From: an uncultured bacterium | GTDB taxonomy: Bacteria; Bdellovibrionota_C; UBA2361; JANWWW01 | Reading direction: 5' to 3' | Assembly (NCBI GenBank): GCA_938038205.1 | Contig: CALHSA010000001.1 | Coordinates: 211 to 64,210 of the forward strand | Length of the DNA: 64,000 bases | Part shown: piece after piece, positions 1 through 64,000 of the stretch | How the letters are laid out: each line of letters begins with the position of its first letter | Numbering within the stretch: position 1 is the stretch's first letter | Position numbers and translations under genes: made by a program | The notes under the pieces: generated by a model | Seen by the model: the letters and a program-made list of their open reading frames with translations, nothing else | Told to the model about the DNA's origin: nothing | Databases searched by the model: none

Positions 1-456
1 CGCTTAAGAAATTTTTTATAGAATTGACTAATTATTCACAAAAAAAACTAATAGGAATTTTTGTGATAAATCGAAAATGATACCGGTTTAAATCAGACAT
101 CTAAATTATCTAACAAAATTATAAATTAAATTCAGTTAAACTTTTGCCAAGTTAAATTACTTTTATAAATTTATATCTTGCTTGTAATATCAGAGCACTT
201 ACAGGTAGCAACTATGTGTTTAAATTGCATAATTCTCAAACAGTTTTTCTCAAATTTGAAAAATTAAAAACAAGATTGAAAAACGGAACAATGGTATCGT
301 TAAAATAAAATGCTTTAAAACTTATGAGGTTAGTTTATGAATTAAGCTCTTAAGTTTTTTAAACATAAAACTTTATAACATCCTTATCTGGGTAATTGAT
401 TATTAGCTTTAGACAAAACTTTTTTAGTAAACGCTTTATATTTGAATTATTGTTTT

Positions 457-1623
457 TTACACCTTCCTTTTTTTCCTATTATGTTGAGCAAGTTTTATTA
501 AATTGTTAACGTTCAAATAGCATCCTTCGTTAACGAACTCTTTTAATTTTTGAACTTTCAAACAGCTTTGTGCCAGTGCTAGTGTTGCTTCTTTATAACC
601 TGCTTTTGGATTGATACCGAAATAAATTGCTAAAGCTCCTGATACCATTGGGGCTGCCATTGAAGTGCCAGAGGCCATTACATACTTGTTATTTGGAAAT
701 AGGCTAATAACATTCTCTCCTGGTGCCATTATCGAAATATTACGCCCATAGTTTGAGAATCTAGATATTTGAGCAGTTTTAGATTTCGGATCGTAAAAAC
801 CAGAGGCTACAGCGATAATATTTCTTAAGCCGTAATTTGCTGGGTAAACTGGGCTAGTTTTTAAATTCGAGGAGTAGTTACCAGCTGCAGCTACAATTAT
901 TACCCCTTTCCTGCCTAACTCCCTAATTGCTTGATATTCAAGATCAGAGAAATTTTCTCCTCCAAATGATGCATTAATTACTTTTATTGGATAACCAACA
1001 TCAATTAACCAAGAGATATAAGCGTAAGCAGTTAAAATTGAGCTCAAAAAAATTGTACCATCAGTTGTAACTTTTATTGGAATAATTATGCTATTTTTTG
1101 ACACCCCAACAATGCCTTTCTGATTGAAGCCTTTTGCTGCAATTATTCCGCTTACATGAGTGCCATGGCCGATGGTATCCACAACTGAGTCGCTGGAATC
1201 CCACCCAGTTAAAAAATTTTCAGCATTAAAAGCTAAGTTTTTGTTAACCCGACCTTTTATATCTTCATGATCAGTGTCTAAGCCTGTATCCACTACAGCA
1301 ACAAGGGTTTTTCTTAGTTTACTAAGGTGTAGAGCTTTTACCGCATTGATTGATCTAAAAATTGATTTAATCTCTGGCCAGTAAAAATCGTTTGGTTCTG
1401 AGAATAAACGGTACTCCGTATCCAGCTCACAGTTTGCTTTAGTGATAATACTAATAAGCTCTGGTGAGCTAGTGTTAATAACTTTTACAAAGCCTAACCC
1501 TATGGATTGAGCCTTAATCCCTGAAATAACTATTGTTTGAAGGAAAGAGCTTCTTAGTTCAGGTTTTAAACAAATAACATCAGCAATTAAAACGGCAATT
1601 ATGGCCAGGAAAAAGGCTCTCAT
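457..1623 (-). CDS. Secreted subtilisin-like serine protease (peptidase S8)
   Basis: Catalytic triad motifs are present: VAVVDTGLDTDHEDI (Asp), HGTHVSGIIAA (His), SGTSMAAPMVSGALA (Ser). The N-terminus is a hydrophobic signal-like segment. Confidence 0.9.
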   Translation of the reverse strand: MRAFFLAIIAVLIADVICLKPELRSSFLQTIVISGIKAQSIGLGFVKVINTSSPELISIITKANCELDTEYRLFSEPNDFYWPEIKSIFRSINAVKALHLSKLRKTLVAVVDTGLDTDHEDIKGRVNKNLAFNAENFLTGWDSSDSVVDTIGHGTHVSGIIAAKGFNQKGIVGVSKNSIIIPIKVTTDGTIFLSSILTAYAYISWLIDVGYPIKVINASFGGENFSDLEYQAIRELGRKGVIIVAAAGNYSSNLKTSPVYPANYGLRNIIAVASGFYDPKSKTAQISRFSNYGRNISIMAPGENVISLFPNNKYVMASGTSMAAPMVSGALAIYFGINPKAGYKEATLALAQSCLKVQKLKEFVNEGCYLNVNNLIKLAQHNRKKRKV

Positions 1624-1682
1624 AGGATTGTTATTCTATTTTGTTTTAAAAGTGGCCTCGTTTTATTTAGACATCTGTAAAT

Positions 1683-2150
1683 TTAGTTGTGCCTAAAATG
1701 TACCCTTCTATTTGTGGCATGATCTTCCTCAGAGTTACCTAAAGCTACTGGCATATCTGATCCATAACTTACAGTTTTGAGTCTTGTTGAGGATATACCA
1801 TTCATAATTAGCCAATTTCTAACCGAATTCGCTCTTCTTTGCCCTAGAGCATAATTATACTCTTTAGTTCCTCTTACATCACAATGGCCCTCAAGGGTAA
1901 CTATCAGATTTGGTTGCTGATTAAGCACCATCAGATTGTAATTCAAATCTTCAATAGCTCTAGGGTTTAATTCTGCAGAGTCAAAATCAAAGTAAATGTT
2001 ACGAAATAAACCAAGCCCTTGATCAAGATCTAGAGGAATATTTGACCCAACAGCTAAATCTCTCTCTGAAATTCCTGAGTCCTTACCTGATGTATTAATT
2101 TTTGAGCAGCTCACGATAATAGAAAGAAGTAAGGTTAAAATTATTCGCAT
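1683..2150 (-). CDS. pal: Peptidoglycan-associated lipoprotein, OmpA-family C-terminal domain (Pal-like)
   Basis: OmpA-like motif: FDFDSAEL...LEGHCDVRGTKEYNYALGQRRANSV. Lipobox is SIIVSC. The likely start is the internal Met (MRIILTLLL) at 2150 rather than the ORF-track start at 2168. Confidence 0.8.
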   Translation of the reverse strand: MRIILTLLLSIIVSCSKINTSGKDSGISERDLAVGSNIPLDLDQGLGLFRNIYFDFDSAELNPRAIEDLNYNLMVLNQQPNLIVTLEGHCDVRGTKEYNYALGQRRANSVRNWLIMNGISSTRLKTVSYGSDMPVALGNSEEDHATNRRVHFRHN

Positions 2151-2208
2151 AGGAAAAAATTCTAACAAACAAATTATGTTTTTTTAATAGTTTTTATATA
2201 CTTCATAC

Positions 2209-3507
2209 ATGGATTTAGACAATCTGGCTAAATTTATATCTTTCAAGAGTATTAGCACTGACTCAAGGTATGATGATGAATTAAAGGAGTGTTGCAAATG
2301 GCTGGCTAACTATCTTTCAACTTTTTGCGATCAAGTTAAGATTTTCGATACAGCTGGGAAGCCAGTTATTCTTGCTTTTTGTGGTGATGGATCTCCTGTA
2401 ATTCAATATGGTCACTATGATGTTCAACCAGCAAGTCTTTCAGATGGTTGGAATACTGATCCGTTCTGTTTAGTAGAGAAAAATGGGAGGATTTATGCTC
2501 GCGGTGCACAAGATAACAAAGGACAGCTTTGGTATGCTATTCAGGCCGTCAAAACTTTGAAAAGTAGAGGCCTTTTGAAAGGAAAAGTGATTTTTTTCAT
2601 AGAGGGTGAGGAGGAGTCTGGTGGTCATGGCTCACACGAGTTTTTAAAAAAAAATGGAAAGGATTTATTTAAAGATGCAAAGGTTGCATACATAACAGAC
2701 TCAGGAGGTCTTACTGAAAATATTGAATCAGTAACGGTTGGTGTTAGAGGAATAGGTACTATTGAGCTGATTCTTAAAGGGGCAGGTTATGATTTACACT
2801 CAGGCGTTCATGGGGGGCTTGCTCCAAATCCTATATTTTGTGGAGCAAAACTTCTTTCTAATTTAAGCCCTGAAAATTACTCAAAAATTACAGGATTTTT
2901 GGATGAATATAAAGCTCCAACTGAGGAAGAGCTTAAAATAGCCAGTAATTTTAATCTATCAGGTAAGGCTTACTCTGATCTACTCAAATTACAGAAACCG
3001 ATTAATTCCTTACAGGTACCCTTCCTGGCAATAGGTTTAATACCTAGGATTGAGTGTATAGGTTTTCATGGAGGATACTCCGGAGATGGAATTAAGAATA
3101 TAATTCCGAGCTCTTGTCGTATTAAATTGTCAGTTAGAACTGCTTTTGATCAGAAAACTGAGAATGCTTTATCTGCTATTGTAAATTATATAAAGCAATT
3201 AGATCTGGAGAGTGCTGTAGAGGTTGTATTTGCTGAGTCTCATGGAAATCCAGTTAAAATACAGTTAGAAAATGAGGATTTAAAAAATTTAATTCGAATC
3301 ATTGAGGAGGTTACTGGGCATACAGTTTTGCCTCAATGGTGTGGAGCCTCCATTCCAATAGTGGAAGTGTTCTCGAGTTTAAACTTAACTCCTTTAATGT
3401 TTGGTTTTGGTTTAGAGGAAGATCAAATTCATGGTCCAAATGAGTCTTTTAGCCTTAGTCAGTTTGAGAAAGGTTTTAGGGTGATGTTAAAAATATTCGG
3501 CGGTTAA
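2209..3507 (+). CDS. M20 family metallopeptidase / dipeptidase (ArgE/DapE/CPG2-like)
   Basis: Motifs: GHYDVQPA...GWNTDPF, GRIYARGAQDNKGQ, EGEEESGG. These are typical M20 metal-binding and dimerisation-domain features. Confidence 0.85.
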   Translation: MDLDNLAKFISFKSISTDSRYDDELKECCKWLANYLSTFCDQVKIFDTAGKPVILAFCGDGSPVIQYGHYDVQPASLSDGWNTDPFCLVEKNGRIYARGAQDNKGQLWYAIQAVKTLKSRGLLKGKVIFFIEGEEESGGHGSHEFLKKNGKDLFKDAKVAYITDSGGLTENIESVTVGVRGIGTIELILKGAGYDLHSGVHGGLAPNPIFCGAKLLSNLSPENYSKITGFLDEYKAPTEEELKIASNFNLSGKAYSDLLKLQKPINSLQVPFLAIGLIPRIECIGFHGGYSGDGIKNIIPSSCRIKLSVRTAFDQKTENALSAIVNYIKQLDLESAVEVVFAESHGNPVKIQLENEDLKNLIRIIEEVTGHTVLPQWCGASIPIVEVFSSLNLTPLMFGFGLEEDQIHGPNESFSLSQFEKGFRVMLKIFGG

Positions 3508-3549
3508 GCTAACTTTCCTCACTCCTTTTCGATTACAACAAAGAGTAAA

Positions 3550-4200
3550 ATGTCTGCGGCTGTGGTTGAAAAAGGAGCTGTATCTGAGGGCTTGGAGCTA
3601 TGCAAAAAAATAGTGAATGTAATAATAAAAAGATTTGGAATTGATACGAGTTTATACGATGACTTGCTTGGAGCTGCTCAGTTGGGTCTGGCTGAGGCCA
3701 TTAAGCGATATGATTCTTCAAGAGGTGTTGATTTTCTGAGTTTTGCAGCTCTGAGAATTAGAGGGTCGTGCTTAGATTATCTTCGGACCTGCACTCATCT
3801 TGGGCCCAAAGGTTACAAGTTAGCCAAAGCTTTAAAATTATTTCAAGAATATCAAGAGCAAACTTACAGCAAAGGGATTCAAGCCTCTGACTTGATTTGC
3901 ATTGGGGCACTAACTTGGAAAATAACGGTTGAAAAAGATGAGTTAGAGAGAAAACCAACTGAAGAATCTGACCCTGATGCAGAGCTTGAAAAAAAGGAGG
4001 TCACTAAAATTATAAAAGAAATTGTTAAAACTCTTCCTAAACTTTATCGAGATATTTACTCAGCGTGCTACGAGGGAGATATGTCCTTTGCTGATTTTGC
4101 TAGAGGGAGGAGAGTTACAAAAGCTAGTATCTCTAAGGCTCACAAACGAATGCTCGAAATTATTAGAAGCAAACTGTATGAAGCTGGTTATTTTAATTAG
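3550..4200 (+). CDS. Sigma-70 family RNA polymerase sigma factor, FliA/WhiG (sigma-28)-like
   Basis: Region 2 reads LGLAEAIKRYDSSRGVDFLSFAALRIRGSCLDYLR; the RIRGxxxDxLR pattern is typical of FliA-type sigmas. A C-terminal region 4-like HTH is present (RRVTKASISKAHKRMLEII). It is the first gene of the T3SS-like cluster. Confidence 0.75.
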   Translation: MSAAVVEKGAVSEGLELCKKIVNVIIKRFGIDTSLYDDLLGAAQLGLAEAIKRYDSSRGVDFLSFAALRIRGSCLDYLRTCTHLGPKGYKLAKALKLFQEYQEQTYSKGIQASDLICIGALTWKITVEKDELERKPTEESDPDAELEKKEVTKIIKEIVKTLPKLYRDIYSACYEGDMSFADFARGRRVTKASISKAHKRMLEIIRSKLYEAGYFN

Positions 4201-4858
4201 TGCAATATTTTTCCTTGGTTGCAAGGTTTCTTTGCTAAGTTCGTTAAGTGAAGCAGATGCGAATTATGTGCTCCTTTATTTGAGAAAAGCGGGTGTATCT
4301 GCTGAAAAAGTAGGTAAAAATTCAAAGTTTGAGATCAAAGTTCCTGAATCTCAAGTGACTTTAGCATTAGAGGTTATTAATAAGATTAAAATCTACTCAC
4401 ATGATAATTCATTTAAAAAGAACGCTAAGAGCTCTAAAGAGGAAGAAAATTTTTATCTGGAAAGACTCCTTGCAAAAGAACTTGAAGAAACAATCAGGAA
4501 TTTACCTGGGGTAAAAATTGCTCGGGTACATTTATTCTCCCCAAAATATGATTCTTTAGCATTAAAAAAGTTGGAGCTTGATAACTCAAAAGCTGCTGCA
4601 TTAGTTATAACTTCTAAAATTGATGAGATTGAGCCAGAGAAAATTAAAACAATAATTAGTGGAGCAAGTGGGATTCCAGAGAGCAAAATTCAAGTGAATA
4701 TCATGTTCTCTCCTGATTTAGAATTTGAGAACCTTTCAAATTCGGCACCGATTTCACGCTTTTTCACGTTTTCTATCTCTCATTTTTTCACCCTTGTAGC
4801 TCTTTTCTTTGGTTGCTTTGGTTTATATTATGTCTTTAGAAGAACTCCGAAGATTTAA
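4178..4858 (+). CDS. sctJ: T3SS inner-membrane ring lipoprotein, SctJ (YscJ/PrgK/HrcJ) family
   Basis: The N-terminus [44 protein letters not shown] parallels the remembered YscJ ...[45 protein letters not shown] parallels GVLVARVHVVLP. A C-terminal TM helix follows. The start is taken at the internal ATG (4178), just before the lipobox. Confidence 0.85.
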   Translation: [226 protein letters not shown]

Positions 4859-5069
4859 AAATAAGCTGGTTTTAAATTACAACGATGATATCAGTGATCA
4901 AGATATCGTGTACTTAATTCTTTCTCTCCTATTTAATCAGGTTAAAATTACGCAAATTAGGGAGATTGAGTTAGCCTTTCTACTTTGGCTAAGCAAGCGC
5001 TCTCCAGAGAGTATTTTTGAGATTCTTAAAGTTTTGAATAATCAACTTGTTTGCGATGGAGACTGCTGA
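4830..5069 (+). CDS. Hypothetical small protein within the T3SS-like cluster
   Basis: ORF between sctJ and the SpoA-domain gene. ATG at 4830 (MSLEELRRF...). It overlaps both neighbours, consistent with one operon. No recognisable motif. Confidence 0.4.
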   Translation: MSLEELRRFKNKLVLNYNDDISDQDIVYLILSLLFNQVKITQIREIELAFLLWLSKRSPESIFEILKVLNNQLVCDGDC

Positions 5070-5745
5070 GGAGAAAGCGCTATCTGTTTTTCTTTCAAAA
5101 CTTTTCAAACAAAAAATAGCGGTTTTTTCAAGTGTTGCTAATTATACGCGGTTTAAAACACCAGCTTTTTTTGATCACGAAGGCCAGTTGCTTACAGCAG
5201 GAGATCTAATTGTAGCTTTTAGAGCGGCAAATGGCTTGTCGAAATGCGTTAAATATGTGACTTTTGATTCATTAAAAGAGTTAGCTTTTTTCAATATCTT
5301 TTTTGTCGAGTCAAAGATTGATACCAGTTTATGGATAGCGAATGATATTTTAAATTGTCTTGTTGAACAAATTAATTGGGAAAAAGTAGAGACGAGAGGA
5401 CGTTACTTTGCGAGATTATGGAAATCTAAAAATTTTTTAATTTTGGAGGTTAACGATCACCTCTATCTTTCGAAATTCTCTTTAGAGTGGTTAATCGTTA
5501 TGAAAGAAGCGAATTTAAGAGATGTTAAATTGGAAGTATTACTAGGAAATTTAGAATTGACTTTAGAAGAATATGAGAGCCTTAAACCGGGGTCAAAAAT
5601 TAAAATTTCTAATTTTCTTGAGCTTGAGTGTTTACTTAAAGCGGCTGACGTAGAGCTTGGCAAAGGTATAATTGAGCTTACTGAGGATGGTGCAAATCTG
5701 AAAATTTCAAGGTTAGACAAATCAATTTTTTTTAATGATTTATAG
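5056..5745 (+). CDS. sctQ: T3SS cytoplasmic sorting-platform / C-ring protein, SctQ/FliN family (C-terminal SpoA domain)
   Basis: The C-terminus VKLEVLLGNLELTLEEYESLKPGSKIKISNFLELECLLKAADVELGKGIIELTEDGANLKISRL matches the FliN/YscQ SpoA pattern (V.L.V.LG...lTl.El..L..Gs.i.L...G..V....k.gvrI). Confidence 0.65.
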   Translation: METAEEKALSVFLSKLFKQKIAVFSSVANYTRFKTPAFFDHEGQLLTAGDLIVAFRAANGLSKCVKYVTFDSLKELAFFNIFFVESKIDTSLWIANDILNCLVEQINWEKVETRGRYFARLWKSKNFLILEVNDHLYLSKFSLEWLIVMKEANLRDVKLEVLLGNLELTLEEYESLKPGSKIKISNFLELECLLKAADVELGKGIIELTEDGANLKISRLDKSIFFNDL

Positions 5746-5747
5746 CT

Positions 5748-6032
5748 ATGAAAGTTAATGGAATACCATCTGTTCAATCATTAACAGCATTAAGATCAGT
5801 CAAGCTTACATCTGGAAGTGCAAGTTTAAATATTCCAGGTGTAGTAAATCAGGTGCTTGATGGCGCCTCTAACATTTTGAGAGGTATTAATTTACCTCTT
5901 GAAATAAGCCAGCTGCTTCAAGAGCAGTTTAGGATGCAAATGATAATGCTTAACACTAACCTAATAAGCAACATCTCTAAAACAAAGCATGAAGCTAGTA
6001 TGGCCCCAGTTAGAAATATAAGAAGCGGATAA
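5748..6032 (+). CDS. sctF: Candidate T3SS needle filament protein (SctF-like)
   Basis: 94 aa. The C-terminus SNISKTKHEASMAPVRNIRSG has the same spacing as the remembered PrgI/MxiH ends: SN-x2-K-x9-[IV]-[QR]-N-[FI]-R. A preceding QLLxE helix resembles the MxiH QLLAEY helix. Its stop overlaps the sctV start (TAATG). Confidence 0.55.
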   Translation: MKVNGIPSVQSLTALRSVKLTSGSASLNIPGVVNQVLDGASNILRGINLPLEISQLLQEQFRMQMIMLNTNLISNISKTKHEASMAPVRNIRSG

Positions 6033-7801
6033 TGGCTGAAACAACTACAGTTGCAGTTCTACTTGTGGCGGTGCTGGGATTAATAACTCCAGTACCGCCC
6101 TTTTTACTTGATTTTTTTGTAGTTGCGAATCTGCTTTTAGGCATTTTAAGTCTAATTCTTAGTGTTTCTATTAGGGATATTCTTCAATTAAGTTCTTTTC
6201 CAGCCATTCTGTTGACCAATACAATTTTTAGAGTTTGTTTAAGTATTGCTATAACTCGTAGTATTTTGGGAGAGGCTGAGGCTGGAGAAATAGTGAAGAT
6301 TTTTGGGGAAACCCTCTTAGGTGGGAACGTAATACTGGGTATCGTGGTTTATTGTTTAATTACAATTATTCAGTTTTTTGTGATTTCCAAGGGAGGAGAA
6401 AGAGTTGCTGAGGTATCTGCTCGATTTACCCTAGATTCATTACCAGGAAGGCAAATGTCGATTGATGCAGATGTCAGGATGGGGCTTATTGATCCTGAGG
6501 AAGCAAAAAGAAAAAGAGTGGAGCTACAAAATGAGAGTAGGTTTTATGGGGCTCTTGATGGAACAATGAAGTTTGTAAAAGGAGATGCAATAGCCGGAAT
6601 TCTGATCGTTATAGTAAACCTTATTGGAGGTATTGCAATTGGAATCTTAATGCATGATATGGGATTTGAGGAAGCAGTAGCTACTTTCTCTACCTTAAGT
6701 ATTGGAGAGGGATTAGTAAACCAAATTCCTAGTTTTTTAAATGGGTTATCTGCTGGATTTTTGGTTAGCAGAGTAGAGAGAGAGTCTAGTAGCAGCTTAA
6801 GTTCTTTAATCTTTAATCAGCTTGTAACACCTATTAAGCCTAAAGTTATACTTGGATGTTTATGCTTAACTGTACCATTTATCTCCCCGATGCCTTTAGG
6901 TTTATTTTCCACGCTAGGGGTAGGGCTCTTATTATGGTCACTGATTCAACAAACCATTAATCGTAGGTTAACAGAGATAAATTTTCATAACTTTAATCCA
7001 AGCTTAGGTAATCTGCTTACAGTTAAAATACCAAAGAATGCTAATTTTACTCCCGATTTCTCAGAACTTGTTAGACAAGCGATTTTTGATACCTTTGGAA
7101 TTCCAATACTTCGAAGTGCTTTTGTTAATGGGGGAGATGATTTAGAGGTGTTTGTAAGAGATAAGCATGTGGCAACTATAAAAATTACTAGTCAGGAGGA
7201 TACAATTAAGGAGATTGTAACCAGTTTAAAACCACATATATCAAAGCTTGTTGAGGAAAGGTCAATTCAATATTTATATTCTCTTTATGAGACTGGCCGA
7301 GGCACTTTCAATAATGAGCAAACTATCTCTTTGTTTAAAGTCAAAGAAATTGTGCAGACCCTTTTAAAAGATGGAGTTTATCTTTCTCCTTTAGATGTAG
7401 CACTAGAGACACTATTTAATCTTCCTGGCAACATCGATATTGATGATGGGGCCCAAGAGGTTAGGAAAAGAATCCTACCCTACAAATTATCCGGTGAACA
7501 GAATCTAATAGTTTACATGCTTGATCAAAAGGAGTCAGTTGAATTAGAGGAAATGCTAACATCTTGCTCAGTTCTACCATTCAATGTCGTAAAAATCTTA
7601 AAAGAGATTCTCCCTGATGAGGAAAACGTAGTTTTGATTTGCTTTAGACAAACTGCAATTTATCTAAGGAAGGTATTAGGAATGAAAAATGTCAAAATTC
7701 TCTCAACGGAAGAGGTTCCTGATTCTATGAATTTCGAAGTCGTGAATAAAGTTAAACTTGGGGTTGAAGATCATGATTTTACATCTACTGCTTCTTATTA
7801 G
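6032..7801 (+). CDS. sctV: T3SS export-gate protein, FHIPEP family (SctV/FlhA); residue pattern looks injectisome-like
   Basis: Core motif: GGERVAEVSARFTLDSLPGRQMSIDADVRMGLIDPEEAKRKRVELQNESRFYGALDGTMKFVKGDAIAGILIVIVNLIGG. The QMSID and MKFVKGDAIAG variants resemble remembered YscV/LcrD more than E. coli FlhA (QMAID, SKFVRGDAIAG). At 589 aa it is short for the family. Confidence 0.9.
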   Translation: MAETTTVAVLLVAVLGLITPVPPFLLDFFVVANLLLGILSLILSVSIRDILQLSSFPAILLTNTIFRVCLSIAITRSILGEAEAGEIVKIFGETLLGGNVILGIVVYCLITIIQFFVISKGGERVAEVSARFTLDSLPGRQMSIDADVRMGLIDPEEAKRKRVELQNESRFYGALDGTMKFVKGDAIAGILIVIVNLIGGIAIGILMHDMGFEEAVATFSTLSIGEGLVNQIPSFLNGLSAGFLVSRVERESSSSLSSLIFNQLVTPIKPKVILGCLCLTVPFISPMPLGLFSTLGVGLLLWSLIQQTINRRLTEINFHNFNPSLGNLLTVKIPKNANFTPDFSELVRQAIFDTFGIPILRSAFVNGGDDLEVFVRDKHVATIKITSQEDTIKEIVTSLKPHISKLVEERSIQYLYSLYETGRGTFNNEQTISLFKVKEIVQTLLKDGVYLSPLDVALETLFNLPGNIDIDDGAQEVRKRILPYKLSGEQNLIVYMLDQKESVELEEMLTSCSVLPFNVVKILKEILPDEENVVLICFRQTAIYLRKVLGMKNVKILSTEEVPDSMNFEVVNKVKLGVEDHDFTSTASY

Positions 7802-8246
7802 TTCATTTTTTTTATTGATAGGCTGTTCTAGCATTCAGAACACTGGAGTTGATTTAAGGTTAATTTATCTTGATGATTATTTAAACAATGCTAATAGCGA
7901 GTATTTAGTTGGAAATTATGAGAGAGCAGAACTCCTGGCAAGAAAGGCGTTGAGTTTGGATAACTGTAATTCACTCGCCCTGGATATTATAGGGCTGTGT
8001 AGAATAAAAAATGACGATATTGAGGAGGCAGAGAGGAATTTTTACGAAGCAATTAGGTGTAATCCCTTATATCATAAAGGCTATACGCATTTAGCTGTGG
8101 TTTACCATTTAAAGGGTGATCGTGAATCTGCATGGAAACTTTTGCAAAAAGCTTACGATATCAATCCTATGGATATGGAAATAGATGAGGTAAAAGTATT
8201 TCTTTTAAAATCTGAAAATGATTTAGAGGTAGCTTATGAAAACTAA
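7758..8246 (+). CDS. TPR-repeat lipoprotein
   Basis: Signal peptide plus lipobox (LLLISSFFLLIGCSS). About three TPR-like units follow (YERAELLARKALSLD..., AERNFYEAIRCNP..., ESAWKLLQKAYDINP). An alternative ATG lies at 7773. The 5' end overlaps the sctV 3' end. Confidence 0.7.
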   Translation: MGLKIMILHLLLLISSFFLLIGCSSIQNTGVDLRLIYLDDYLNNANSEYLVGNYERAELLARKALSLDNCNSLALDIIGLCRIKNDDIEEAERNFYEAIRCNPLYHKGYTHLAVVYHLKGDRESAWKLLQKAYDINPMDMEIDEVKVFLLKSENDLEVAYEN

Positions 8247-16574: not shown

Positions 16575-17866
16575 CCAACTATTTGACTTACAAATAAGTT
16601 TGGATCGAAACTAAGTAATGAGTCAGCATCTTCTCCCGCACTTATGAAAGTAATTGGTATCTTTAGATCTCGAGAGATTCTAAAAATAAAACCGCCTTTT
16701 GCCGCACAATCAAGCTTAGTGAGTATTATTGAACTAACATTAACTATTTCTAAGAACTCTTTTGCCTGAGAAAAGGCTGTCTGACCTGCAGTGGCATCCA
16801 AAACCAAAAAAATTTGCTCAGGTTGATTGGGAAGTTGTTTTGAAATAACTTTTTTTATGCCAGCCAATTCCTGCATTAAGTGGCTTTTATTATGCAGTCT
16901 TCCCGCTGTGTCAATGAGTACAAAATCGAATTTTTCAGATATTGCTAATTTTATAGCATCGAAAACAACAGTTTGAGGTTTATCGGCTTCAGGATTTGCA
17001 AAACAGGGCACTCCAATTTTTTTACTCCAAATGAGTAGCTGTTCCTCTGCTCCCGCTCTGAACGTATCTGCTGCAACTGTTAAAACCTTTCTCCCTAGTT
17101 TGTTAATTTTATGAGCCAGTTTAGCAACTGTTGATGTTTTACCTACACCATTGACTCCCACAAAAAGAAAAACTCGAGGAGAGCTGTGATAGCTTTTTAA
17201 ATCCAGCTTAGTTGGGATCAAAAAAGATTCAAGAATTTTTTTGAGATTAGTTGAATCAAAGGATTCATTAAGTTTACCTAGTACTTGCTCTGTTAATTCA
17301 ACTCCACAATCCGAAGAAAGAAGCCTCTCCTTAACATCTTTTAAATCAAGCTTTTGAGTGCTAGAAAATATCCTAAGATTTTTTAACCTTTGCCAAAATG
17401 ACTCTGTGGTCTCATTTTCCTCTTTCTCACTTTCTTGGGTAAAGTTTTCCTGTGTATCTTGAATTATCGTATCTTCAAAAAGCTTCTGAACTGGATTACT
17501 CTCGCTAATGCTTTCAACGTCTTCTTCACTTGGTTGTTCTGATTTAAAACGCTTGTGAATTTTCTTAATTCTTTCATAAGATTTATTTACTTGCTCTTTT
17601 ATCAATTCCAAGTTTCTTGTGGTGTTCGTATTCATTGAATTTAATGAGTTTTCAATCCTTTGAAGTTTGCCGAAAACCCCTTCTAATTTCTGAATCGAAT
17701 TAGCAAAATTATTCAGTAAGCTTTTATTTGATGCTTGGCTCTTACCAAGTATAAATGAAACTAGGGCAACAAACAGAATGAAAATCGTTAAGCTAAAGCC
17801 ACCAATTTCAAAAGCGTTTACAAAGTTGGTAAAAATTTCAGCTAAATCTAGGTTTAGCGAGCTCAT
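16571..17866 (-). CDS. ftsY: Signal recognition particle receptor FtsY
   Basis: SRP-GTPase motifs GVNGVGKTST, DTAGRLHNK, TKLDCAAKGG. The N-terminal membrane anchor and acidic domain are as expected. Confidence 0.9.
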   Translation of the reverse strand: MSSLNLDLAEIFTNFVNAFEIGGFSLTIFILFVALVSFILGKSQASNKSLLNNFANSIQKLEGVFGKLQRIENSLNSMNTNTTRNLELIKEQVNKSYERIKKIHKRFKSEQPSEEDVESISESNPVQKLFEDTIIQDTQENFTQESEKEENETTESFWQRLKNLRIFSSTQKLDLKDVKERLLSSDCGVELTEQVLGKLNESFDSTNLKKILESFLIPTKLDLKSYHSSPRVFLFVGVNGVGKTSTVAKLAHKINKLGRKVLTVAADTFRAGAEEQLLIWSKKIGVPCFANPEADKPQTVVFDAIKLAISEKFDFVLIDTAGRLHNKSHLMQELAGIKKVISKQLPNQPEQIFLVLDATAGQTAFSQAKEFLEIVNVSSIILTKLDCAAKGGFIFRISRDLKIPITFISAGEDADSLLSFDPNLFVSQIVG

Positions 17867-17896
17867 TTTTCATTTTAGTATAACAAACAATTACCT

Positions 17897-20686
17897 TTAA
17901 TTTGTAAGGTTCGCAACCTCCTTTGGTAGAGAATCAAGATCAAGTGATATTACTTCAGTCACTGCATCTGAATTTAACGTAACACCTAAGAGAGAGGAAG
18001 CAGCATACATTGTTAGTTTGTTATGGGTAACACAAATAATTTGAGTCCACTTTTTTAAAGAGTTAATTAAATTAATGAATCTACCAACATTTATATCATC
18101 AAGTGGTGCATCAACCTCATCGAGAAGTAAAACAGGTGATCCACTCTCAAATGCAAGCGCAGACAAGAAAGCTAAGCTTATGAGGGTTTTTTCTCCACCT
18201 GAAAATTGGCTTAATGACAGAGATTTTTTATTGCGCAACTGTACATGTATACTTATACCCTGCGCATCTGATACCAAATCGCCTGAACTACCAGGGAAGA
18301 GAATTTGCAATGTATCTTTAAATCTTGCGCGAATTTTTTCATAAAAGTCGTTAAAGGCAGTTTGATACTCAGTTTTGAGTTTTGAGATCTCTGTAGCTAA
18401 TGCTTGGATTGATTTCTCTGCATCCTTAATTGATTCCTGAATCTTAACCAAATCTTCTGATAATAACTCAAATTCAGAGATAACTGATTCATCAAAAATT
18501 TGCGAAAGTAGACTTTCTTTCCCTAATCTTTCAATTTTTTCATCTAGATTAGCCAAATCAGTATGCTCAATTTCGGATTCATTTATATCTTCCCAACTTA
18601 ATAAAAATTTACTTAGCAGACCCTCTAGTTTGTTTACTTCTGAGTATTGAATGAACTCTATCTGCCGAGATAATTCACTGATCCTATTCTCGATTGATTG
18701 AGATTGAGATCTTTTTTCAACTATTTTCGATAGTACGTTCTGCAACTCTAATAATTCTTTTCTTTTTACTTCTTCAATTGACTGTGAATCATTAAATTCT
18801 TTTTGAATTTTTTCGAGTTCATTATTAACCAAAAAAGCTTTAGAACGTAGATTCTCAATTTCTGCTGCACAATTTTGAATTATTGTTTCTAACTGTTTTG
18901 CTCTACTAATACTTAAGTCAAGATCTTTTTGATGAGTATTTTTCTCAAGTTCATCAAGAATTCCCTCTAAGTATCTCGATTCACCAAGCAGCTTTTCTTT
19001 ACTATTTTGTGCGTTAATAAGCTCTTTTTGTTTTGATGCTACTAAATTTTCTAACGAGGAGAGTTCAGCTTCTAATTCAATAGATTTAGCCTCCAGTTTA
19101 GCTAAATTTTCTCTTAATTCTTTTAAATCCAAGGAGATTTGAATAGGGTTTGATGAGTCAAAATCTGGCTTAAATAAAAACTGGTCAATTATTAAAGCAT
19201 TTTTCTCTTCAAAATATCTGAGAAAGTTATCGTTTTTTGAAATTAATTTAATTAATCTTTTTACAGCCGTAGAAATATCCTCATTATTATTCAGCAAATA
19301 AGCTGTTCCTGGCTGAATTTCTTTATCCTTAGCGTAGTAGTCAATATCTCGAAGGCCTGGGAAAATTAGACTCAAAATTGGCAAGTATTCATCTAAATTT
19401 AAATCTTGCAAAAGTTTTAAATTAGGAAAAGAATCTTCCAGTTTTTTAATTCTCTTCTTTAACTCATCTTGGTTTTGAATGTTCTCCTGAATTACTCGAT
19501 TTAAATTATTTTTATTTTTGACTAATGAAACAATTTCAGTTTCAAGTGCGTTTATTTTGCTCACTATTGTAGTTAGTTCGAGTCTTTTTTCAGATAGTAT
19601 TATCTTTAAATCTCTAGCTTTTGTTTTCTCTTCATCAATTTTTTTTCTAAGAAGCTCAATATTCTGAGTAACCTCTTCAAGTTTAGTTTTATTTGATACT
19701 AACTCAGATTCTTTTTGATTTATTAATCTCGAAAGCTCTTCATAATGTGCTTTTAAGTTAAAATAATCGTTAGTGTTAAAATTTTTTTCACTGCTTTCTA
19801 GGGCAGCTATTTTTGCTGAAATATCTGCTCTCAATTCCTCAAAATATTTAATCTCTGTTTCTATATGCTCTTTTAGACTTAACAACTTATCCCTCTCATT
19901 TTTGAGTAAAGAGGTTTCTTTTTCAATAAACTCTTCGATTTGAATTTGTTTAAGCTTTAAAAGTTTTTTCAGTTCTCTCCTCGCTGACTGAGCTTTTTCA
20001 TATTTTGAGATTTGTTTTTTTAAGAAATTGTATCGCTCAAGTAGATTTTTCTCTTTTTCTAAAAGCTTATTTAAATAGTCATATGAAGAGTTTATTTTAC
20101 TCTCTGAATCTTTGATCCTATCTTGAGCTTCAATTAAACCACAACTTTCCTCCAAGTAGATTTTTAAATCTGAGGGTTTGAGATCCACGATTTTGTCAAT
20201 TTCACCTTGTGCGATTGTGCTACATGACTTGAATGTTAACCCTAGGTATCTTACAAGATCTTTTATATCTTTAAGTCTAACTTGGGTATCGTTAATTAAA
20301 TACTCTTGCTCCCCATCCCTAAAAAGTCTTCGGGTTATTTGGAGTTCTGTTCCCTTTATAATATTACCAAATCGAGATGAAAAATAATCTGAATCTATAA
20401 AATACTCACTGACTTTACTAGGATGAGGATTCTGAATTGTTAAAGAGACTTGAGCCATCCCCAATTGACGCATCGATTTAGAGCCAGCAAATATTAAATC
20501 GGTTGAATCTTTAACTCTTAAAATAGAAGGTCGGCTTTCACCACAAACCCATCTTAGTGCATCTATAATGTTTGATTTACCACAACCGTTTGGACCTACT
20601 ATACAAGTTATTTCAGAGTTGAAATTAATGTCAACCGCTTTATGAAAACTTTTAAAACCTAATGCAGATAATCTGGCAAGCTTCAC
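17897..20686 (-). CDS. smc: Chromosome segregation protein SMC (compact form)
   Basis: N-terminal head GFKSF...IVGPNGCGKSNIIDALRWVCGE. C-terminal signature and Walker B: FSGGEKTLISLAFLSALAFESGSPVLLLDEVDAPLDDINV. Long coiled coils lie between them. Confidence 0.85.
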   Translation of the reverse strand: MKLARLSALGFKSFHKAVDINFNSEITCIVGPNGCGKSNIIDALRWVCGESRPSILRVKDSTDLIFAGSKSMRQLGMAQVSLTIQNPHPSKVSEYFIDSDYFSSRFGNIIKGTELQITRRLFRDGEQEYLINDTQVRLKDIKDLVRYLGLTFKSCSTIAQGEIDKIVDLKPSDLKIYLEESCGLIEAQDRIKDSESKINSSYDYLNKLLEKEKNLLERYNFLKKQISKYEKAQSARRELKKLLKLKQIQIEEFIEKETSLLKNERDKLLSLKEHIETEIKYFEELRADISAKIAALESSEKNFNTNDYFNLKAHYEELSRLINQKESELVSNKTKLEEVTQNIELLRKKIDEEKTKARDLKIILSEKRLELTTIVSKINALETEIVSLVKNKNNLNRVIQENIQNQDELKKRIKKLEDSFPNLKLLQDLNLDEYLPILSLIFPGLRDIDYYAKDKEIQPGTAYLLNNNEDISTAVKRLIKLISKNDNFLRYFEEKNALIIDQFLFKPDFDSSNPIQISLDLKELRENLAKLEAKSIELEAELSSLENLVASKQKELINAQNSKEKLLGESRYLEGILDELEKNTHQKDLDLSISRAKQLETIIQNCAAEIENLRSKAFLVNNELEKIQKEFNDSQSIEEVKRKELLELQNVLSKIVEKRSQSQSIENRISELSRQIEFIQYSEVNKLEGLLSKFLLSWEDINESEIEHTDLANLDEKIERLGKESLLSQIFDESVISEFELLSEDLVKIQESIKDAEKSIQALATEISKLKTEYQTAFNDFYEKIRARFKDTLQILFPGSSGDLVSDAQGISIHVQLRNKKSLSLSQFSGGEKTLISLAFLSALAFESGSPVLLLDEVDAPLDDINVGRFINLINSLKKWTQIICVTHNKLTMYAASSLLGVTLNSDAVTEVISLDLDSLPKEVANLTN

Positions 20687-20721
20687 CTGAGACTAATTTT
20701 AAATTAAACTAAGTAGACTAT

Positions 20722-21315
20722 CTATTTGTTTTCTTTCATAACCTCAACAGTATACGCAACCGCACTTATAACGCCAAAAATTAATGAGATGATCAAGAGG
20801 TAAAAACCTACATTGTATAGAGTGATTGCATAACCACCAAAAGTTCCAATCCGAATGTCTCCAAGAATCAGAAGGGATGTTGCTAACATTTGTAAAGATG
20901 TTTTCCACTTTGCCGTAAATGATGCAGCCAGCGCTTTATTCTGTAGAGCATGAATAGATCTTAAACCAAGTACCCAAATTTCCCTTATAACAAATAAGGC
21001 TACAAGCCAAGCTGGAAGGTATGTTTGATCTGTTAAGACTCCAAGCTCAGTTCTTTTCAATTCTACTAGCATTATTAAAACACTAATTACAAGGATTTTG
21101 TCGGTTAATGGATCTATTAGTTTTCCAAAATCGGATACTACTTGATATTTTCTGGCAAGAAAACCATCAAAAAAATCACTTAGTGCAGCTATTATGAAAA
21201 GAGTAAAAGCTAAAATGCGATTAAGTTGGGTTGGATCACTAAGTAATACTAGCAAAGCAAAAGTTATTACCATTCGGCTATAAGAGAGGTAATTCGGTAT
21301 GTCTTTCAGCTGCAT
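20722..21315 (-). CDS. pgsA: CDP-diacylglycerol--glycerol-3-phosphate 3-phosphatidyltransferase
   Basis: CDP-alcohol phosphatidyltransferase motif DFFDGFLARKYQVVSDFGKLIDPLTDK. Multiple TM helices. Confidence 0.85.
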   Translation of the reverse strand: MQLKDIPNYLSYSRMVITFALLVLLSDPTQLNRILAFTLFIIAALSDFFDGFLARKYQVVSDFGKLIDPLTDKILVISVLIMLVELKRTELGVLTDQTYLPAWLVALFVIREIWVLGLRSIHALQNKALAASFTAKWKTSLQMLATSLLILGDIRIGTFGGYAITLYNVGFYLLIISLIFGVISAVAYTVEVMKENK

Positions 21316-21348
21316 ACAGCTATAATTCCGTTTAAATTACTTAAGAGA

Positions 21349-21924
21349 TTATCCCAAATTTGTATAATAGTTGTAAAACTTAAGAACTTTTTTTACAAAG
21401 TCTTTTGTCTCAGGAAATGGAGGAACCCCTCCATATCTATCAACAGCCTTCGGTCCTGCGTTATAAGCGGCTAAACTTAAGATTAGGTTTTGATTGTATT
21501 TGTCTAATAAATACCTGAGATATTTGGTGCCCCCAAATATGTTTTCCTTTGGATTAAAAGGATCCTTGATCTTTACAAAAGCGACAGTTTCAGGCATTAA
21601 CTGCATTAATCCTAAGGCCCCCTTATTAGATTTAGCGTATGGATTAAAATTTGATTCCGCTTTAATAATTGATTTAATTAAATTTGGATTTATATCAAAG
21701 GTCTTTGCAGCTAATTGTATAAAATGAATAAACTCAGAATGGGATTTAACAGATGGCGCTACAATGGAGAAGTTCTTGCTCCCTGTAAATATTCTATATT
21801 TCTCCCTTGGGAGCGGTTTTCTGGTGGTGAAGGTAATAGATCCATCAGGATTAAAAATTTGATAAATCACCGAACCTTGAGTGTATAAAAAACCTAAGAT
21901 TAGAGTTAACAGTATTCTATTCAA
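21349..21924 (-). CDS. Lytic transglycosylase (SLT domain)
   Basis: Motifs: [25 protein letters not shown] and [15 protein letters not shown]. Confidence 0.85.
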
Positions 21925-22060
21925 GGCAGCTTAGTAAAAATATGATTGTTTGTGTACAAAAAAGGTATACCCTCTTTATTCAGTAATTAGGTTTACCTTA
22001 AATCGCGTGATTTACAGCCCTAAAAATTGTTCAATTAAAACAAACAGGTTTTAAAATAAA

Positions 22061-22085
22061 ACAACCCCCTTTTTAAGGGGGTTGT
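22061..22085 (-). terminator. Rho-independent terminator downstream of the flagellin gene
   Basis: Perfect 9-bp GC-rich stem ACAACCCCC / GGGGGTTGT with a 7-nt loop. T-rich runs flank it on both strands. Confidence 0.75.
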
Positions 22086-22114
22086 TTTGATGAAATTATA
22101 ATTTATGTATTAAA

Positions 22115-22957
22115 TTACCTTAAAAGAGCTAAAGCCAAAGATGGCTGCTGATTGGCTTGAGCGAGGACAGCTGCACCTGCTTGTTGTAAGATGGTTAATC
22201 TCGTAAGCTCAGCAGCCTCTGCTGCAACGTCAGCATCCCTGATTCGAGATTCTGCTGCAGCAAAGTTCTCTCTTGCAACACTAAGGTTTGTAATAGCAAC
22301 ACGTAACCTTGCCTCAGCAGCACCTAAATTTCCTCGAATTGCGGATACACTGGCAATAGCCTCTTTAACGGTACTCAATGCAGTTTGAGCAGCGTCTTGA
22401 GTTGAAATACTTCTGTTCAAAGCTTTTGAGCCTGCAGCAGCTAAACCAATATTTTGTAATTGTGCCTGAACATTTGATATTGTTAATCTACTGTCAAGTG
22501 AGTTATCCAGCCCAATTTGAAGGGTAATTGTAGCGTTTCCAGAAATAAGATTGACTCCATTGAACACAGTTGTATCTGCTATTCTTTGAATTTCGGATCC
22601 TAACGCTACAAATTCATTCTGCAAAGCACTCCTTTGCTCGTTACTAAATACACCGTTTGCTGACTGCTCTGCCAATTCTGCCATTCTTGTCAAAATTGCA
22701 GAGATTTGTCCTAAAGCACCATCAGCAATTGCAACGACTGAAACACCATCATTAGCATTCCTAATAGCTACACTAGCTAATCTCTGATCAGCTCTTAAGC
22801 TATCAGCAATCGCTAGTCCAGCAGCATCATCAGAGGCCTTGTTAATCCTCTGACCTGAACTTAATCTCTCAAAAACTTCATTCAACCTCAAAGAGGCATC
22901 TGATAACCTTCTTTGAGCTTGAAGTGAAATTATATTTGAACCTAAAGTTATTGCCAT
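22115..22957 (-). CDS. fliC: Flagellin (short form, D0/D1 only)
   Basis: Conserved N-terminus: LSSGQRINKASDDAAGLAIADSLRADQRLASVAIRNANDGVS. Conserved C-terminus: AESRIRDADVAAEAAELTRLTILQQAGAAVLAQANQQPSLALALLR. A GGGAGG RBS lies upstream. Confidence 0.95.
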   Translation of the reverse strand: MAITLGSNIISLQAQRRLSDASLRLNEVFERLSSGQRINKASDDAAGLAIADSLRADQRLASVAIRNANDGVSVVAIADGALGQISAILTRMAELAEQSANGVFSNEQRSALQNEFVALGSEIQRIADTTVFNGVNLISGNATITLQIGLDNSLDSRLTISNVQAQLQNIGLAAAGSKALNRSISTQDAAQTALSTVKEAIASVSAIRGNLGAAEARLRVAITNLSVARENFAAAESRIRDADVAAEAAELTRLTILQQAGAAVLAQANQQPSLALALLR

Positions 22958-22984
22958 TTTCCTTTACCTCCCATTTGAAGTTTA

Positions 22985-23010
22985 ATATCGACGAAAAGTT
23001 AAAAAACTTA
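22985..23010 (-). promoter_or_regulatory. Sigma-28 (FliA)-type promoter candidate for the flagellin gene
   Basis: The minus strand reads TAAGTTTT-N10-GTCGATAT, against the remembered consensus TAAAGTTT-N11-GCCGATAA. The -10 element ends 27 nt before the ATG. Confidence 0.55.
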
Positions 23011-23128
23011 AGTAAAAAATTACTCTGTTTAATTCTTTTTTTTTCAGAAGTTTAAAAAAGCATGAAGAGATGTTATTAAAATATAAGTTCCAGCCTTTAA
23101 GACACTTCTGAATTTTAATTAATCAATT

Positions 23129-24145
23129 TTATTTATCTTCTTCATTATCTTCACCATCTGGCCCTTGCTCTAATTCATCTCTGAGGCTGTTAAAAGAATC
23201 TATCACTGTTTTTGCAAATAATTTCTGAGTATCATTTCCCTTATTAAGAACATCTGTTAGATATGCCTCTATCTCTGGGTCAAAAACTACATGACCAGAT
23301 AAATACTCAAAATCAGATACGAGAAGTTTGCCTTCATCTGTTGCTAACAGATCAGAGAACTTTTTAATTCCTTCAAGACCATTATTCAAAATAGCCGCAG
23401 CTATATATTTACGATACTTGCTATCACTAGCTTTAAACTTCTCTACAAGAAAACCAAGGGCCTCATCTGGTGGCACAGCCTCTGATAAACCTAAACCCTT
23501 CAGGTCATCCGATGAGGGGTCAGGAGATTTCAGTAAATAATCATAAAGAATCTCAATTGCTTTAACAGAATCTTGATTGGTTATACCAGCTAAGATGCTC
23601 TCCTTTAAAGCTGGATCCTCCACACTATTTAATTTTTCCCCAAGCCATTCTAGTACCTCATCATTTGCAACTATCAACTCTAGTGCATTTCTTACAAACT
23701 CTTTATCTGAGGACGTTTTTAAGCTCGCATATAGCTCAAGTAGAAAGTCTAGATTCGACGGATTCCCAGAAACTGCCAAAAGTTCTGCATAAAAATTCTT
23801 AGCTTCCGAGGTTAACTCTTCAGTTAAAAGGAGGTTTCGGATCTTGTTGTAAAATTCGTTGCACCATGAACAATTAACTGGAAGAGTAAAGGATTCAATA
23901 AATTCAATATCATACTTCTCAACTGCCTCTTTTGAAGCTTTAAAAGCTTCCTCAGCTGAGTTAAACCTTTGTGGTGAGCTTTTAATTTGACTTAACTCTA
24001 AGTCAGCAATTTGATTGTCTAATTCAGAAACTTCTCGATCGTTCGAGAGAGGTTTTTCTGCAAATTTTGAAAAAATAATATAACTGATTACAACAAGGGC
24101 TAAAAGAACAATCCCTGCTAAAATATGTCTCATACAACTGGACAC
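23129..24145 (-). CDS. Membrane-anchored hypothetical protein with helical (HEAT-like) repeats
   Basis: N-terminal TM helix (ILAGIVLLALVVISYIIF), a CSWC motif, repetitive alpha-helical segments, and an acidic tail. No confident family assignment. Confidence 0.6.
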   Translation of the reverse strand: MSSCMRHILAGIVLLALVVISYIIFSKFAEKPLSNDREVSELDNQIADLELSQIKSSPQRFNSAEEAFKASKEAVEKYDIEFIESFTLPVNCSWCNEFYNKIRNLLLTEELTSEAKNFYAELLAVSGNPSNLDFLLELYASLKTSSDKEFVRNALELIVANDEVLEWLGEKLNSVEDPALKESILAGITNQDSVKAIEILYDYLLKSPDPSSDDLKGLGLSEAVPPDEALGFLVEKFKASDSKYRKYIAAAILNNGLEGIKKFSDLLATDEGKLLVSDFEYLSGHVVFDPEIEAYLTDVLNKGNDTQKLFAKTVIDSFNSLRDELEQGPDGEDNEEDK

Positions 24146-24192
24146 CTTAACTATATACCTTTTTTAAATTTAAAATAAAGTAAAAATATTAC

Positions 24193-24441
24193 TTGATGGA
24201 GGTAGATAGGCTTTTATTAAACGAAATAACTGATTACTTGAATCAAATAAGAGATATTGAAGCAAACTTGGCCAAGTTTGCAAACTTAACCCACAAGTTA
24301 AAGGGTGGAATGGCTTTTTACGGCTTTAACCAACCATTAAAAGATCTATCTTCTTTAGAGTTAAAATTAGATGAGTTACGACTCTCATTAAAAACTGTGG
24401 AAAGTATATTAGAAAAAATTAAAATACCTTCTCAAAAATAG
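24193..24441 (+). CDS. Small Hpt-like (histidine phosphotransfer) protein, truncated
   Basis: LTHKLKGGMAFYGF resembles the Hpt HxLKG(S/A)xxxxG phosphorylation-site helix. At 82 aa with a TTG start it is shorter than a full four-helix Hpt domain. Confidence 0.5.
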   Translation: MMEVDRLLLNEITDYLNQIRDIEANLAKFANLTHKLKGGMAFYGFNQPLKDLSSLELKLDELRLSLKTVESILEKIKIPSQK

Positions 24442-25000
24442 CCGATTCTATTGATTCTGAGATTTGTTGCGCAAAGAGAGAATTAGTCTGATCAGTATCT
24501 ATTGAACCAACATCTCGAGCAGACCTTAAATCCTTACTTAAATAGCCTTTCGAAATTGAGTCGACGCCACCTTCATCAAAGGCTGCTAAACCAACTGCTG
24601 AAAAGCTCGATACCTTTTGATCTCCTGAGTTCCAGATTTTATCCCCATTTGCATCCACTAATTCAATGGAGTAAGTTAAAGTTCGATACTCATCTATATC
24701 AAAAGTTCCAGTTTTACCAAGAGCTCCGTAAACTGAATCAAGTTTTTTAAGATTTACCATAATGATTGCATCAGCATGAGCCACATTATCCACTAGTTCT
24801 ACATCTCGATAGCGTAGTATAAGTGAAGTAATACTTTCTAGAATTTTAACTTCAAGATCTGTATCGCTAGTAAGATTTTCTCCAAGTTGCACTGCTATCT
24901 TAGAGTACCTTTCACCAATCTTTGATTGCGATCCAGAAAATTGGTACCCACAAGAAACAAGGAGGAACAGTAAAGCTAGAAAAAATTTAAAATTCACCAA
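24419..25000 (-). CDS. lptE: LPS-assembly lipoprotein LptE-like
   Basis: Lipobox followed by CGYQFSGS, which parallels the CG(W/F/Y)(H/Q)LRG start of LptE. DEYRTLTYSIELVDANGDKIW resembles the LptE core strand pattern. Confidence 0.55.
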   Translation of the reverse strand: MVNFKFFLALLFLLVSCGYQFSGSQSKIGERYSKIAVQLGENLTSDTDLEVKILESITSLILRYRDVELVDNVAHADAIIMVNLKKLDSVYGALGKTGTFDIDEYRTLTYSIELVDANGDKIWNSGDQKVSSFSAVGLAAFDEGGVDSISKGYLSKDLRSARDVGSIDTDQTNSLFAQQISESIESAIFEKVF

Positions 25001-25271
25001 GCTCCAATTTTATCAAAAATCTAATTTTATTTTGTACCTCTTGTAACCTTTCAGCAACAATACTCTTAGCTGAGCTAATAAGAGCATTCAATTTGTTTAA
25101 TTCTTGCTGAATCTTCTCTAGATCCTCTTTTGAAAAATCTAACATTTTAGTCTCGAGTAATGAATGAATTTTTTCTACAAGTAAATTAAGCCTATCATAA
25201 TTATGCTGAGCTAAAGCTTCAAGACACTGATTAATTAAGGCTTGAATTTCTTGAGAACTACTGGCTGTCAT
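24987..25271 (-). CDS. Hypothetical coiled-coil protein
   Basis: 94-aa all-helical ORF overlapping the lptE-like start. It resembles small FlgN/FliT-type export chaperones only loosely. Confidence 0.45.
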   Translation of the reverse strand: MTASSSQEIQALINQCLEALAQHNYDRLNLLVEKIHSLLETKMLDFSKEDLEKIQQELNKLNALISSAKSIVAERLQEVQNKIRFLIKLELGEF

Positions 25272-25277
25272 TCAAAC

Positions 25278-25703
25278 TTATGGTGTAGAAAAATTACCTA
25301 AAAGCAGTTGGTTTGAATCTGATTGAATATTACAAAACTTGAGTGCTTCTAAAAAGAATCCTCTGCCAATAGCTGATAGAAATAAAAAACCAAACTGCAG
25401 TAATTTAATAACAGTATATACGATCGAATTAAATACCTTTAGGTTTTCTGGTATGACTTTAACTCCCTTTGCGAAACCAAAATGAGTTAAACCTTTTTTG
25501 GTAAGCTTCAGCAAAGGATATATTGAATACTTTCTTAAAAACATCACTGTGTAATTGTACCGTTTCAAAATTATATTTTTGCTCCTAATCACAAATAACG
25601 TAAGATAGAAAAAAACCGTCCTTCTGTGCTTATTTTTAACTGTAAGCTGAAAATTATATTTGAAAGAATCTTTAACATTAAAAAAGTTTAAATTTTTTAG
25701 CAT
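25278..25703 (-). CDS. Doubtful ORF: very basic, low-complexity hypothetical protein
   Basis: 141-aa ORF downstream of hpf with a K/F/L/N-rich composition and no motif. It may be genuine or may be an AT-rich non-coding spacer. Confidence 0.3.
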   Translation of the reverse strand: MLKNLNFFNVKDSFKYNFQLTVKNKHRRTVFFYLTLFVIRSKNIILKRYNYTVMFLRKYSIYPLLKLTKKGLTHFGFAKGVKVIPENLKVFNSIVYTVIKLLQFGFLFLSAIGRGFFLEALKFCNIQSDSNQLLLGNFSTP

Positions 25704-25731
25704 GCCATGACTGAGAATCTACCATCCAAAC

Positions 25732-26040
25732 TTACTGTTTTTCATGAAGTTTCTCTTTGTGTCGTCTTAATTGCTCCCGTATAATACTTTTCAATCGGTT
25801 GACCAGGGTATAAAAATCCTTCTCCTCAGTTGATACAACTAGTGTAAAGTTTGGGAATCGAGCCGAAACCTCACCAAAACAGAGATTCTTTTTACTTAAT
25901 ATCACGTGAACAAAAACGTTTCGATCGAAAAAACTTTTAAAAACACTAGTAAACTTTTTTTTTATATGTTCAGTCAAAGATGGGCTTGATTGAAAGTTTC
26001 TAAATGTAATTTTAAATTCAATATTACTTTCGGTAGACAT
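25732..26040 (-). CDS. hpf: Ribosome hibernation promoting factor (sigma-54 modulation protein family)
   Basis: About 100 aa with an N-terminus of the type FKITFRNFQSSPSLTEHIKKKF. It holds the conserved position immediately downstream of rpoN. Confidence 0.8.
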   Translation of the reverse strand: MSTESNIEFKITFRNFQSSPSLTEHIKKKFTSVFKSFFDRNVFVHVILSKKNLCFGEVSARFPNFTLVVSTEEKDFYTLVNRLKSIIREQLRRHKEKLHEKQ

Positions 26041-26067
26041 TTTTGTAATTTTACCTAAAGTGTTAGT

Positions 26068-27417
26068 TCAAAGCGAGAACCTTCGTTCTGCTAACTGCCT
26101 TCGGTGTACAGCTGATGGTATTTTTAAATTTTCTCTATATTTTGCCACAGTTCTTCTAGCTATGTTTATTTTAAACTTTTGATTAAGAATATTAGCTATC
26201 TCTGCATCGTTGTATGGATTTTCCTTATCTTCAGTATTAACTATTTCCAAAATTAAAGTTTTAACTTTATCTGAGGAAGCTGAATTTTCCTCATTGATCC
26301 GATTTACAAAAAATCTCTTTAACTCAAAAATACCAAATGGAGTTTCGATGAATTTATTATTCGTAGCTCGACTAACCGTACTCTCGTGAAGATTCAATTT
26401 TGTAGCTATATCCTTAAGGGTTAGTGGTTTCAAAGATTCAGCTCCTTTGCTAATCAAGAACTGTTTTTGTTCTTCACAGATTGTTTGAGCGATTCTTAGA
26501 AGACTACTTTCCCTCTGCTTGCAGGCTTTGGTTAAATTCTGAGCTAAGCGAATTTTCTCCCTAAAAATCCTTGCCAACTCTTTATCGTTGCAGTTATCCA
26601 CGTATTCCTTTTTGAACTTAATTTTTGGGAGCTTAGTTTTAACTAGCTCTACTCTCAGAGAGTCTCCCACGATCTCTACTCGAAGGTCAGGTTGTACATG
26701 AAGAACAAATTCATTATCAAATTGCAATCCTGGCTTAGGATTTAAATTTCTTATTATTTTTATAGCTTCAAAGACCTTCTCCTCCTCTACTCCAAGTTTT
26801 TTTGAGATAAGATCAAATCTACCCCTTACAAGTAGCTCTTTAAACTCTGTAAGTATTCTAACTGGAATACTATCTGAATTTAAACCCATGGCAGATAACT
26901 GCCAACATAAGCTCTCAATGGCATCCCTAGCTCCAACTCCAACAGGATCAAAAGACTTGAAATATTCCAAAGCTTCTTTAACAGTTTCAACTGGAAGATT
27001 ACATATAGATGCTAATTCGGTATCAGAGATCTCCCTGAATCCGTTTCTATTTAAATAATAGGTTGCCACTCTTAATACCTCTTTAAATTGTTCCGATACA
27101 TTGAGTTCTGAGATTTGCTCAAATAAGTACTCTTGCAGTGATTTGGTTTGTGAAAAATTTTCAATAGATTCTAGACTCTCAAAATTTTCCCTCTTGAATC
27201 TGGCATACTCTTTCTCTATTTGGAGATTTTTTTCAAGCTCCTCAACTGGCAAGTATTCAGTTTTTTCCTCAAACTCAACCAAAGGATTTTCACTAAGTTC
27301 ACGAATAATCTCATCAACAAGATCCAGATTATTAAGCTGAAGTAATTTTAAAATTTGTTGAAGTTGTGGTGTTATACTGACAGAGGTAGAGAGCTGTTGT
27401 ACTAATTTGTTCTTCAC
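26068..27417 (-). CDS. rpoN: RNA polymerase sigma-54 factor
   Basis: RpoN box ARRTVAKYRENLKIPSAVHRR. HTH segment LTLKDIATKLNLHESTVSRA. N-terminal Gln/Leu-rich region I. Confidence 0.95.
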   Translation of the reverse strand: MKNKLVQQLSTSVSITPQLQQILKLLQLNNLDLVDEIIRELSENPLVEFEEKTEYLPVEELEKNLQIEKEYARFKRENFESLESIENFSQTKSLQEYLFEQISELNVSEQFKEVLRVATYYLNRNGFREISDTELASICNLPVETVKEALEYFKSFDPVGVGARDAIESLCWQLSAMGLNSDSIPVRILTEFKELLVRGRFDLISKKLGVEEEKVFEAIKIIRNLNPKPGLQFDNEFVLHVQPDLRVEIVGDSLRVELVKTKLPKIKFKKEYVDNCNDKELARIFREKIRLAQNLTKACKQRESSLLRIAQTICEEQKQFLISKGAESLKPLTLKDIATKLNLHESTVSRATNNKFIETPFGIFELKRFFVNRINEENSASSDKVKTLILEIVNTEDKENPYNDAEIANILNQKFKINIARRTVAKYRENLKIPSAVHRRQLAERRFSL

Positions 27418-27450
27418 AGATGCCTATTTTTTAGATGCAACAATAAATTC

Positions 27451-28173
27451 CTAGTTAGAAATAAATGATTTCCCAAAGTAGTATTTGATAGCATTTTCGT
27501 TAGAAATTAACTCTTGACTACTCCCATGGGCTATTATTTGCCCATCTACGAGAACATAACCTCTGTCACATATTTTTAAAGTTTCTCTTACATTATGGTC
27601 AGTAACAAGTATCCCTAATCCCTTGTCTTTCAAATGTTTGATAACCAATTGAATATCCTGAATCGCTAAAGGATCAATTCCCGCAAAAGGTTCATCCAAA
27701 AGGAAAAATTTTGGATTTAAAGCACAAGCTCGCGCTACCTCAGTTCGTCTTTTTTCCCCCCCTGATAAGGTATATGCAGCAGAGTATTTAACTTTTTGCA
27801 ACCCAAACTCTTCAACGAGTTTTTCTGCTTCTTCCAACCTATCTTGCTTGCTTAAATCATCTCTCTGCTCTAAGGCAACAAGAATATTATCTATTACTGA
27901 TAAGTTCCTGAAAATTGAAGTCTCTTGAGGTAAATAACCAAGACCCAATCTTACCCTAGCGTACATTGGTAATTTAGTAATTTCTACGCCATCTAAAAAG
28001 ACTTTGCCAGAGTCAGGAGTTATTTCTCCTACTATCATGTAAAAAGTTGTTGTTTTGCCTGCACCATTCGGTCCTAACAAACCAACAACCTCTCCCCTTT
28101 TACACTCTATTGTCACTCCTCGAACTACTGGCCTCTTTTCGTACTTTTTATGCAAATCTTGACCGGTTAGCAT
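27451..28173 (-). CDS. lptB: LPS export ABC transporter ATP-binding protein LptB
   Basis: Walker A GPNGAGKTT, signature LSGGEKRR, Walker B FFLLDEPFAGIDP. Conserved lptCAB-rpoN synteny. Confidence 0.9.
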   Translation of the reverse strand: MLTGQDLHKKYEKRPVVRGVTIECKRGEVVGLLGPNGAGKTTTFYMIVGEITPDSGKVFLDGVEITKLPMYARVRLGLGYLPQETSIFRNLSVIDNILVALEQRDDLSKQDRLEEAEKLVEEFGLQKVKYSAAYTLSGGEKRRTEVARACALNPKFFLLDEPFAGIDPLAIQDIQLVIKHLKDKGLGILVTDHNVRETLKICDRGYVLVDGQIIAHGSSQELISNENAIKYYFGKSFISN

Positions 28174-28634
28174 TATTTCAATTTTTGCTCCTCATAAATT
28201 ATTGTTTCAACGTTTCCAAATGCCTCAAAAGTGTCTGAGTCTATGTAATAAATTATCTCTTTAGCTAGTAAAGAGTTCTTATCTTTAATAATTCTTGGGC
28301 TTCCTGAGATAGTTAGAGTTCTCTTCTCTTGATTATAGACAGCTTTCTCTCCCATTACCTCAGTTCCATTGTTACTAATTACGTGAACTGACCCTACTGC
28401 TGTTAAATCTTTGATGTTCTCGTTTTCATCTAATTTTCCATAAAGCTTATTACAGTAAATTGTTGCTTGATCTGTTTGAAGTTTTACCGAACCTTCGTAT
28501 GAAAAATACCTTTCCTTCAAGTTTCCAGACAAAGATTCAGCTTTAATAATCCAACTTTTTTGACTATGTAAAAAGGCAAGATAAAAGATAAAAACTATAA
28601 GCTTAAACTTGTCCATTTTTAGTAACCGTTTCAA
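28173..28634 (-). CDS. lptA: LPS transport periplasmic protein LptA (OstA-like)
   Basis: Signal peptide and an OstA-N-like beta-jellyroll repeat pattern (ATIYCNKLYG...AVGSVHVISNNGTEVMGEKAVYNQEKRTLTISGSPRI). Synteny supports the call. Confidence 0.7.
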   Translation of the reverse strand: MKRLLKMDKFKLIVFIFYLAFLHSQKSWIIKAESLSGNLKERYFSYEGSVKLQTDQATIYCNKLYGKLDENENIKDLTAVGSVHVISNNGTEVMGEKAVYNQEKRTLTISGSPRIIKDKNSLLAKEIIYYIDSDTFEAFGNVETIIYEEQKLK

Positions 28635-29157
28635 CTTTACCTGTTAAGTTAAAGTCTAAGTTTTCGATATTAAAAGTAACTCTACTTGCTTGAATTAGAT
28701 AGTCTTTTGTCAGAATTTTCACTCCGTAGCAATCGAGATCTCTCTGATTTTTTAAAAAACAAGAATCAGATCTTAATTCTACTCCCTCAGATTTAAGGAC
28801 AAAATGCACATCTCCATCAATTTTTAATTCTTTGATTCTATTGTTTTCAAGAGTAACCACCCCCCAGGATGCTTCTAAAACATATTCTTGATCTTTAGCT
28901 GTTATCTCTAAAAAGAAATCTTTTATTTCAAATTCATTAGTGTTGTAAATGAAGGCTTTGTTGGATTTTAACCGCCAACGCAGATTGCCAGAACTTTCAA
29001 AAATCTTAACGAAATCTCCTATCTCCCCTACTACTTTTGTAGACTCTGGAGCTTTGTAATTTTTTAAATCTGATTTACTTTTCCAAAGAATAAGTAGAAT
29101 AGACGCAAAGATCGCCAATATGGTTGAGAATGCAAATATGAATTTAAATTTAATCAT
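28603..29157 (-). CDS. lptC: LPS export system protein LptC
   Basis: Single N-terminal TM anchor plus a beta-rich periplasmic domain. Positioned immediately upstream of lptA-lptB. Confidence 0.6.
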   Translation of the reverse strand: MIKFKFIFAFSTILAIFASILLILWKSKSDLKNYKAPESTKVVGEIGDFVKIFESSGNLRWRLKSNKAFIYNTNEFEIKDFFLEITAKDQEYVLEASWGVVTLENNRIKELKIDGDVHFVLKSEGVELRSDSCFLKNQRDLDCYGVKILTKDYLIQASRVTFNIENLDFNLTGKVETVTKNGQV

Positions 29158-30328
29158 TTCTACCCTTTATCATTAAAGTAATCTCATTAAAAATAGTCCT
29201 TACTCTTTGAGTAAATTGTTCCCTAGAGTAGTTACTTAGAAATCTTAATCTTGCATTCTGACCCTTTTTTTCTGATTCCTCTCCCTTTAACAATGCATCC
29301 ATCAACCCTTGAGAGATCGAGTTGGGATCTAAGTTAACTAGATAAGCTGAGTCCTCATCTAAAACTTGAGTATGACTTTTAATGGCAGTAGCCACTATAG
29401 GCTTTCCAGCTGCCATGTACGTGTAAATTTTCATTGGAGTGTTGCTCCCAAACAACCGGGGCGAAACCAAAACATCTGCCAAAGAAAAAAAAGGTGGCAA
29501 ATCCTCAGGTTTTTTCTGACCAAGGAAAAAAACTGCATGATCAATTTTAAGCTGTTTTGATTTTTTTCTGTAATAAGAGATTGAATTTGGAGTTCCCCCA
29601 ATAATTACGAGACAAATATCAGAAAATCCTTTCTGAATCAGAATTTTAAAGCCCTCAAGCAAAAGATCAATTCCCTGATACCTTTCTAAATTCCCAGTGT
29701 ACAGTATAACTTTTTTGCCTTCGAAGTAATGCGTTGAGTCAGTTTCCGTACAAGGATTATCCTTTACATCAAAACCGCAATCTTCAAGTAAATAACATTG
29801 CAATGCTCCAAGTTGAACTGCTTTAAATGAGAGTTCGCGCGATACCGCTATTGTGCATAAAGAATTTGAGAAAGAGCTCCCGTAAATAGAGTAGAGTAGT
29901 CTCTTGAAAGGTAATAAAAATTTAAATCTTTGTAACAGCTGTTCTACAATATCCGAGTCCATATCGACTACCAATGGAACGTTCTTCCCAAGAAAAAAGT
30001 TTGCAAAAATCGCCGCTTCCTCTACTGCAATTATAACGTCATATTTGTTTGTGTTAATCAATTCTGCAGCCGAATTAATAAGGTAAAGATTGATGAAAAT
30101 TTTTTTCCAAGAAAATCCAGGCTTAAGATTTAGAAAAAACTTAGGGTAATTCGTCCTCAGTACTTTAACATTTTTGGGCAAGGGTATGTCCTCTCCTTCT
30201 AATAGACACAACAAATCTATGTTTATGTTAGTATCCTCCAAAGATTCGCATAGGAGCTTTATTGCAATTGGAGTTCCTCTATTCTGATAGAAAGGCTGAG
30301 GAGCGAGTATAAGAGCATCTAAACCCAT
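29150..30328 (-). CDS. Glycosyltransferase (GT-B fold, GT4-like)
   Basis: C-terminal sugar-nucleotide binding region: ILYTGNLERYQGIDLLL...LVSPRLFGSNTPMKIYTYMAAGKPIVAT. Overlaps the lptC start. Confidence 0.8.
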   Translation of the reverse strand: MGLDALILAPQPFYQNRGTPIAIKLLCESLEDTNINIDLLCLLEGEDIPLPKNVKVLRTNYPKFFLNLKPGFSWKKIFINLYLINSAAELINTNKYDVIIAVEEAAIFANFFLGKNVPLVVDMDSDIVEQLLQRFKFLLPFKRLLYSIYGSSFSNSLCTIAVSRELSFKAVQLGALQCYLLEDCGFDVKDNPCTETDSTHYFEGKKVILYTGNLERYQGIDLLLEGFKILIQKGFSDICLVIIGGTPNSISYYRKKSKQLKIDHAVFFLGQKKPEDLPPFFSLADVLVSPRLFGSNTPMKIYTYMAAGKPIVATAIKSHTQVLDEDSAYLVNLDPNSISQGLMDALLKGEESEKKGQNARLRFLSNYSREQFTQRVRTIFNEITLMIKGRND

Positions 30329-30376
30329 TAATTTTACTTAAGAATTATGCCAGAAAAGCGATTAGTATCATAACAA

Positions 30377-30901
30377 ATGGCAGAGACTGAAAATAAGACT
30401 GATGAAACACCAAAAAAAAAGAGCAAATTACCCCTAATACTAGCTTTAGTTGTAATTTTATCTGCAGCAGGAGTAGGAGCTTTTTTATTTTTGAAACCAA
30501 AAAATAAAGAAGAGCAGATAGATGAGTCCCTTTTTTATAAACAGGCTTTACTCGATACATTTATCGTAAATTTAATGTCCAACAAACATTTTCTTAAAGT
30601 AACTATTTTTATTGAATATAACCCATTTGCACTTGAAAGATGGAAAAAACAATACTTAGGGGGCGGACATGGGGGTGGTAAAGCTGATCCTTTTGCTCTT
30701 CCTCCGGAGCTAGCAGAAAAAAAAATAAAACTCTCTCACGTAGTTATAACAACTTTATCCTCTAAAACTGCGGATCACTTATTAAAACCTGAGGGGAAAG
30801 AACTTTTGAGAGAGGAATTAGTAATGAAACTGAATGAAGCTTTAGACGCTACAGAAAACATTATAGTTGATGTTAAGTTTAGCGAGTTTATTATACAGTA
30901 A
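30377..30901 (+). CDS. fliL: Flagellar basal body-associated protein FliL-like
   Basis: Lys-rich N-terminus, one TM helix, then FIVNL...FLKVTIFIEY and a terminal VDVKFSEFIIQ. This resembles the FliL family ending (vyFt.FviQ). Confidence 0.7.
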   Translation: MAETENKTDETPKKKSKLPLILALVVILSAAGVGAFLFLKPKNKEEQIDESLFYKQALLDTFIVNLMSNKHFLKVTIFIEYNPFALERWKKQYLGGGHGGGKADPFALPPELAEKKIKLSHVVITTLSSKTADHLLKPEGKELLREELVMKLNEALDATENIIVDVKFSEFIIQ

Positions 30902-31349
30902 AATTATTTTCATATTCGGAGTATACTCACTTAGTTCTATTACTCCTGAATTTAAAGTGGTTAAGTACAGTACAAAACGGGAGCATAAAAGATTCCTGTA
31001 TTGGCTTAAAGATGGCACCACCACTCACTATGGAGTTTTCCTTTGGAGGTTACATTTTCAAAAATGTAATCTTACTGAGTTTAAACCTGGTTTCATAAGG
31101 ATAAAATCGATGATTATTTTCCCTGATAAAACCAGATTCTTATCGCAAGCTTTTGAAAAAAAAATTAAATCACATGAGACTCAGCACATGATACACCTTC
31201 TAACTTCAATACCAAGCTTTGAGAAGCTTTTAAAAAGAAGCTGTTTTCAATCAAAAGAGGTGTTTGAAGGACAAATAAAAAATTTATTCCTCTCCGTAAA
31301 ATACAAAGATATACTTTTAGACCTAAAAACTTCTCATGGATTAATTTAA
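30867..31349 (+). CDS. Hypothetical protein with an HExxH motif (possible small Zn-metallopeptidase, DUF922-like)
   Basis: N-terminal hydrophobic segment and HETQH at KIKSHETQHMIHL. The assignment is tentative. Confidence 0.4.
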   Translation: MMLSLASLLYSKIIFIFGVYSLSSITPEFKVVKYSTKREHKRFLYWLKDGTTTHYGVFLWRLHFQKCNLTEFKPGFIRIKSMIIFPDKTRFLSQAFEKKIKSHETQHMIHLLTSIPSFEKLLKRSCFQSKEVFEGQIKNLFLSVKYKDILLDLKTSHGLI

Positions 31350-31351
31350 CG

Positions 31352-31993
31352 CTACTCTCTTGGTTCTTTAAAAACGTAGGTAGTATATTCGTACAGTCCA
31401 TAGTCAGATCTAAAAATAAAATGCCTGGAAAGTTTACTTTTCAAAAACGAGGCCAGTTTATCAAAAGGTACATGAAAAAGATCCTCTCTCTCCCAATCTA
31501 CATGTTTAGACATTAAATTGAATGCTAAACCTTTTTTACAAACTTGAAACAGTTTCAAAATGACTTCAGAAAAATAATCCCACATTTCGTCGAAAGTCAT
31601 GTTCCTTTTCTCAGTAAATACGCCATTGGCAATAATGTAGTCATAGGTTGTTTGAATATCATTCTCAAGAATATCAATTTCAAAAAAAACGACATCGGGG
31701 AATTTTTCTTTGCATTTTGAAACGAATAAACTTGATATGTCGCAACCTTCGTAATATATCTGTTTTAAATTTTTTTTTCTTATATATTCTAAGAGATGAC
31801 CAAGTCCGCATCCAAAATCTAGTAGAGTGCAAGGGGAATTTATATTTAAAATATCCAGCATCACTTTGTATCTTTTCTGAGCATCATCAAATTTAGGCCA
31901 GTCTACACCTAAATGGGAATCGCCATGCTTACAGAAACACTCCTCGTAATGTGAGATAAGCTCTAAATATTTTTTATTCCTCATGAGGTTCAA
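31352..31993 (-). CDS. Class I SAM-dependent methyltransferase
   Basis: Motif I LLDFGCGLGHLLEY, followed by an acidic post-I residue (EGCDIS) and the motif YDYIIANGVF. Confidence 0.75.
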   Translation of the reverse strand: MNLMRNKKYLELISHYEECFCKHGDSHLGVDWPKFDDAQKRYKVMLDILNINSPCTLLDFGCGLGHLLEYIRKKNLKQIYYEGCDISSLFVSKCKEKFPDVVFFEIDILENDIQTTYDYIIANGVFTEKRNMTFDEMWDYFSEVILKLFQVCKKGLAFNLMSKHVDWEREDLFHVPFDKLASFLKSKLSRHFIFRSDYGLYEYTTYVFKEPRE

Positions 31994-32309
31994 GTTTCAG
32001 AAGCAGTTCCCCAACTACCAAAAAATCTCCTCTCTCAAATTTAAATTTCTCCCCTTGTGGAATCTGTATCAGTTTTCCAGTACGAAAAATAAAGGTACCA
32101 TTTTTACTTCCTAGATCAATGATAAATAGATCATTCCCTTCTTCGATTATTTCACAATGTTGTTGACTTATCATGTGATTAGGATCAAAATCGTCCAGAT
32201 CAAGAACTTCTTCAGATTCAACCAATCCTCTGCCAACCAAAAGTGGAATCCTCCTAAAAAAAATTCGACCTGCATAGATGCCCGACAAAATTTCTACATT
32301 TATTTTCAT
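31974..32309 (-). CDS. FHA domain-containing protein (stand-alone)
   Basis: LLVGRG...ISQQHCEIIEEGNDLFIIDLGSKNGTFI is a canonical FHA core (GR...S..H...., D.gS.NGT). Confidence 0.8.
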   Translation of the reverse strand: MKINVEILSGIYAGRIFFRRIPLLVGRGLVESEEVLDLDDFDPNHMISQQHCEIIEEGNDLFIIDLGSKNGTFIFRTGKLIQIPQGEKFKFERGDFLVVGELLLKLEPHEE

Positions 32310-32387
32310 CAGTTGGACACTTAATTATACATCTCTCTAACTCTAACTTTTAAATAAAATTTTGTATCTGATATACTGACGCAAGTC

Positions 32388-34019
32388 ATGCCCAAGCTTC
32401 TTCTACTTAATACCATAAATCAAGAAGAGCAAAGAGCAGCTGTGGTTGAAAATGGTAGATTGATAGAACTTGAGATTGAAAGTGCAAAGAATATATCCAA
32501 AAAAGGAAACATATACAAGGGGATTGTCAATAGAGTAGAGAGTAGCCTTCAAGCGGGTTTTGTAGATTTAGGTTTAACGAGAAATGGGTTTTTGCAAATT
32601 CAGGAGTTGAATGAATTTTTGTTAAATATTAAATCTAATCGTAAAAGTCATGCGAATATTCGTGGCGATATAAAAAGATATCTTAAGCCAGGTCAGGAAG
32701 TTTTAGTTCAGGTTGTTAAGGATGAAACAGAATCTAAAGGAGCTATGTTAACTATGAATATAGCGATACCAGGAAAGTACACGGTTTTATTGGTGGGAAG
32801 CTCTCGCACTGGAGTTTCTAAGAGAGTAAAAGATACTCAAGTGAGTGAACGTTTTAAACAAGCTCTAAAAGAAATTAGTTTCGATCGCGAAAACTTCGGA
32901 GTTATTGCCAGAACCTCTGCCATCGGGAGAACCACGGCCGAATTAATTAGGGATATAAAGATCTGTTTTGACAAATGGAATAGGATAGAGGCGGCATTTA
33001 AAAGCGCTCAAGCTCCTGCGTTGTTGTACAGCGAAGAAGGTTTTTCAACTCGGATAGTGAGGGAGTATTTCTCATCTGATGTTCTTGAAATAATAACTGA
33101 TTCCTCACATTCGTTTAATGAAATTAAAGATTTCATTGAGGAGACGATGCCAAGATATAGAAATCGTGTAAGGCTCTATGAAAGCGACACTCCACTATTC
33201 AGCTTTTATAACATAGAGGAAGAGGTTCAGAAAACTTTTAGTCCAGTTGTTGAACTAAACTCTGGAGGCTTCTTAGTAATTGAGCCTCTTGAGAGTTTGG
33301 TAGCAATTGATGTGAACTCTGGAAAAGCTAAATCTGGGTATGATTTTGAGACAAATGCTTTCAGAACTAATTTAGAAGCAGTTGTTGAAATAGCGAGACA
33401 GCTTAGACTTCGAGATCTTGGTGGTCTGATAATTGTAGATTTAATAGACATGAAAAATCCGCAGAATATTAAAGAGGTTGAGAGACGATTGAAACAAGAG
33501 GTTAGCAAGGATAGAGCGAGAGTCGAGGTTGGTTCGATATCAAAGTTTGGTTTACTGGAATTAAGTAGACAGCGAATTAGATCTTCTGTCAATAGTCAGC
33601 TTTTTCTTAAGTGTCCTTACTGTTTGGGATCTGGTAGAATCCGGGGTCCCGAATTAGTGGCTTTGGATATTATACGGAAACTTCAATCAGCCGTAACGAG
33701 TGGAAAAATTCAAAGGGCCACGGTACATGTGGCATTCACTGCCGGTCTATATCTACTAAATTTCAGAAAGAAAGATTTAACTGCGCTTGAGAGTAAGTAT
33801 AATTGTGAAATAATTTTGGTACCAAATGAGAGATTTAGGCCAGATGAGTTCCAGATTGAATTTGAAGAAAAGAAATTGACCTCCCTTCGAATTGAGGAAA
33901 CAGATCGTGAGGATGAAATTTGGTTTATTGAAAGAGTGCGCTCACTTCATGCGAGGTGGAGGAAGTCTGCTATTGAAAGAAAATCAATACTGCTAGAGAG
34001 TGACCCAATTCTTAGATGA
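32388..34019 (+). CDS. rng: Ribonuclease E/G family protein (RNase G-sized)
   Basis: S1 domain GNIYKGIVNRVESSLQAGFVDLG. DNase I-like site AIDVNSGK. LRDLGGLIIVDLIDM. Zn-link-like CPYCLGSG. Confidence 0.9.
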   Translation: MPKLLLLNTINQEEQRAAVVENGRLIELEIESAKNISKKGNIYKGIVNRVESSLQAGFVDLGLTRNGFLQIQELNEFLLNIKSNRKSHANIRGDIKRYLKPGQEVLVQVVKDETESKGAMLTMNIAIPGKYTVLLVGSSRTGVSKRVKDTQVSERFKQALKEISFDRENFGVIARTSAIGRTTAELIRDIKICFDKWNRIEAAFKSAQAPALLYSEEGFSTRIVREYFSSDVLEIITDSSHSFNEIKDFIEETMPRYRNRVRLYESDTPLFSFYNIEEEVQKTFSPVVELNSGGFLVIEPLESLVAIDVNSGKAKSGYDFETNAFRTNLEAVVEIARQLRLRDLGGLIIVDLIDMKNPQNIKEVERRLKQEVSKDRARVEVGSISKFGLLELSRQRIRSSVNSQLFLKCPYCLGSGRIRGPELVALDIIRKLQSAVTSGKIQRATVHVAFTAGLYLLNFRKKDLTALESKYNCEIILVPNERFRPDEFQIEFEEKKLTSLRIEETDREDEIWFIERVRSLHARWRKSAIERKSILLESDPILR

Positions 34020-34623
34020 TCTTTGTGAGTACCTGAACTCAATAAAGAAAACGCCAGCAGAGGTAGGTTTTGTAATTTCCTCGAAAAATAGGACTTTAAA
34101 AGATATGGAAAAAGCTTTAACAATTGTATCCCAGTATGGTTTCAAGTTTGTTAGGTTTGGGGAAAATAGAATTAGTGAACTTTTGAAAAAACTTAGAAGT
34201 TTTGGTAATCCTGACTTGTTTCATTACATAGGAATATCTCAAACTCGTATTGTTGAAAAACTCGCACAGCAAGATATTTTTATTGAAACTGTCCAATCAA
34301 AGAAACAGCTAGATATCATCAGAAAGTTCTCAAGAAAATGTTTTATTCAAGTGAACATCTCGAATGATATAAAAAAGTCAGGATTCTCATTGAATGATGC
34401 ATTGGAATTGACCCCACAGTATTATGATGTCATAGAGGGAGTGATGACAATATTGGATCCTAATCTAAAAAGAGAGGAAAGAGTAAAATTGTACAGCTCG
34501 TTGCGTAGTTCATTTAAAGAGCTTCTATTGAGTGCAGGAATGTCTGAGGATTGGAAAGAGGCTTTATACGCAGGCTCAGATATAATTCGTATAGGCCGGG
34601 CTTTGTTTGAAGGCTTAAACTAA
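34000..34623 (+). CDS. yggS: YggS family pyridoxal-phosphate homeostasis protein
   Basis: FGENRISEL, HYIGISQ, and LSAGMSEDWKEALYAGSDIIRIGRALFEG match the YggS/PROSC pattern (FGENyvQE, WHfIG.LQ, LSMGMS.D...vRiG.aiFG). Confidence 0.75.
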   Translation: MTQFLDDLCEYLNSIKKTPAEVGFVISSKNRTLKDMEKALTIVSQYGFKFVRFGENRISELLKKLRSFGNPDLFHYIGISQTRIVEKLAQQDIFIETVQSKKQLDIIRKFSRKCFIQVNISNDIKKSGFSLNDALELTPQYYDVIEGVMTILDPNLKREERVKLYSSLRSSFKELLLSAGMSEDWKEALYAGSDIIRIGRALFEGLN

Positions 34624-35802
34624 CTTAAGTAGCTTTAGAAGAAGCGAGGGATACTTAATAATAATAACGTTTAAAATTAGGATTAAGAAAACTAGAGAAA
34701 CTGATTCTCTTGGCAGTTTTGGATTTGGCTTTTCAAACATATCTGATGCAATTTTTAAGTAAAAATACGAAACTGAGAATAAACTTAAAGCTAAAAGTCC
34801 AGGAATTAAAGGATAAGTTATGTTTGATACGGTAAGAATTAAAATTTTAATTAAAGTTATTAGAAGTATTGGTGCTACCCCTCCCATAATTATGAGAGAT
34901 ATTCCAACTAACCAAGGGTGTTGTACATCATCTGCTCCATTAACAGATCGAAAGGCAATCATACCAGCCAGCGAGTAGATAAAAGCAAGTAACAAACAGA
35001 TAACGGGGTTAGCAATTGAAGCAAAATAAATTAGAACACTAAATGTAAAAAAGGAAGAACCGGCGAATAAACTCCGAACTGAGGTGGAGTATGCAATTAA
35101 TCCAAAGCCAATAAAAGCCGATGGTACCGAGGCAAGTCTTATGAATTCATTTAATTCAGGTGCTTTTGAAATAATGCCACAGATAACTGAGAAGATTGCA
35201 AATTTATAAAAATTAGTCCAAAAACTTAAACGCGAACCATCTAAAACTTCAAAATAAAGTGAGTAACCTGTTGGGTTAATAACAGGAAGTCCAAGTTTAA
35301 TAAGGAGCCCTGTGAAAAAAATAATTTGAGCCATTTTGGATGAATTTACTAAAGAAAAATCTTTCAAATCCGCACCAAAGATGAAAGATATAACAATAAT
35401 TGATATGCCTAAGGCGGAGAAGATTAAGTAATTAAGTGCATATTTTCCGGATTCCGACCAATTATAATCTTTAAACAGTATCCCTATTGTAGAAACCGAT
35501 AATGTTGATAAACCGATCAGTATGCCCAACATATCACCTAGGCAAACTGAAATTAATCCTCCAAAGAGTCCAAACAAAGCTGCCGCACGATCTAGATAAT
35601 CCACTTTGGTATTCAACCAACTCCAAACAAGGAATAAGATGATCAAAAAGTGGAGTGAAAGGTCTGTAATTTTTTCTCCAGTAGGGAGTAAAAGAAGCAT
35701 TGTGATAATTCCAAAAACTACAGAAAAGTACCGGGATCCCAGCTTTTTACTAAGCATGGTTATCAGTCCTAATGCTGCTGGCAAATAAATTGATAAGTTC
35801 AT
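34615..35802 (-). CDS. nuoN: NADH-quinone oxidoreductase subunit N-like (highly diverged antiporter-like subunit)
   Basis: Multi-TM protein and last gene of the nuo string. It retains SESGKYALNYLIFSALG (cf. EAa.KYf..ga). The usual PFHxWxPDVYxGAP block is degenerate (LPVINPTGYSLYFEVLDG). Confidence 0.6.
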   Translation of the reverse strand: MNLSIYLPAALGLITMLSKKLGSRYFSVVFGIITMLLLLPTGEKITDLSLHFLIILFLVWSWLNTKVDYLDRAAALFGLFGGLISVCLGDMLGILIGLSTLSVSTIGILFKDYNWSESGKYALNYLIFSALGISIIVISFIFGADLKDFSLVNSSKMAQIIFFTGLLIKLGLPVINPTGYSLYFEVLDGSRLSFWTNFYKFAIFSVICGIISKAPELNEFIRLASVPSAFIGFGLIAYSTSVRSLFAGSSFFTFSVLIYFASIANPVICLLLAFIYSLAGMIAFRSVNGADDVQHPWLVGISLIIMGGVAPILLITLIKILILTVSNITYPLIPGLLALSLFSVSYFYLKIASDMFEKPNPKLPRESVSLVFLILILNVIIIKYPSLLLKLLKLV

Positions 35803-37022
35803 GTTGATTCTGTCAAATAATTAGATTTGTAATGTTGTTCTATCCCAGACACTTCAGGTTGGATTAAGTTTGGCCAAAAACCAATGAAAAATATTACTAG
35901 AACGAAAAGATCTACACTTGATAATTTCAATTTTATTCTTGAATTACTGATTATATTTAATCCAAGCCAAGCTAAAAGAATTAAAGAGAAGGCTGAGAGG
36001 AAACATTCCCAAACTGAGCTATTGTACAGTATTGACAATAAACCTAAATCTGACCAGAAAACTAAACTAAATGGTTGTCCAATTAAAGCTAAGACACTTA
36101 TAAGCCCTGCTAATGAAATACTCTGGATTTCTCGTTGTCTAGATAGATAAATTAAATAACCTAAAAAGATACCGTGTCCCAAGAAAAAAATTGAAGATAT
36201 CTGATATGAGAGTTTTAAATCCACGTTTGCCGAAGCAAAAAATAGCGCAAGGTGCACAGCCGATGCAAAAGCGAGTTGTGACGTCAAATCCTTTGCCTTC
36301 AACACATTAAATGCTGCAAAAAACGTTGCTAATACAGAGATCGAAACAAATAAATTATTAGGTTGGTAAAAATCTCCAAATCGTACTAGGAATAATAAGG
36401 GAAGCTTTGAAAGAAGAGAACTCATGAAAACAACTGACTCCACCCTACATTCAGAGTAGGCTTGAACCTGCCAAGATGTGAAAGGAAATAAAGGGGCTTT
36501 TGCTATAATGCCTACAAAAACAAGGATTGATGCAAATTCATTAAAACCTTTTTGGTTTAAAACTACAGCGGATATTAAGGCCGAAAAACTAAAAACAGAG
36601 TATTTTAAAAATCTTAAACTAGCAAATTTTCCCTGATCTCTTGTGTAGCTAATTAAAAAAACAAAAACTGATGCGGTTTCAAATAATAATAAAAAAACAA
36701 TCGGATTGTTAGCTAATGTAGCTAGCAACGCTGAGGTTAAAGCGGCAGAGGTTTTCCAATTTATAGAGTCCTCATTTTTTAAGTAAACCCAACTAATCAA
36801 CGATATTATGGGTAAAATGCAAAGCGTAATCTTATCAAAAACGCAGTTTGATCCGAGAAAATCACTCAAAGCTTTTGTTACTAAGAGAACTGGATCTAGA
36901 ACAATTATTATTAAAAATAGCAGTACAGTTAAAACTAAAAGAGTATTTAAGAATAAAATGTTGAACCTTTGACTTATGTAGCCTAGGGAAATTACAGAGA
37001 ATAAAATCAAAAAAGCTTCCAT
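35799..37022 (-). CDS. nuoM: NADH-quinone oxidoreductase subunit M-like (diverged)
   Basis: It retains AKAPLFPF...SSLLSKLPLL and KDLTSQLAFASAVH (cf. K.P..P.H.WLP.AH...LLK, D.KrliAySSv.H). The HxWLPDAH histidines are replaced (TSWQVQAY). Confidence 0.65.
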   Translation of the reverse strand: MEAFLILFSVISLGYISQRFNILFLNTLLVLTVLLFLIIIVLDPVLLVTKALSDFLGSNCVFDKITLCILPIISLISWVYLKNEDSINWKTSAALTSALLATLANNPIVFLLLFETASVFVFLISYTRDQGKFASLRFLKYSVFSFSALISAVVLNQKGFNEFASILVFVGIIAKAPLFPFTSWQVQAYSECRVESVVFMSSLLSKLPLLFLVRFGDFYQPNNLFVSISVLATFFAAFNVLKAKDLTSQLAFASAVHLALFFASANVDLKLSYQISSIFFLGHGIFLGYLIYLSRQREIQSISLAGLISVLALIGQPFSLVFWSDLGLLSILYNSSVWECFLSAFSLILLAWLGLNIISNSRIKLKLSSVDLFVLVIFFIGFWPNLIQPEVSGIEQHYKSNYLTEST

Positions 37023-37024
37023 GA

Positions 37025-38467
37025 TTACTGAGATAAGTAAAGAAAAGTTATTAAGATTAAAACACTGATAATGAAGAGCGATTGAAAGGATGAATATGAA
37101 TACTTGCTAAAAGCGAATCCAGTCAATTTTGCAGTATCTTGAAAACTAGCTACAATTATCTCTAACGCATTGGCTGTACCTTTTGATAAGGATGAAAATA
37201 TTTTTACAATAAATTGGGCACTGTTAAGTATAAGATTCTCAAAAAGTTCAGAAATATTCCTTCTAAACATTTTAAATAAAAGTTCGTAGAAAATAACGCT
37301 TACTGAAAATAAAACGATAGACTTAACCATATTTAACTCAAATTTTGTTGAGGATAATGAGTAAATTAGAGATGTAAGAGTAAGTAAAAAAACAATTATA
37401 TTTGTGATTTTAAACGTATTCTCTGAACTACTGCTGTTAACTAATCTTCTCCAGAATGAGTATCCATAAATGTAGGTTAAAATCGTTATTGCGTCCACCA
37501 TGTATAGATCAACGTTTAACTGGGCTTTGTAGGTGCCAACCCCAAAAGAGCCAACACCAGCTAAACTGAGCGATAAAGCTATTAGCGCTATTTTCTCTAG
37601 ATTCGATTGAGATACTTTCCTTAAATCATCAAATAAGGTTGAGTGTGATTTAGTGCTTAAGTGTCCAATGTAAAGAAATGCCGCACATTTAAAAAATGCA
37701 TGTGCAAAAAACATAGAAATAAAAACATCAGGAAAACTTACCGCACTGATAACAAGCAAACTAAGATTACTGATCGTTGAATAAGCAAGCATTTCTTTAG
37801 CGTCTTTACTTATAATTGCGCTGTAAGCAGCTAATATCCCCGTTAATCCAGCTAAATAATTGATCCAACTTGGAATCATTTGATTAAATTTCCAAATTAA
37901 TATTGCTCCTGCTCCTACCATAGTGGCTGAATGTAAAAGGCTTGATACAGGAGTGGGCCCTGCCATTGCAAACTTTAGCCAAGGGAAAAAAAATACCTGA
38001 GCAGATTTTCCAAAAGCACATAAGATGATAGCCGGAGCTAATGAGTTAGTTTGAAAACTTAACAATTCTCTAATAGATACGGTTTTGTAGTTAATAAAAC
38101 TTTGAGCAATTAAAAGCAGAAATCCAATATCTGCGACTTTGTTGAATATAAGAACAAGGTTTGATTTTTTAACTGCATCATCCGTGTTGTAAAACCTTAC
38201 CAGAAAGAAAGATGAAAGCCCAAGACCCTCCCAAAAAGCGTAAGCTAAAAGCAAATTATCCATCAAAAGGAATCCAATCATGCTGAAACAAAAAATAGTT
38301 AGCCAGAAGAAGTATCTAGCTTTGTGCTCCTTTACGTAATAGTAGCTATAGACGCCAACAATCAATGATAAAGCAAGGACCAAAACAACTAAATTCAGAA
38401 TGTCTGGTGAAAAATCAAAATCAAATGTCGCTTCTATTTGTCCAAGCTTAAAAAGAGTGAGCTCCAT
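37025..38467 (-). CDS. nuoL: NADH-quinone oxidoreductase subunit L (short)
   Basis: AFWEGLGLSSFFLV and PTPVSSLLHSATMVGAGAILI match the NuoL/ND5 signatures. Confidence 0.85.
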   Translation of the reverse strand: MELTLFKLGQIEATFDFDFSPDILNLVVLVLALSLIVGVYSYYYVKEHKARYFFWLTIFCFSMIGFLLMDNLLLAYAFWEGLGLSSFFLVRFYNTDDAVKKSNLVLIFNKVADIGFLLLIAQSFINYKTVSIRELLSFQTNSLAPAIILCAFGKSAQVFFFPWLKFAMAGPTPVSSLLHSATMVGAGAILIWKFNQMIPSWINYLAGLTGILAAYSAIISKDAKEMLAYSTISNLSLLVISAVSFPDVFISMFFAHAFFKCAAFLYIGHLSTKSHSTLFDDLRKVSQSNLEKIALIALSLSLAGVGSFGVGTYKAQLNVDLYMVDAITILTYIYGYSFWRRLVNSSSSENTFKITNIIVFLLTLTSLIYSLSSTKFELNMVKSIVLFSVSVIFYELLFKMFRRNISELFENLILNSAQFIVKIFSSLSKGTANALEIIVASFQDTAKLTGFAFSKYSYSSFQSLFIISVLILITFLYLSQ

Positions 38468-38468
38468 T

Positions 38469-38723
38469 TTAGGAACTATTCTTACTCGAGGCTTTTATTT
38501 GAGCTGTTGTAAGAATTACCGTTTCAACAACTGCAACCGATAGTAAAAATAGTATTAGAAGCACGATTGAAATGCTGCCAGAGGTTGAAAAATTACAGGC
38601 AAGGACTAAAAAAACTCCGTTTAATATCAACTCTAGAGCTAGAAGAATTAGAATAGGAGATGGCTTTAGTATTATCATTGAAGCTCCTAGAGCAATGTGT
38701 AAAGAAGCTAAAAATTTAATCAT
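38469..38723 (-). CDS. nuoK: NADH-quinone oxidoreductase subunit K
   Basis: 84-aa three-TM protein with a LALELILNGV-type helix. Lies between nuoJ and nuoL. Confidence 0.7.
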   Translation of the reverse strand: MIKFLASLHIALGASMIILKPSPILILLALELILNGVFLVLACNFSTSGSISIVLLILFLLSVAVVETVILTTAQIKASSKNSS

Positions 38724-39180
38724 CTCTTGAAATAAGTAAATAACTTACAAGTATAGCATTCAATAGTACTCCTAACGATAATAGGTGATAAAGATAGTTA
38801 TTTGCTAACAAATCTCCAAGATCTTTAACGTCAAAATTGGTATTATTAAAGTTAAGCGAGCTTAACGAGTAATAAACAAATAAAAAGACTAAAAGGAAAA
38901 TAAGTAAACTTTTTAATAAACTTAAGTATGTAAATTCAATCTTCGATCCAAGTGACAAGATCATTATTGTCATTAAAATTAAAACGATAATTCCACCTGC
39001 ATAAACAGCAATTTGAACTATCCCAAGAAACGTTAACCCTTTAAGGATAAAAAGAAATCCAATTACAGTGGTATTGATAGCTAAGCCAAGAGCAGACATC
39101 AAAACATTTCTGGAGGATGCCACCATAATAGCTGACATTAAAATTGCGATATAAAGAAAATACTCTATAACCAAGCCCAT
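38716..39180 (-). CDS. nuoJ: NADH-quinone oxidoreductase subunit J
   Basis: About 150-aa five-TM protein with the segment LGIVQIAVYAGGIIVLILM (cf. NuoJ ..q.lVYvGAi.VLflF). Synteny supports the call. Confidence 0.7.
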   Translation of the reverse strand: MGLVIEYFLYIAILMSAIMVASSRNVLMSALGLAINTTVIGFLFILKGLTFLGIVQIAVYAGGIIVLILMTIMILSLGSKIEFTYLSLLKSLLIFLLVFLFVYYSLSSLNFNNTNFDVKDLGDLLANNYLYHLLSLGVLLNAILVSYLLISRDD

Positions 39181-40244
39181 TTTATTCCAATAATTAAGCC
39201 CAAGTTAATAATGGCTAGAGGGAGTAAAAACTTCCAGCATATTAACATTAGCTGATCAAATCTAAACCTAGGCAAGGTCCACCTAATCACGATCTGTATA
39301 AAGCACAAAAATACAACTTTGGACATCAGAATTAAATGCCCCAATAAAAACCCAGCAAATGTCTCAGGAATACTTATAAAGGGCAAGTGCCACCCACCTA
39401 AAAAACACAGGCTTAAGACAAGACTAAGTAGAGCTATTTCAGCAAACTCTCCAAACCAGAATAGGAGAAATTTCATACCTGAATATTCAGTAAAGTATCC
39501 TGCAACTAATTCACTTTCACTCTCTGCCAAATCAAAGGGACCTCTTTTAGTTTCCGCCATCCCTGCTACAAACATCAAGAAAAATCCTAGAGGCATTGAT
39601 AGTATTCCCCAGTACGTTTTTTGAGCATTAACGATTTCTATTAAATTAGCAGTTCCGTACCACAGGATTACTCCTAAGAAAGTTAGTCCCAACACTAACT
39701 CGTAAGATATCATCTGAGCCGAAGCTCTGAGTGAACCAAGAAAAGCAAATTTACTACCAGAGCTCCAGCCAGCTAAATTTGTGCCGTACACGGCAACTGT
39801 GGTTAGAGCAAATATGAATAAGAGATCAAATTGCGTTGATACAATATACGGTGAGATCTTTACCCCAAAAATTTCAAAGGATGGACCGAAAGGGATAAAA
39901 CCAAAACATAAAAAAATAGGAAAAGCGGCAGCAAAAGGTGCTAAATTATGTAAAATTGCTGAAACTTTTGATGGTTTGAAATCCTCTTTCGTTAGTGCTT
40001 TTATTGGGTCACAGAATAAAGTATTAATGAGTCCTAGTTTGGCAAGAACAAAAATAAATGGTTTTAATACGAATAAATATCTCGGCAGTTGAATATCCAA
40101 TCCAGCTCTATTTGCGCCAAGACGATCCTGCATTAATGCTGACACCTTTCTCTCAAACCATACATTCATAACGGTTAAGCCAAAACCTATATTTAATACA
40201 AATAGAGATAAAACAAACGTGGTTAAAAATACTTCAAATCCCAT
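39165..40244 (-). CDS. nuoH: NADH-quinone oxidoreductase subunit H
   Basis: FERKVSALMQDRLGANR, GWSSGSKFAFLGSLRASAQMISYEL, and PFDLAESESELVAGYFTEYSGMKF are classical NuoH/ND1 motifs. Confidence 0.9.
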   Translation of the reverse strand: MGFEVFLTTFVLSLFVLNIGFGLTVMNVWFERKVSALMQDRLGANRAGLDIQLPRYLFVLKPFIFVLAKLGLINTLFCDPIKALTKEDFKPSKVSAILHNLAPFAAAFPIFLCFGFIPFGPSFEIFGVKISPYIVSTQFDLLFIFALTTVAVYGTNLAGWSSGSKFAFLGSLRASAQMISYELVLGLTFLGVILWYGTANLIEIVNAQKTYWGILSMPLGFFLMFVAGMAETKRGPFDLAESESELVAGYFTEYSGMKFLLFWFGEFAEIALLSLVLSLCFLGGWHLPFISIPETFAGFLLGHLILMSKVVFLCFIQIVIRWTLPRFRFDQLMLICWKFLLPLAIINLGLIIGIKWAWL

Positions 40245-41652
40245 AGACTGAAGTAATACTATCCTTCAGTTCTAGATTTAACTGAAACTGCTCCAACAGT
40301 ATTTCAGCTTCTGATTTAAAATATGAGTAGAAGATTGGTCTTATTTCCTGAACAATTCCATCAGAGTTTATGAAATGTCCACTTTTTTCATAAACATTCT
40401 TTGTGGGAATTAAGTTAGCTGCAAATCGATTTAAAGAGTAATCACTTGTAAAAATAAAATCAAATCTCCCATCAACCTTTAAAAAACTTACCTCAAAGCT
40501 AGTAAGACCTATTAAACCAATCTTTCCAGGATCCTCATTAATTTCTAAAGATTTCTGTATTTTAATACCCAGTTTTTCAAATGTTTTCCAATTTGGAGAG
40601 TAATCTGGTTTGATAAGAATTTGCTCTAAATTAGATAAACTTCTCTCTATTTTTAAGCCATAGATAGTAACGTTGTTAAATTTTTCAGCTAATAGTTTAA
40701 ACGCTGCTATGTCTTCAAAGGTTAAAAAAGCAGATAATACCAAGGTGATTCTATCACCAGAGATTACAGCATCTTTAAAATTTTTTAAATGAGTACTATA
40801 GCTGTAACTTTGCGGGAAAAAGTTTTTTTGCCTAAATCTTTCAAATCCAAACCTTCCCTCATCACAAAGCCACTCTTTGTTAACCTCTTTGTTGTAGCGA
40901 GCTTTAATTGTAATAAATTTACCATCTCTTTCATGAACTTTGACTGAGCAGTTTTTTGAACAACCTACACAAATTGTATCTGTAGTTTTTGTAAACCATA
41001 TTCTGGAGTTAAATCGCCAATCCGAGTAAGTTAATGCTCCAACAGGGCAGAGATCTATGATTACTGCGGAAAAAGGATTATTAACCTGTCGCCCAGGGTA
41101 CACATCGATCTCTGATTTGTCGCCTCTATTAATAATTGCTAACTCAGAGGTTTTTGTAACCTCATCAAGAAATCTAACGCACCTCGAGCATAAAATACAT
41201 CTTTCTGCGTCTAAGATAATATGTTTTCCAATTTGGAAAGCCTTTTTCTTTTTTACTTTTGTTTCTAACAGTCGACTACCTTTTCTACTGTACTCGAAGT
41301 AGTAATCCTGAAGCTTGCAGTGTCCACTTTGGTCACATATTGTGCAGTCTAGAGGGTGATTTTTCAGTATAAATTCCAAATTAGCGGCTTGAGTTTCAGC
41401 TACTCTCTGGCTACTTCTATGAGTAAAAATTTCCATACCATCAGTGGCAAAAGTATTACAAGCAATTACTAGTTTAGGAGCACCTTTTAATTCTACCTGA
41501 CACATTCTGCAATTGCCTGCTATGCTTAAATCTGGATGATAGCAATAATGAGGAATTTCAATCCCGATCAGCTTTGCAGCCTCTATTATGTTGGTTCCTT
41601 TTGGGACTTGGATGGGAATGTCGTCGATCTTTATTGAAACCAGTTCAGACAT
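40234..41652 (-). CDS. nuoG: NADH-quinone oxidoreductase subunit G (C-terminally truncated relative to typical NuoG)
   Basis: N-terminal 2Fe-2S ferredoxin (HYCYHPDLSIAGNCRMCQVEL...ACNT). HPLDCTICDQSGHCKLQDY (N5). CILCSRCVRF...DLCPVGAL (N4). Followed by CVGCSKNC...EWLCDEGRFGFE. Only about 190 aa follow this. Confidence 0.9.
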   Translation of the reverse strand: MSELVSIKIDDIPIQVPKGTNIIEAAKLIGIEIPHYCYHPDLSIAGNCRMCQVELKGAPKLVIACNTFATDGMEIFTHRSSQRVAETQAANLEFILKNHPLDCTICDQSGHCKLQDYYFEYSRKGSRLLETKVKKKKAFQIGKHIILDAERCILCSRCVRFLDEVTKTSELAIINRGDKSEIDVYPGRQVNNPFSAVIIDLCPVGALTYSDWRFNSRIWFTKTTDTICVGCSKNCSVKVHERDGKFITIKARYNKEVNKEWLCDEGRFGFERFRQKNFFPQSYSYSTHLKNFKDAVISGDRITLVLSAFLTFEDIAAFKLLAEKFNNVTIYGLKIERSLSNLEQILIKPDYSPNWKTFEKLGIKIQKSLEINEDPGKIGLIGLTSFEVSFLKVDGRFDFIFTSDYSLNRFAANLIPTKNVYEKSGHFINSDGIVQEIRPIFYSYFKSEAEILLEQFQLNLELKDSITSVYGI

Positions 41653-41707
41653 TAACCCCCATTGTATTAAATTTTAGGTTTAATTACATATTACTAATTA
41701 CTAATAA

Positions 41708-42472
41708 CTATATGGTATCTAGTAGTTGCTTTTTGAACTTTTTGTAGCATGAGATTGCAATAAAGTTTGATATTAATAACCAGAGCACGCTAACGAAAAT
41801 AATCAAATAATTCGAGGTTTCGTTGAAAGCGGATCTAAAAATCAAAGCGAATGATGAAAGAGGATTAATAAATAGCAAATTTCTTAATTCCGGTGAAATT
41901 TGATAAAAGTCATAAACAATAGGTGTAAAGAAAAAAAGAGGGGTTATTGAATTAGATACCAGGTGTTGAATATCTCTAAAGAATACATTTAATATGCCAA
42001 AGGTCATATAAGCGGAATACAGCAAAATTGAAGTTAATATGATTGCAAGCAGAATAAAAAAAATATTTGGCAGTTCAAAGGTTGTAGGGAGAGTGAGAAC
42101 AAGCAAAACTAAAAATGTAATTAAAAAATGAATCGTTTGAGTAAGTACTTGAGAGCCTATAATAACATTAATGTTAATTGGGACTTTGGCGATTAAGTGT
42201 TTATTATTTAAGAGTATCCCTGATGCCTCTGATAAACTTTGTGCAACCCAGTGCCAGTAAAAGATGCTAAATGCAAACTCAATAATATCAGAGTTAGATA
42301 AAGACGTTCGAAGGATATACTTAAATGCTACGTAATATGTGATAAAAAGGATGAATGGATGGGTAAATGACCAAGCAAACCCGAGCAGGCTTGCTTTGTA
42401 TCTTGCATTTAAATTGTGCAGAGCAAGATGCCAAGCTAGACGAATATTCTTATTTAGTGAAATGTATTTCAT
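41708..42472 (-). CDS. ABC-2 type transporter permease (Wzm/TagG-like polysaccharide exporter)
   Basis: ARYKASLLGFAWSFTHPFILFITYYVAF is typical of ABC-2 permeases, and there are six predicted TM segments. The start is placed at the internal ATG (MKYISL) preceded by AGAGGA. The ORF-track start at 42499 would overlap the divergent gene. Confidence 0.75.
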   Translation of the reverse strand: MKYISLNKNIRLAWHLALHNLNARYKASLLGFAWSFTHPFILFITYYVAFKYILRTSLSNSDIIEFAFSIFYWHWVAQSLSEASGILLNNKHLIAKVPININVIIGSQVLTQTIHFLITFLVLLVLTLPTTFELPNIFFILLAIILTSILLYSAYMTFGILNVFFRDIQHLVSNSITPLFFFTPIVYDFYQISPELRNLLFINPLSSFALIFRSAFNETSNYLIIFVSVLWLLISNFIAISCYKKFKKQLLDTI

Positions 42473-42487
42473 TTTTTTATATCCTCT

Positions 42488-43081
42488 ATGATTGAGCAAA
42501 ATTATATAGCTTTGTATGCACGTATGAGAGGTTTGATCTTATTTTTGGTATTTTTTTTAGCCTGTTCAGTTCAGAGTAAAAATAAAAGTATCGAAGAGAT
42601 AATAGCTGATATTAATAAAAAGTTTGAGGCTGGATATTACTCACGTGTCCAATCAGAAGTAGAGAAAACCCTTCCAAGTTTAAGTAAGGCTAGTGTTTTT
42701 AGGAAGCAGCTTCTCGAGATTTACGCAAAAGCTTTAGAGGAGCTTGGTCAGTATGAAAAATCTGCCCAAACTTTACTTCAATTAGTAGATGAGTATCCTT
42801 TGGATGAGTCGCAAAGAGATTGGATGTTAAATGCGTGTAAAAACCTTCTAAAAACAAGATCGAGAATTGATACTGACATAACACCGGTTGAAAAAGTTGT
42901 TAAAATATTAGATGAGATAAAGCACAAATGGGGCGAGTTGAGTGAAGAAGAACATCAAATTCTACAGGAGGCTAAAAGTCAATTAAAACAGTATTATCTA
43001 AAAGTTAAAAATTTTTACGAAAGAATGAATCTTAAACAAGCTGCTGCAGTTTACATAAATAAAATAAATGAGCTCGAATGA
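42488..43081 (+). CDS. Helical (TPR-like) lipoprotein, first gene of the gsp operon
   Basis: Signal peptide plus lipobox (ILFLVFFLACS). The start may be the internal Met at 42524. The stop overlaps the gspC start (ATGA). Helical repeats resemble a small TPR/BamD-like fold. Confidence 0.55.
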   Translation: MIEQNYIALYARMRGLILFLVFFLACSVQSKNKSIEEIIADINKKFEAGYYSRVQSEVEKTLPSLSKASVFRKQLLEIYAKALEELGQYEKSAQTLLQLVDEYPLDESQRDWMLNACKNLLKTRSRIDTDITPVEKVVKILDEIKHKWGELSEEEHQILQEAKSQLKQYYLKVKNFYERMNLKQAAAVYINKINELE

Positions 43082-43974
43082 ACTTTAACGCGCCTAATCT
43101 AAGAAGTGTTGTTTTATTTTTAAGTTCGCAGAAAGTTGTAAATTTTTGTGGTAAACTTCAAAAGGCTTTAAAATTTCTTATCATTGCCCTTATTGGAATC
43201 TACTTAATACTTTCTGTGCAATCATCGATTAAAGAGGGAATAAACTTTTCAAAAAAAAAGGCGTTAGTTCAATTACCAGAACAAATTCAATTTAAATCTT
43301 CTTTTTTCAAACAGGTAAACCTTAAACAGATTGAACAACAAAAAATTTTCGGTTCACTCTCAGCGGTTACAAAATCAAAGGTTGCGGGTCCTGAGGTTAT
43401 TCAGAAACCCAAGTTTAATTTAGTAGCTACATTTAAAGGAGGAAAAAATAGTTATGCCATAATTGAGGACGGGGGTAGCAGAATTCAGGATGTTTTTGAA
43501 GAAAATGAGTCAGTGTTTGATAAAGCGAAACTTATACGTGTAAATTCGGGGAGTGTAGTAATCAGGTATCTAGATGGCTCGGAGGAAACTCTTTATATTG
43601 ACGATACGAATTTTTCATCCGCTCAGGGGCCTACTACTAAGGGAGTTGAAACGGTTCAGAGAATTGCAGTTAGCAGAGTAACAATTCAAGAATTGACCTC
43701 TGATCTTGCCTCGCTCGCTTCTCAGGCTAGAATAATTCCTTTTTTCCAGGATGGCAAACCTGTAGGCCTTAGAATATTTGGTATTTCTTCAGGAAGCATT
43801 TTTCAGATTTTAGGATTAGAAAATGGAGATATCATAAAATCTGTTGAAGGTTACTCTCTTTTAAATCCTGAAGATGTAAGTAATCTAGTGCAACAACTTA
43901 GAGAAAAGTCTAGAATTAGTGTAATTGTAGAGAGAAATAGGCAGAATGTTGAGATTATTTACGACATTAGTTAG
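43078..43974 (+). CDS. gspC: Type II secretion system protein C (GspC)
   Basis: N-terminal TM helix. HR-like domain: FNLVATFKGGKNSYAIIEDGGSRIQDVFEENESVFDKAKLIRVNSGSVVIRYLDGSEETLYI. C-terminal PDZ: GLRIFGISSGSIFQILGLENGDIIKSVEG. Confidence 0.75.
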   Translation: MNFNAPNLRSVVLFLSSQKVVNFCGKLQKALKFLIIALIGIYLILSVQSSIKEGINFSKKKALVQLPEQIQFKSSFFKQVNLKQIEQQKIFGSLSAVTKSKVAGPEVIQKPKFNLVATFKGGKNSYAIIEDGGSRIQDVFEENESVFDKAKLIRVNSGSVVIRYLDGSEETLYIDDTNFSSAQGPTTKGVETVQRIAVSRVTIQELTSDLASLASQARIIPFFQDGKPVGLRIFGISSGSIFQILGLENGDIIKSVEGYSLLNPEDVSNLVQQLREKSRISVIVERNRQNVEIIYDIS

Positions 43975-46393
43975 TCTCCCTGTATTGCTTTTGGTTGCTC
44001 AACAAGATTTTGACATCATTGCAAGAGAGGCTGATCTTCCTGCGTTAATTAAAGTCTGGAGTAAAAAATTTGGAAAGAATTTTATTCTTGATGAGAGGGT
44101 TAAAGGTAAAGTTACGCTTTACCTTCCTGCAGATTTGAGTGATCAGGATGCACTTAATATTTTAGACCTTCTACTTCACTACAAAGGTTTTGCTTCCGTG
44201 CCGGTTGGAGAGAATCTGTATAAAATAGTGCCTCTGAAAGAAGCTAAACAAGGAACTATTAAAAGCGTGACAACGGCCTCGGAAAACTCTGCAAGTATAG
44301 TAACCAAAATTAGGAAACTGAAATACAACAGCGCTGATGAGATTTCAAAGGTGATTCAACCTCTTCTTGGCCCTGATGGTTTTCTCTCTTCAATATCAAC
44401 TAACAACTCTATTATGATAATAGATTCAGAGCAAAATATAGCTAGAATTGACTCTATTATTAATTCACTTGATGTTCCGCCAACTGAGATTGAACTAACT
44501 ATTATTCCTCTTCAACACACTGATGCGAAGGAAATGGCAGACAGAATAAAGGAGCTTTTTGATCTAGGAAGTGATTCTTCTTCCCTTGGAAGATTAGCTG
44601 ATCCTGCAAGAGCAAGGCCGCAAGCGGTTAGTCTTCCGCAAATGGAGAATGTTCAGGCTCAACAAGCAGGCTTTGTAAGAGTTGGAGCAAAAGAAAGTAA
44701 TGTTAAAGTGGTAGCTGATGAAAGAAGTAATTCAATTATTGTTGTTGCTGATCCTGTAAATACCCTAAAAATACGGGCTATAGTAACTCAATTAGACTCT
44801 CCAGTTAATAGAAGTGGAAGAAGATTCTATTTTTATAAATGTAGGTTTTCCCGAGCAGAGGATATTGCAAGCACTTTAGCGAGTTTAGTTGGTGGTACCG
44901 TTAGCGAGACAAGGAGTCAGCCGCAGCAATTCTCAGAATCTGCTCGAAGAGATAGTTTGTTGCTTGGTCCAAGACAAGATGGCTCAAGGAGTGGACGGAG
45001 ATTGGGAGAAAGTCGAATATCTCAGGATAAGCGACAATCAACGGGTGCAAAAATTTCAGATGATTTGAGTATAACCGCTGATCCCAGTACAAATTCAATC
45101 ATAATATACGCAACAAGATCTGAGTACGAAAAAATCATTAGTTTAATGAAAGACTTAGATGTAAGGAAAAAACAGGTTTTAGTTGAAGCAACGATTTTAG
45201 AGGTTCAGCTTTTAAAACAATTCAACAGTGACATTGACTTTATTACATCACTATCTGGCAAAGAGGCTGGAACTTTCGCGCAGAAAGGTTTAATTGACTT
45301 AGCGAGCATTGTTCAAAATCCTCTTAGTTTGTCTGGCTTTACAGCGGCAGTAGCAGGTGTTGGAACACTAAAAATTGCTGACAATGTTGTTATTCCATCG
45401 CAGGCAGCCCTTGTTAGCGCCGCGCAAGCCTCTCAGATTGCGAATGTTTTGAGTGCGCCGCAAATTCTTACTCTTGATAACGAGGATGCGGAGATTTTGG
45501 TAGGACAGAATGTTCCTTTTGTAGTATCTCAATCTACAACTCTTACTAATCTGGATAATCGATTTAATCAGATTGATAGGCAAGATGTTGGAATAACTCT
45601 TAGAATAAGACCCCAAATCGCATCAGAGGATTTAGTTAACTTAAAGATTTTCCTTGAGGTTTCATCTGTTGTTCCTGGGACCGATTCAAACCAACAGGGA
45701 CCCACTACGAATGTAAGAACTCTAGAGACCACAATCTCTGCTAAAAATGGACAGATGATAGTAATTGGAGGACTAATAACAGATGATGCTTCGGAAAGCT
45801 CAGATGGCATACCTTTCCTAAGGGATATACCTGTGATCGGAAATCTTTTTGGTGGTTTAGTGGAAAAAAAGGAGAAAAGAAACCTACTATTATTTATAAC
45901 CCCGAGAATTTTAGTAGATCAGTTCGATTTAAGGGATGAAACTCTGGTTAGAACTAACAGAATGAGAGCAACCATTCAAGAAATACCAAACTCAGTATCA
46001 AGAGACGGGGTGTTAAAAAATCCGGCCATTGATGATGTTCTAATTTTTAACGAATTCGTAAAACCAAATTACCCACCGAGTTTTTCCCCGCAGAGGTCGG
46101 TTTCTGATTTAAGTGAAAAACCAGTAGAGAAGAAGGGTGTTACATTACGTTTAAAAAATACCTGTAAGATTGATGAGCTTCCATTTAAAGTTTTAAATTC
46201 GAGTGCTTGTATTAAGATCAATCAATCAGATTTACTTGATCAAGCCTTGAGTAGTAAGTTACTTGTATATTCTTTACAATCCGGAGATTGTGTTTTTGAG
46301 GTATTAGGCCCTAGTGAGAGTGGTAATTGTTATGAGTTAACTGGCTATGAACTAAGTCGGTTTGGAAAGGATCCATGGCAGTTAAAGAACTAG
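43946..46393 (+). CDS. gspD: Type II secretion system secretin GspD (with internal low-complexity insert and long C-terminal extension)
   Basis: Signal peptide and N0-N3 repeats (e.g. VVADERSNSIIVVADPVN, ITADPSTNSIIIYAT). Secretin domain: VLSAPQILTLDNEDAEILVGQNVPF...MIVIGGLITDD...GIPFLRDIPVIGNLFG...LLLFITPRIL. Confidence 0.9.
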   Translation: MLRLFTTLVSLPVLLLVAQQDFDIIAREADLPALIKVWSKKFGKNFILDERVKGKVTLYLPADLSDQDALNILDLLLHYKGFASVPVGENLYKIVPLKEAKQGTIKSVTTASENSASIVTKIRKLKYNSADEISKVIQPLLGPDGFLSSISTNNSIMIIDSEQNIARIDSIINSLDVPPTEIELTIIPLQHTDAKEMADRIKELFDLGSDSSSLGRLADPARARPQAVSLPQMENVQAQQAGFVRVGAKESNVKVVADERSNSIIVVADPVNTLKIRAIVTQLDSPVNRSGRRFYFYKCRFSRAEDIASTLASLVGGTVSETRSQPQQFSESARRDSLLLGPRQDGSRSGRRLGESRISQDKRQSTGAKISDDLSITADPSTNSIIIYATRSEYEKIISLMKDLDVRKKQVLVEATILEVQLLKQFNSDIDFITSLSGKEAGTFAQKGLIDLASIVQNPLSLSGFTAAVAGVGTLKIADNVVIPSQAALVSAAQASQIANVLSAPQILTLDNEDAEILVGQNVPFVVSQSTTLTNLDNRFNQIDRQDVGITLRIRPQIASEDLVNLKIFLEVSSVVPGTDSNQQGPTTNVRTLETTISAKNGQMIVIGGLITDDASESSDGIPFLRDIPVIGNLFGGLVEKKEKRNLLLFITPRILVDQFDLRDETLVRTNRMRATIQEIPNSVSRDGVLKNPAIDDVLIFNEFVKPNYPPSFSPQRSVSDLSEKPVEKKGVTLRLKNTCKIDELPFKVLNSSACIKINQSDLLDQALSSKLLVYSLQSGDCVFEVLGPSESGNCYELTGYELSRFGKDPWQLKN

Positions 46394-47916
46394 ATTTATC
46401 AAAGGTAGAGCTACCGATTGTGCCAGATAAATCAGTTTTTGATAAAATTCTAGGAGTTTGGGCGAAGGAAAGGCTTACTGTTCCATGCTGTTATGATGGA
46501 CAAAACATAGTATTGATTCAGAAAGGCTCTAAGAATTTATCTGCCTTATATCAATTAAAAAAACTATTAAAATCAAATCTTCAAGTTGTTCAGTTACCAG
46601 ATAGCGATGTTCTTAGAGCTTACTCAGAGTTAAGGAGTAAGCTAATGGCAGACCCTACCCTTACTTCGCTTGCTGGATCAGGGGATGGGCAGCTTTCAGA
46701 TTCTTACGTAAAATTTGAGGTTACGGAGGCGACTGAGGATGACGCACCGGTTATACGCTACGTAAACTCGTTAATTTTTAGAGCTAGTCAACAGAAAGCA
46801 TCAGATATTCATATAGAGCCTTTTGAGGATTGTGTAAAAATTCGATTTAGGATTGATGGAAGATTGTATGATGTTGCGAGGGAAGATAAAGGGTTCAGCT
46901 CCGCCATCATCTCGAGAATTAAAATTTTGGCTGGTATGGACATTGCAGAGAGAAGGTTGCCTCAGGATGGGCGTATAGGAGTTACAGTTACCGGAAGAGA
47001 GTTGGATCTCAGAGTTTCTTCTATTCCTACACAGTTTGGTGAGAGAATTGTTTTGCGTCTTCTTGACAAGAGTGGAGCTTTACTAGAGTTAGAGGATCTT
47101 GGACTTGAAGGGGATAATCTAAACACACTGCTGAATCTTATTCAAAAACCTAACGGAATAATTCTTGTTACTGGACCTACTGGAAGCGGTAAAACTACTA
47201 CTCTTTATGCATGTCTTAAAAGGATAAACACTGAGGATAAAAACATTTTAACAGTAGAAGACCCTATAGAATATCAAATAGAGGGAATAGGTCAGATGCA
47301 AGTTAACAATAAAATAGGGTTTAGTTTTGCGACTGGCTTACGCTCAATTTTAAGACAAGATCCTGATGTTGTAATGGTAGGTGAGATAAGGGATACAGAA
47401 ACAGCTGAGATTGCAATTCAAGCATCATTAACAGGCCATCTTGTTTTTTCAACTTTACACACAAATGATGCACCAGGGGCTATAACTCGATTAATTGATT
47501 TGAATATAGAGCCTTTTTTAGTCTCAAGTAGTTTATTGTGTGTTTTGGCGCAGCGATTAGTGAGAAAATTGTGCCCTTATTGTAAGAAGCCTATCAGAAT
47601 TAATGCACAAGATTTTTATAATCTAGGCTGGCAGGGTAAATTCGATGTTCCTTATTTGGATATTTATGGCCCCGGAGACGAAAATTGTACTCATTGCACT
47701 AATATAAGGTACTTAGGGAGAACCGGAATTCATGAGCTATTAGTGATTAAAGAAAATTTACGGCCACTAATTGTTGGAAGGGCTGATTCTAGAGAAATAA
47801 GAAAGGTAGCTGAAAAAGAGTTGAATTTTAGATCTTTGAGAGTGGATGGTTTACAAAAAGTTTTAAAAGGAATTACTTCAATTGAAGAAGTGCTAATGGT
47901 TACTCATGAAGATTAA
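46375..47916 (+). CDS. gspE: Type II secretion system ATPase GspE
   Basis: Walker A VTGPTGSGKTTTLYA, Asp box, Walker B VVMVGEIRD, His box LVFSTLHTNDA, tetracysteine motif CPYCKK...CTHC. Confidence 0.95.
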   Translation: MAVKELDLSKVELPIVPDKSVFDKILGVWAKERLTVPCCYDGQNIVLIQKGSKNLSALYQLKKLLKSNLQVVQLPDSDVLRAYSELRSKLMADPTLTSLAGSGDGQLSDSYVKFEVTEATEDDAPVIRYVNSLIFRASQQKASDIHIEPFEDCVKIRFRIDGRLYDVAREDKGFSSAIISRIKILAGMDIAERRLPQDGRIGVTVTGRELDLRVSSIPTQFGERIVLRLLDKSGALLELEDLGLEGDNLNTLLNLIQKPNGIILVTGPTGSGKTTTLYACLKRINTEDKNILTVEDPIEYQIEGIGQMQVNNKIGFSFATGLRSILRQDPDVVMVGEIRDTETAEIAIQASLTGHLVFSTLHTNDAPGAITRLIDLNIEPFLVSSSLLCVLAQRLVRKLCPYCKKPIRINAQDFYNLGWQGKFDVPYLDIYGPGDENCTHCTNIRYLGRTGIHELLVIKENLRPLIVGRADSREIRKVAEKELNFRSLRVDGLQKVLKGITSIEEVLMVTHED

Positions 47917-49137
47917 ATGCCACTATACGAGTATTTGGCCTCATCAATAAAAACTGGTGAACTTGTTAAAGGCGAGTTAGAGGCTGATTCCCTTCGTAAC
48001 CTTCGAGTAAATTTACGAAATAATGGATTAGTTTTACTAGAATATTCTGAGAGTGGCAAGCAAGTTGAAAAATCAAAGAGTGTTATAGGGGTACAGCTTA
48101 AGAGAGTAGGTTATTCAGACCTTACTATTTTTACAAAACAATTCGTTACTTTACTCTCAGCGGGTTTTCAGTTGGTTCCAGCTCTTTCTAAAGCGAGTCA
48201 ATTGGTAAAAAATCAAACTTTAAAGGCTTCATTAGTACAAATAAGAGAGAAAGTTGAAGAAGGTAAAAGCTTTAGTGCTGCATTATCGGCTTATCCGAAT
48301 ATATTCCCAGATTTTTACATTAATATGGTAGCTGCAGGCGAGAGATCTGGCAATTTAGAGGCTGTTTTACATAATCTCGCCTCTTTTCTTGAGCGTCAGG
48401 TTGAGTTAACGCGAAAAGTTGTAAGTTCTCTTTTTTATCCTGCAATTATGTTATTGCTAAGTGTCGTTGTTATCATAGTTCTTTTTACTGTTGTTGTCCC
48501 TCAAATCGCTGAAATCTTTGTTAAAGAGGGTGCTAAATTACCATTTATTACAAGGTTAATCCTTGGGGTTAGTTGGTCAATTAAGGAATTTTGGTGGTTA
48601 ATTTTAGGAGTAATCCTACTTATCTTCTTGCGTATTAATCAACTAAGAAAAACCGATGAAGGGAAAGGTAAGATTGATAAGTTTATTTACTCTTTACCAG
48701 TGGTTGGAGAGATTTTATTTAAAATTGATATTGCTAGGTTTGCTCTTACGCTAGGATCTCTATTAAGAGGGGGTGTTGGAATAGTTAATGCTCTAGAGTT
48801 ATCCAAAAAGGTGTTACAAAGTTCTGTGTTAAGACAGAATGTTGTATCAGCTCTTGATGAGGTTAAAAGAGGTAGATCATTATCTGTTTCCCTAAGCTCA
48901 TCCAAATTCCCAGATTTATTCTTGTCGATGATCGCAGTAGGAGAGCAAAGTGGAAATTTGGAAAAAATGCTTCTAAATATTTCTGATTACTATGAGAAGG
49001 ATGCAACTCATTCGCTACAAACTTTAGTTAATTTGATTGAGCCCATATTGATCGTCATTATTGGTTTAATAGTTCTGATAGTCGTTTTTGCTGTAATAAC
49101 TCCTATTGTCGATATGATTAATATTCTTAAAAAATGA
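47917..49137 (+). CDS. gspF: Type II secretion system inner-membrane platform protein GspF
   Basis: Two GspF/PilC repeats (FTKQFVTLLSAGFQLVPAL...MVAAGERSGNLE and ARFALTLGSLLRGGVGIVNAL...MIAVGEQSGNLE) with three TM segments. Confidence 0.9.
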   Translation: MPLYEYLASSIKTGELVKGELEADSLRNLRVNLRNNGLVLLEYSESGKQVEKSKSVIGVQLKRVGYSDLTIFTKQFVTLLSAGFQLVPALSKASQLVKNQTLKASLVQIREKVEEGKSFSAALSAYPNIFPDFYINMVAAGERSGNLEAVLHNLASFLERQVELTRKVVSSLFYPAIMLLLSVVVIIVLFTVVVPQIAEIFVKEGAKLPFITRLILGVSWSIKEFWWLILGVILLIFLRINQLRKTDEGKGKIDKFIYSLPVVGEILFKIDIARFALTLGSLLRGGVGIVNALELSKKVLQSSVLRQNVVSALDEVKRGRSLSVSLSSSKFPDLFLSMIAVGEQSGNLEKMLLNISDYYEKDATHSLQTLVNLIEPILIVIIGLIVLIVVFAVITPIVDMINILKK

Positions 49138-49139
49138 AA

Positions 49140-50330
49140 CTAATCGAGGTTTCTAAAATTACGCTGCACTGCTTGAAGAAATTCTAACGTTGTTACAGGT
49201 TGATTGGATTGAGGGATGAGAGCAGCTAAATCTCTAGTATAAACTCCTCCCTCAACAGTCTGTCTTACAGCCTTTTCAAGCTTTTGGGCACCTTGAACCA
49301 AGTCCAACTTGTTATCAAAGATCCCTCTATAATACAAGGCTTGCGTCCATGCAAAAATACTCGCAATTGGGTTTGTTGAAACACTTTCTCCTTTTTGCCA
49401 TGCTCGGTAATGCCTGGTTACTGTTCCATGTGCAGCTTCCGTTTCAACGACCTTACCGTCAGAAGATAGAAGTACACTAGTCATTAAACCAAGTGATCCA
49501 AAACCCTGCGCAACCATATCACTCTCTACGTCCCCATCATAATTTTTTAGGGCCCAAACAAAACCTCCCTCACTTTTTAACACCTTGGCTACCATGTCAT
49601 CAATTAATCTGTGCTCATATTTTAAATTCTTAGCTTCGAATTTATTGGCAAATTCATTCTGAAAGATCTGCTCAAAAATCTCCTTAAAAAACCCATCATA
49701 AGTTTTTAGAATTGTGTTTTTTGTCGAAAAATAGCAATCGTATCCTCGGAGCAAGGAGAAATTAAAAACGCTCCTTGCAAATCCTTCAATAGATTTTTTT
49801 GTGTTATGTATTGCAAGAAAAATACCCTCTTCATTCAAGTCAAAGGGCTTCTGTTGAGTACTGGCTGTTTTTATCTCAATCTCCGATAAGTTATTTGACC
49901 TAATTTCAAATGGTTTATATTGATCCCCATATGCGTGCCTTGCAACAATAATTGGCAGCCTCCAGTGAGGTATTAGTCGTGGTACATTTGAAATGATAAT
50001 TGGCTCCCTGAAAACTGTACCATTTATTATATTTCTTATGGTTCCGTTTGGACTTGGCCAAAGTTTTTTTAAACTAAACTCTTTAACTCTTTCTTCATCT
50101 GGTGTTATTGTTGCGCATTTTACCCCTACTCTATAAGTTACTACTGCCTTTGCGGCGTCAATTGTAACCTGATCTTCTGTTTTATCACGATTCTGGATCG
50201 ATAGATCATATACAAGTATTGGACCTTCAAAAAATTCATTGATTAAATACTCTTTAATCCAATCCCACATAACTTGAGCCATCTCATCGCCTGTCATTTC
50301 AACAATAGGATTTTCAAACGTTATCTTCAT
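49140..50330 (-). CDS. icd: NADP-dependent isocitrate dehydrogenase, type II (eukaryote-like homodimeric form)
   Basis: VEMTGDEMAQVMW, VGVKCATITPDEERVKEF, SPNGTIRNIINGTVFREPII and ARHAYGDQY closely parallel remembered IDH1/IDP-type sequences. Confidence 0.95.
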   Translation of the reverse strand: MKITFENPIVEMTGDEMAQVMWDWIKEYLINEFFEGPILVYDLSIQNRDKTEDQVTIDAAKAVVTYRVGVKCATITPDEERVKEFSLKKLWPSPNGTIRNIINGTVFREPIIISNVPRLIPHWRLPIIVARHAYGDQYKPFEIRSNNLSEIEIKTASTQQKPFDLNEEGIFLAIHNTKKSIEGFARSVFNFSLLRGYDCYFSTKNTILKTYDGFFKEIFEQIFQNEFANKFEAKNLKYEHRLIDDMVAKVLKSEGGFVWALKNYDGDVESDMVAQGFGSLGLMTSVLLSSDGKVVETEAAHGTVTRHYRAWQKGESVSTNPIASIFAWTQALYYRGIFDNKLDLVQGAQKLEKAVRQTVEGGVYTRDLAALIPQSNQPVTTLEFLQAVQRNFRNLD

Positions 50331-50371
50331 ACCTGAGTATTTTCTTGTTTTTTCCGGTTTAAAATCAAACT

Positions 50372-51898
50372 TTAAAACCTTATTCTTATGCCAGCAGATT
50401 CAATTCTTTGTCTTAGATCAGAGTAGCTTATACTCTGAACATTTACGTTAGAATCTAAAGCTAAATTAGCTGCTATAGCAGCACTTTGCCCAAGCATCAT
50501 GAAAGTGGGCTCCATCCTGATCCCACTATATGCAATATACGAGGCTGATAAAGCTACTGGAACAAGAAGATTTTTGATCTCGCTTTCTCTTGGCGTAATA
50601 CTTCTATACGGGATACTATAAGGCTTAAAATCGTATTCCCTTACAAAACCTTCCACTTTAACAAAACCTTCCAAATCCAACCTCTGAACTATGTGAGATT
50701 CTATTGGACAGGTTCCCGTAGCTATTGAATCCCAGTGTCGTCTACCTTTTTGAAGATCCTGCTGTTTCATTACATAACGACCAATCATACGCCTTGCAAC
50801 TCTTACATACATTTGTTCTGGCCAGTTATTGTTATTCCTAAATTCGTCACGACAAAGACCATACTTTTTCATTTGAAGTCTTAAACTTGCTGGAACAAGG
50901 TGATCGTTAGCTAGAAAAAAAAGGAGTCCTTGGAGGTATAGTTTATGTTGTTTAAAAATTCTTTCTCTTGTTATTCCATCCGCCTCCGGATAATCCCAGT
51001 TTTCACCAACTAAATTTGTTGAGAAAGGCCCTCTGTTATTTAAATCAAATTTCTGATTCGGTAAAGGACTTAAGTTAAGTATCTCATTAATGCGCCTCAC
51101 AGGTTTCATCCGAATATATTTTGCATGAAGAAAATATTTACTCCGGTCATAACCACTTGGCTTAGAAAAGTTAACTTTATTTGGTCCATGTGAAGTGAGA
51201 CAAAGCCGAAAATTGTAAGCCATAATTTTTCTATCGCCCTGACCAGGTGGTACTACTTGGCCTGAATTAACACCAAAATACAGCCTTCCTCTTCTATCAC
51301 GAGATGGTAAGTTGAAAGTTATTTGCTCCCGACCTTTACTTATTCTAAAACCTGCATAACTTTCACCATACTCGTCCTTACTCTCTCTGCCAACAGCGTA
51401 AGATACCCCTGCTTTAGCTAAAAGATCGCCTTCATAGCTAGCATCAATAAACAATCGCGCCTCCAGAAACCTCCCTGATTTTAATTTGACCCTTATGATT
51501 TTACCATCAGATACTATGACATCTTGGATGTCAGATCTAACTATCGGAATTTCTGAGGTCATCCTTTTAAAGACTTTCAGTGCTACTTTAGGTTCAAAAT
51601 TCCACGATATGGATTGATTGTACTCCTGACCAACTTTTTTAAAAAACTCTCTTGCAAGGCCGCCAATGAACCTTGGATTGCAAATATCAGATGCCCCTAA
51701 ACCATTTGTCATCATTCCGCCAATTCTCTCTAATGGCTCAATAATAACAACATGCTTATTATCCCTTTTTAATTGAATAGCCGCAGATATTCCCGCAGGA
51801 GTAGCTCGGTAAACAACAACATCATATCCTGCCTTGAGTATCAAGGGGCAGAGAATCAGGAAAAAAAATTTATACATTACAAGAAGGTTAAACCTCAA
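50372..51898 (-). CDS. FAD-dependent oxidoreductase (PF12831-like), secreted or membrane-associated
   Basis: N-terminal hydrophobic segment, then a dinucleotide-binding beta-alpha-beta (YDVVVYRATPAGISAAIQLKRDNKHVVIIEP). GMMTNGLG follows. Confidence 0.7.
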   Translation of the reverse strand: MRFNLLVMYKFFFLILCPLILKAGYDVVVYRATPAGISAAIQLKRDNKHVVIIEPLERIGGMMTNGLGASDICNPRFIGGLAREFFKKVGQEYNQSISWNFEPKVALKVFKRMTSEIPIVRSDIQDVIVSDGKIIRVKLKSGRFLEARLFIDASYEGDLLAKAGVSYAVGRESKDEYGESYAGFRISKGREQITFNLPSRDRRGRLYFGVNSGQVVPPGQGDRKIMAYNFRLCLTSHGPNKVNFSKPSGYDRSKYFLHAKYIRMKPVRRINEILNLSPLPNQKFDLNNRGPFSTNLVGENWDYPEADGITRERIFKQHKLYLQGLLFFLANDHLVPASLRLQMKKYGLCRDEFRNNNNWPEQMYVRVARRMIGRYVMKQQDLQKGRRHWDSIATGTCPIESHIVQRLDLEGFVKVEGFVREYDFKPYSIPYRSITPRESEIKNLLVPVALSASYIAYSGIRMEPTFMMLGQSAAIAANLALDSNVNVQSISYSDLRQRIESAGIRIRF

Positions 51899-52229
51899 TT
51901 TTAGATTTTACAACTTCTTTTGCTACTTTAATGAACTCATTAAGGTATTCCTCAAGCTTTGGAATATCAACAGCAGGGTTGTTCTCCTTGAGTTTAATCT
52001 CAATCTCTTTTGCAAATGCTCCAACTTTCTCACCTCCAAGGTTTAGCACGGCCCCTTTTAGACTGTGAACCTCTTTGTAGGCTTCAAATAATTCACCCTG
52101 TTCTAGAAAATTTTTGATATTAGCAAGCTGCGCTTTTGCATTATTCTCGAGAAGGTTTAATAACTCCCATAAAAAATTTATATCTTCACCCGCTCTTAAA
52201 TAAGCATCCTCATAGTTAAATATTAGCAT
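51888..52229 (-). CDS. Histidine phosphotransfer (Hpt) domain protein
   Basis: AYKEVHSLKGAVLNLGGEKVGAFAKEIE is a canonical Hpt phospho-His helix. At 113 aa it is the size of a single Hpt four-helix bundle. Confidence 0.75.
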   Translation of the reverse strand: MLIFNYEDAYLRAGEDINFLWELLNLLENNAKAQLANIKNFLEQGELFEAYKEVHSLKGAVLNLGGEKVGAFAKEIEIKLKENNPAVDIPKLEEYLNEFIKVAKEVVKSKIEV

Positions 52230-52248
52230 GTTTTATTCCAGAGGATTA

Positions 52249-52515
52249 CTACAGACCTACCAAGGATATGAGTTCTTTGTAACTGGACGGGTTTTTCTTT
52301 TTCAACCATTTAATCGTGCCTTCCAATCCAAGTTTTTGAATTAATCGTAAACCTTGCGTGGATATTGGTAGCCTTACAAACCTATTTAGCCAAGGCACGA
52401 ATATTCTTTTTTTCTGTAGATTAATATTAAAAACTCTTTTCGTACGTCTGTTTGAATGGCTAACGTTATGACCTACTTGACGAATTTTTCCAGTTATAAT
52501 GCATTTGCGAGCCAC
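52249..52515 (-). CDS. rpmB: 50S ribosomal protein L28
   Basis: MARKCIITGKIRQVGHNVSHSNRRTKRVFNINLQKKR is a typical L28 N-terminus. Confidence 0.9.
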   Translation of the reverse strand: MARKCIITGKIRQVGHNVSHSNRRTKRVFNINLQKKRIFVPWLNRFVRLPISTQGLRLIQKLGLEGTIKWLKKKNPSSYKELISLVGL

Positions 52516-52546
52516 ATCCTTATTCTATGAAAGATTTAGTTCTGAT

Positions 52547-53404
52547 TCAATTTTTCATTAACTTAAGGCAAGTATGGATTTCTTCAACAGCACCCGTAAA
52601 ACTTTTTACACTCGGGGTCTCTAGAATCATTGGTATTCTGAATAATCGGTGATCATTAAATAAATTTCTAAAGAATTCACTCTCTAATTTGCCTTTACCA
52701 ATATTTTCATGTCTATCAACAAAAGAACCAAGATCACTTTTGCTGTCGTTTAGATGAATTAATCCTATTTTTTCAAAAAGATTTAACTCATAAAGATTTT
52801 GTAAAAAATCCTCAAAATTTTCCTTTATGTTATATCCTGAGGCCCATAAATGTTGAGTATCTAAAGCTATGCCAAGGCACTCTGGATTACTTAGTATATC
52901 AAGTATTTCTCTTAAATGTTCTAACTTAGAGCCAACAACAAATTCACGCCCAGCTGATACTTCAAGTAGAAGTGTAAGGGGCCTGTTCTTTAAAATCGGA
53001 GTGATTTGATTGATTTCTTTAGCTACTCTTGATAGTCCAGATTTAATATCAATTCTGTCTGTTATTGAGCCTGGGTGAAAAACGATAGCAGTAGCCTCAG
53101 ATTTTACTAGTAGCTCTGAATATACTTGTAACGAGTAAACTGACTTTTTCCGCAAATCCTCGTTTGGTGATGCTAAGTTAATCAGGTATATTCCGTGAAA
53201 GAAAAGTTTTTGTAAGCCAGATTCTTTAAAAGCGTTCTTTAAATCTAAAGCAAATTTATCTGTAAAAGGTTTTGTGACCCACCGCTGTGGAGCTGAGGGA
53301 TGAATTTGTGCAGCAGTAATTCCAGTTGCACGAGTTATTCTAGACAGTGACTCTAACCCTTCAGATATTGGAACATGTGCTCCAAAAAAATGTGGTTTTG
53401 ACAC
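52547..53404 (-). CDS. nfo: Deoxyribonuclease IV / AP endonuclease family 2 (Nfo)
   Basis: Motifs: GAHV, IVFHPGS, LLLE, ALDTQHLWASGY, IHLNDSK...DRHENIGKG. Confidence 0.85.
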   Translation of the reverse strand: MSKPHFFGAHVPISEGLESLSRITRATGITAAQIHPSAPQRWVTKPFTDKFALDLKNAFKESGLQKLFFHGIYLINLASPNEDLRKKSVYSLQVYSELLVKSEATAIVFHPGSITDRIDIKSGLSRVAKEINQITPILKNRPLTLLLEVSAGREFVVGSKLEHLREILDILSNPECLGIALDTQHLWASGYNIKENFEDFLQNLYELNLFEKIGLIHLNDSKSDLGSFVDRHENIGKGKLESEFFRNLFNDHRLFRIPMILETPSVKSFTGAVEEIHTCLKLMKN

Positions 53405-53453
53405 TAGCTAAGTTTAAAGTTTTTCCTCTTAATGATAAAGTATACCTTATAGA

Positions 53454-54419
53454 GTGATTGCATTAACAGGAGTCAGACCCACTGGTGAATTGCATCTTGG
53501 CAACTATTTTGGTGCTATTAAGCCTCTTCTAGATTTACAGGAAAAATACGTGATATTTTTGTTTGTAGCGGATCTTCACTCTCTTACCACATCCTGTGAT
53601 ATAGATACAATAAAAGGTAATAGCCAAAAATTATTAGCCGCTTTTAGAGCCTTAGGATTTGATCCACAAAAAACTATAATTTGGGTCCAATCCGAAATTC
53701 CAGAAGTCTGTGAGTTAATGTATATATTATCTGCTCTTACTGGTTTTCAGTACTTGCATAAAGGTCATGCATTTAAAACAGCTTGTTTAGAAAATAAGAA
53801 CCCAACTGTTGCACTTTTTCTTTATCCGGTACTTATGGCAGCAGATATATTAGCTTTTCAAGCAGATTTAGTTCCTGTTGGAGTTGACCAAAAACAACAT
53901 CTAGAGATTTGCAGAGATTTAGCTGAGAAGCTCAGAAATATGTTTGGAGTAGAAACAAAAATCCCAGAGCCTTTGATTATGGAATCAACCTGCGCAGTAC
54001 CTGGCGTGGATGGAAGAAAAATGTCTAAGAGCTACAAGAATACACTACCAATTTTTGCAAGTGTTGATGAGATAGTTTCTATAGTTAGGCAAGTTAAAAC
54101 TGACTCAACTCCTTTGGGGAGTCCACTAAATCTTGAGAACTCCGTGCTTGGTTCATATATCAAGCTTTTGTCCAAACCAGAAGATTATGAAAAAATCAAA
54201 AAGGAAGCTTTAGCTGGTAATTATGGTTGGGGCAAAATTAAAGAGTTTGTAATTGAGCTTTTTTTATCGAAGTTCTCATACGCGAGAGAAAAATACGTTG
54301 AATTATTATCAGATCCTGCTGAGCTTTGGAATCAGGCAACTGAAGGAGCTAAAATTGCAAAAGAGAGAGCTAGAGACTTTTTGGGTTCGATTCTAAAAAG
54401 ACTAAACTCGCATGTTTAG
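53454..54419 (+). CDS. trpS: Tryptophan--tRNA ligase
   Basis: GVRPTGELHLGNYFGA (HIGH-type), the GVDQKQHLE segment, and a KMSKS loop (RKMSKS). GTG start. Confidence 0.95.
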   Translation: MIALTGVRPTGELHLGNYFGAIKPLLDLQEKYVIFLFVADLHSLTTSCDIDTIKGNSQKLLAAFRALGFDPQKTIIWVQSEIPEVCELMYILSALTGFQYLHKGHAFKTACLENKNPTVALFLYPVLMAADILAFQADLVPVGVDQKQHLEICRDLAEKLRNMFGVETKIPEPLIMESTCAVPGVDGRKMSKSYKNTLPIFASVDEIVSIVRQVKTDSTPLGSPLNLENSVLGSYIKLLSKPEDYEKIKKEALAGNYGWGKIKEFVIELFLSKFSYAREKYVELLSDPAELWNQATEGAKIAKERARDFLGSILKRLNSHV

Positions 54420-56184
54420 AAAGTTAAGGAATTTGCTGATTTTTAGTGCAGAATCAACTGTTAAATATAAATTTCAAGCTATTAGTTTTGTTTTGATTTT
54501 TTTAGTGGCTTACACTTTGGATCTTTTGGCCCCCTGGTTTTTGGGCTACATACTCCAGCATATAGCTAACACTCAGCTTGACTCCGATTCAATAAAGTAT
54601 ATTTTTACTCTTTTATTATGGTATGTGCTTGTAAGGGTGACTGTTGTAAGTCTTCATCATTTTGCAAGGATAATACAAATACGTACAGGATTTGAGTCTA
54701 AATTAGAATCCTTGAAAACACTTTTGATGGCATGTTTATCGTATCCCCTGAAATGGCATTTAAAAAGACACTCGGGCGAGAATCTAAACAGAATTCACAG
54801 AGCTTCAGCTGCTGTAGAAGCGGTAATCTCAACTTATATATGGCAGATAATTGATGGTCTAGTTAAAGTTATTTTTGCTATTGCAGCTATAGCATACTTG
54901 AATTTCAAAGTGGTTGTAATAGTCGTGCTAACGAGCACTGTTTCCGTTTACTTCATGCTAGTTTTTAACCGTAAATTGTTAGAGTACGTAAGAGCCATGA
55001 ATTTTTTCTGGGATCGATTGAACAAATATTTAGTTGATACGTTAACAAACATCGTGACAGTCAAAATGCTCTCTATTGAGAACGCCTTGAATGATAGGTT
55101 AGCCAAACTCCATCCTCAAGGTTCTAACATTTTTAAAAAGTTGCCAAAGTACATGGAATTTAAATGGGGCTCTGTGGGAATAGGTTTTGCTATCATGACG
55201 GGTCTTGCTATCATGGTTTACATACTTGATTTCAAATCTCGAGGGGAGTCAGTTGATATAGCAAAAATTTATGTCTTACTTGATTACCTTAATAGGATAA
55301 ATCAAGCTATAGCGTCATTTACCGGATATTACGGAGGATTACTTGAAAGCGCTACCAATTTTGAAGAAGGTTATGAGATCTTAACAGGTACACCTAAATA
55401 TGAGCAAAAGAATTTAACAAATGGTGAGCTATTTAGATGGAATAAAATAACCATAAAACATCTTTTGTTTAGATATACCTTAAGTGATTTATCTGGGATT
55501 GAGTGTTCTGATTTAACGATTTTAAATGGGGATAAAATTGCAGTAGTGGGATCAAGTGGAAGTGGCAAATCCACGTTAATGAAATGCCTTGCTGGATTGG
55601 TTGAACCTCAAAAATTTGAGATATACTCAGATGGGCATGAAATCTCACCAATATACTTACAGAGTCAAACTATTTTAATACCACAAGAGCCTGAGTTGTT
55701 TGCCGATACTATCAGATTCAACCTAGAATTCAATAGAGACATACCCGAAAGTACGGTATTACAGGCTCTTAGAATAGCTGAGATTGATGAGCTGATTAAC
55801 AGGTTGCCACAAGGTTTGGAAACCGATCTTGGACATCAGGGATTATCGATATCGGTTGGAGAAAAGCAAAGGCTTGCTCTTGCTCGAGGGCTTATCATGG
55901 CTCATGATTATGAAATTATTCTTTTAGATGAGCCTACCTCAAGTGTTGATGCCATAACTGAGAGGCTAATTTTTTCTAAAATACTCTCATTTTTTGCTGC
56001 AAAAACCATATTTTGTACAATTCATCGACTTAGCATGGTTAGTATCTTTGATAAAATTATAGTGGTGAAGGATGGCAAAGTGATTGAATTTGGATCTTTT
56101 GATGATCTAGTAGCACTGAGAGGTCAATTTTTTAGGCTTTGGAGTGAGTTCATAAACTCTGATCCTCAAGTTATTGTTTCTTAA
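54412..56184 (+). CDS. ABC transporter, fused permease/ATP-binding protein (type I exporter, MsbA/multidrug-like)
   Basis: Six-TM N-terminal domain. Walker A GSSGSGKST, degenerate signature LSVGEKQR, Walker B ILLDEPTSSVD. Confidence 0.85.
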   Translation: MFRKLRNLLIFSAESTVKYKFQAISFVLIFLVAYTLDLLAPWFLGYILQHIANTQLDSDSIKYIFTLLLWYVLVRVTVVSLHHFARIIQIRTGFESKLESLKTLLMACLSYPLKWHLKRHSGENLNRIHRASAAVEAVISTYIWQIIDGLVKVIFAIAAIAYLNFKVVVIVVLTSTVSVYFMLVFNRKLLEYVRAMNFFWDRLNKYLVDTLTNIVTVKMLSIENALNDRLAKLHPQGSNIFKKLPKYMEFKWGSVGIGFAIMTGLAIMVYILDFKSRGESVDIAKIYVLLDYLNRINQAIASFTGYYGGLLESATNFEEGYEILTGTPKYEQKNLTNGELFRWNKITIKHLLFRYTLSDLSGIECSDLTILNGDKIAVVGSSGSGKSTLMKCLAGLVEPQKFEIYSDGHEISPIYLQSQTILIPQEPELFADTIRFNLEFNRDIPESTVLQALRIAEIDELINRLPQGLETDLGHQGLSISVGEKQRLALARGLIMAHDYEIILLDEPTSSVDAITERLIFSKILSFFAAKTIFCTIHRLSMVSIFDKIIVVKDGKVIEFGSFDDLVALRGQFFRLWSEFINSDPQVIVS

Positions 56185-57536
56185 ACAAAATTTAATCCAT
56201 ATTTTTTCAGTTTCTGAATCAATGTTACCCTTGAGATACCTAATAATCTTGCCGCTTTTGATTTATTACCTTTGGAAGCTTGTAAAGCCTCTTGAAATAA
56301 TGATTTCTCAATTAATGAGATTCTTCCTTCCAGGTTAAATTCCCCTGTAAAATCTGTTTGCTCTTCTTTTTGAAGAACAAAATCAATTAAATCTGATGTT
56401 GATGTAAGATAAAATCTGTAAATAGTGTTCTCCAATTCCCTTATATTGCCGGGCCAACTGTAATTTATCAAGGAGTTTAGGCACCTTTGAGAGAAACTTT
56501 TTGGACCTAAATTAAATCTAGCTTCTGCTAATTTCAAGAAATGATTAGCAAGTTTTATAATATCCCCACTGCGTTCTCTCAAAGGCGGTAATGTACAAGT
56601 GACTAAATTTATCCTGTAAAATAAATCCTCCCTAAAGGAACCATCCTTAACCGCGTTGAATAGATTTTTACAGGTAGCTGACACTAAACGAAAGTCAATT
56701 GGGGTTTCTTTTAAACCACCTACGCGTCGAACTTTTTTATCTTGTAGTACTCTTAAAAGTTTAGGTTGTAGATCTAAAGGCATTTCACCTATCTCATCAA
56801 GAAACAAGGTTCCTTGATCAGCCATCTCAATTAAACCTGGTTTTGAGCTTGTTGCTCCAGAAAAAGAACCTTTCTCATATCCAAAAAGCTCAGCTTCAAT
56901 TAAATCTTTTGGAAGTGCTGATATATTTACAGATACGAACTCTCCTTTTCGTGAGCTCCACTCATGAATTTTTCTAGCTACAACATCTTTACCCACCCCC
57001 GTTTCTCCAAGGAGTAAAACGGGAGCATCAGTCTGGGAAACTCTTTTACAAATTTCCAGCGCCTCTAAAAATTTTGGGGAATCCCCAATTAAGAAATCGC
57101 AAAACGTTAGTTTTTTTAATCTTTCTGTTTCGTTTGCTAACTTGTCTGCGTAGAAGTACAAGTCTCTTAACCTTTTTGCCGCTTTAATTCTTGCAAGTAT
57201 TTCTTCAGGAGTTACAGACTTATGAACAAAATCATCGATTCCTAGATCAAAAAGTTTAACAATAATGCTAACATCATCAACGCTTGATATTAGAATGAGC
57301 GGGGTATACTTGTTTGTACTAGATTGCCTTGTAAGTTGTATAAAACTTTCTGGGGTTTCATCCAAAACCCGATAGTCGCACAGGATTAGATCGAATTTTT
57401 GGTCTATTACATGCTTTTTACCTTCATCAATTGATGAGCAGATTAGAATATCGTATTGATAACTTAAAGCCTTTTTTAAAAAATTAGCAAAATCCTCGTC
57501 ATCTTCAACGATTAAACAACTATTTTTCATTTTCAA
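56181..57536 (-). CDS. Sigma-54-dependent response regulator (NtrC family enhancer-binding protein)
   Basis: Receiver domain (LIVEDDEDF...LILCDY). AAA+ domain with GETGVGKDVVARKIH, ELFGYEKGSFSGA (GAFTGA variant) and FLDEIGEM. C-terminal Fis-type HTH KSKAARLLGISRVTLIQKLKKYGL. Confidence 0.9.
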   Translation of the reverse strand: MKMKNSCLIVEDDEDFANFLKKALSYQYDILICSSIDEGKKHVIDQKFDLILCDYRVLDETPESFIQLTRQSSTNKYTPLILISSVDDVSIIVKLFDLGIDDFVHKSVTPEEILARIKAAKRLRDLYFYADKLANETERLKKLTFCDFLIGDSPKFLEALEICKRVSQTDAPVLLLGETGVGKDVVARKIHEWSSRKGEFVSVNISALPKDLIEAELFGYEKGSFSGATSSKPGLIEMADQGTLFLDEIGEMPLDLQPKLLRVLQDKKVRRVGGLKETPIDFRLVSATCKNLFNAVKDGSFREDLFYRINLVTCTLPPLRERSGDIIKLANHFLKLAEARFNLGPKSFSQRCLNSLINYSWPGNIRELENTIYRFYLTSTSDLIDFVLQKEEQTDFTGEFNLEGRISLIEKSLFQEALQASKGNKSKAARLLGISRVTLIQKLKKYGLNFV

Positions 57537-57714
57537 TCAACGATTCTATCTCAGATAAACTTAACTCTGGACTTACTATTAAATATTTACGATTATCTTT
57601 CTCAAAAAAACCGTATTGTGAGCTCCAAACTCTGCCTGAGGAGATTCTTTCCCTTCGGAGATATATTCCTCTTTCAAGCAGTTTCTTTCTTAATTTAGAG
57701 AGACGCTTTCTCAC
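57520..57714 (-). CDS. Hypothetical small basic protein
   Basis: 64-aa ORF whose stop overlaps the response-regulator start. No motif; coding status is uncertain. Confidence 0.3.
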   Translation of the reverse strand: MRKRLSKLRKKLLERGIYLRRERISSGRVWSSQYGFFEKDNRKYLIVSPELSLSEIESLIENEK

Positions 57715-57791
57715 GTAAAAAATTATATCAGAGTAACTTTCTTGGTCTAAGTTTGAAAAATTTGTATCTAATTTGTTAAACTAGTCGTTCA

Positions 57792-58259
57792 ATGGGCAAG
57801 GACCTAACAAAAATAAAAAAACTTGTTCAGCCCTACTCAGAGGCTGCAAAGGGGTTCTTGCCAAAACTTAAAGTCGGTGCAAGGGTTAGAGTTAACTATT
57901 TGATAACCGAAGGTAATAAAAAAAGGATTCAAGTTTTCGAAGGGATAGTTATTTCAATAAAAAAACCAGGTAATCCGGATGGAACGTTTACTGTTAGAAA
58001 GGTATCATTTGGTGTTGGTATAGAGAGAACGTATCCAATAAACAGCCCGAACATTTCAAAAGTTGAGATTGTTTCATATGCTAAGGTTAGAAGATCAAAG
58101 CTTTACTACTTAAGAAACGCTGTCTCTAAGAAAGACTCAAGGTTAAAAACAAAATTTGTGACTTCAGGTGAGGATGTTAAGGGAGTGGTTGATCAGTCTT
58201 TTTTTGATGGTTTCTCGAGTGCTGAAGAAGCCCAGACTGAAAACGTTGATTCAAACTAA
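57792..58259 (+). CDS. rplS: 50S ribosomal protein L19 (with acidic C-terminal extension)
   Basis: KVGARVRVNYLITEGNKKRIQVFEGIVISIKKPG...FTVRKVSFGVGIERTYPINSPNISKVEIV is the canonical L19 core. Confidence 0.9.
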   Translation: MGKDLTKIKKLVQPYSEAAKGFLPKLKVGARVRVNYLITEGNKKRIQVFEGIVISIKKPGNPDGTFTVRKVSFGVGIERTYPINSPNISKVEIVSYAKVRRSKLYYLRNAVSKKDSRLKTKFVTSGEDVKGVVDQSFFDGFSSAEEAQTENVDSN

Positions 58260-59893
58260 GATCGACTTGGTTTAGGCTTTGGAAGAATAAATGGCGGCTG
58301 GCTTGGTTCTTCGCTAGCTTGAAGTTCAATGTTTCTCAAAATAATCGCTGGAGATATTGTTGTAACTGGGATTGAACCAGATTCAGCTACACAAAAGCTG
58401 TTATCAACCTCTAATTTATCACCCACAGCTATTATCTGATTAAGGGATTGAAGTGGAGTTCCGACAAAAGATAAACCTCTGACAACCTCCTCGGACCCAT
58501 CTGGGTAAATCAGTTTACAATAAGAGATTTTTCCTGAGAAAGTTTGAGGATCATAGGAGCTTGTTTTAGTCTCTCCATCTAAGGCATCCTCTATAATTAC
58601 TCCGTACGGTTTATTCTGTCGTTTTATTTCTGAGATTAGAATTTTCTTTAAAGTGTCAAGACTATAATTTTTTTTTGAACGGATTATAAATACTCCCATT
58701 CTAGACATTGGTGGGTTTGCATCTGAGGATCTTGCATGACCGTTAGGTTTGAAATTTTTCTTGTAGCACTGAGATCTACTCGTCAAAAAATTCCTTAAAA
58801 TCCCATCCTCAATTAAAGTGACTGCTTGAGCTGGAATTCCTTGATCATCAAAGTCGTATGCTCCCCAGCATTTTTCCCCATTAAAACTTTTGAGAGTCGG
58901 ATCATCTTGAATTAAGAGATCTCCCGCAAGCACTCGTCTACCAAGCTGACCTTTAAAGGTTAACCCTTCTAATTTTTTTAGTAGTCTGTCACCTTCAAGC
59001 CGGTGCCCTAAAGTTTCATGAAATAATAACCCTGCGGGAATTGGATAAAGTAATGCCGGGCCTGAATAAGAGTAAATCTGCCTGCTAAGGGCTAATTCTT
59101 TAAGTTTTCTGTACTTTTCATTGATAAGCTTTTTAATGCCATTGAAATCAGGAATATCCGACTTAGATGATTTATTAATTACCAAGTTTTGAGATACAAC
59201 TTGGTTATCCCAACTTTGGCATTGAAGCTCAATCGAAATTGAGTATAGTGAGGATGGCTCAACTATTACTGACTTTTCAGTACTAACAAAGATTTTAGTC
59301 TCATGCTCTATAGTAACCGAAACTGAATCGTAAGTAATCTCAGGTAAATTTGAGATAAACTTGGAAAGCTTCTTTACTAATTTCTCCCAATAAGAAATGT
59401 CTTCTTCTTTACGTCTTGTAAACTTAGTAGATTTTATTGGCTTAGAGTTCCAGAAACTGATGTAGTTCTTAACGGGATTATCAGAGAAGATAGCCAAAGT
59501 TTGTTTCTCTTGAAAATCCCTCAAAGCCTCTCTATACCTAGCTTCAGTTAGTCGCCATAGGGTCGTTTCAAATGCGTAAATGTTATCATCTTCTAAAGGG
59601 AGATTTGTGTACTTAGAGGAAATTGATTCATCCTCAGATAAATCTTTTATCCAGTAGTTTTGATCATTTTTATAACTACCAACCCTGCAATCACAGTAAA
59701 CTACTCGTTTTCGTGTTTTATCTCTTTCAAAGATACTACCAGCAGAGGCTGTTAAAGAAATTCGGTCGATGTGCCTCATTAGAAAAGAAACGTAGTAAGG
59801 AGGGCTGAAACCTGGTAACCTCAGGTTTAAAGCTCTTTTTGCGCTTTTTTCAAGAACCTTGATGATATTCATTAACGCTTTTTTCCCAAGCAC
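58256..59893 (-). CDS. tldD: TldD/PmbA family metallopeptidase
   Basis: HETLGHRLEGD (the HExxxH of TldD). The C-terminal glycine-rich beta region is typical of the family (PNGHARS..., GSIPVTT). Confidence 0.8.
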   Translation of the reverse strand: MLGKKALMNIIKVLEKSAKRALNLRLPGFSPPYYVSFLMRHIDRISLTASAGSIFERDKTRKRVVYCDCRVGSYKNDQNYWIKDLSEDESISSKYTNLPLEDDNIYAFETTLWRLTEARYREALRDFQEKQTLAIFSDNPVKNYISFWNSKPIKSTKFTRRKEEDISYWEKLVKKLSKFISNLPEITYDSVSVTIEHETKIFVSTEKSVIVEPSSLYSISIELQCQSWDNQVVSQNLVINKSSKSDIPDFNGIKKLINEKYRKLKELALSRQIYSYSGPALLYPIPAGLLFHETLGHRLEGDRLLKKLEGLTFKGQLGRRVLAGDLLIQDDPTLKSFNGEKCWGAYDFDDQGIPAQAVTLIEDGILRNFLTSRSQCYKKNFKPNGHARSSDANPPMSRMGVFIIRSKKNYSLDTLKKILISEIKRQNKPYGVIIEDALDGETKTSSYDPQTFSGKISYCKLIYPDGSEEVVRGLSFVGTPLQSLNQIIAVGDKLEVDNSFCVAESGSIPVTTISPAIILRNIELQASEEPSQPPFILPKPKPSRS

Positions 59894-59939
59894 ACCTTGT
59901 AAGTTTATATTTTAAATTTTTTGAGACCGATAAAAAAAA

Positions 59940-62237
59940 CTATAGATCAGGACTTTCTAGATACTTCAAATCTGATATCTGGGGGACTTCATTTGAATCA
60001 TTTGAGCTTGGCTGAGATTTCTTTATACTCTCTAAGTCTTCAACTCTAACGTACCCCTCATAAGCTCCCGGTACTTGTTCATTTAAAATCTCTCCTGTAA
60101 TTGGATTAAAAAAAACTTTAACAACCCCTTCTGGAGGTAAAAAGGTTGAGGAGATGTTAAATACCCCTAACCCATCGGTTTTCTGTATTTTCTCGTAAAC
60201 ACTAACCATGAAATCTTTCCAAATTGGTGCGGCAACCTTACCTCCAGTCATTTTATCGCCAAGGGTTTTCTTTACATCAAATCCAACCCAAACTCCGGCT
60301 ACGAAGTCAGGAGTACAACCAACGAACCATGCGTCCATAAATTCGTTCGTTGTTCCAGTTTTTCCTGAAACCTCAACAGGGAAATCTCTTAAAATAGTTG
60401 CTGTCCCTCTTAGTATGACGTATTTCATCATTTGAGTCAGGATGAAACTTGCTCGAGGGTCAACAACTTGTTTTACGTTATCAATTAGGTTTTTATCGCT
60501 ATCATAAATTATATCGCCTTTTGAGTTTTTTACAGTTTTTACATATCGGGTTTTAGCTAACACCCCTTCAGAGCAAATAACTCCGTAAGCTCTGGTCAAC
60601 TCAAGAGGTGTAACATCTCCACTCCCCAGGGCTAAGGTTAGATTCCTCGGAAGCTTACTATCAATGCCTAGAGATCGGGCTGTTTGAATAATACTGGAGG
60701 GACCAATGCTAGCAGTTAAAATAACTGCCGGAAGATTTCTACTCTGCTCTAATGCCTTTGTTAAAGTCATTCTTCCTTTAAATTCTCCGTCGTAGTTACT
60801 GGGACTCCAGATTTGCCCCCCCACCCTAAATGTTCTAGGTGAGTCTGAGATCAAGGTCATTGGATGATATGAGAATTTATCAACCGCAGTTAAATAAACA
60901 ATGGGCTTAAAGGCTGATCCGGCTTGTCTAAAAGATTGTGTGGCTCTATTAAATTGAGATACTTTAAAACTAAAACCACCATGAAGAGCAAGAACCTCAC
61001 CTCCTTTTGGATTTAGTAGTATTCCAGTTGCTTGAATCTCTGGGGTTTGCTTAATTTTAAGTTCAGAGGGATCAAACTCAACGTACTCATTAACTTTGAT
61101 TTTGCTGATTATGGTATCATCCTTCCAATAATCAGAGAGCTGATCTGAAAATTTTATTAAATACCTATTATTACCCATGTGTAATTCAATACTCTGATTT
61201 CTGTAATCAATTTTGGTTATTTTGGCTAAAGGCCAGTGTGAACCCCTTGAATCATCAGGAATTGATCCTCTAAAACCATACTTTTTATCTAACGCCAATA
61301 AATGATTATTAACTGCTCTTTCAACCGCTCGCTGAAAATCAGAGATAAGAAAAGTTTCTACTGTTAAACCCTCAGCATCAATATCAAGCTCTGGGAAAAG
61401 TTCCTCAAGTTCCTTCCTAACCTCGGCTAAATAGTATGGAGCAAAGAAAAAATTACTTAAATCTGCTTTAAAAATCTCAAGTTTTGCTCTATAGGCTTCA
61501 TCTGCCTCTTGTTGGGATATAAAACCTCCCTTTACCATTTGGTCTAGGACGTATCTCTGGCGGGCTTTTGCAGATTTATAATTGCGTATTGGTGAGTATT
61601 TAGTAGGTGCCTGGGGTAGTCCAGCTAAAAGCGTAATCTCAGCTAAATTTAAATCAGAAAGACTTTTCCTGAAATAATTTTTAGCAGCTGCAGCAACGCC
61701 ATATGAATTATTTCCTAAAAAAACTAAATTCAAATAAAGTTCCAAAATCTGCTCTTTGGATAAATGCCTCTCTATTTGATATGCTAGTAGAGCTTCCTGA
61801 ATTTTTCTGACCAAACTTTTCTCCCTGGTTAGAAGTAAATTTTTTACCACTTGTTGTGTTATAGTGCTGCCACCCTGTTTTATTCTTCCTTCTTTAAGGT
61901 TTACAACTAAGGCTCGTATGATTCCAACATAATCAATACCTTTGTGAAGAAAAAAATTTAAATCTTCAGCTGCTATAAATGCCTTAACTACTAAAGGAGG
62001 GATATCCTTAAATTTTGTGTAATACCTTTTCTCTCGAAAAAACTCACCCATGATTAAACCATCTCTTGAGTAGACGGAGGTTAGAACAGGTAATACATCA
62101 CTTCCAAGGTTTGTAATTGTTGGCATATCTTTAACAACCGCATGGTAAAACCAGAAAAAAAACACTAAAGAGGGAAGTGAAAACAGAATTAATAAATCAA
62201 CCAGGAGGTTAAATATAAAAAAAGCTAACTTAAACAT
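59940..62237 (-). CDS. mrcA: Penicillin-binding protein 1A (bifunctional glycosyltransferase/transpeptidase)
   Basis: GT51 motifs EDLNFFLHKGID, GGSTITQQVVKN, RKIQE. Transpeptidase motifs SAFKP, SRN, KTGTT. N-terminal TM anchor. Confidence 0.9.
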   Translation of the reverse strand: MFKLAFFIFNLLVDLLILFSLPSLVFFFWFYHAVVKDMPTITNLGSDVLPVLTSVYSRDGLIMGEFFREKRYYTKFKDIPPLVVKAFIAAEDLNFFLHKGIDYVGIIRALVVNLKEGRIKQGGSTITQQVVKNLLLTREKSLVRKIQEALLAYQIERHLSKEQILELYLNLVFLGNNSYGVAAAAKNYFRKSLSDLNLAEITLLAGLPQAPTKYSPIRNYKSAKARQRYVLDQMVKGGFISQQEADEAYRAKLEIFKADLSNFFFAPYYLAEVRKELEELFPELDIDAEGLTVETFLISDFQRAVERAVNNHLLALDKKYGFRGSIPDDSRGSHWPLAKITKIDYRNQSIELHMGNNRYLIKFSDQLSDYWKDDTIISKIKVNEYVEFDPSELKIKQTPEIQATGILLNPKGGEVLALHGGFSFKVSQFNRATQSFRQAGSAFKPIVYLTAVDKFSYHPMTLISDSPRTFRVGGQIWSPSNYDGEFKGRMTLTKALEQSRNLPAVILTASIGPSSIIQTARSLGIDSKLPRNLTLALGSGDVTPLELTRAYGVICSEGVLAKTRYVKTVKNSKGDIIYDSDKNLIDNVKQVVDPRASFILTQMMKYVILRGTATILRDFPVEVSGKTGTTNEFMDAWFVGCTPDFVAGVWVGFDVKKTLGDKMTGGKVAAPIWKDFMVSVYEKIQKTDGLGVFNISSTFLPPEGVVKVFFNPITGEILNEQVPGAYEGYVRVEDLESIKKSQPSSNDSNEVPQISDLKYLESPDL

Positions 62238-62358
62238 TTAATGATTAGTACTAGCTGATTCTGATTTTACAACTTACAAAAAACTTTTTATATCGTTACA
62301 CCGTTTAAGTGTTCATTTGATAAAGGTGGTTTAGGTAAATTCTAATAAATTCTCAAAG

Positions 62359-62444
62359 TGCGGAGGGCGGGACTCGAACCCGCACGCTTGTCTCCAAGCC
62401 CAGGATTTTAAGTCCTGTATGTCTACCAGTTCCATCACCTCCGC
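62359..62444 (-). tRNA. tRNA-Leu (anticodon UAA), type II with long variable arm
   Basis: The reverse complement folds as acceptor GCGGAGG/CCTCCGC, anticodon stem CAGGA/TCCTG with loop CTTAAAA, a long variable arm, and T-arm GCGGG-TTCGAGT-CCCGC. No CCA is encoded. Confidence 0.9.
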
Positions 62445-62473
62445 TTAACTGTATAATTGTACCGAATGATAAC

Positions 62474-62986
62474 ATGTACCTTCAAACTTTCAAAAAACGA
62501 CTAGATTTAAATCTCAAATTTTCAGATCATTTCCCAACTGATTACGATTACGTCGTATACACTGATGGGGCTTGTTCAGGTAATCCTGGGCCAGGTGGGA
62601 TTGGAATTCTAATAATAAATAAAGAGGGAGAGGTATATGAAAATAGTAAGGCTTATGAAAATGCCACAAACAATCAAATGGAATTAGAGTCAGCTATTCA
62701 AGCACTAAAATCTTTGCCTTCAGGGGTAAGGGTTCTTCTTCGAACGGACTCAGAGTATATATCTAAGGCTTTCTCTCAGGGGTGGTTATTAAACTGGATC
62801 AAAAATAATTGGCGAAGCTCATCTCGTAAAGCGGTAAAAAATAAAGAATTGTGGCAGCAGCTGTTAGGTGAGGTGCAGAAAAGAGATGTTAGTGTGGAGT
62901 GGATAAAAGGACATGATAAGGATATGTTCAATAAAGAGGCAGACAGATTAGCTCGCTTGGCGATTAAAAATTTAAATATCAAATAA
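62474..62986 (+). CDS. rnhA: Ribonuclease HI
   Basis: YTDGACSGNPGPGG, NNQMELESAIQAL, TDSEYI, WIKGH...NKEADRLA: the DEDD catalytic-residue context of RNase H1. Confidence 0.9.
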   Translation: MYLQTFKKRLDLNLKFSDHFPTDYDYVVYTDGACSGNPGPGGIGILIINKEGEVYENSKAYENATNNQMELESAIQALKSLPSGVRVLLRTDSEYISKAFSQGWLLNWIKNNWRSSSRKAVKNKELWQQLLGEVQKRDVSVEWIKGHDKDMFNKEADRLARLAIKNLNIK

Positions 62987-63436
62987 GCTTTGAAAATTAT
63001 TCTTTCGTAAAGTTTCATACAGAGTTATCGCTACACAATTACTTAAGTTCAAGCTTCGTACTGTTCCTGGTTTTGTAGGAATTGTGAGAATTTTTACTCC
63101 ACTTTTTAACACGTTTTCATCTAATCCAGTTGTCTCTTTACCAAATATAAATACAGAATCCAATCCTAGATAAAGATCGAAAATACTTTTAGATCCTCCC
63201 GTTTCAATTGCATAATGAGGTTTAAAACTGTTCTTACTCCAATATTCAAACCAGTTTTCCCAAACCTGTACTTCCACCAGGTGCCAATAGTCTAGCCCGG
63301 CTCTTTTGACAGCTCTATCTGTTAATTCAAAGGGGAAAGGTTTAATTAAATGTAACTTTGATCCTGTTGCAGCGCAAGTTCTTGCAATAGCTCCTACGTT
63401 TTGGGGAATCAGCGGTTGATATAAAACAATCTCCAT
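62972..63436 (-). CDS. trmL: tRNA (cytidine/uridine-2'-O)-methyltransferase TrmL (SpoU/TrmH family)
   Basis: IVLYQPLIPQNVGAIARTCAATGSKLHLI..., FGKETTGL, and IPT...RSLNLSNCVAITLYE are typical YibK/TrmL motifs. Confidence 0.9.
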   Translation of the reverse strand: MEIVLYQPLIPQNVGAIARTCAATGSKLHLIKPFPFELTDRAVKRAGLDYWHLVEVQVWENWFEYWSKNSFKPHYAIETGGSKSIFDLYLGLDSVFIFGKETTGLDENVLKSGVKILTIPTKPGTVRSLNLSNCVAITLYETLRKNNFQSLFDI

Positions 63437-63455
63437 TTGTAAAATTCTCTCACAA

Positions 63456-64000
63456 GTGAATCAAGGAATAGTATTAGAAATAGCCAATTCAGGAAAAACC
63501 GGTATAATTTTAAGAGTTGGAAATCCTGATAATTCTGCGATGCCGAATTTTATACCAGGACAATATACAGCTCTTGGCTTAGAATCAGAGGGGGTTGAGT
63601 CAACCAGAGCTTACTCTATTTGCTCTTTACCTGGAGAACCCTTCTGGGAATTTTTAATTACAGTTGTTCAAGGAGGTAAGGTAAGTAGTAGTTTAGCTAA
63701 ATTAAGACCGGGAGATACTATTTTTTATAAACCAACTCCAAAAGGTAACTTGATATTACAAAGATCAAAAGATTATAAAAACCTAATTTTCGTAGCTACG
63801 GGCTCAGGAATAGGCCCTTTTCGACCAATGAGTTATCAATTTGTGAGTGATGATGATTTTCGAGAGAAAAAATTAATAGTTCTTCAAGGTGCAAGATTTT
63901 TTTCTGATCTACACTATCGTGAGTGGTTTGAGGAAACTGCTTCCAAAGGTGGTTTTGATTACATAACTTACACATCAAGGGAACACAGCAGTTCCCGTTT
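63456..64000 (+). CDS. fpr: Ferredoxin--NADP reductase-like flavoprotein (3'-partial, runs off the window)
   Basis: My own translation from GTG at 63456: ...PGQYTALGLESEGVESTRAYSICS... (RxYS FAD-binding motif), then LIFVATGSGIGPFRPM (NAD(P)-binding GTGIAPF variant). It is absent from the ORF track because no stop lies in the window. Confidence 0.7.
   Translation, partial: MNQGIVLEIANSGKTGIILRVGNPDNSAMPNFIPGQYTALGLESEGVESTRAYSICSLPGEPFWEFLITVVQGGKVSSSLAKLRPGDTIFYKPTPKGNLILQRSKDYKNLIFVATGSGIGPFRPMSYQFVSDDDFREKKLIVLQGARFFSDLHYREWFEETASKGGFDYITYTSREHSSSR

Follow-up and report, generated by a model that had tools for sequence, protein, structure and literature searches.

Of all the components of type III secretion machines, the needle and inner-rod subunits are those that annotation overlooks most often. 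Among non-flagellar type III secretion systems (T3SS), the secretin-less 'Myxo' systems have been reported without the needle subunit SctF, and the same authors postulate an ancestor that had no secretin but did have an SctF-based structure (Abby and Rocha, 2012, PMC3459982). The T3SS* of M. xanthus, which acts in prey lysis, is called needle-less as well (PMC12428579, PMC11509652). Our literature search found no description of a non-flagellar T3SS from Bdellovibrionota, nor of the protein family that is the subject of this work.

We analysed a stretch of 64,000 nucleotides (the window) from the genome of an uncultured bacterium (1.22 Mb in 46 contigs, 35% G+C, 81% complete). It contains part of a T3SS and, within the same operon, a small gene, orf94 (5748..6032, forward strand), which a preliminary description made from the DNA letters had proposed as the needle subunit. 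Here we present evidence that orf94 encodes a divergent member of the SctF/SctI (needle/inner-rod) superfamily, and we weigh which axial role it might play.

Results

Operon organisation

The T3SS genes of the window all lie on the forward strand. At the head of the operon stands a gene for a FliA/WhiG-like (sigma-28-type) sigma factor (3550..4200; Sigma70_r2, and TIGR02479 at E 6e-21, below the cut-off of that model), which is first in the conserved order in 24 of 27 related loci. An SctJ-type inner-membrane ring lipoprotein follows (longest open reading frame 4022..4858; PF01514, E 1.8e-13), scoring 72.9 bits with the SctJ model TIGR02544 versus 17.4 bits with FliF; its true start probably lies further downstream than 4022, at the signal peptide. 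The position where sctK or fliG-N would lie is taken by an 86-aa open reading frame (4809..5069) that matches nothing in Pfam or NCBIfam, and after it comes a 232-aa SctQ/FliN-like protein with a SpoA C-terminal domain (5047..5745; PF01052 FliMN_C, E 0.0023, below cut-off), whose position is kept in relatives.

Two nucleotides separate the stop codon of the SctQ/FliN-like gene from the ATG of orf94, which has 94 codons as the preliminary description reported. Its other end also agrees with that description, as the TAA of orf94 and the ATG of sctV share one base (TAATG). The SctV export-gate protein is short, at 589 aa (6032..7801; PF00771, E 1e-117), and scores higher with the non-flagellar model (TIGR01399 hrcV, 378.8 bits) than with FlhA (333.3 bits). 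These family models cover only residues 5-309, the membrane domain, and the remaining cytoplasmic part of roughly 280 residues is matched by no SctV or FlhA C-terminal model. A model for the short Chlamydia-type FlhA, PRK05910, covers residues 7-380.

Downstream of sctV lies a TPR protein (7758..8246; TPR_1/2/8 matches) that has a hydrophobic segment at its N-terminus as well as a lipobox-like LLIGC. This gene is a conserved member of the operon, detected by BLAST 3' of sctV in 10 of the 27 loci. The operon ends with a small protein of 85 aa, rich in lysine and acidic residues (8236..8493), which has no family match in Pfam or NCBIfam and weak homologues in the same position in 5 loci. A convergent pilMNOQ operon adjoins on the minus strand (8490-14554). 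We rejected a functional link between the two operons as a conserved feature, pilQ being found nearby in none of the 27 related loci, and for the same reason a pilotin link from the TPR lipoprotein to PilQ is unsupported by synteny.

The place of orf94 directly upstream of sctV, with translational coupling to it, would also suit a non-structural partner that binds the cytoplasmic ring of SctV: either an exported early substrate or regulator of the YscX kind, or a gatekeeper fragment resembling TyeA. In known systems, yscX/yscY or gatekeeper genes hold the position immediately upstream of sctV, and the cytoplasmic domain of SctV is unusually short here. We nevertheless consider this role quite improbable, given that orf94 shows no similarity to gatekeeper or YscX families in Pfam or NCBIfam, that its significant profile links lead instead to SctF-like and SctI-like families (see below), and that the TPR neighbour bears a lipoprotein signal and is hence no cytoplasmic YscY-like chaperone.

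The remainder of the secretion machine

The core of the non-flagellar T3SS is distributed over three contigs, with SctJ, the SctQ-like protein and SctV encoded in the window, SctR, SctS, SctT and SctU on contig C24, and an sctL-like/sctN-like pair on contig C41. The window cluster is therefore one third of a dispersed system. On C24, the second, divergent export apparatus reads, in order, an 80-aa open reading frame, a 202-aa open reading frame, SctR, SctS, SctT and a 209-aa SctU. A full flagellar set is encoded separately (FliP and FlhB on contig C16; FliI, FliE, FlgB and FlgC on contig C18; further rod and hook genes). Judged by gene content, the window cluster is thus part of a second T3SS, non-flagellar in type and nearly universal in the phylum.

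SctU appears to be genetically split at about its autocleavage site (C24:28903-32555). The 209-aa gene product ends in KYIVVG, a 926-aa histidine kinase gene comes next, and the 80-aa open reading frame behind the kinase resembles the post-cleavage part of FlhB/SctU (PF01312 positions 289-330, E 0.0072). In most of the phylum's genomes there are two or three homologues of FliP/SctR, so that some lineages carry a third export gate of T3SS type.

The preliminary description held that a needle gene would settle the cluster as injectisome-type, and the secretin data do not bear this out. The model for YscC-type secretins, TIGR02516, was over its cut-off in none of the 124 genomes of the phylum, and the window genome has one PilQ-type and one GspD-type secretin and no others. 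The GspD-like secretin (815 aa) is followed by open reading frames of 513 and 406 aa in the window (43946-49137), and from its secretin domain alone this module probably serves type II secretion or a related process. Among the genes of the loci examined, none was recognisable as SctD or as a translocon component, and the main SctU gene has no switch domain. With YscC-type secretins absent from every genome of the phylum, the label 'injectisome' is not settled; the missing dedicated secretin, together with the main SctU gene that lacks a switch domain, makes a long external needle doubtful.

Conservation of the orf94 family

A word-indexed search returned 5-6 close homologues of orf94, all from metagenome-assembled genomes (MAGs) labelled Deltaproteobacteria, in which the C-terminal half (46 residues) is almost invariant and the N-terminus is variable. 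An exhaustive profile search extended the family to 146 cluster representatives at E<1e-3, typically of 95-105 aa and always matching at the C-terminus. The family consensus reads ...LLxxQxxxQxxMQxVSMxSNIEKSxHETxMAPxRNIRVG, with Q60, N75, H81, M85, R89 and N90 invariant and L56, Q64, S74, E82 and R92 nearly so, and most members also have an N-terminal R-x-x-P-E-P-K-S motif.

Within the GTDB phylum of the window genome (Bdellovibrionota-like), 112 of 124 genomes carry the family, as do 72 of the 73 that are of high quality. A pattern scan of species-representative genomes yielded 27 loci, all from MAGs labelled Bdellovibrionota, Deltaproteobacteria or Proteobacteria, and in all of them the order sigma28-like, sctJ, (x), sctQ, orf94, sctV, TPR was found wherever the contig was long enough. 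Thus orf94 is a real gene, conserved throughout the phylum. No Pfam or NCBIfam model covers the family, and the two sampled members that bear a name in their source are both called 'hypothetical'.

The C-terminal motif on which the needle proposal had been built, SN-x2-K-x9-[IV]-[QR]-N-[FI]-R, is present in orf94 as S74 N75 .. K78 .. V88 R89 N90 I91 R92, in a tail that counts 21 residues and not 22. In a post-hoc test it occurs once in the six-frame open reading frames of the genome (522,000 residues) versus 0.0007 occurrences expected by composition. Orthologues keep it, as had been anticipated: of 143 family members, 62 have it in its strict form and 134 if the pattern is relaxed. The further likeness seen between QLLxE at the start of the preceding helix and QLLAEY of MxiH is one residue off the register set by SN...R; what holds, in the best gapless register, is that L56 and Q60 match the conserved leucine and glutamine of the needle helix.

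Predicted fold

An AlphaFold2 model built from the 143-sequence alignment has mean pLDDT 71 and pTM 0.38. Residues 1-28 are disordered, helix 29-46 is predicted with pLDDT 60-70, and a turn at 47-50 (NLPL) leads into a long helix, 51-93, with pLDDT 90-96 and a kink at P87; this second helix is the part that is nearly invariant in the family. The expected sequence of helix, turn and helix is therefore predicted, and the packing of the two helices into a hairpin is not confident because of the pTM of 0.38. The model is compatible with a needle-type hairpin to which an N-terminal extension has been added.

Direct comparison with needle and rod families

The profile check against needle families that the preliminary description had proposed came out negative. 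The orf94 protein has no match at E<=1 in Pfam, PF09392 included, or in NCBIfam, and a six-frame search of the window genome with PF09392 returned nothing at E<=10. Across the family, PF09392 touches 2 of 143 members (best E 0.011), which is noise level and no more than random families achieve, and the SctI family PF17001 matches neither orf94 nor its own family. Profile searches over all PDB chains, run once with the close family alignment (A1) and once with the wide one (A2), turned up no needle at E<=10. The top PDB resemblances of the close-family profile were to the N- and C-terminal motifs of FlgF, at a non-significant E of about 1. Foldseek gave no usable match in the PDB for either AlphaFold model, a search limited by the low pTM of both models; simple hairpins are in any case poorly handled by Foldseek.

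As a yardstick we used EprI (needle) and EprJ (inner rod) from a commensal E. coli strain of bovine origin that has the cryptic ETT2 locus, eprI being absent from the ETT2 remnant of E. coli K-12. From the needle side we obtained an alignment of 32 SctF sequences (A4); the word search with SctI returned near-identical E. coli sequences only, too narrow a set for a diverse SctI alignment. Aligning the wide orf94 family with hhalign to the single EprI or EprJ sequence gave nothing significant. Against the SctF alignment it gave P 0.1 and a probability of 0.6%, a score that 3 of 60 column-shuffled SctF alignments also reached. The only alignment returned is gapless, begins at the turn proline and runs for 43 columns up to the terminal arginine, in the register of the preliminary description. 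Our own profile-profile scoring put the same register first of all diagonals at 20.2 bits, a score reached by 0 of 2000 shuffles of the orf94-family columns and by 2 of 2000 shuffles of the SctF columns. In this register the coinciding conserved positions (orf94/SctF) are L56/L43, Q60/Q47, S74-N75/S61-N62, K78/K65, E82/D69, N90/N77 and R92/R79. The homology extends over one helix of about 40 residues.

For calibration, we compared the SctF alignment with the genuine SctI of the same E. coli locus, and this pair reached only P 0.16. The comparison thus has little power, and its failure for orf94 says little.

Homology through intermediate families

Searching the 124 genomes of the phylum in six frames with PF09392 yielded four matches, none of which passed the cut-off. 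Of these sub-threshold matches, three were small open reading frames related to the orf94 family or lying beside it, and they led us to a second family, here called type-2. Type-2 proteins have 76-140 aa and consist of a helix, a short turn rich in Gly, Asp and Pro (e.g. SGDP) and a helix that ends in ...TNxxKxxHDxxMxxIRNLRxx.

The orf94 family aligns with type-2 at high significance (hhalign of A2, E 8.5e-11 and probability 97% with type-2 alignment A6; E 2.1e-8 and probability 95% with type-2 alignment A7), over the last 40-42 columns and up to the very C-terminus. The real score was 48.7, compared to 15.9 for the best of 60 column shuffles and 14.8 for the reversed alignment. Type-2 in turn connects to solved needles: the A7 profile found the needle protein YscF (2p58_B) in the PDB with E 1.7e-5 over 71 positions, and also 7y6c_F, a 43-residue chain deposited under the name of a needle co-chaperone (E 3e-4). 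PF09392 matches 5 of 11 members of A6 (best E 6.4e-5), and no other family recurs there. In a larger type-2 set, PF09392 and the flagellar rod C-terminal family were the only ones to match more than two members, the latter (Flg_bbr_C, PF06429) touching 4 of 24 without significance.

A further link runs to the inner rod. The 80-aa open reading frame upstream of sctR on C24 (C24:26537-26779) keeps its position across the phylum, and its family (A5) is matched by PF17001 in 14 of 17 members (best E 5e-6), although the window genome's own copy has no Pfam match. The top PDB match of this family is MxiI, and hhalign against E. coli EprJ gave P 1.9e-4. By these profile matches, the 80-aa family beside sctRST is assigned to SctI, which gives the system an inner rod. 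The orf94 family aligns with this SctI family too (hhalign of A2 with A5, P 3.5e-5, probability 72%; real score 31.5, best of 60 shuffles 18.9, reversed alignment 12.3).

The chain from the orf94 family through type-2 to YscF, with the side link to SctI, places orf94 in the needle/inner-rod superfamily. The proposed identity as a needle subunit thus stands in so far as orf94 is a relative of needles and inner rods through intermediate families, and falls short in the direct profile tests, which fail or are marginal. By this transitive homology, which is strong, orf94 is a very divergent axial protein of the SctF/SctI superfamily and not a recognisable member of PF09392, and its reading as a needle subunit is partly supported. 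The kind of protein is already known; the needle-superfamily variant that this phylum carries throughout is new.

These profile links also bear on whether the resemblance might be due to chance, with orf94 being a small helical protein of unrelated function or no gene at all. Direct family tests were negative or marginal, which would fit a fortuitous likeness, and spurious profile matches are frequent with short amphipathic helices. Against this stand the presence of the gene in 112 of 124 genomes and its fixed position in 27 loci, an hhalign score three times that of the best shuffled or reversed control, and the fact that the top sub-threshold PF09392 matches in 124 genomes turned out to be relatives of the orf94 family. 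Taken together, we regard chance as highly improbable.

A more canonical needle-like paralogue

At E<=1e-3, roughly every second genome has a type-2 gene, two or more matches being present in 54 of them; examples of type-2 genes are L092:1439-1669(-), L097:2890-3162(+) and L099:7939-8169(-) in related genomes. The type-2 gene lies directly between the orf94-family gene and sctV in 17 genomes or more. In others it stands as an orphan with housekeeping genes for neighbours (RF-1/PrmC, HisRS, EPSP synthase, GroEL). The first sign of this paralogy was a tandem of an orf94-type and a type-2 gene upstream of sctV in one related genome (L024:4073-4723, equal to G024:C12). We considered the orphans as parts of hidden injectisome clusters and rejected this, the neighbours being housekeeping genes. 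Two genomes, G109 and G110, have a needle-like type-2 orphan at a distance of about 7 kb from an SctR-like gene.

The window genome, its sister and most of a 35-species genus have the orf94 family without type-2, with the proviso for the window genome that, at 81% completeness, a type-2 gene could be absent from the assembly. Within the window genome, the orf94-family profile (A2) and the type-2 profile (A6) match orf94 alone, and the SctI profile (A5) matches the 80-aa open reading frame alone. For orf94 as the needle itself, as first proposed, the support is partial, since a paralogue that is more canonically SctF-like occurs in about half of the phylum; where type-2 is present, the orf94 family may not be the filament.

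The paralogy raises a second axial role for orf94, namely a short proximal layer of fixed copy number, which as an additional rod or adaptor would be the counterpart of flagellar FliE and FlgB and would connect the SctI-like protein to a distal, SctF-like type-2 filament where type-2 exists. The orf94 family may hold this proximal place in all lineages, some of which would add the more variable distal subunit. Several features of the two families point this way. The C-terminal 40 residues of the orf94 family are almost invariant throughout the phylum, as one would sooner expect of an adaptor that is buried than of a filament subunit that is exposed, and type-2 is much more variable and closer to YscF. 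Type-2 genes are often orphans among housekeeping genes, as genes for major filaments are, and the two genes stand in tandem upstream of sctV in the genomes counted above. The long disordered N-terminus followed by helices recalls the architecture of SctI and FliE. However, the genomes that lack type-2 have nothing else for the distal part, and a true SctI-like protein is already there, so that we judge an adaptor to be a somewhat unlikely role for orf94. A role as FliE itself was rejected, as the flagellar locus has its own FliE.

Because orf94 is the sole SctF-like gene in this genome, we favour a needle-equivalent role here; the extreme conservation of its family favours a buried position. 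On balance, we therefore hold with moderate confidence that orf94 is a strongly diverged axial subunit of the SctF/SctI superfamily and the needle-equivalent of the second, non-flagellar T3SS.

Discussion

If orf94 is the needle-equivalent of this T3SS, a pathway for its assembly can be outlined. The protein has no Sec signal, and its disordered N-terminal third would serve as the T3SS export signal. Translational coupling to sctQ through the 2-nt gap and to sctV through the TAATG overlap would tie synthesis of orf94 to that of the basal body. The SctRSTU/SctV gate would export it, with power from SctN and SctL, whose genes form a pair at another place in the genome. Beyond the gate, orf94 would polymerise on the SctI layer, with the nearly invariant C-terminal helix packing into a helical axial channel built on the 80-aa SctI-like protein, and the conserved polar residues Q60, N75, K78, E82, R89, N90 and R92 would occupy the positions of conserved needle residues. 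As the sole SctF-like paralogue in the genome, orf94 is the best candidate for the needle-equivalent. With no T3SS secretin in the phylum, the structure would probably be short and periplasmic, or else take another route across the outer membrane.

The three small families (orf94, SctI-like and the YscF-like sister family) offer testable proteins for structural work. If the system is a living form of the secretin-less intermediate considered below, the label 'needle-less' in predatory bacteria would reflect failed annotation of fast-diverging small axial proteins, not their true absence. Recognition of the three families bears directly on how injectisomes evolved from the flagellum (PMC3459982), and on how bacterial predators could pass proteins to their prey by the so-called needle-less T3SS* (PMC12428579).

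Compared with SctF needles (PF09392; YscF in PDB 2p58, EprI of E. coli ETT2), orf94 is likewise small, has its gene in a locus for a non-flagellar T3SS and is predicted as helix-turn-helix; its C-terminal helix can be aligned gaplessly with theirs between the turn proline and the terminal arginine, and its conserved L, Q, S-N, K, acidic residue, N and R coincide with theirs. It differs in about 30 extra disordered N-terminal residues rich in Gly, Ser and Ala, which include 'PEPKS' in most members, and in its signature K-H-E...M-A-P-V-R-N-I-R-x-G, which has a proline in the helix and two residues past the terminal arginine. The turn contains a single proline and not PxxP. Unlike SctF systems, the orf94 machine has no secretin, and no chaperones of YscE/YscG type are among the genes recognised.

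SctI proteins (PF17001; MxiI, PrgJ, YscI, EprJ) resemble orf94 in their length of about 100 aa, disordered N-terminal half and conserved C-terminal helix. However, this system already has its SctI in the 80-aa family, and the tail of orf94 resembles SctF and not SctI. Resemblances to flagellar FliE and to the FlgB/C/F/G rod proteins are weak, and the genome has its FliE, FlgB and FlgC in the flagellar locus.

A further parallel is with the Myxo T3SS*, which is also non-flagellar, belongs to a lineage related to predatory bacteria, lacks a dedicated secretin and, like the loci examined here, has no recognisable translocon genes. Unlike the Myxo systems as published, the phylum described here has retained one protein like SctI together with one or two like SctF. 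From these gene families, it is very probable that such systems are not gates devoid of an axial structure, and that they build a rod or needle yet have no secretin. Tentatively, we raise the possibility that a phylum-wide, secretin-less T3SS with inner-rod and needle-family subunits is a living example of the intermediate postulated by Abby and Rocha, with a periplasmic or otherwise unconventional SctF-based structure.
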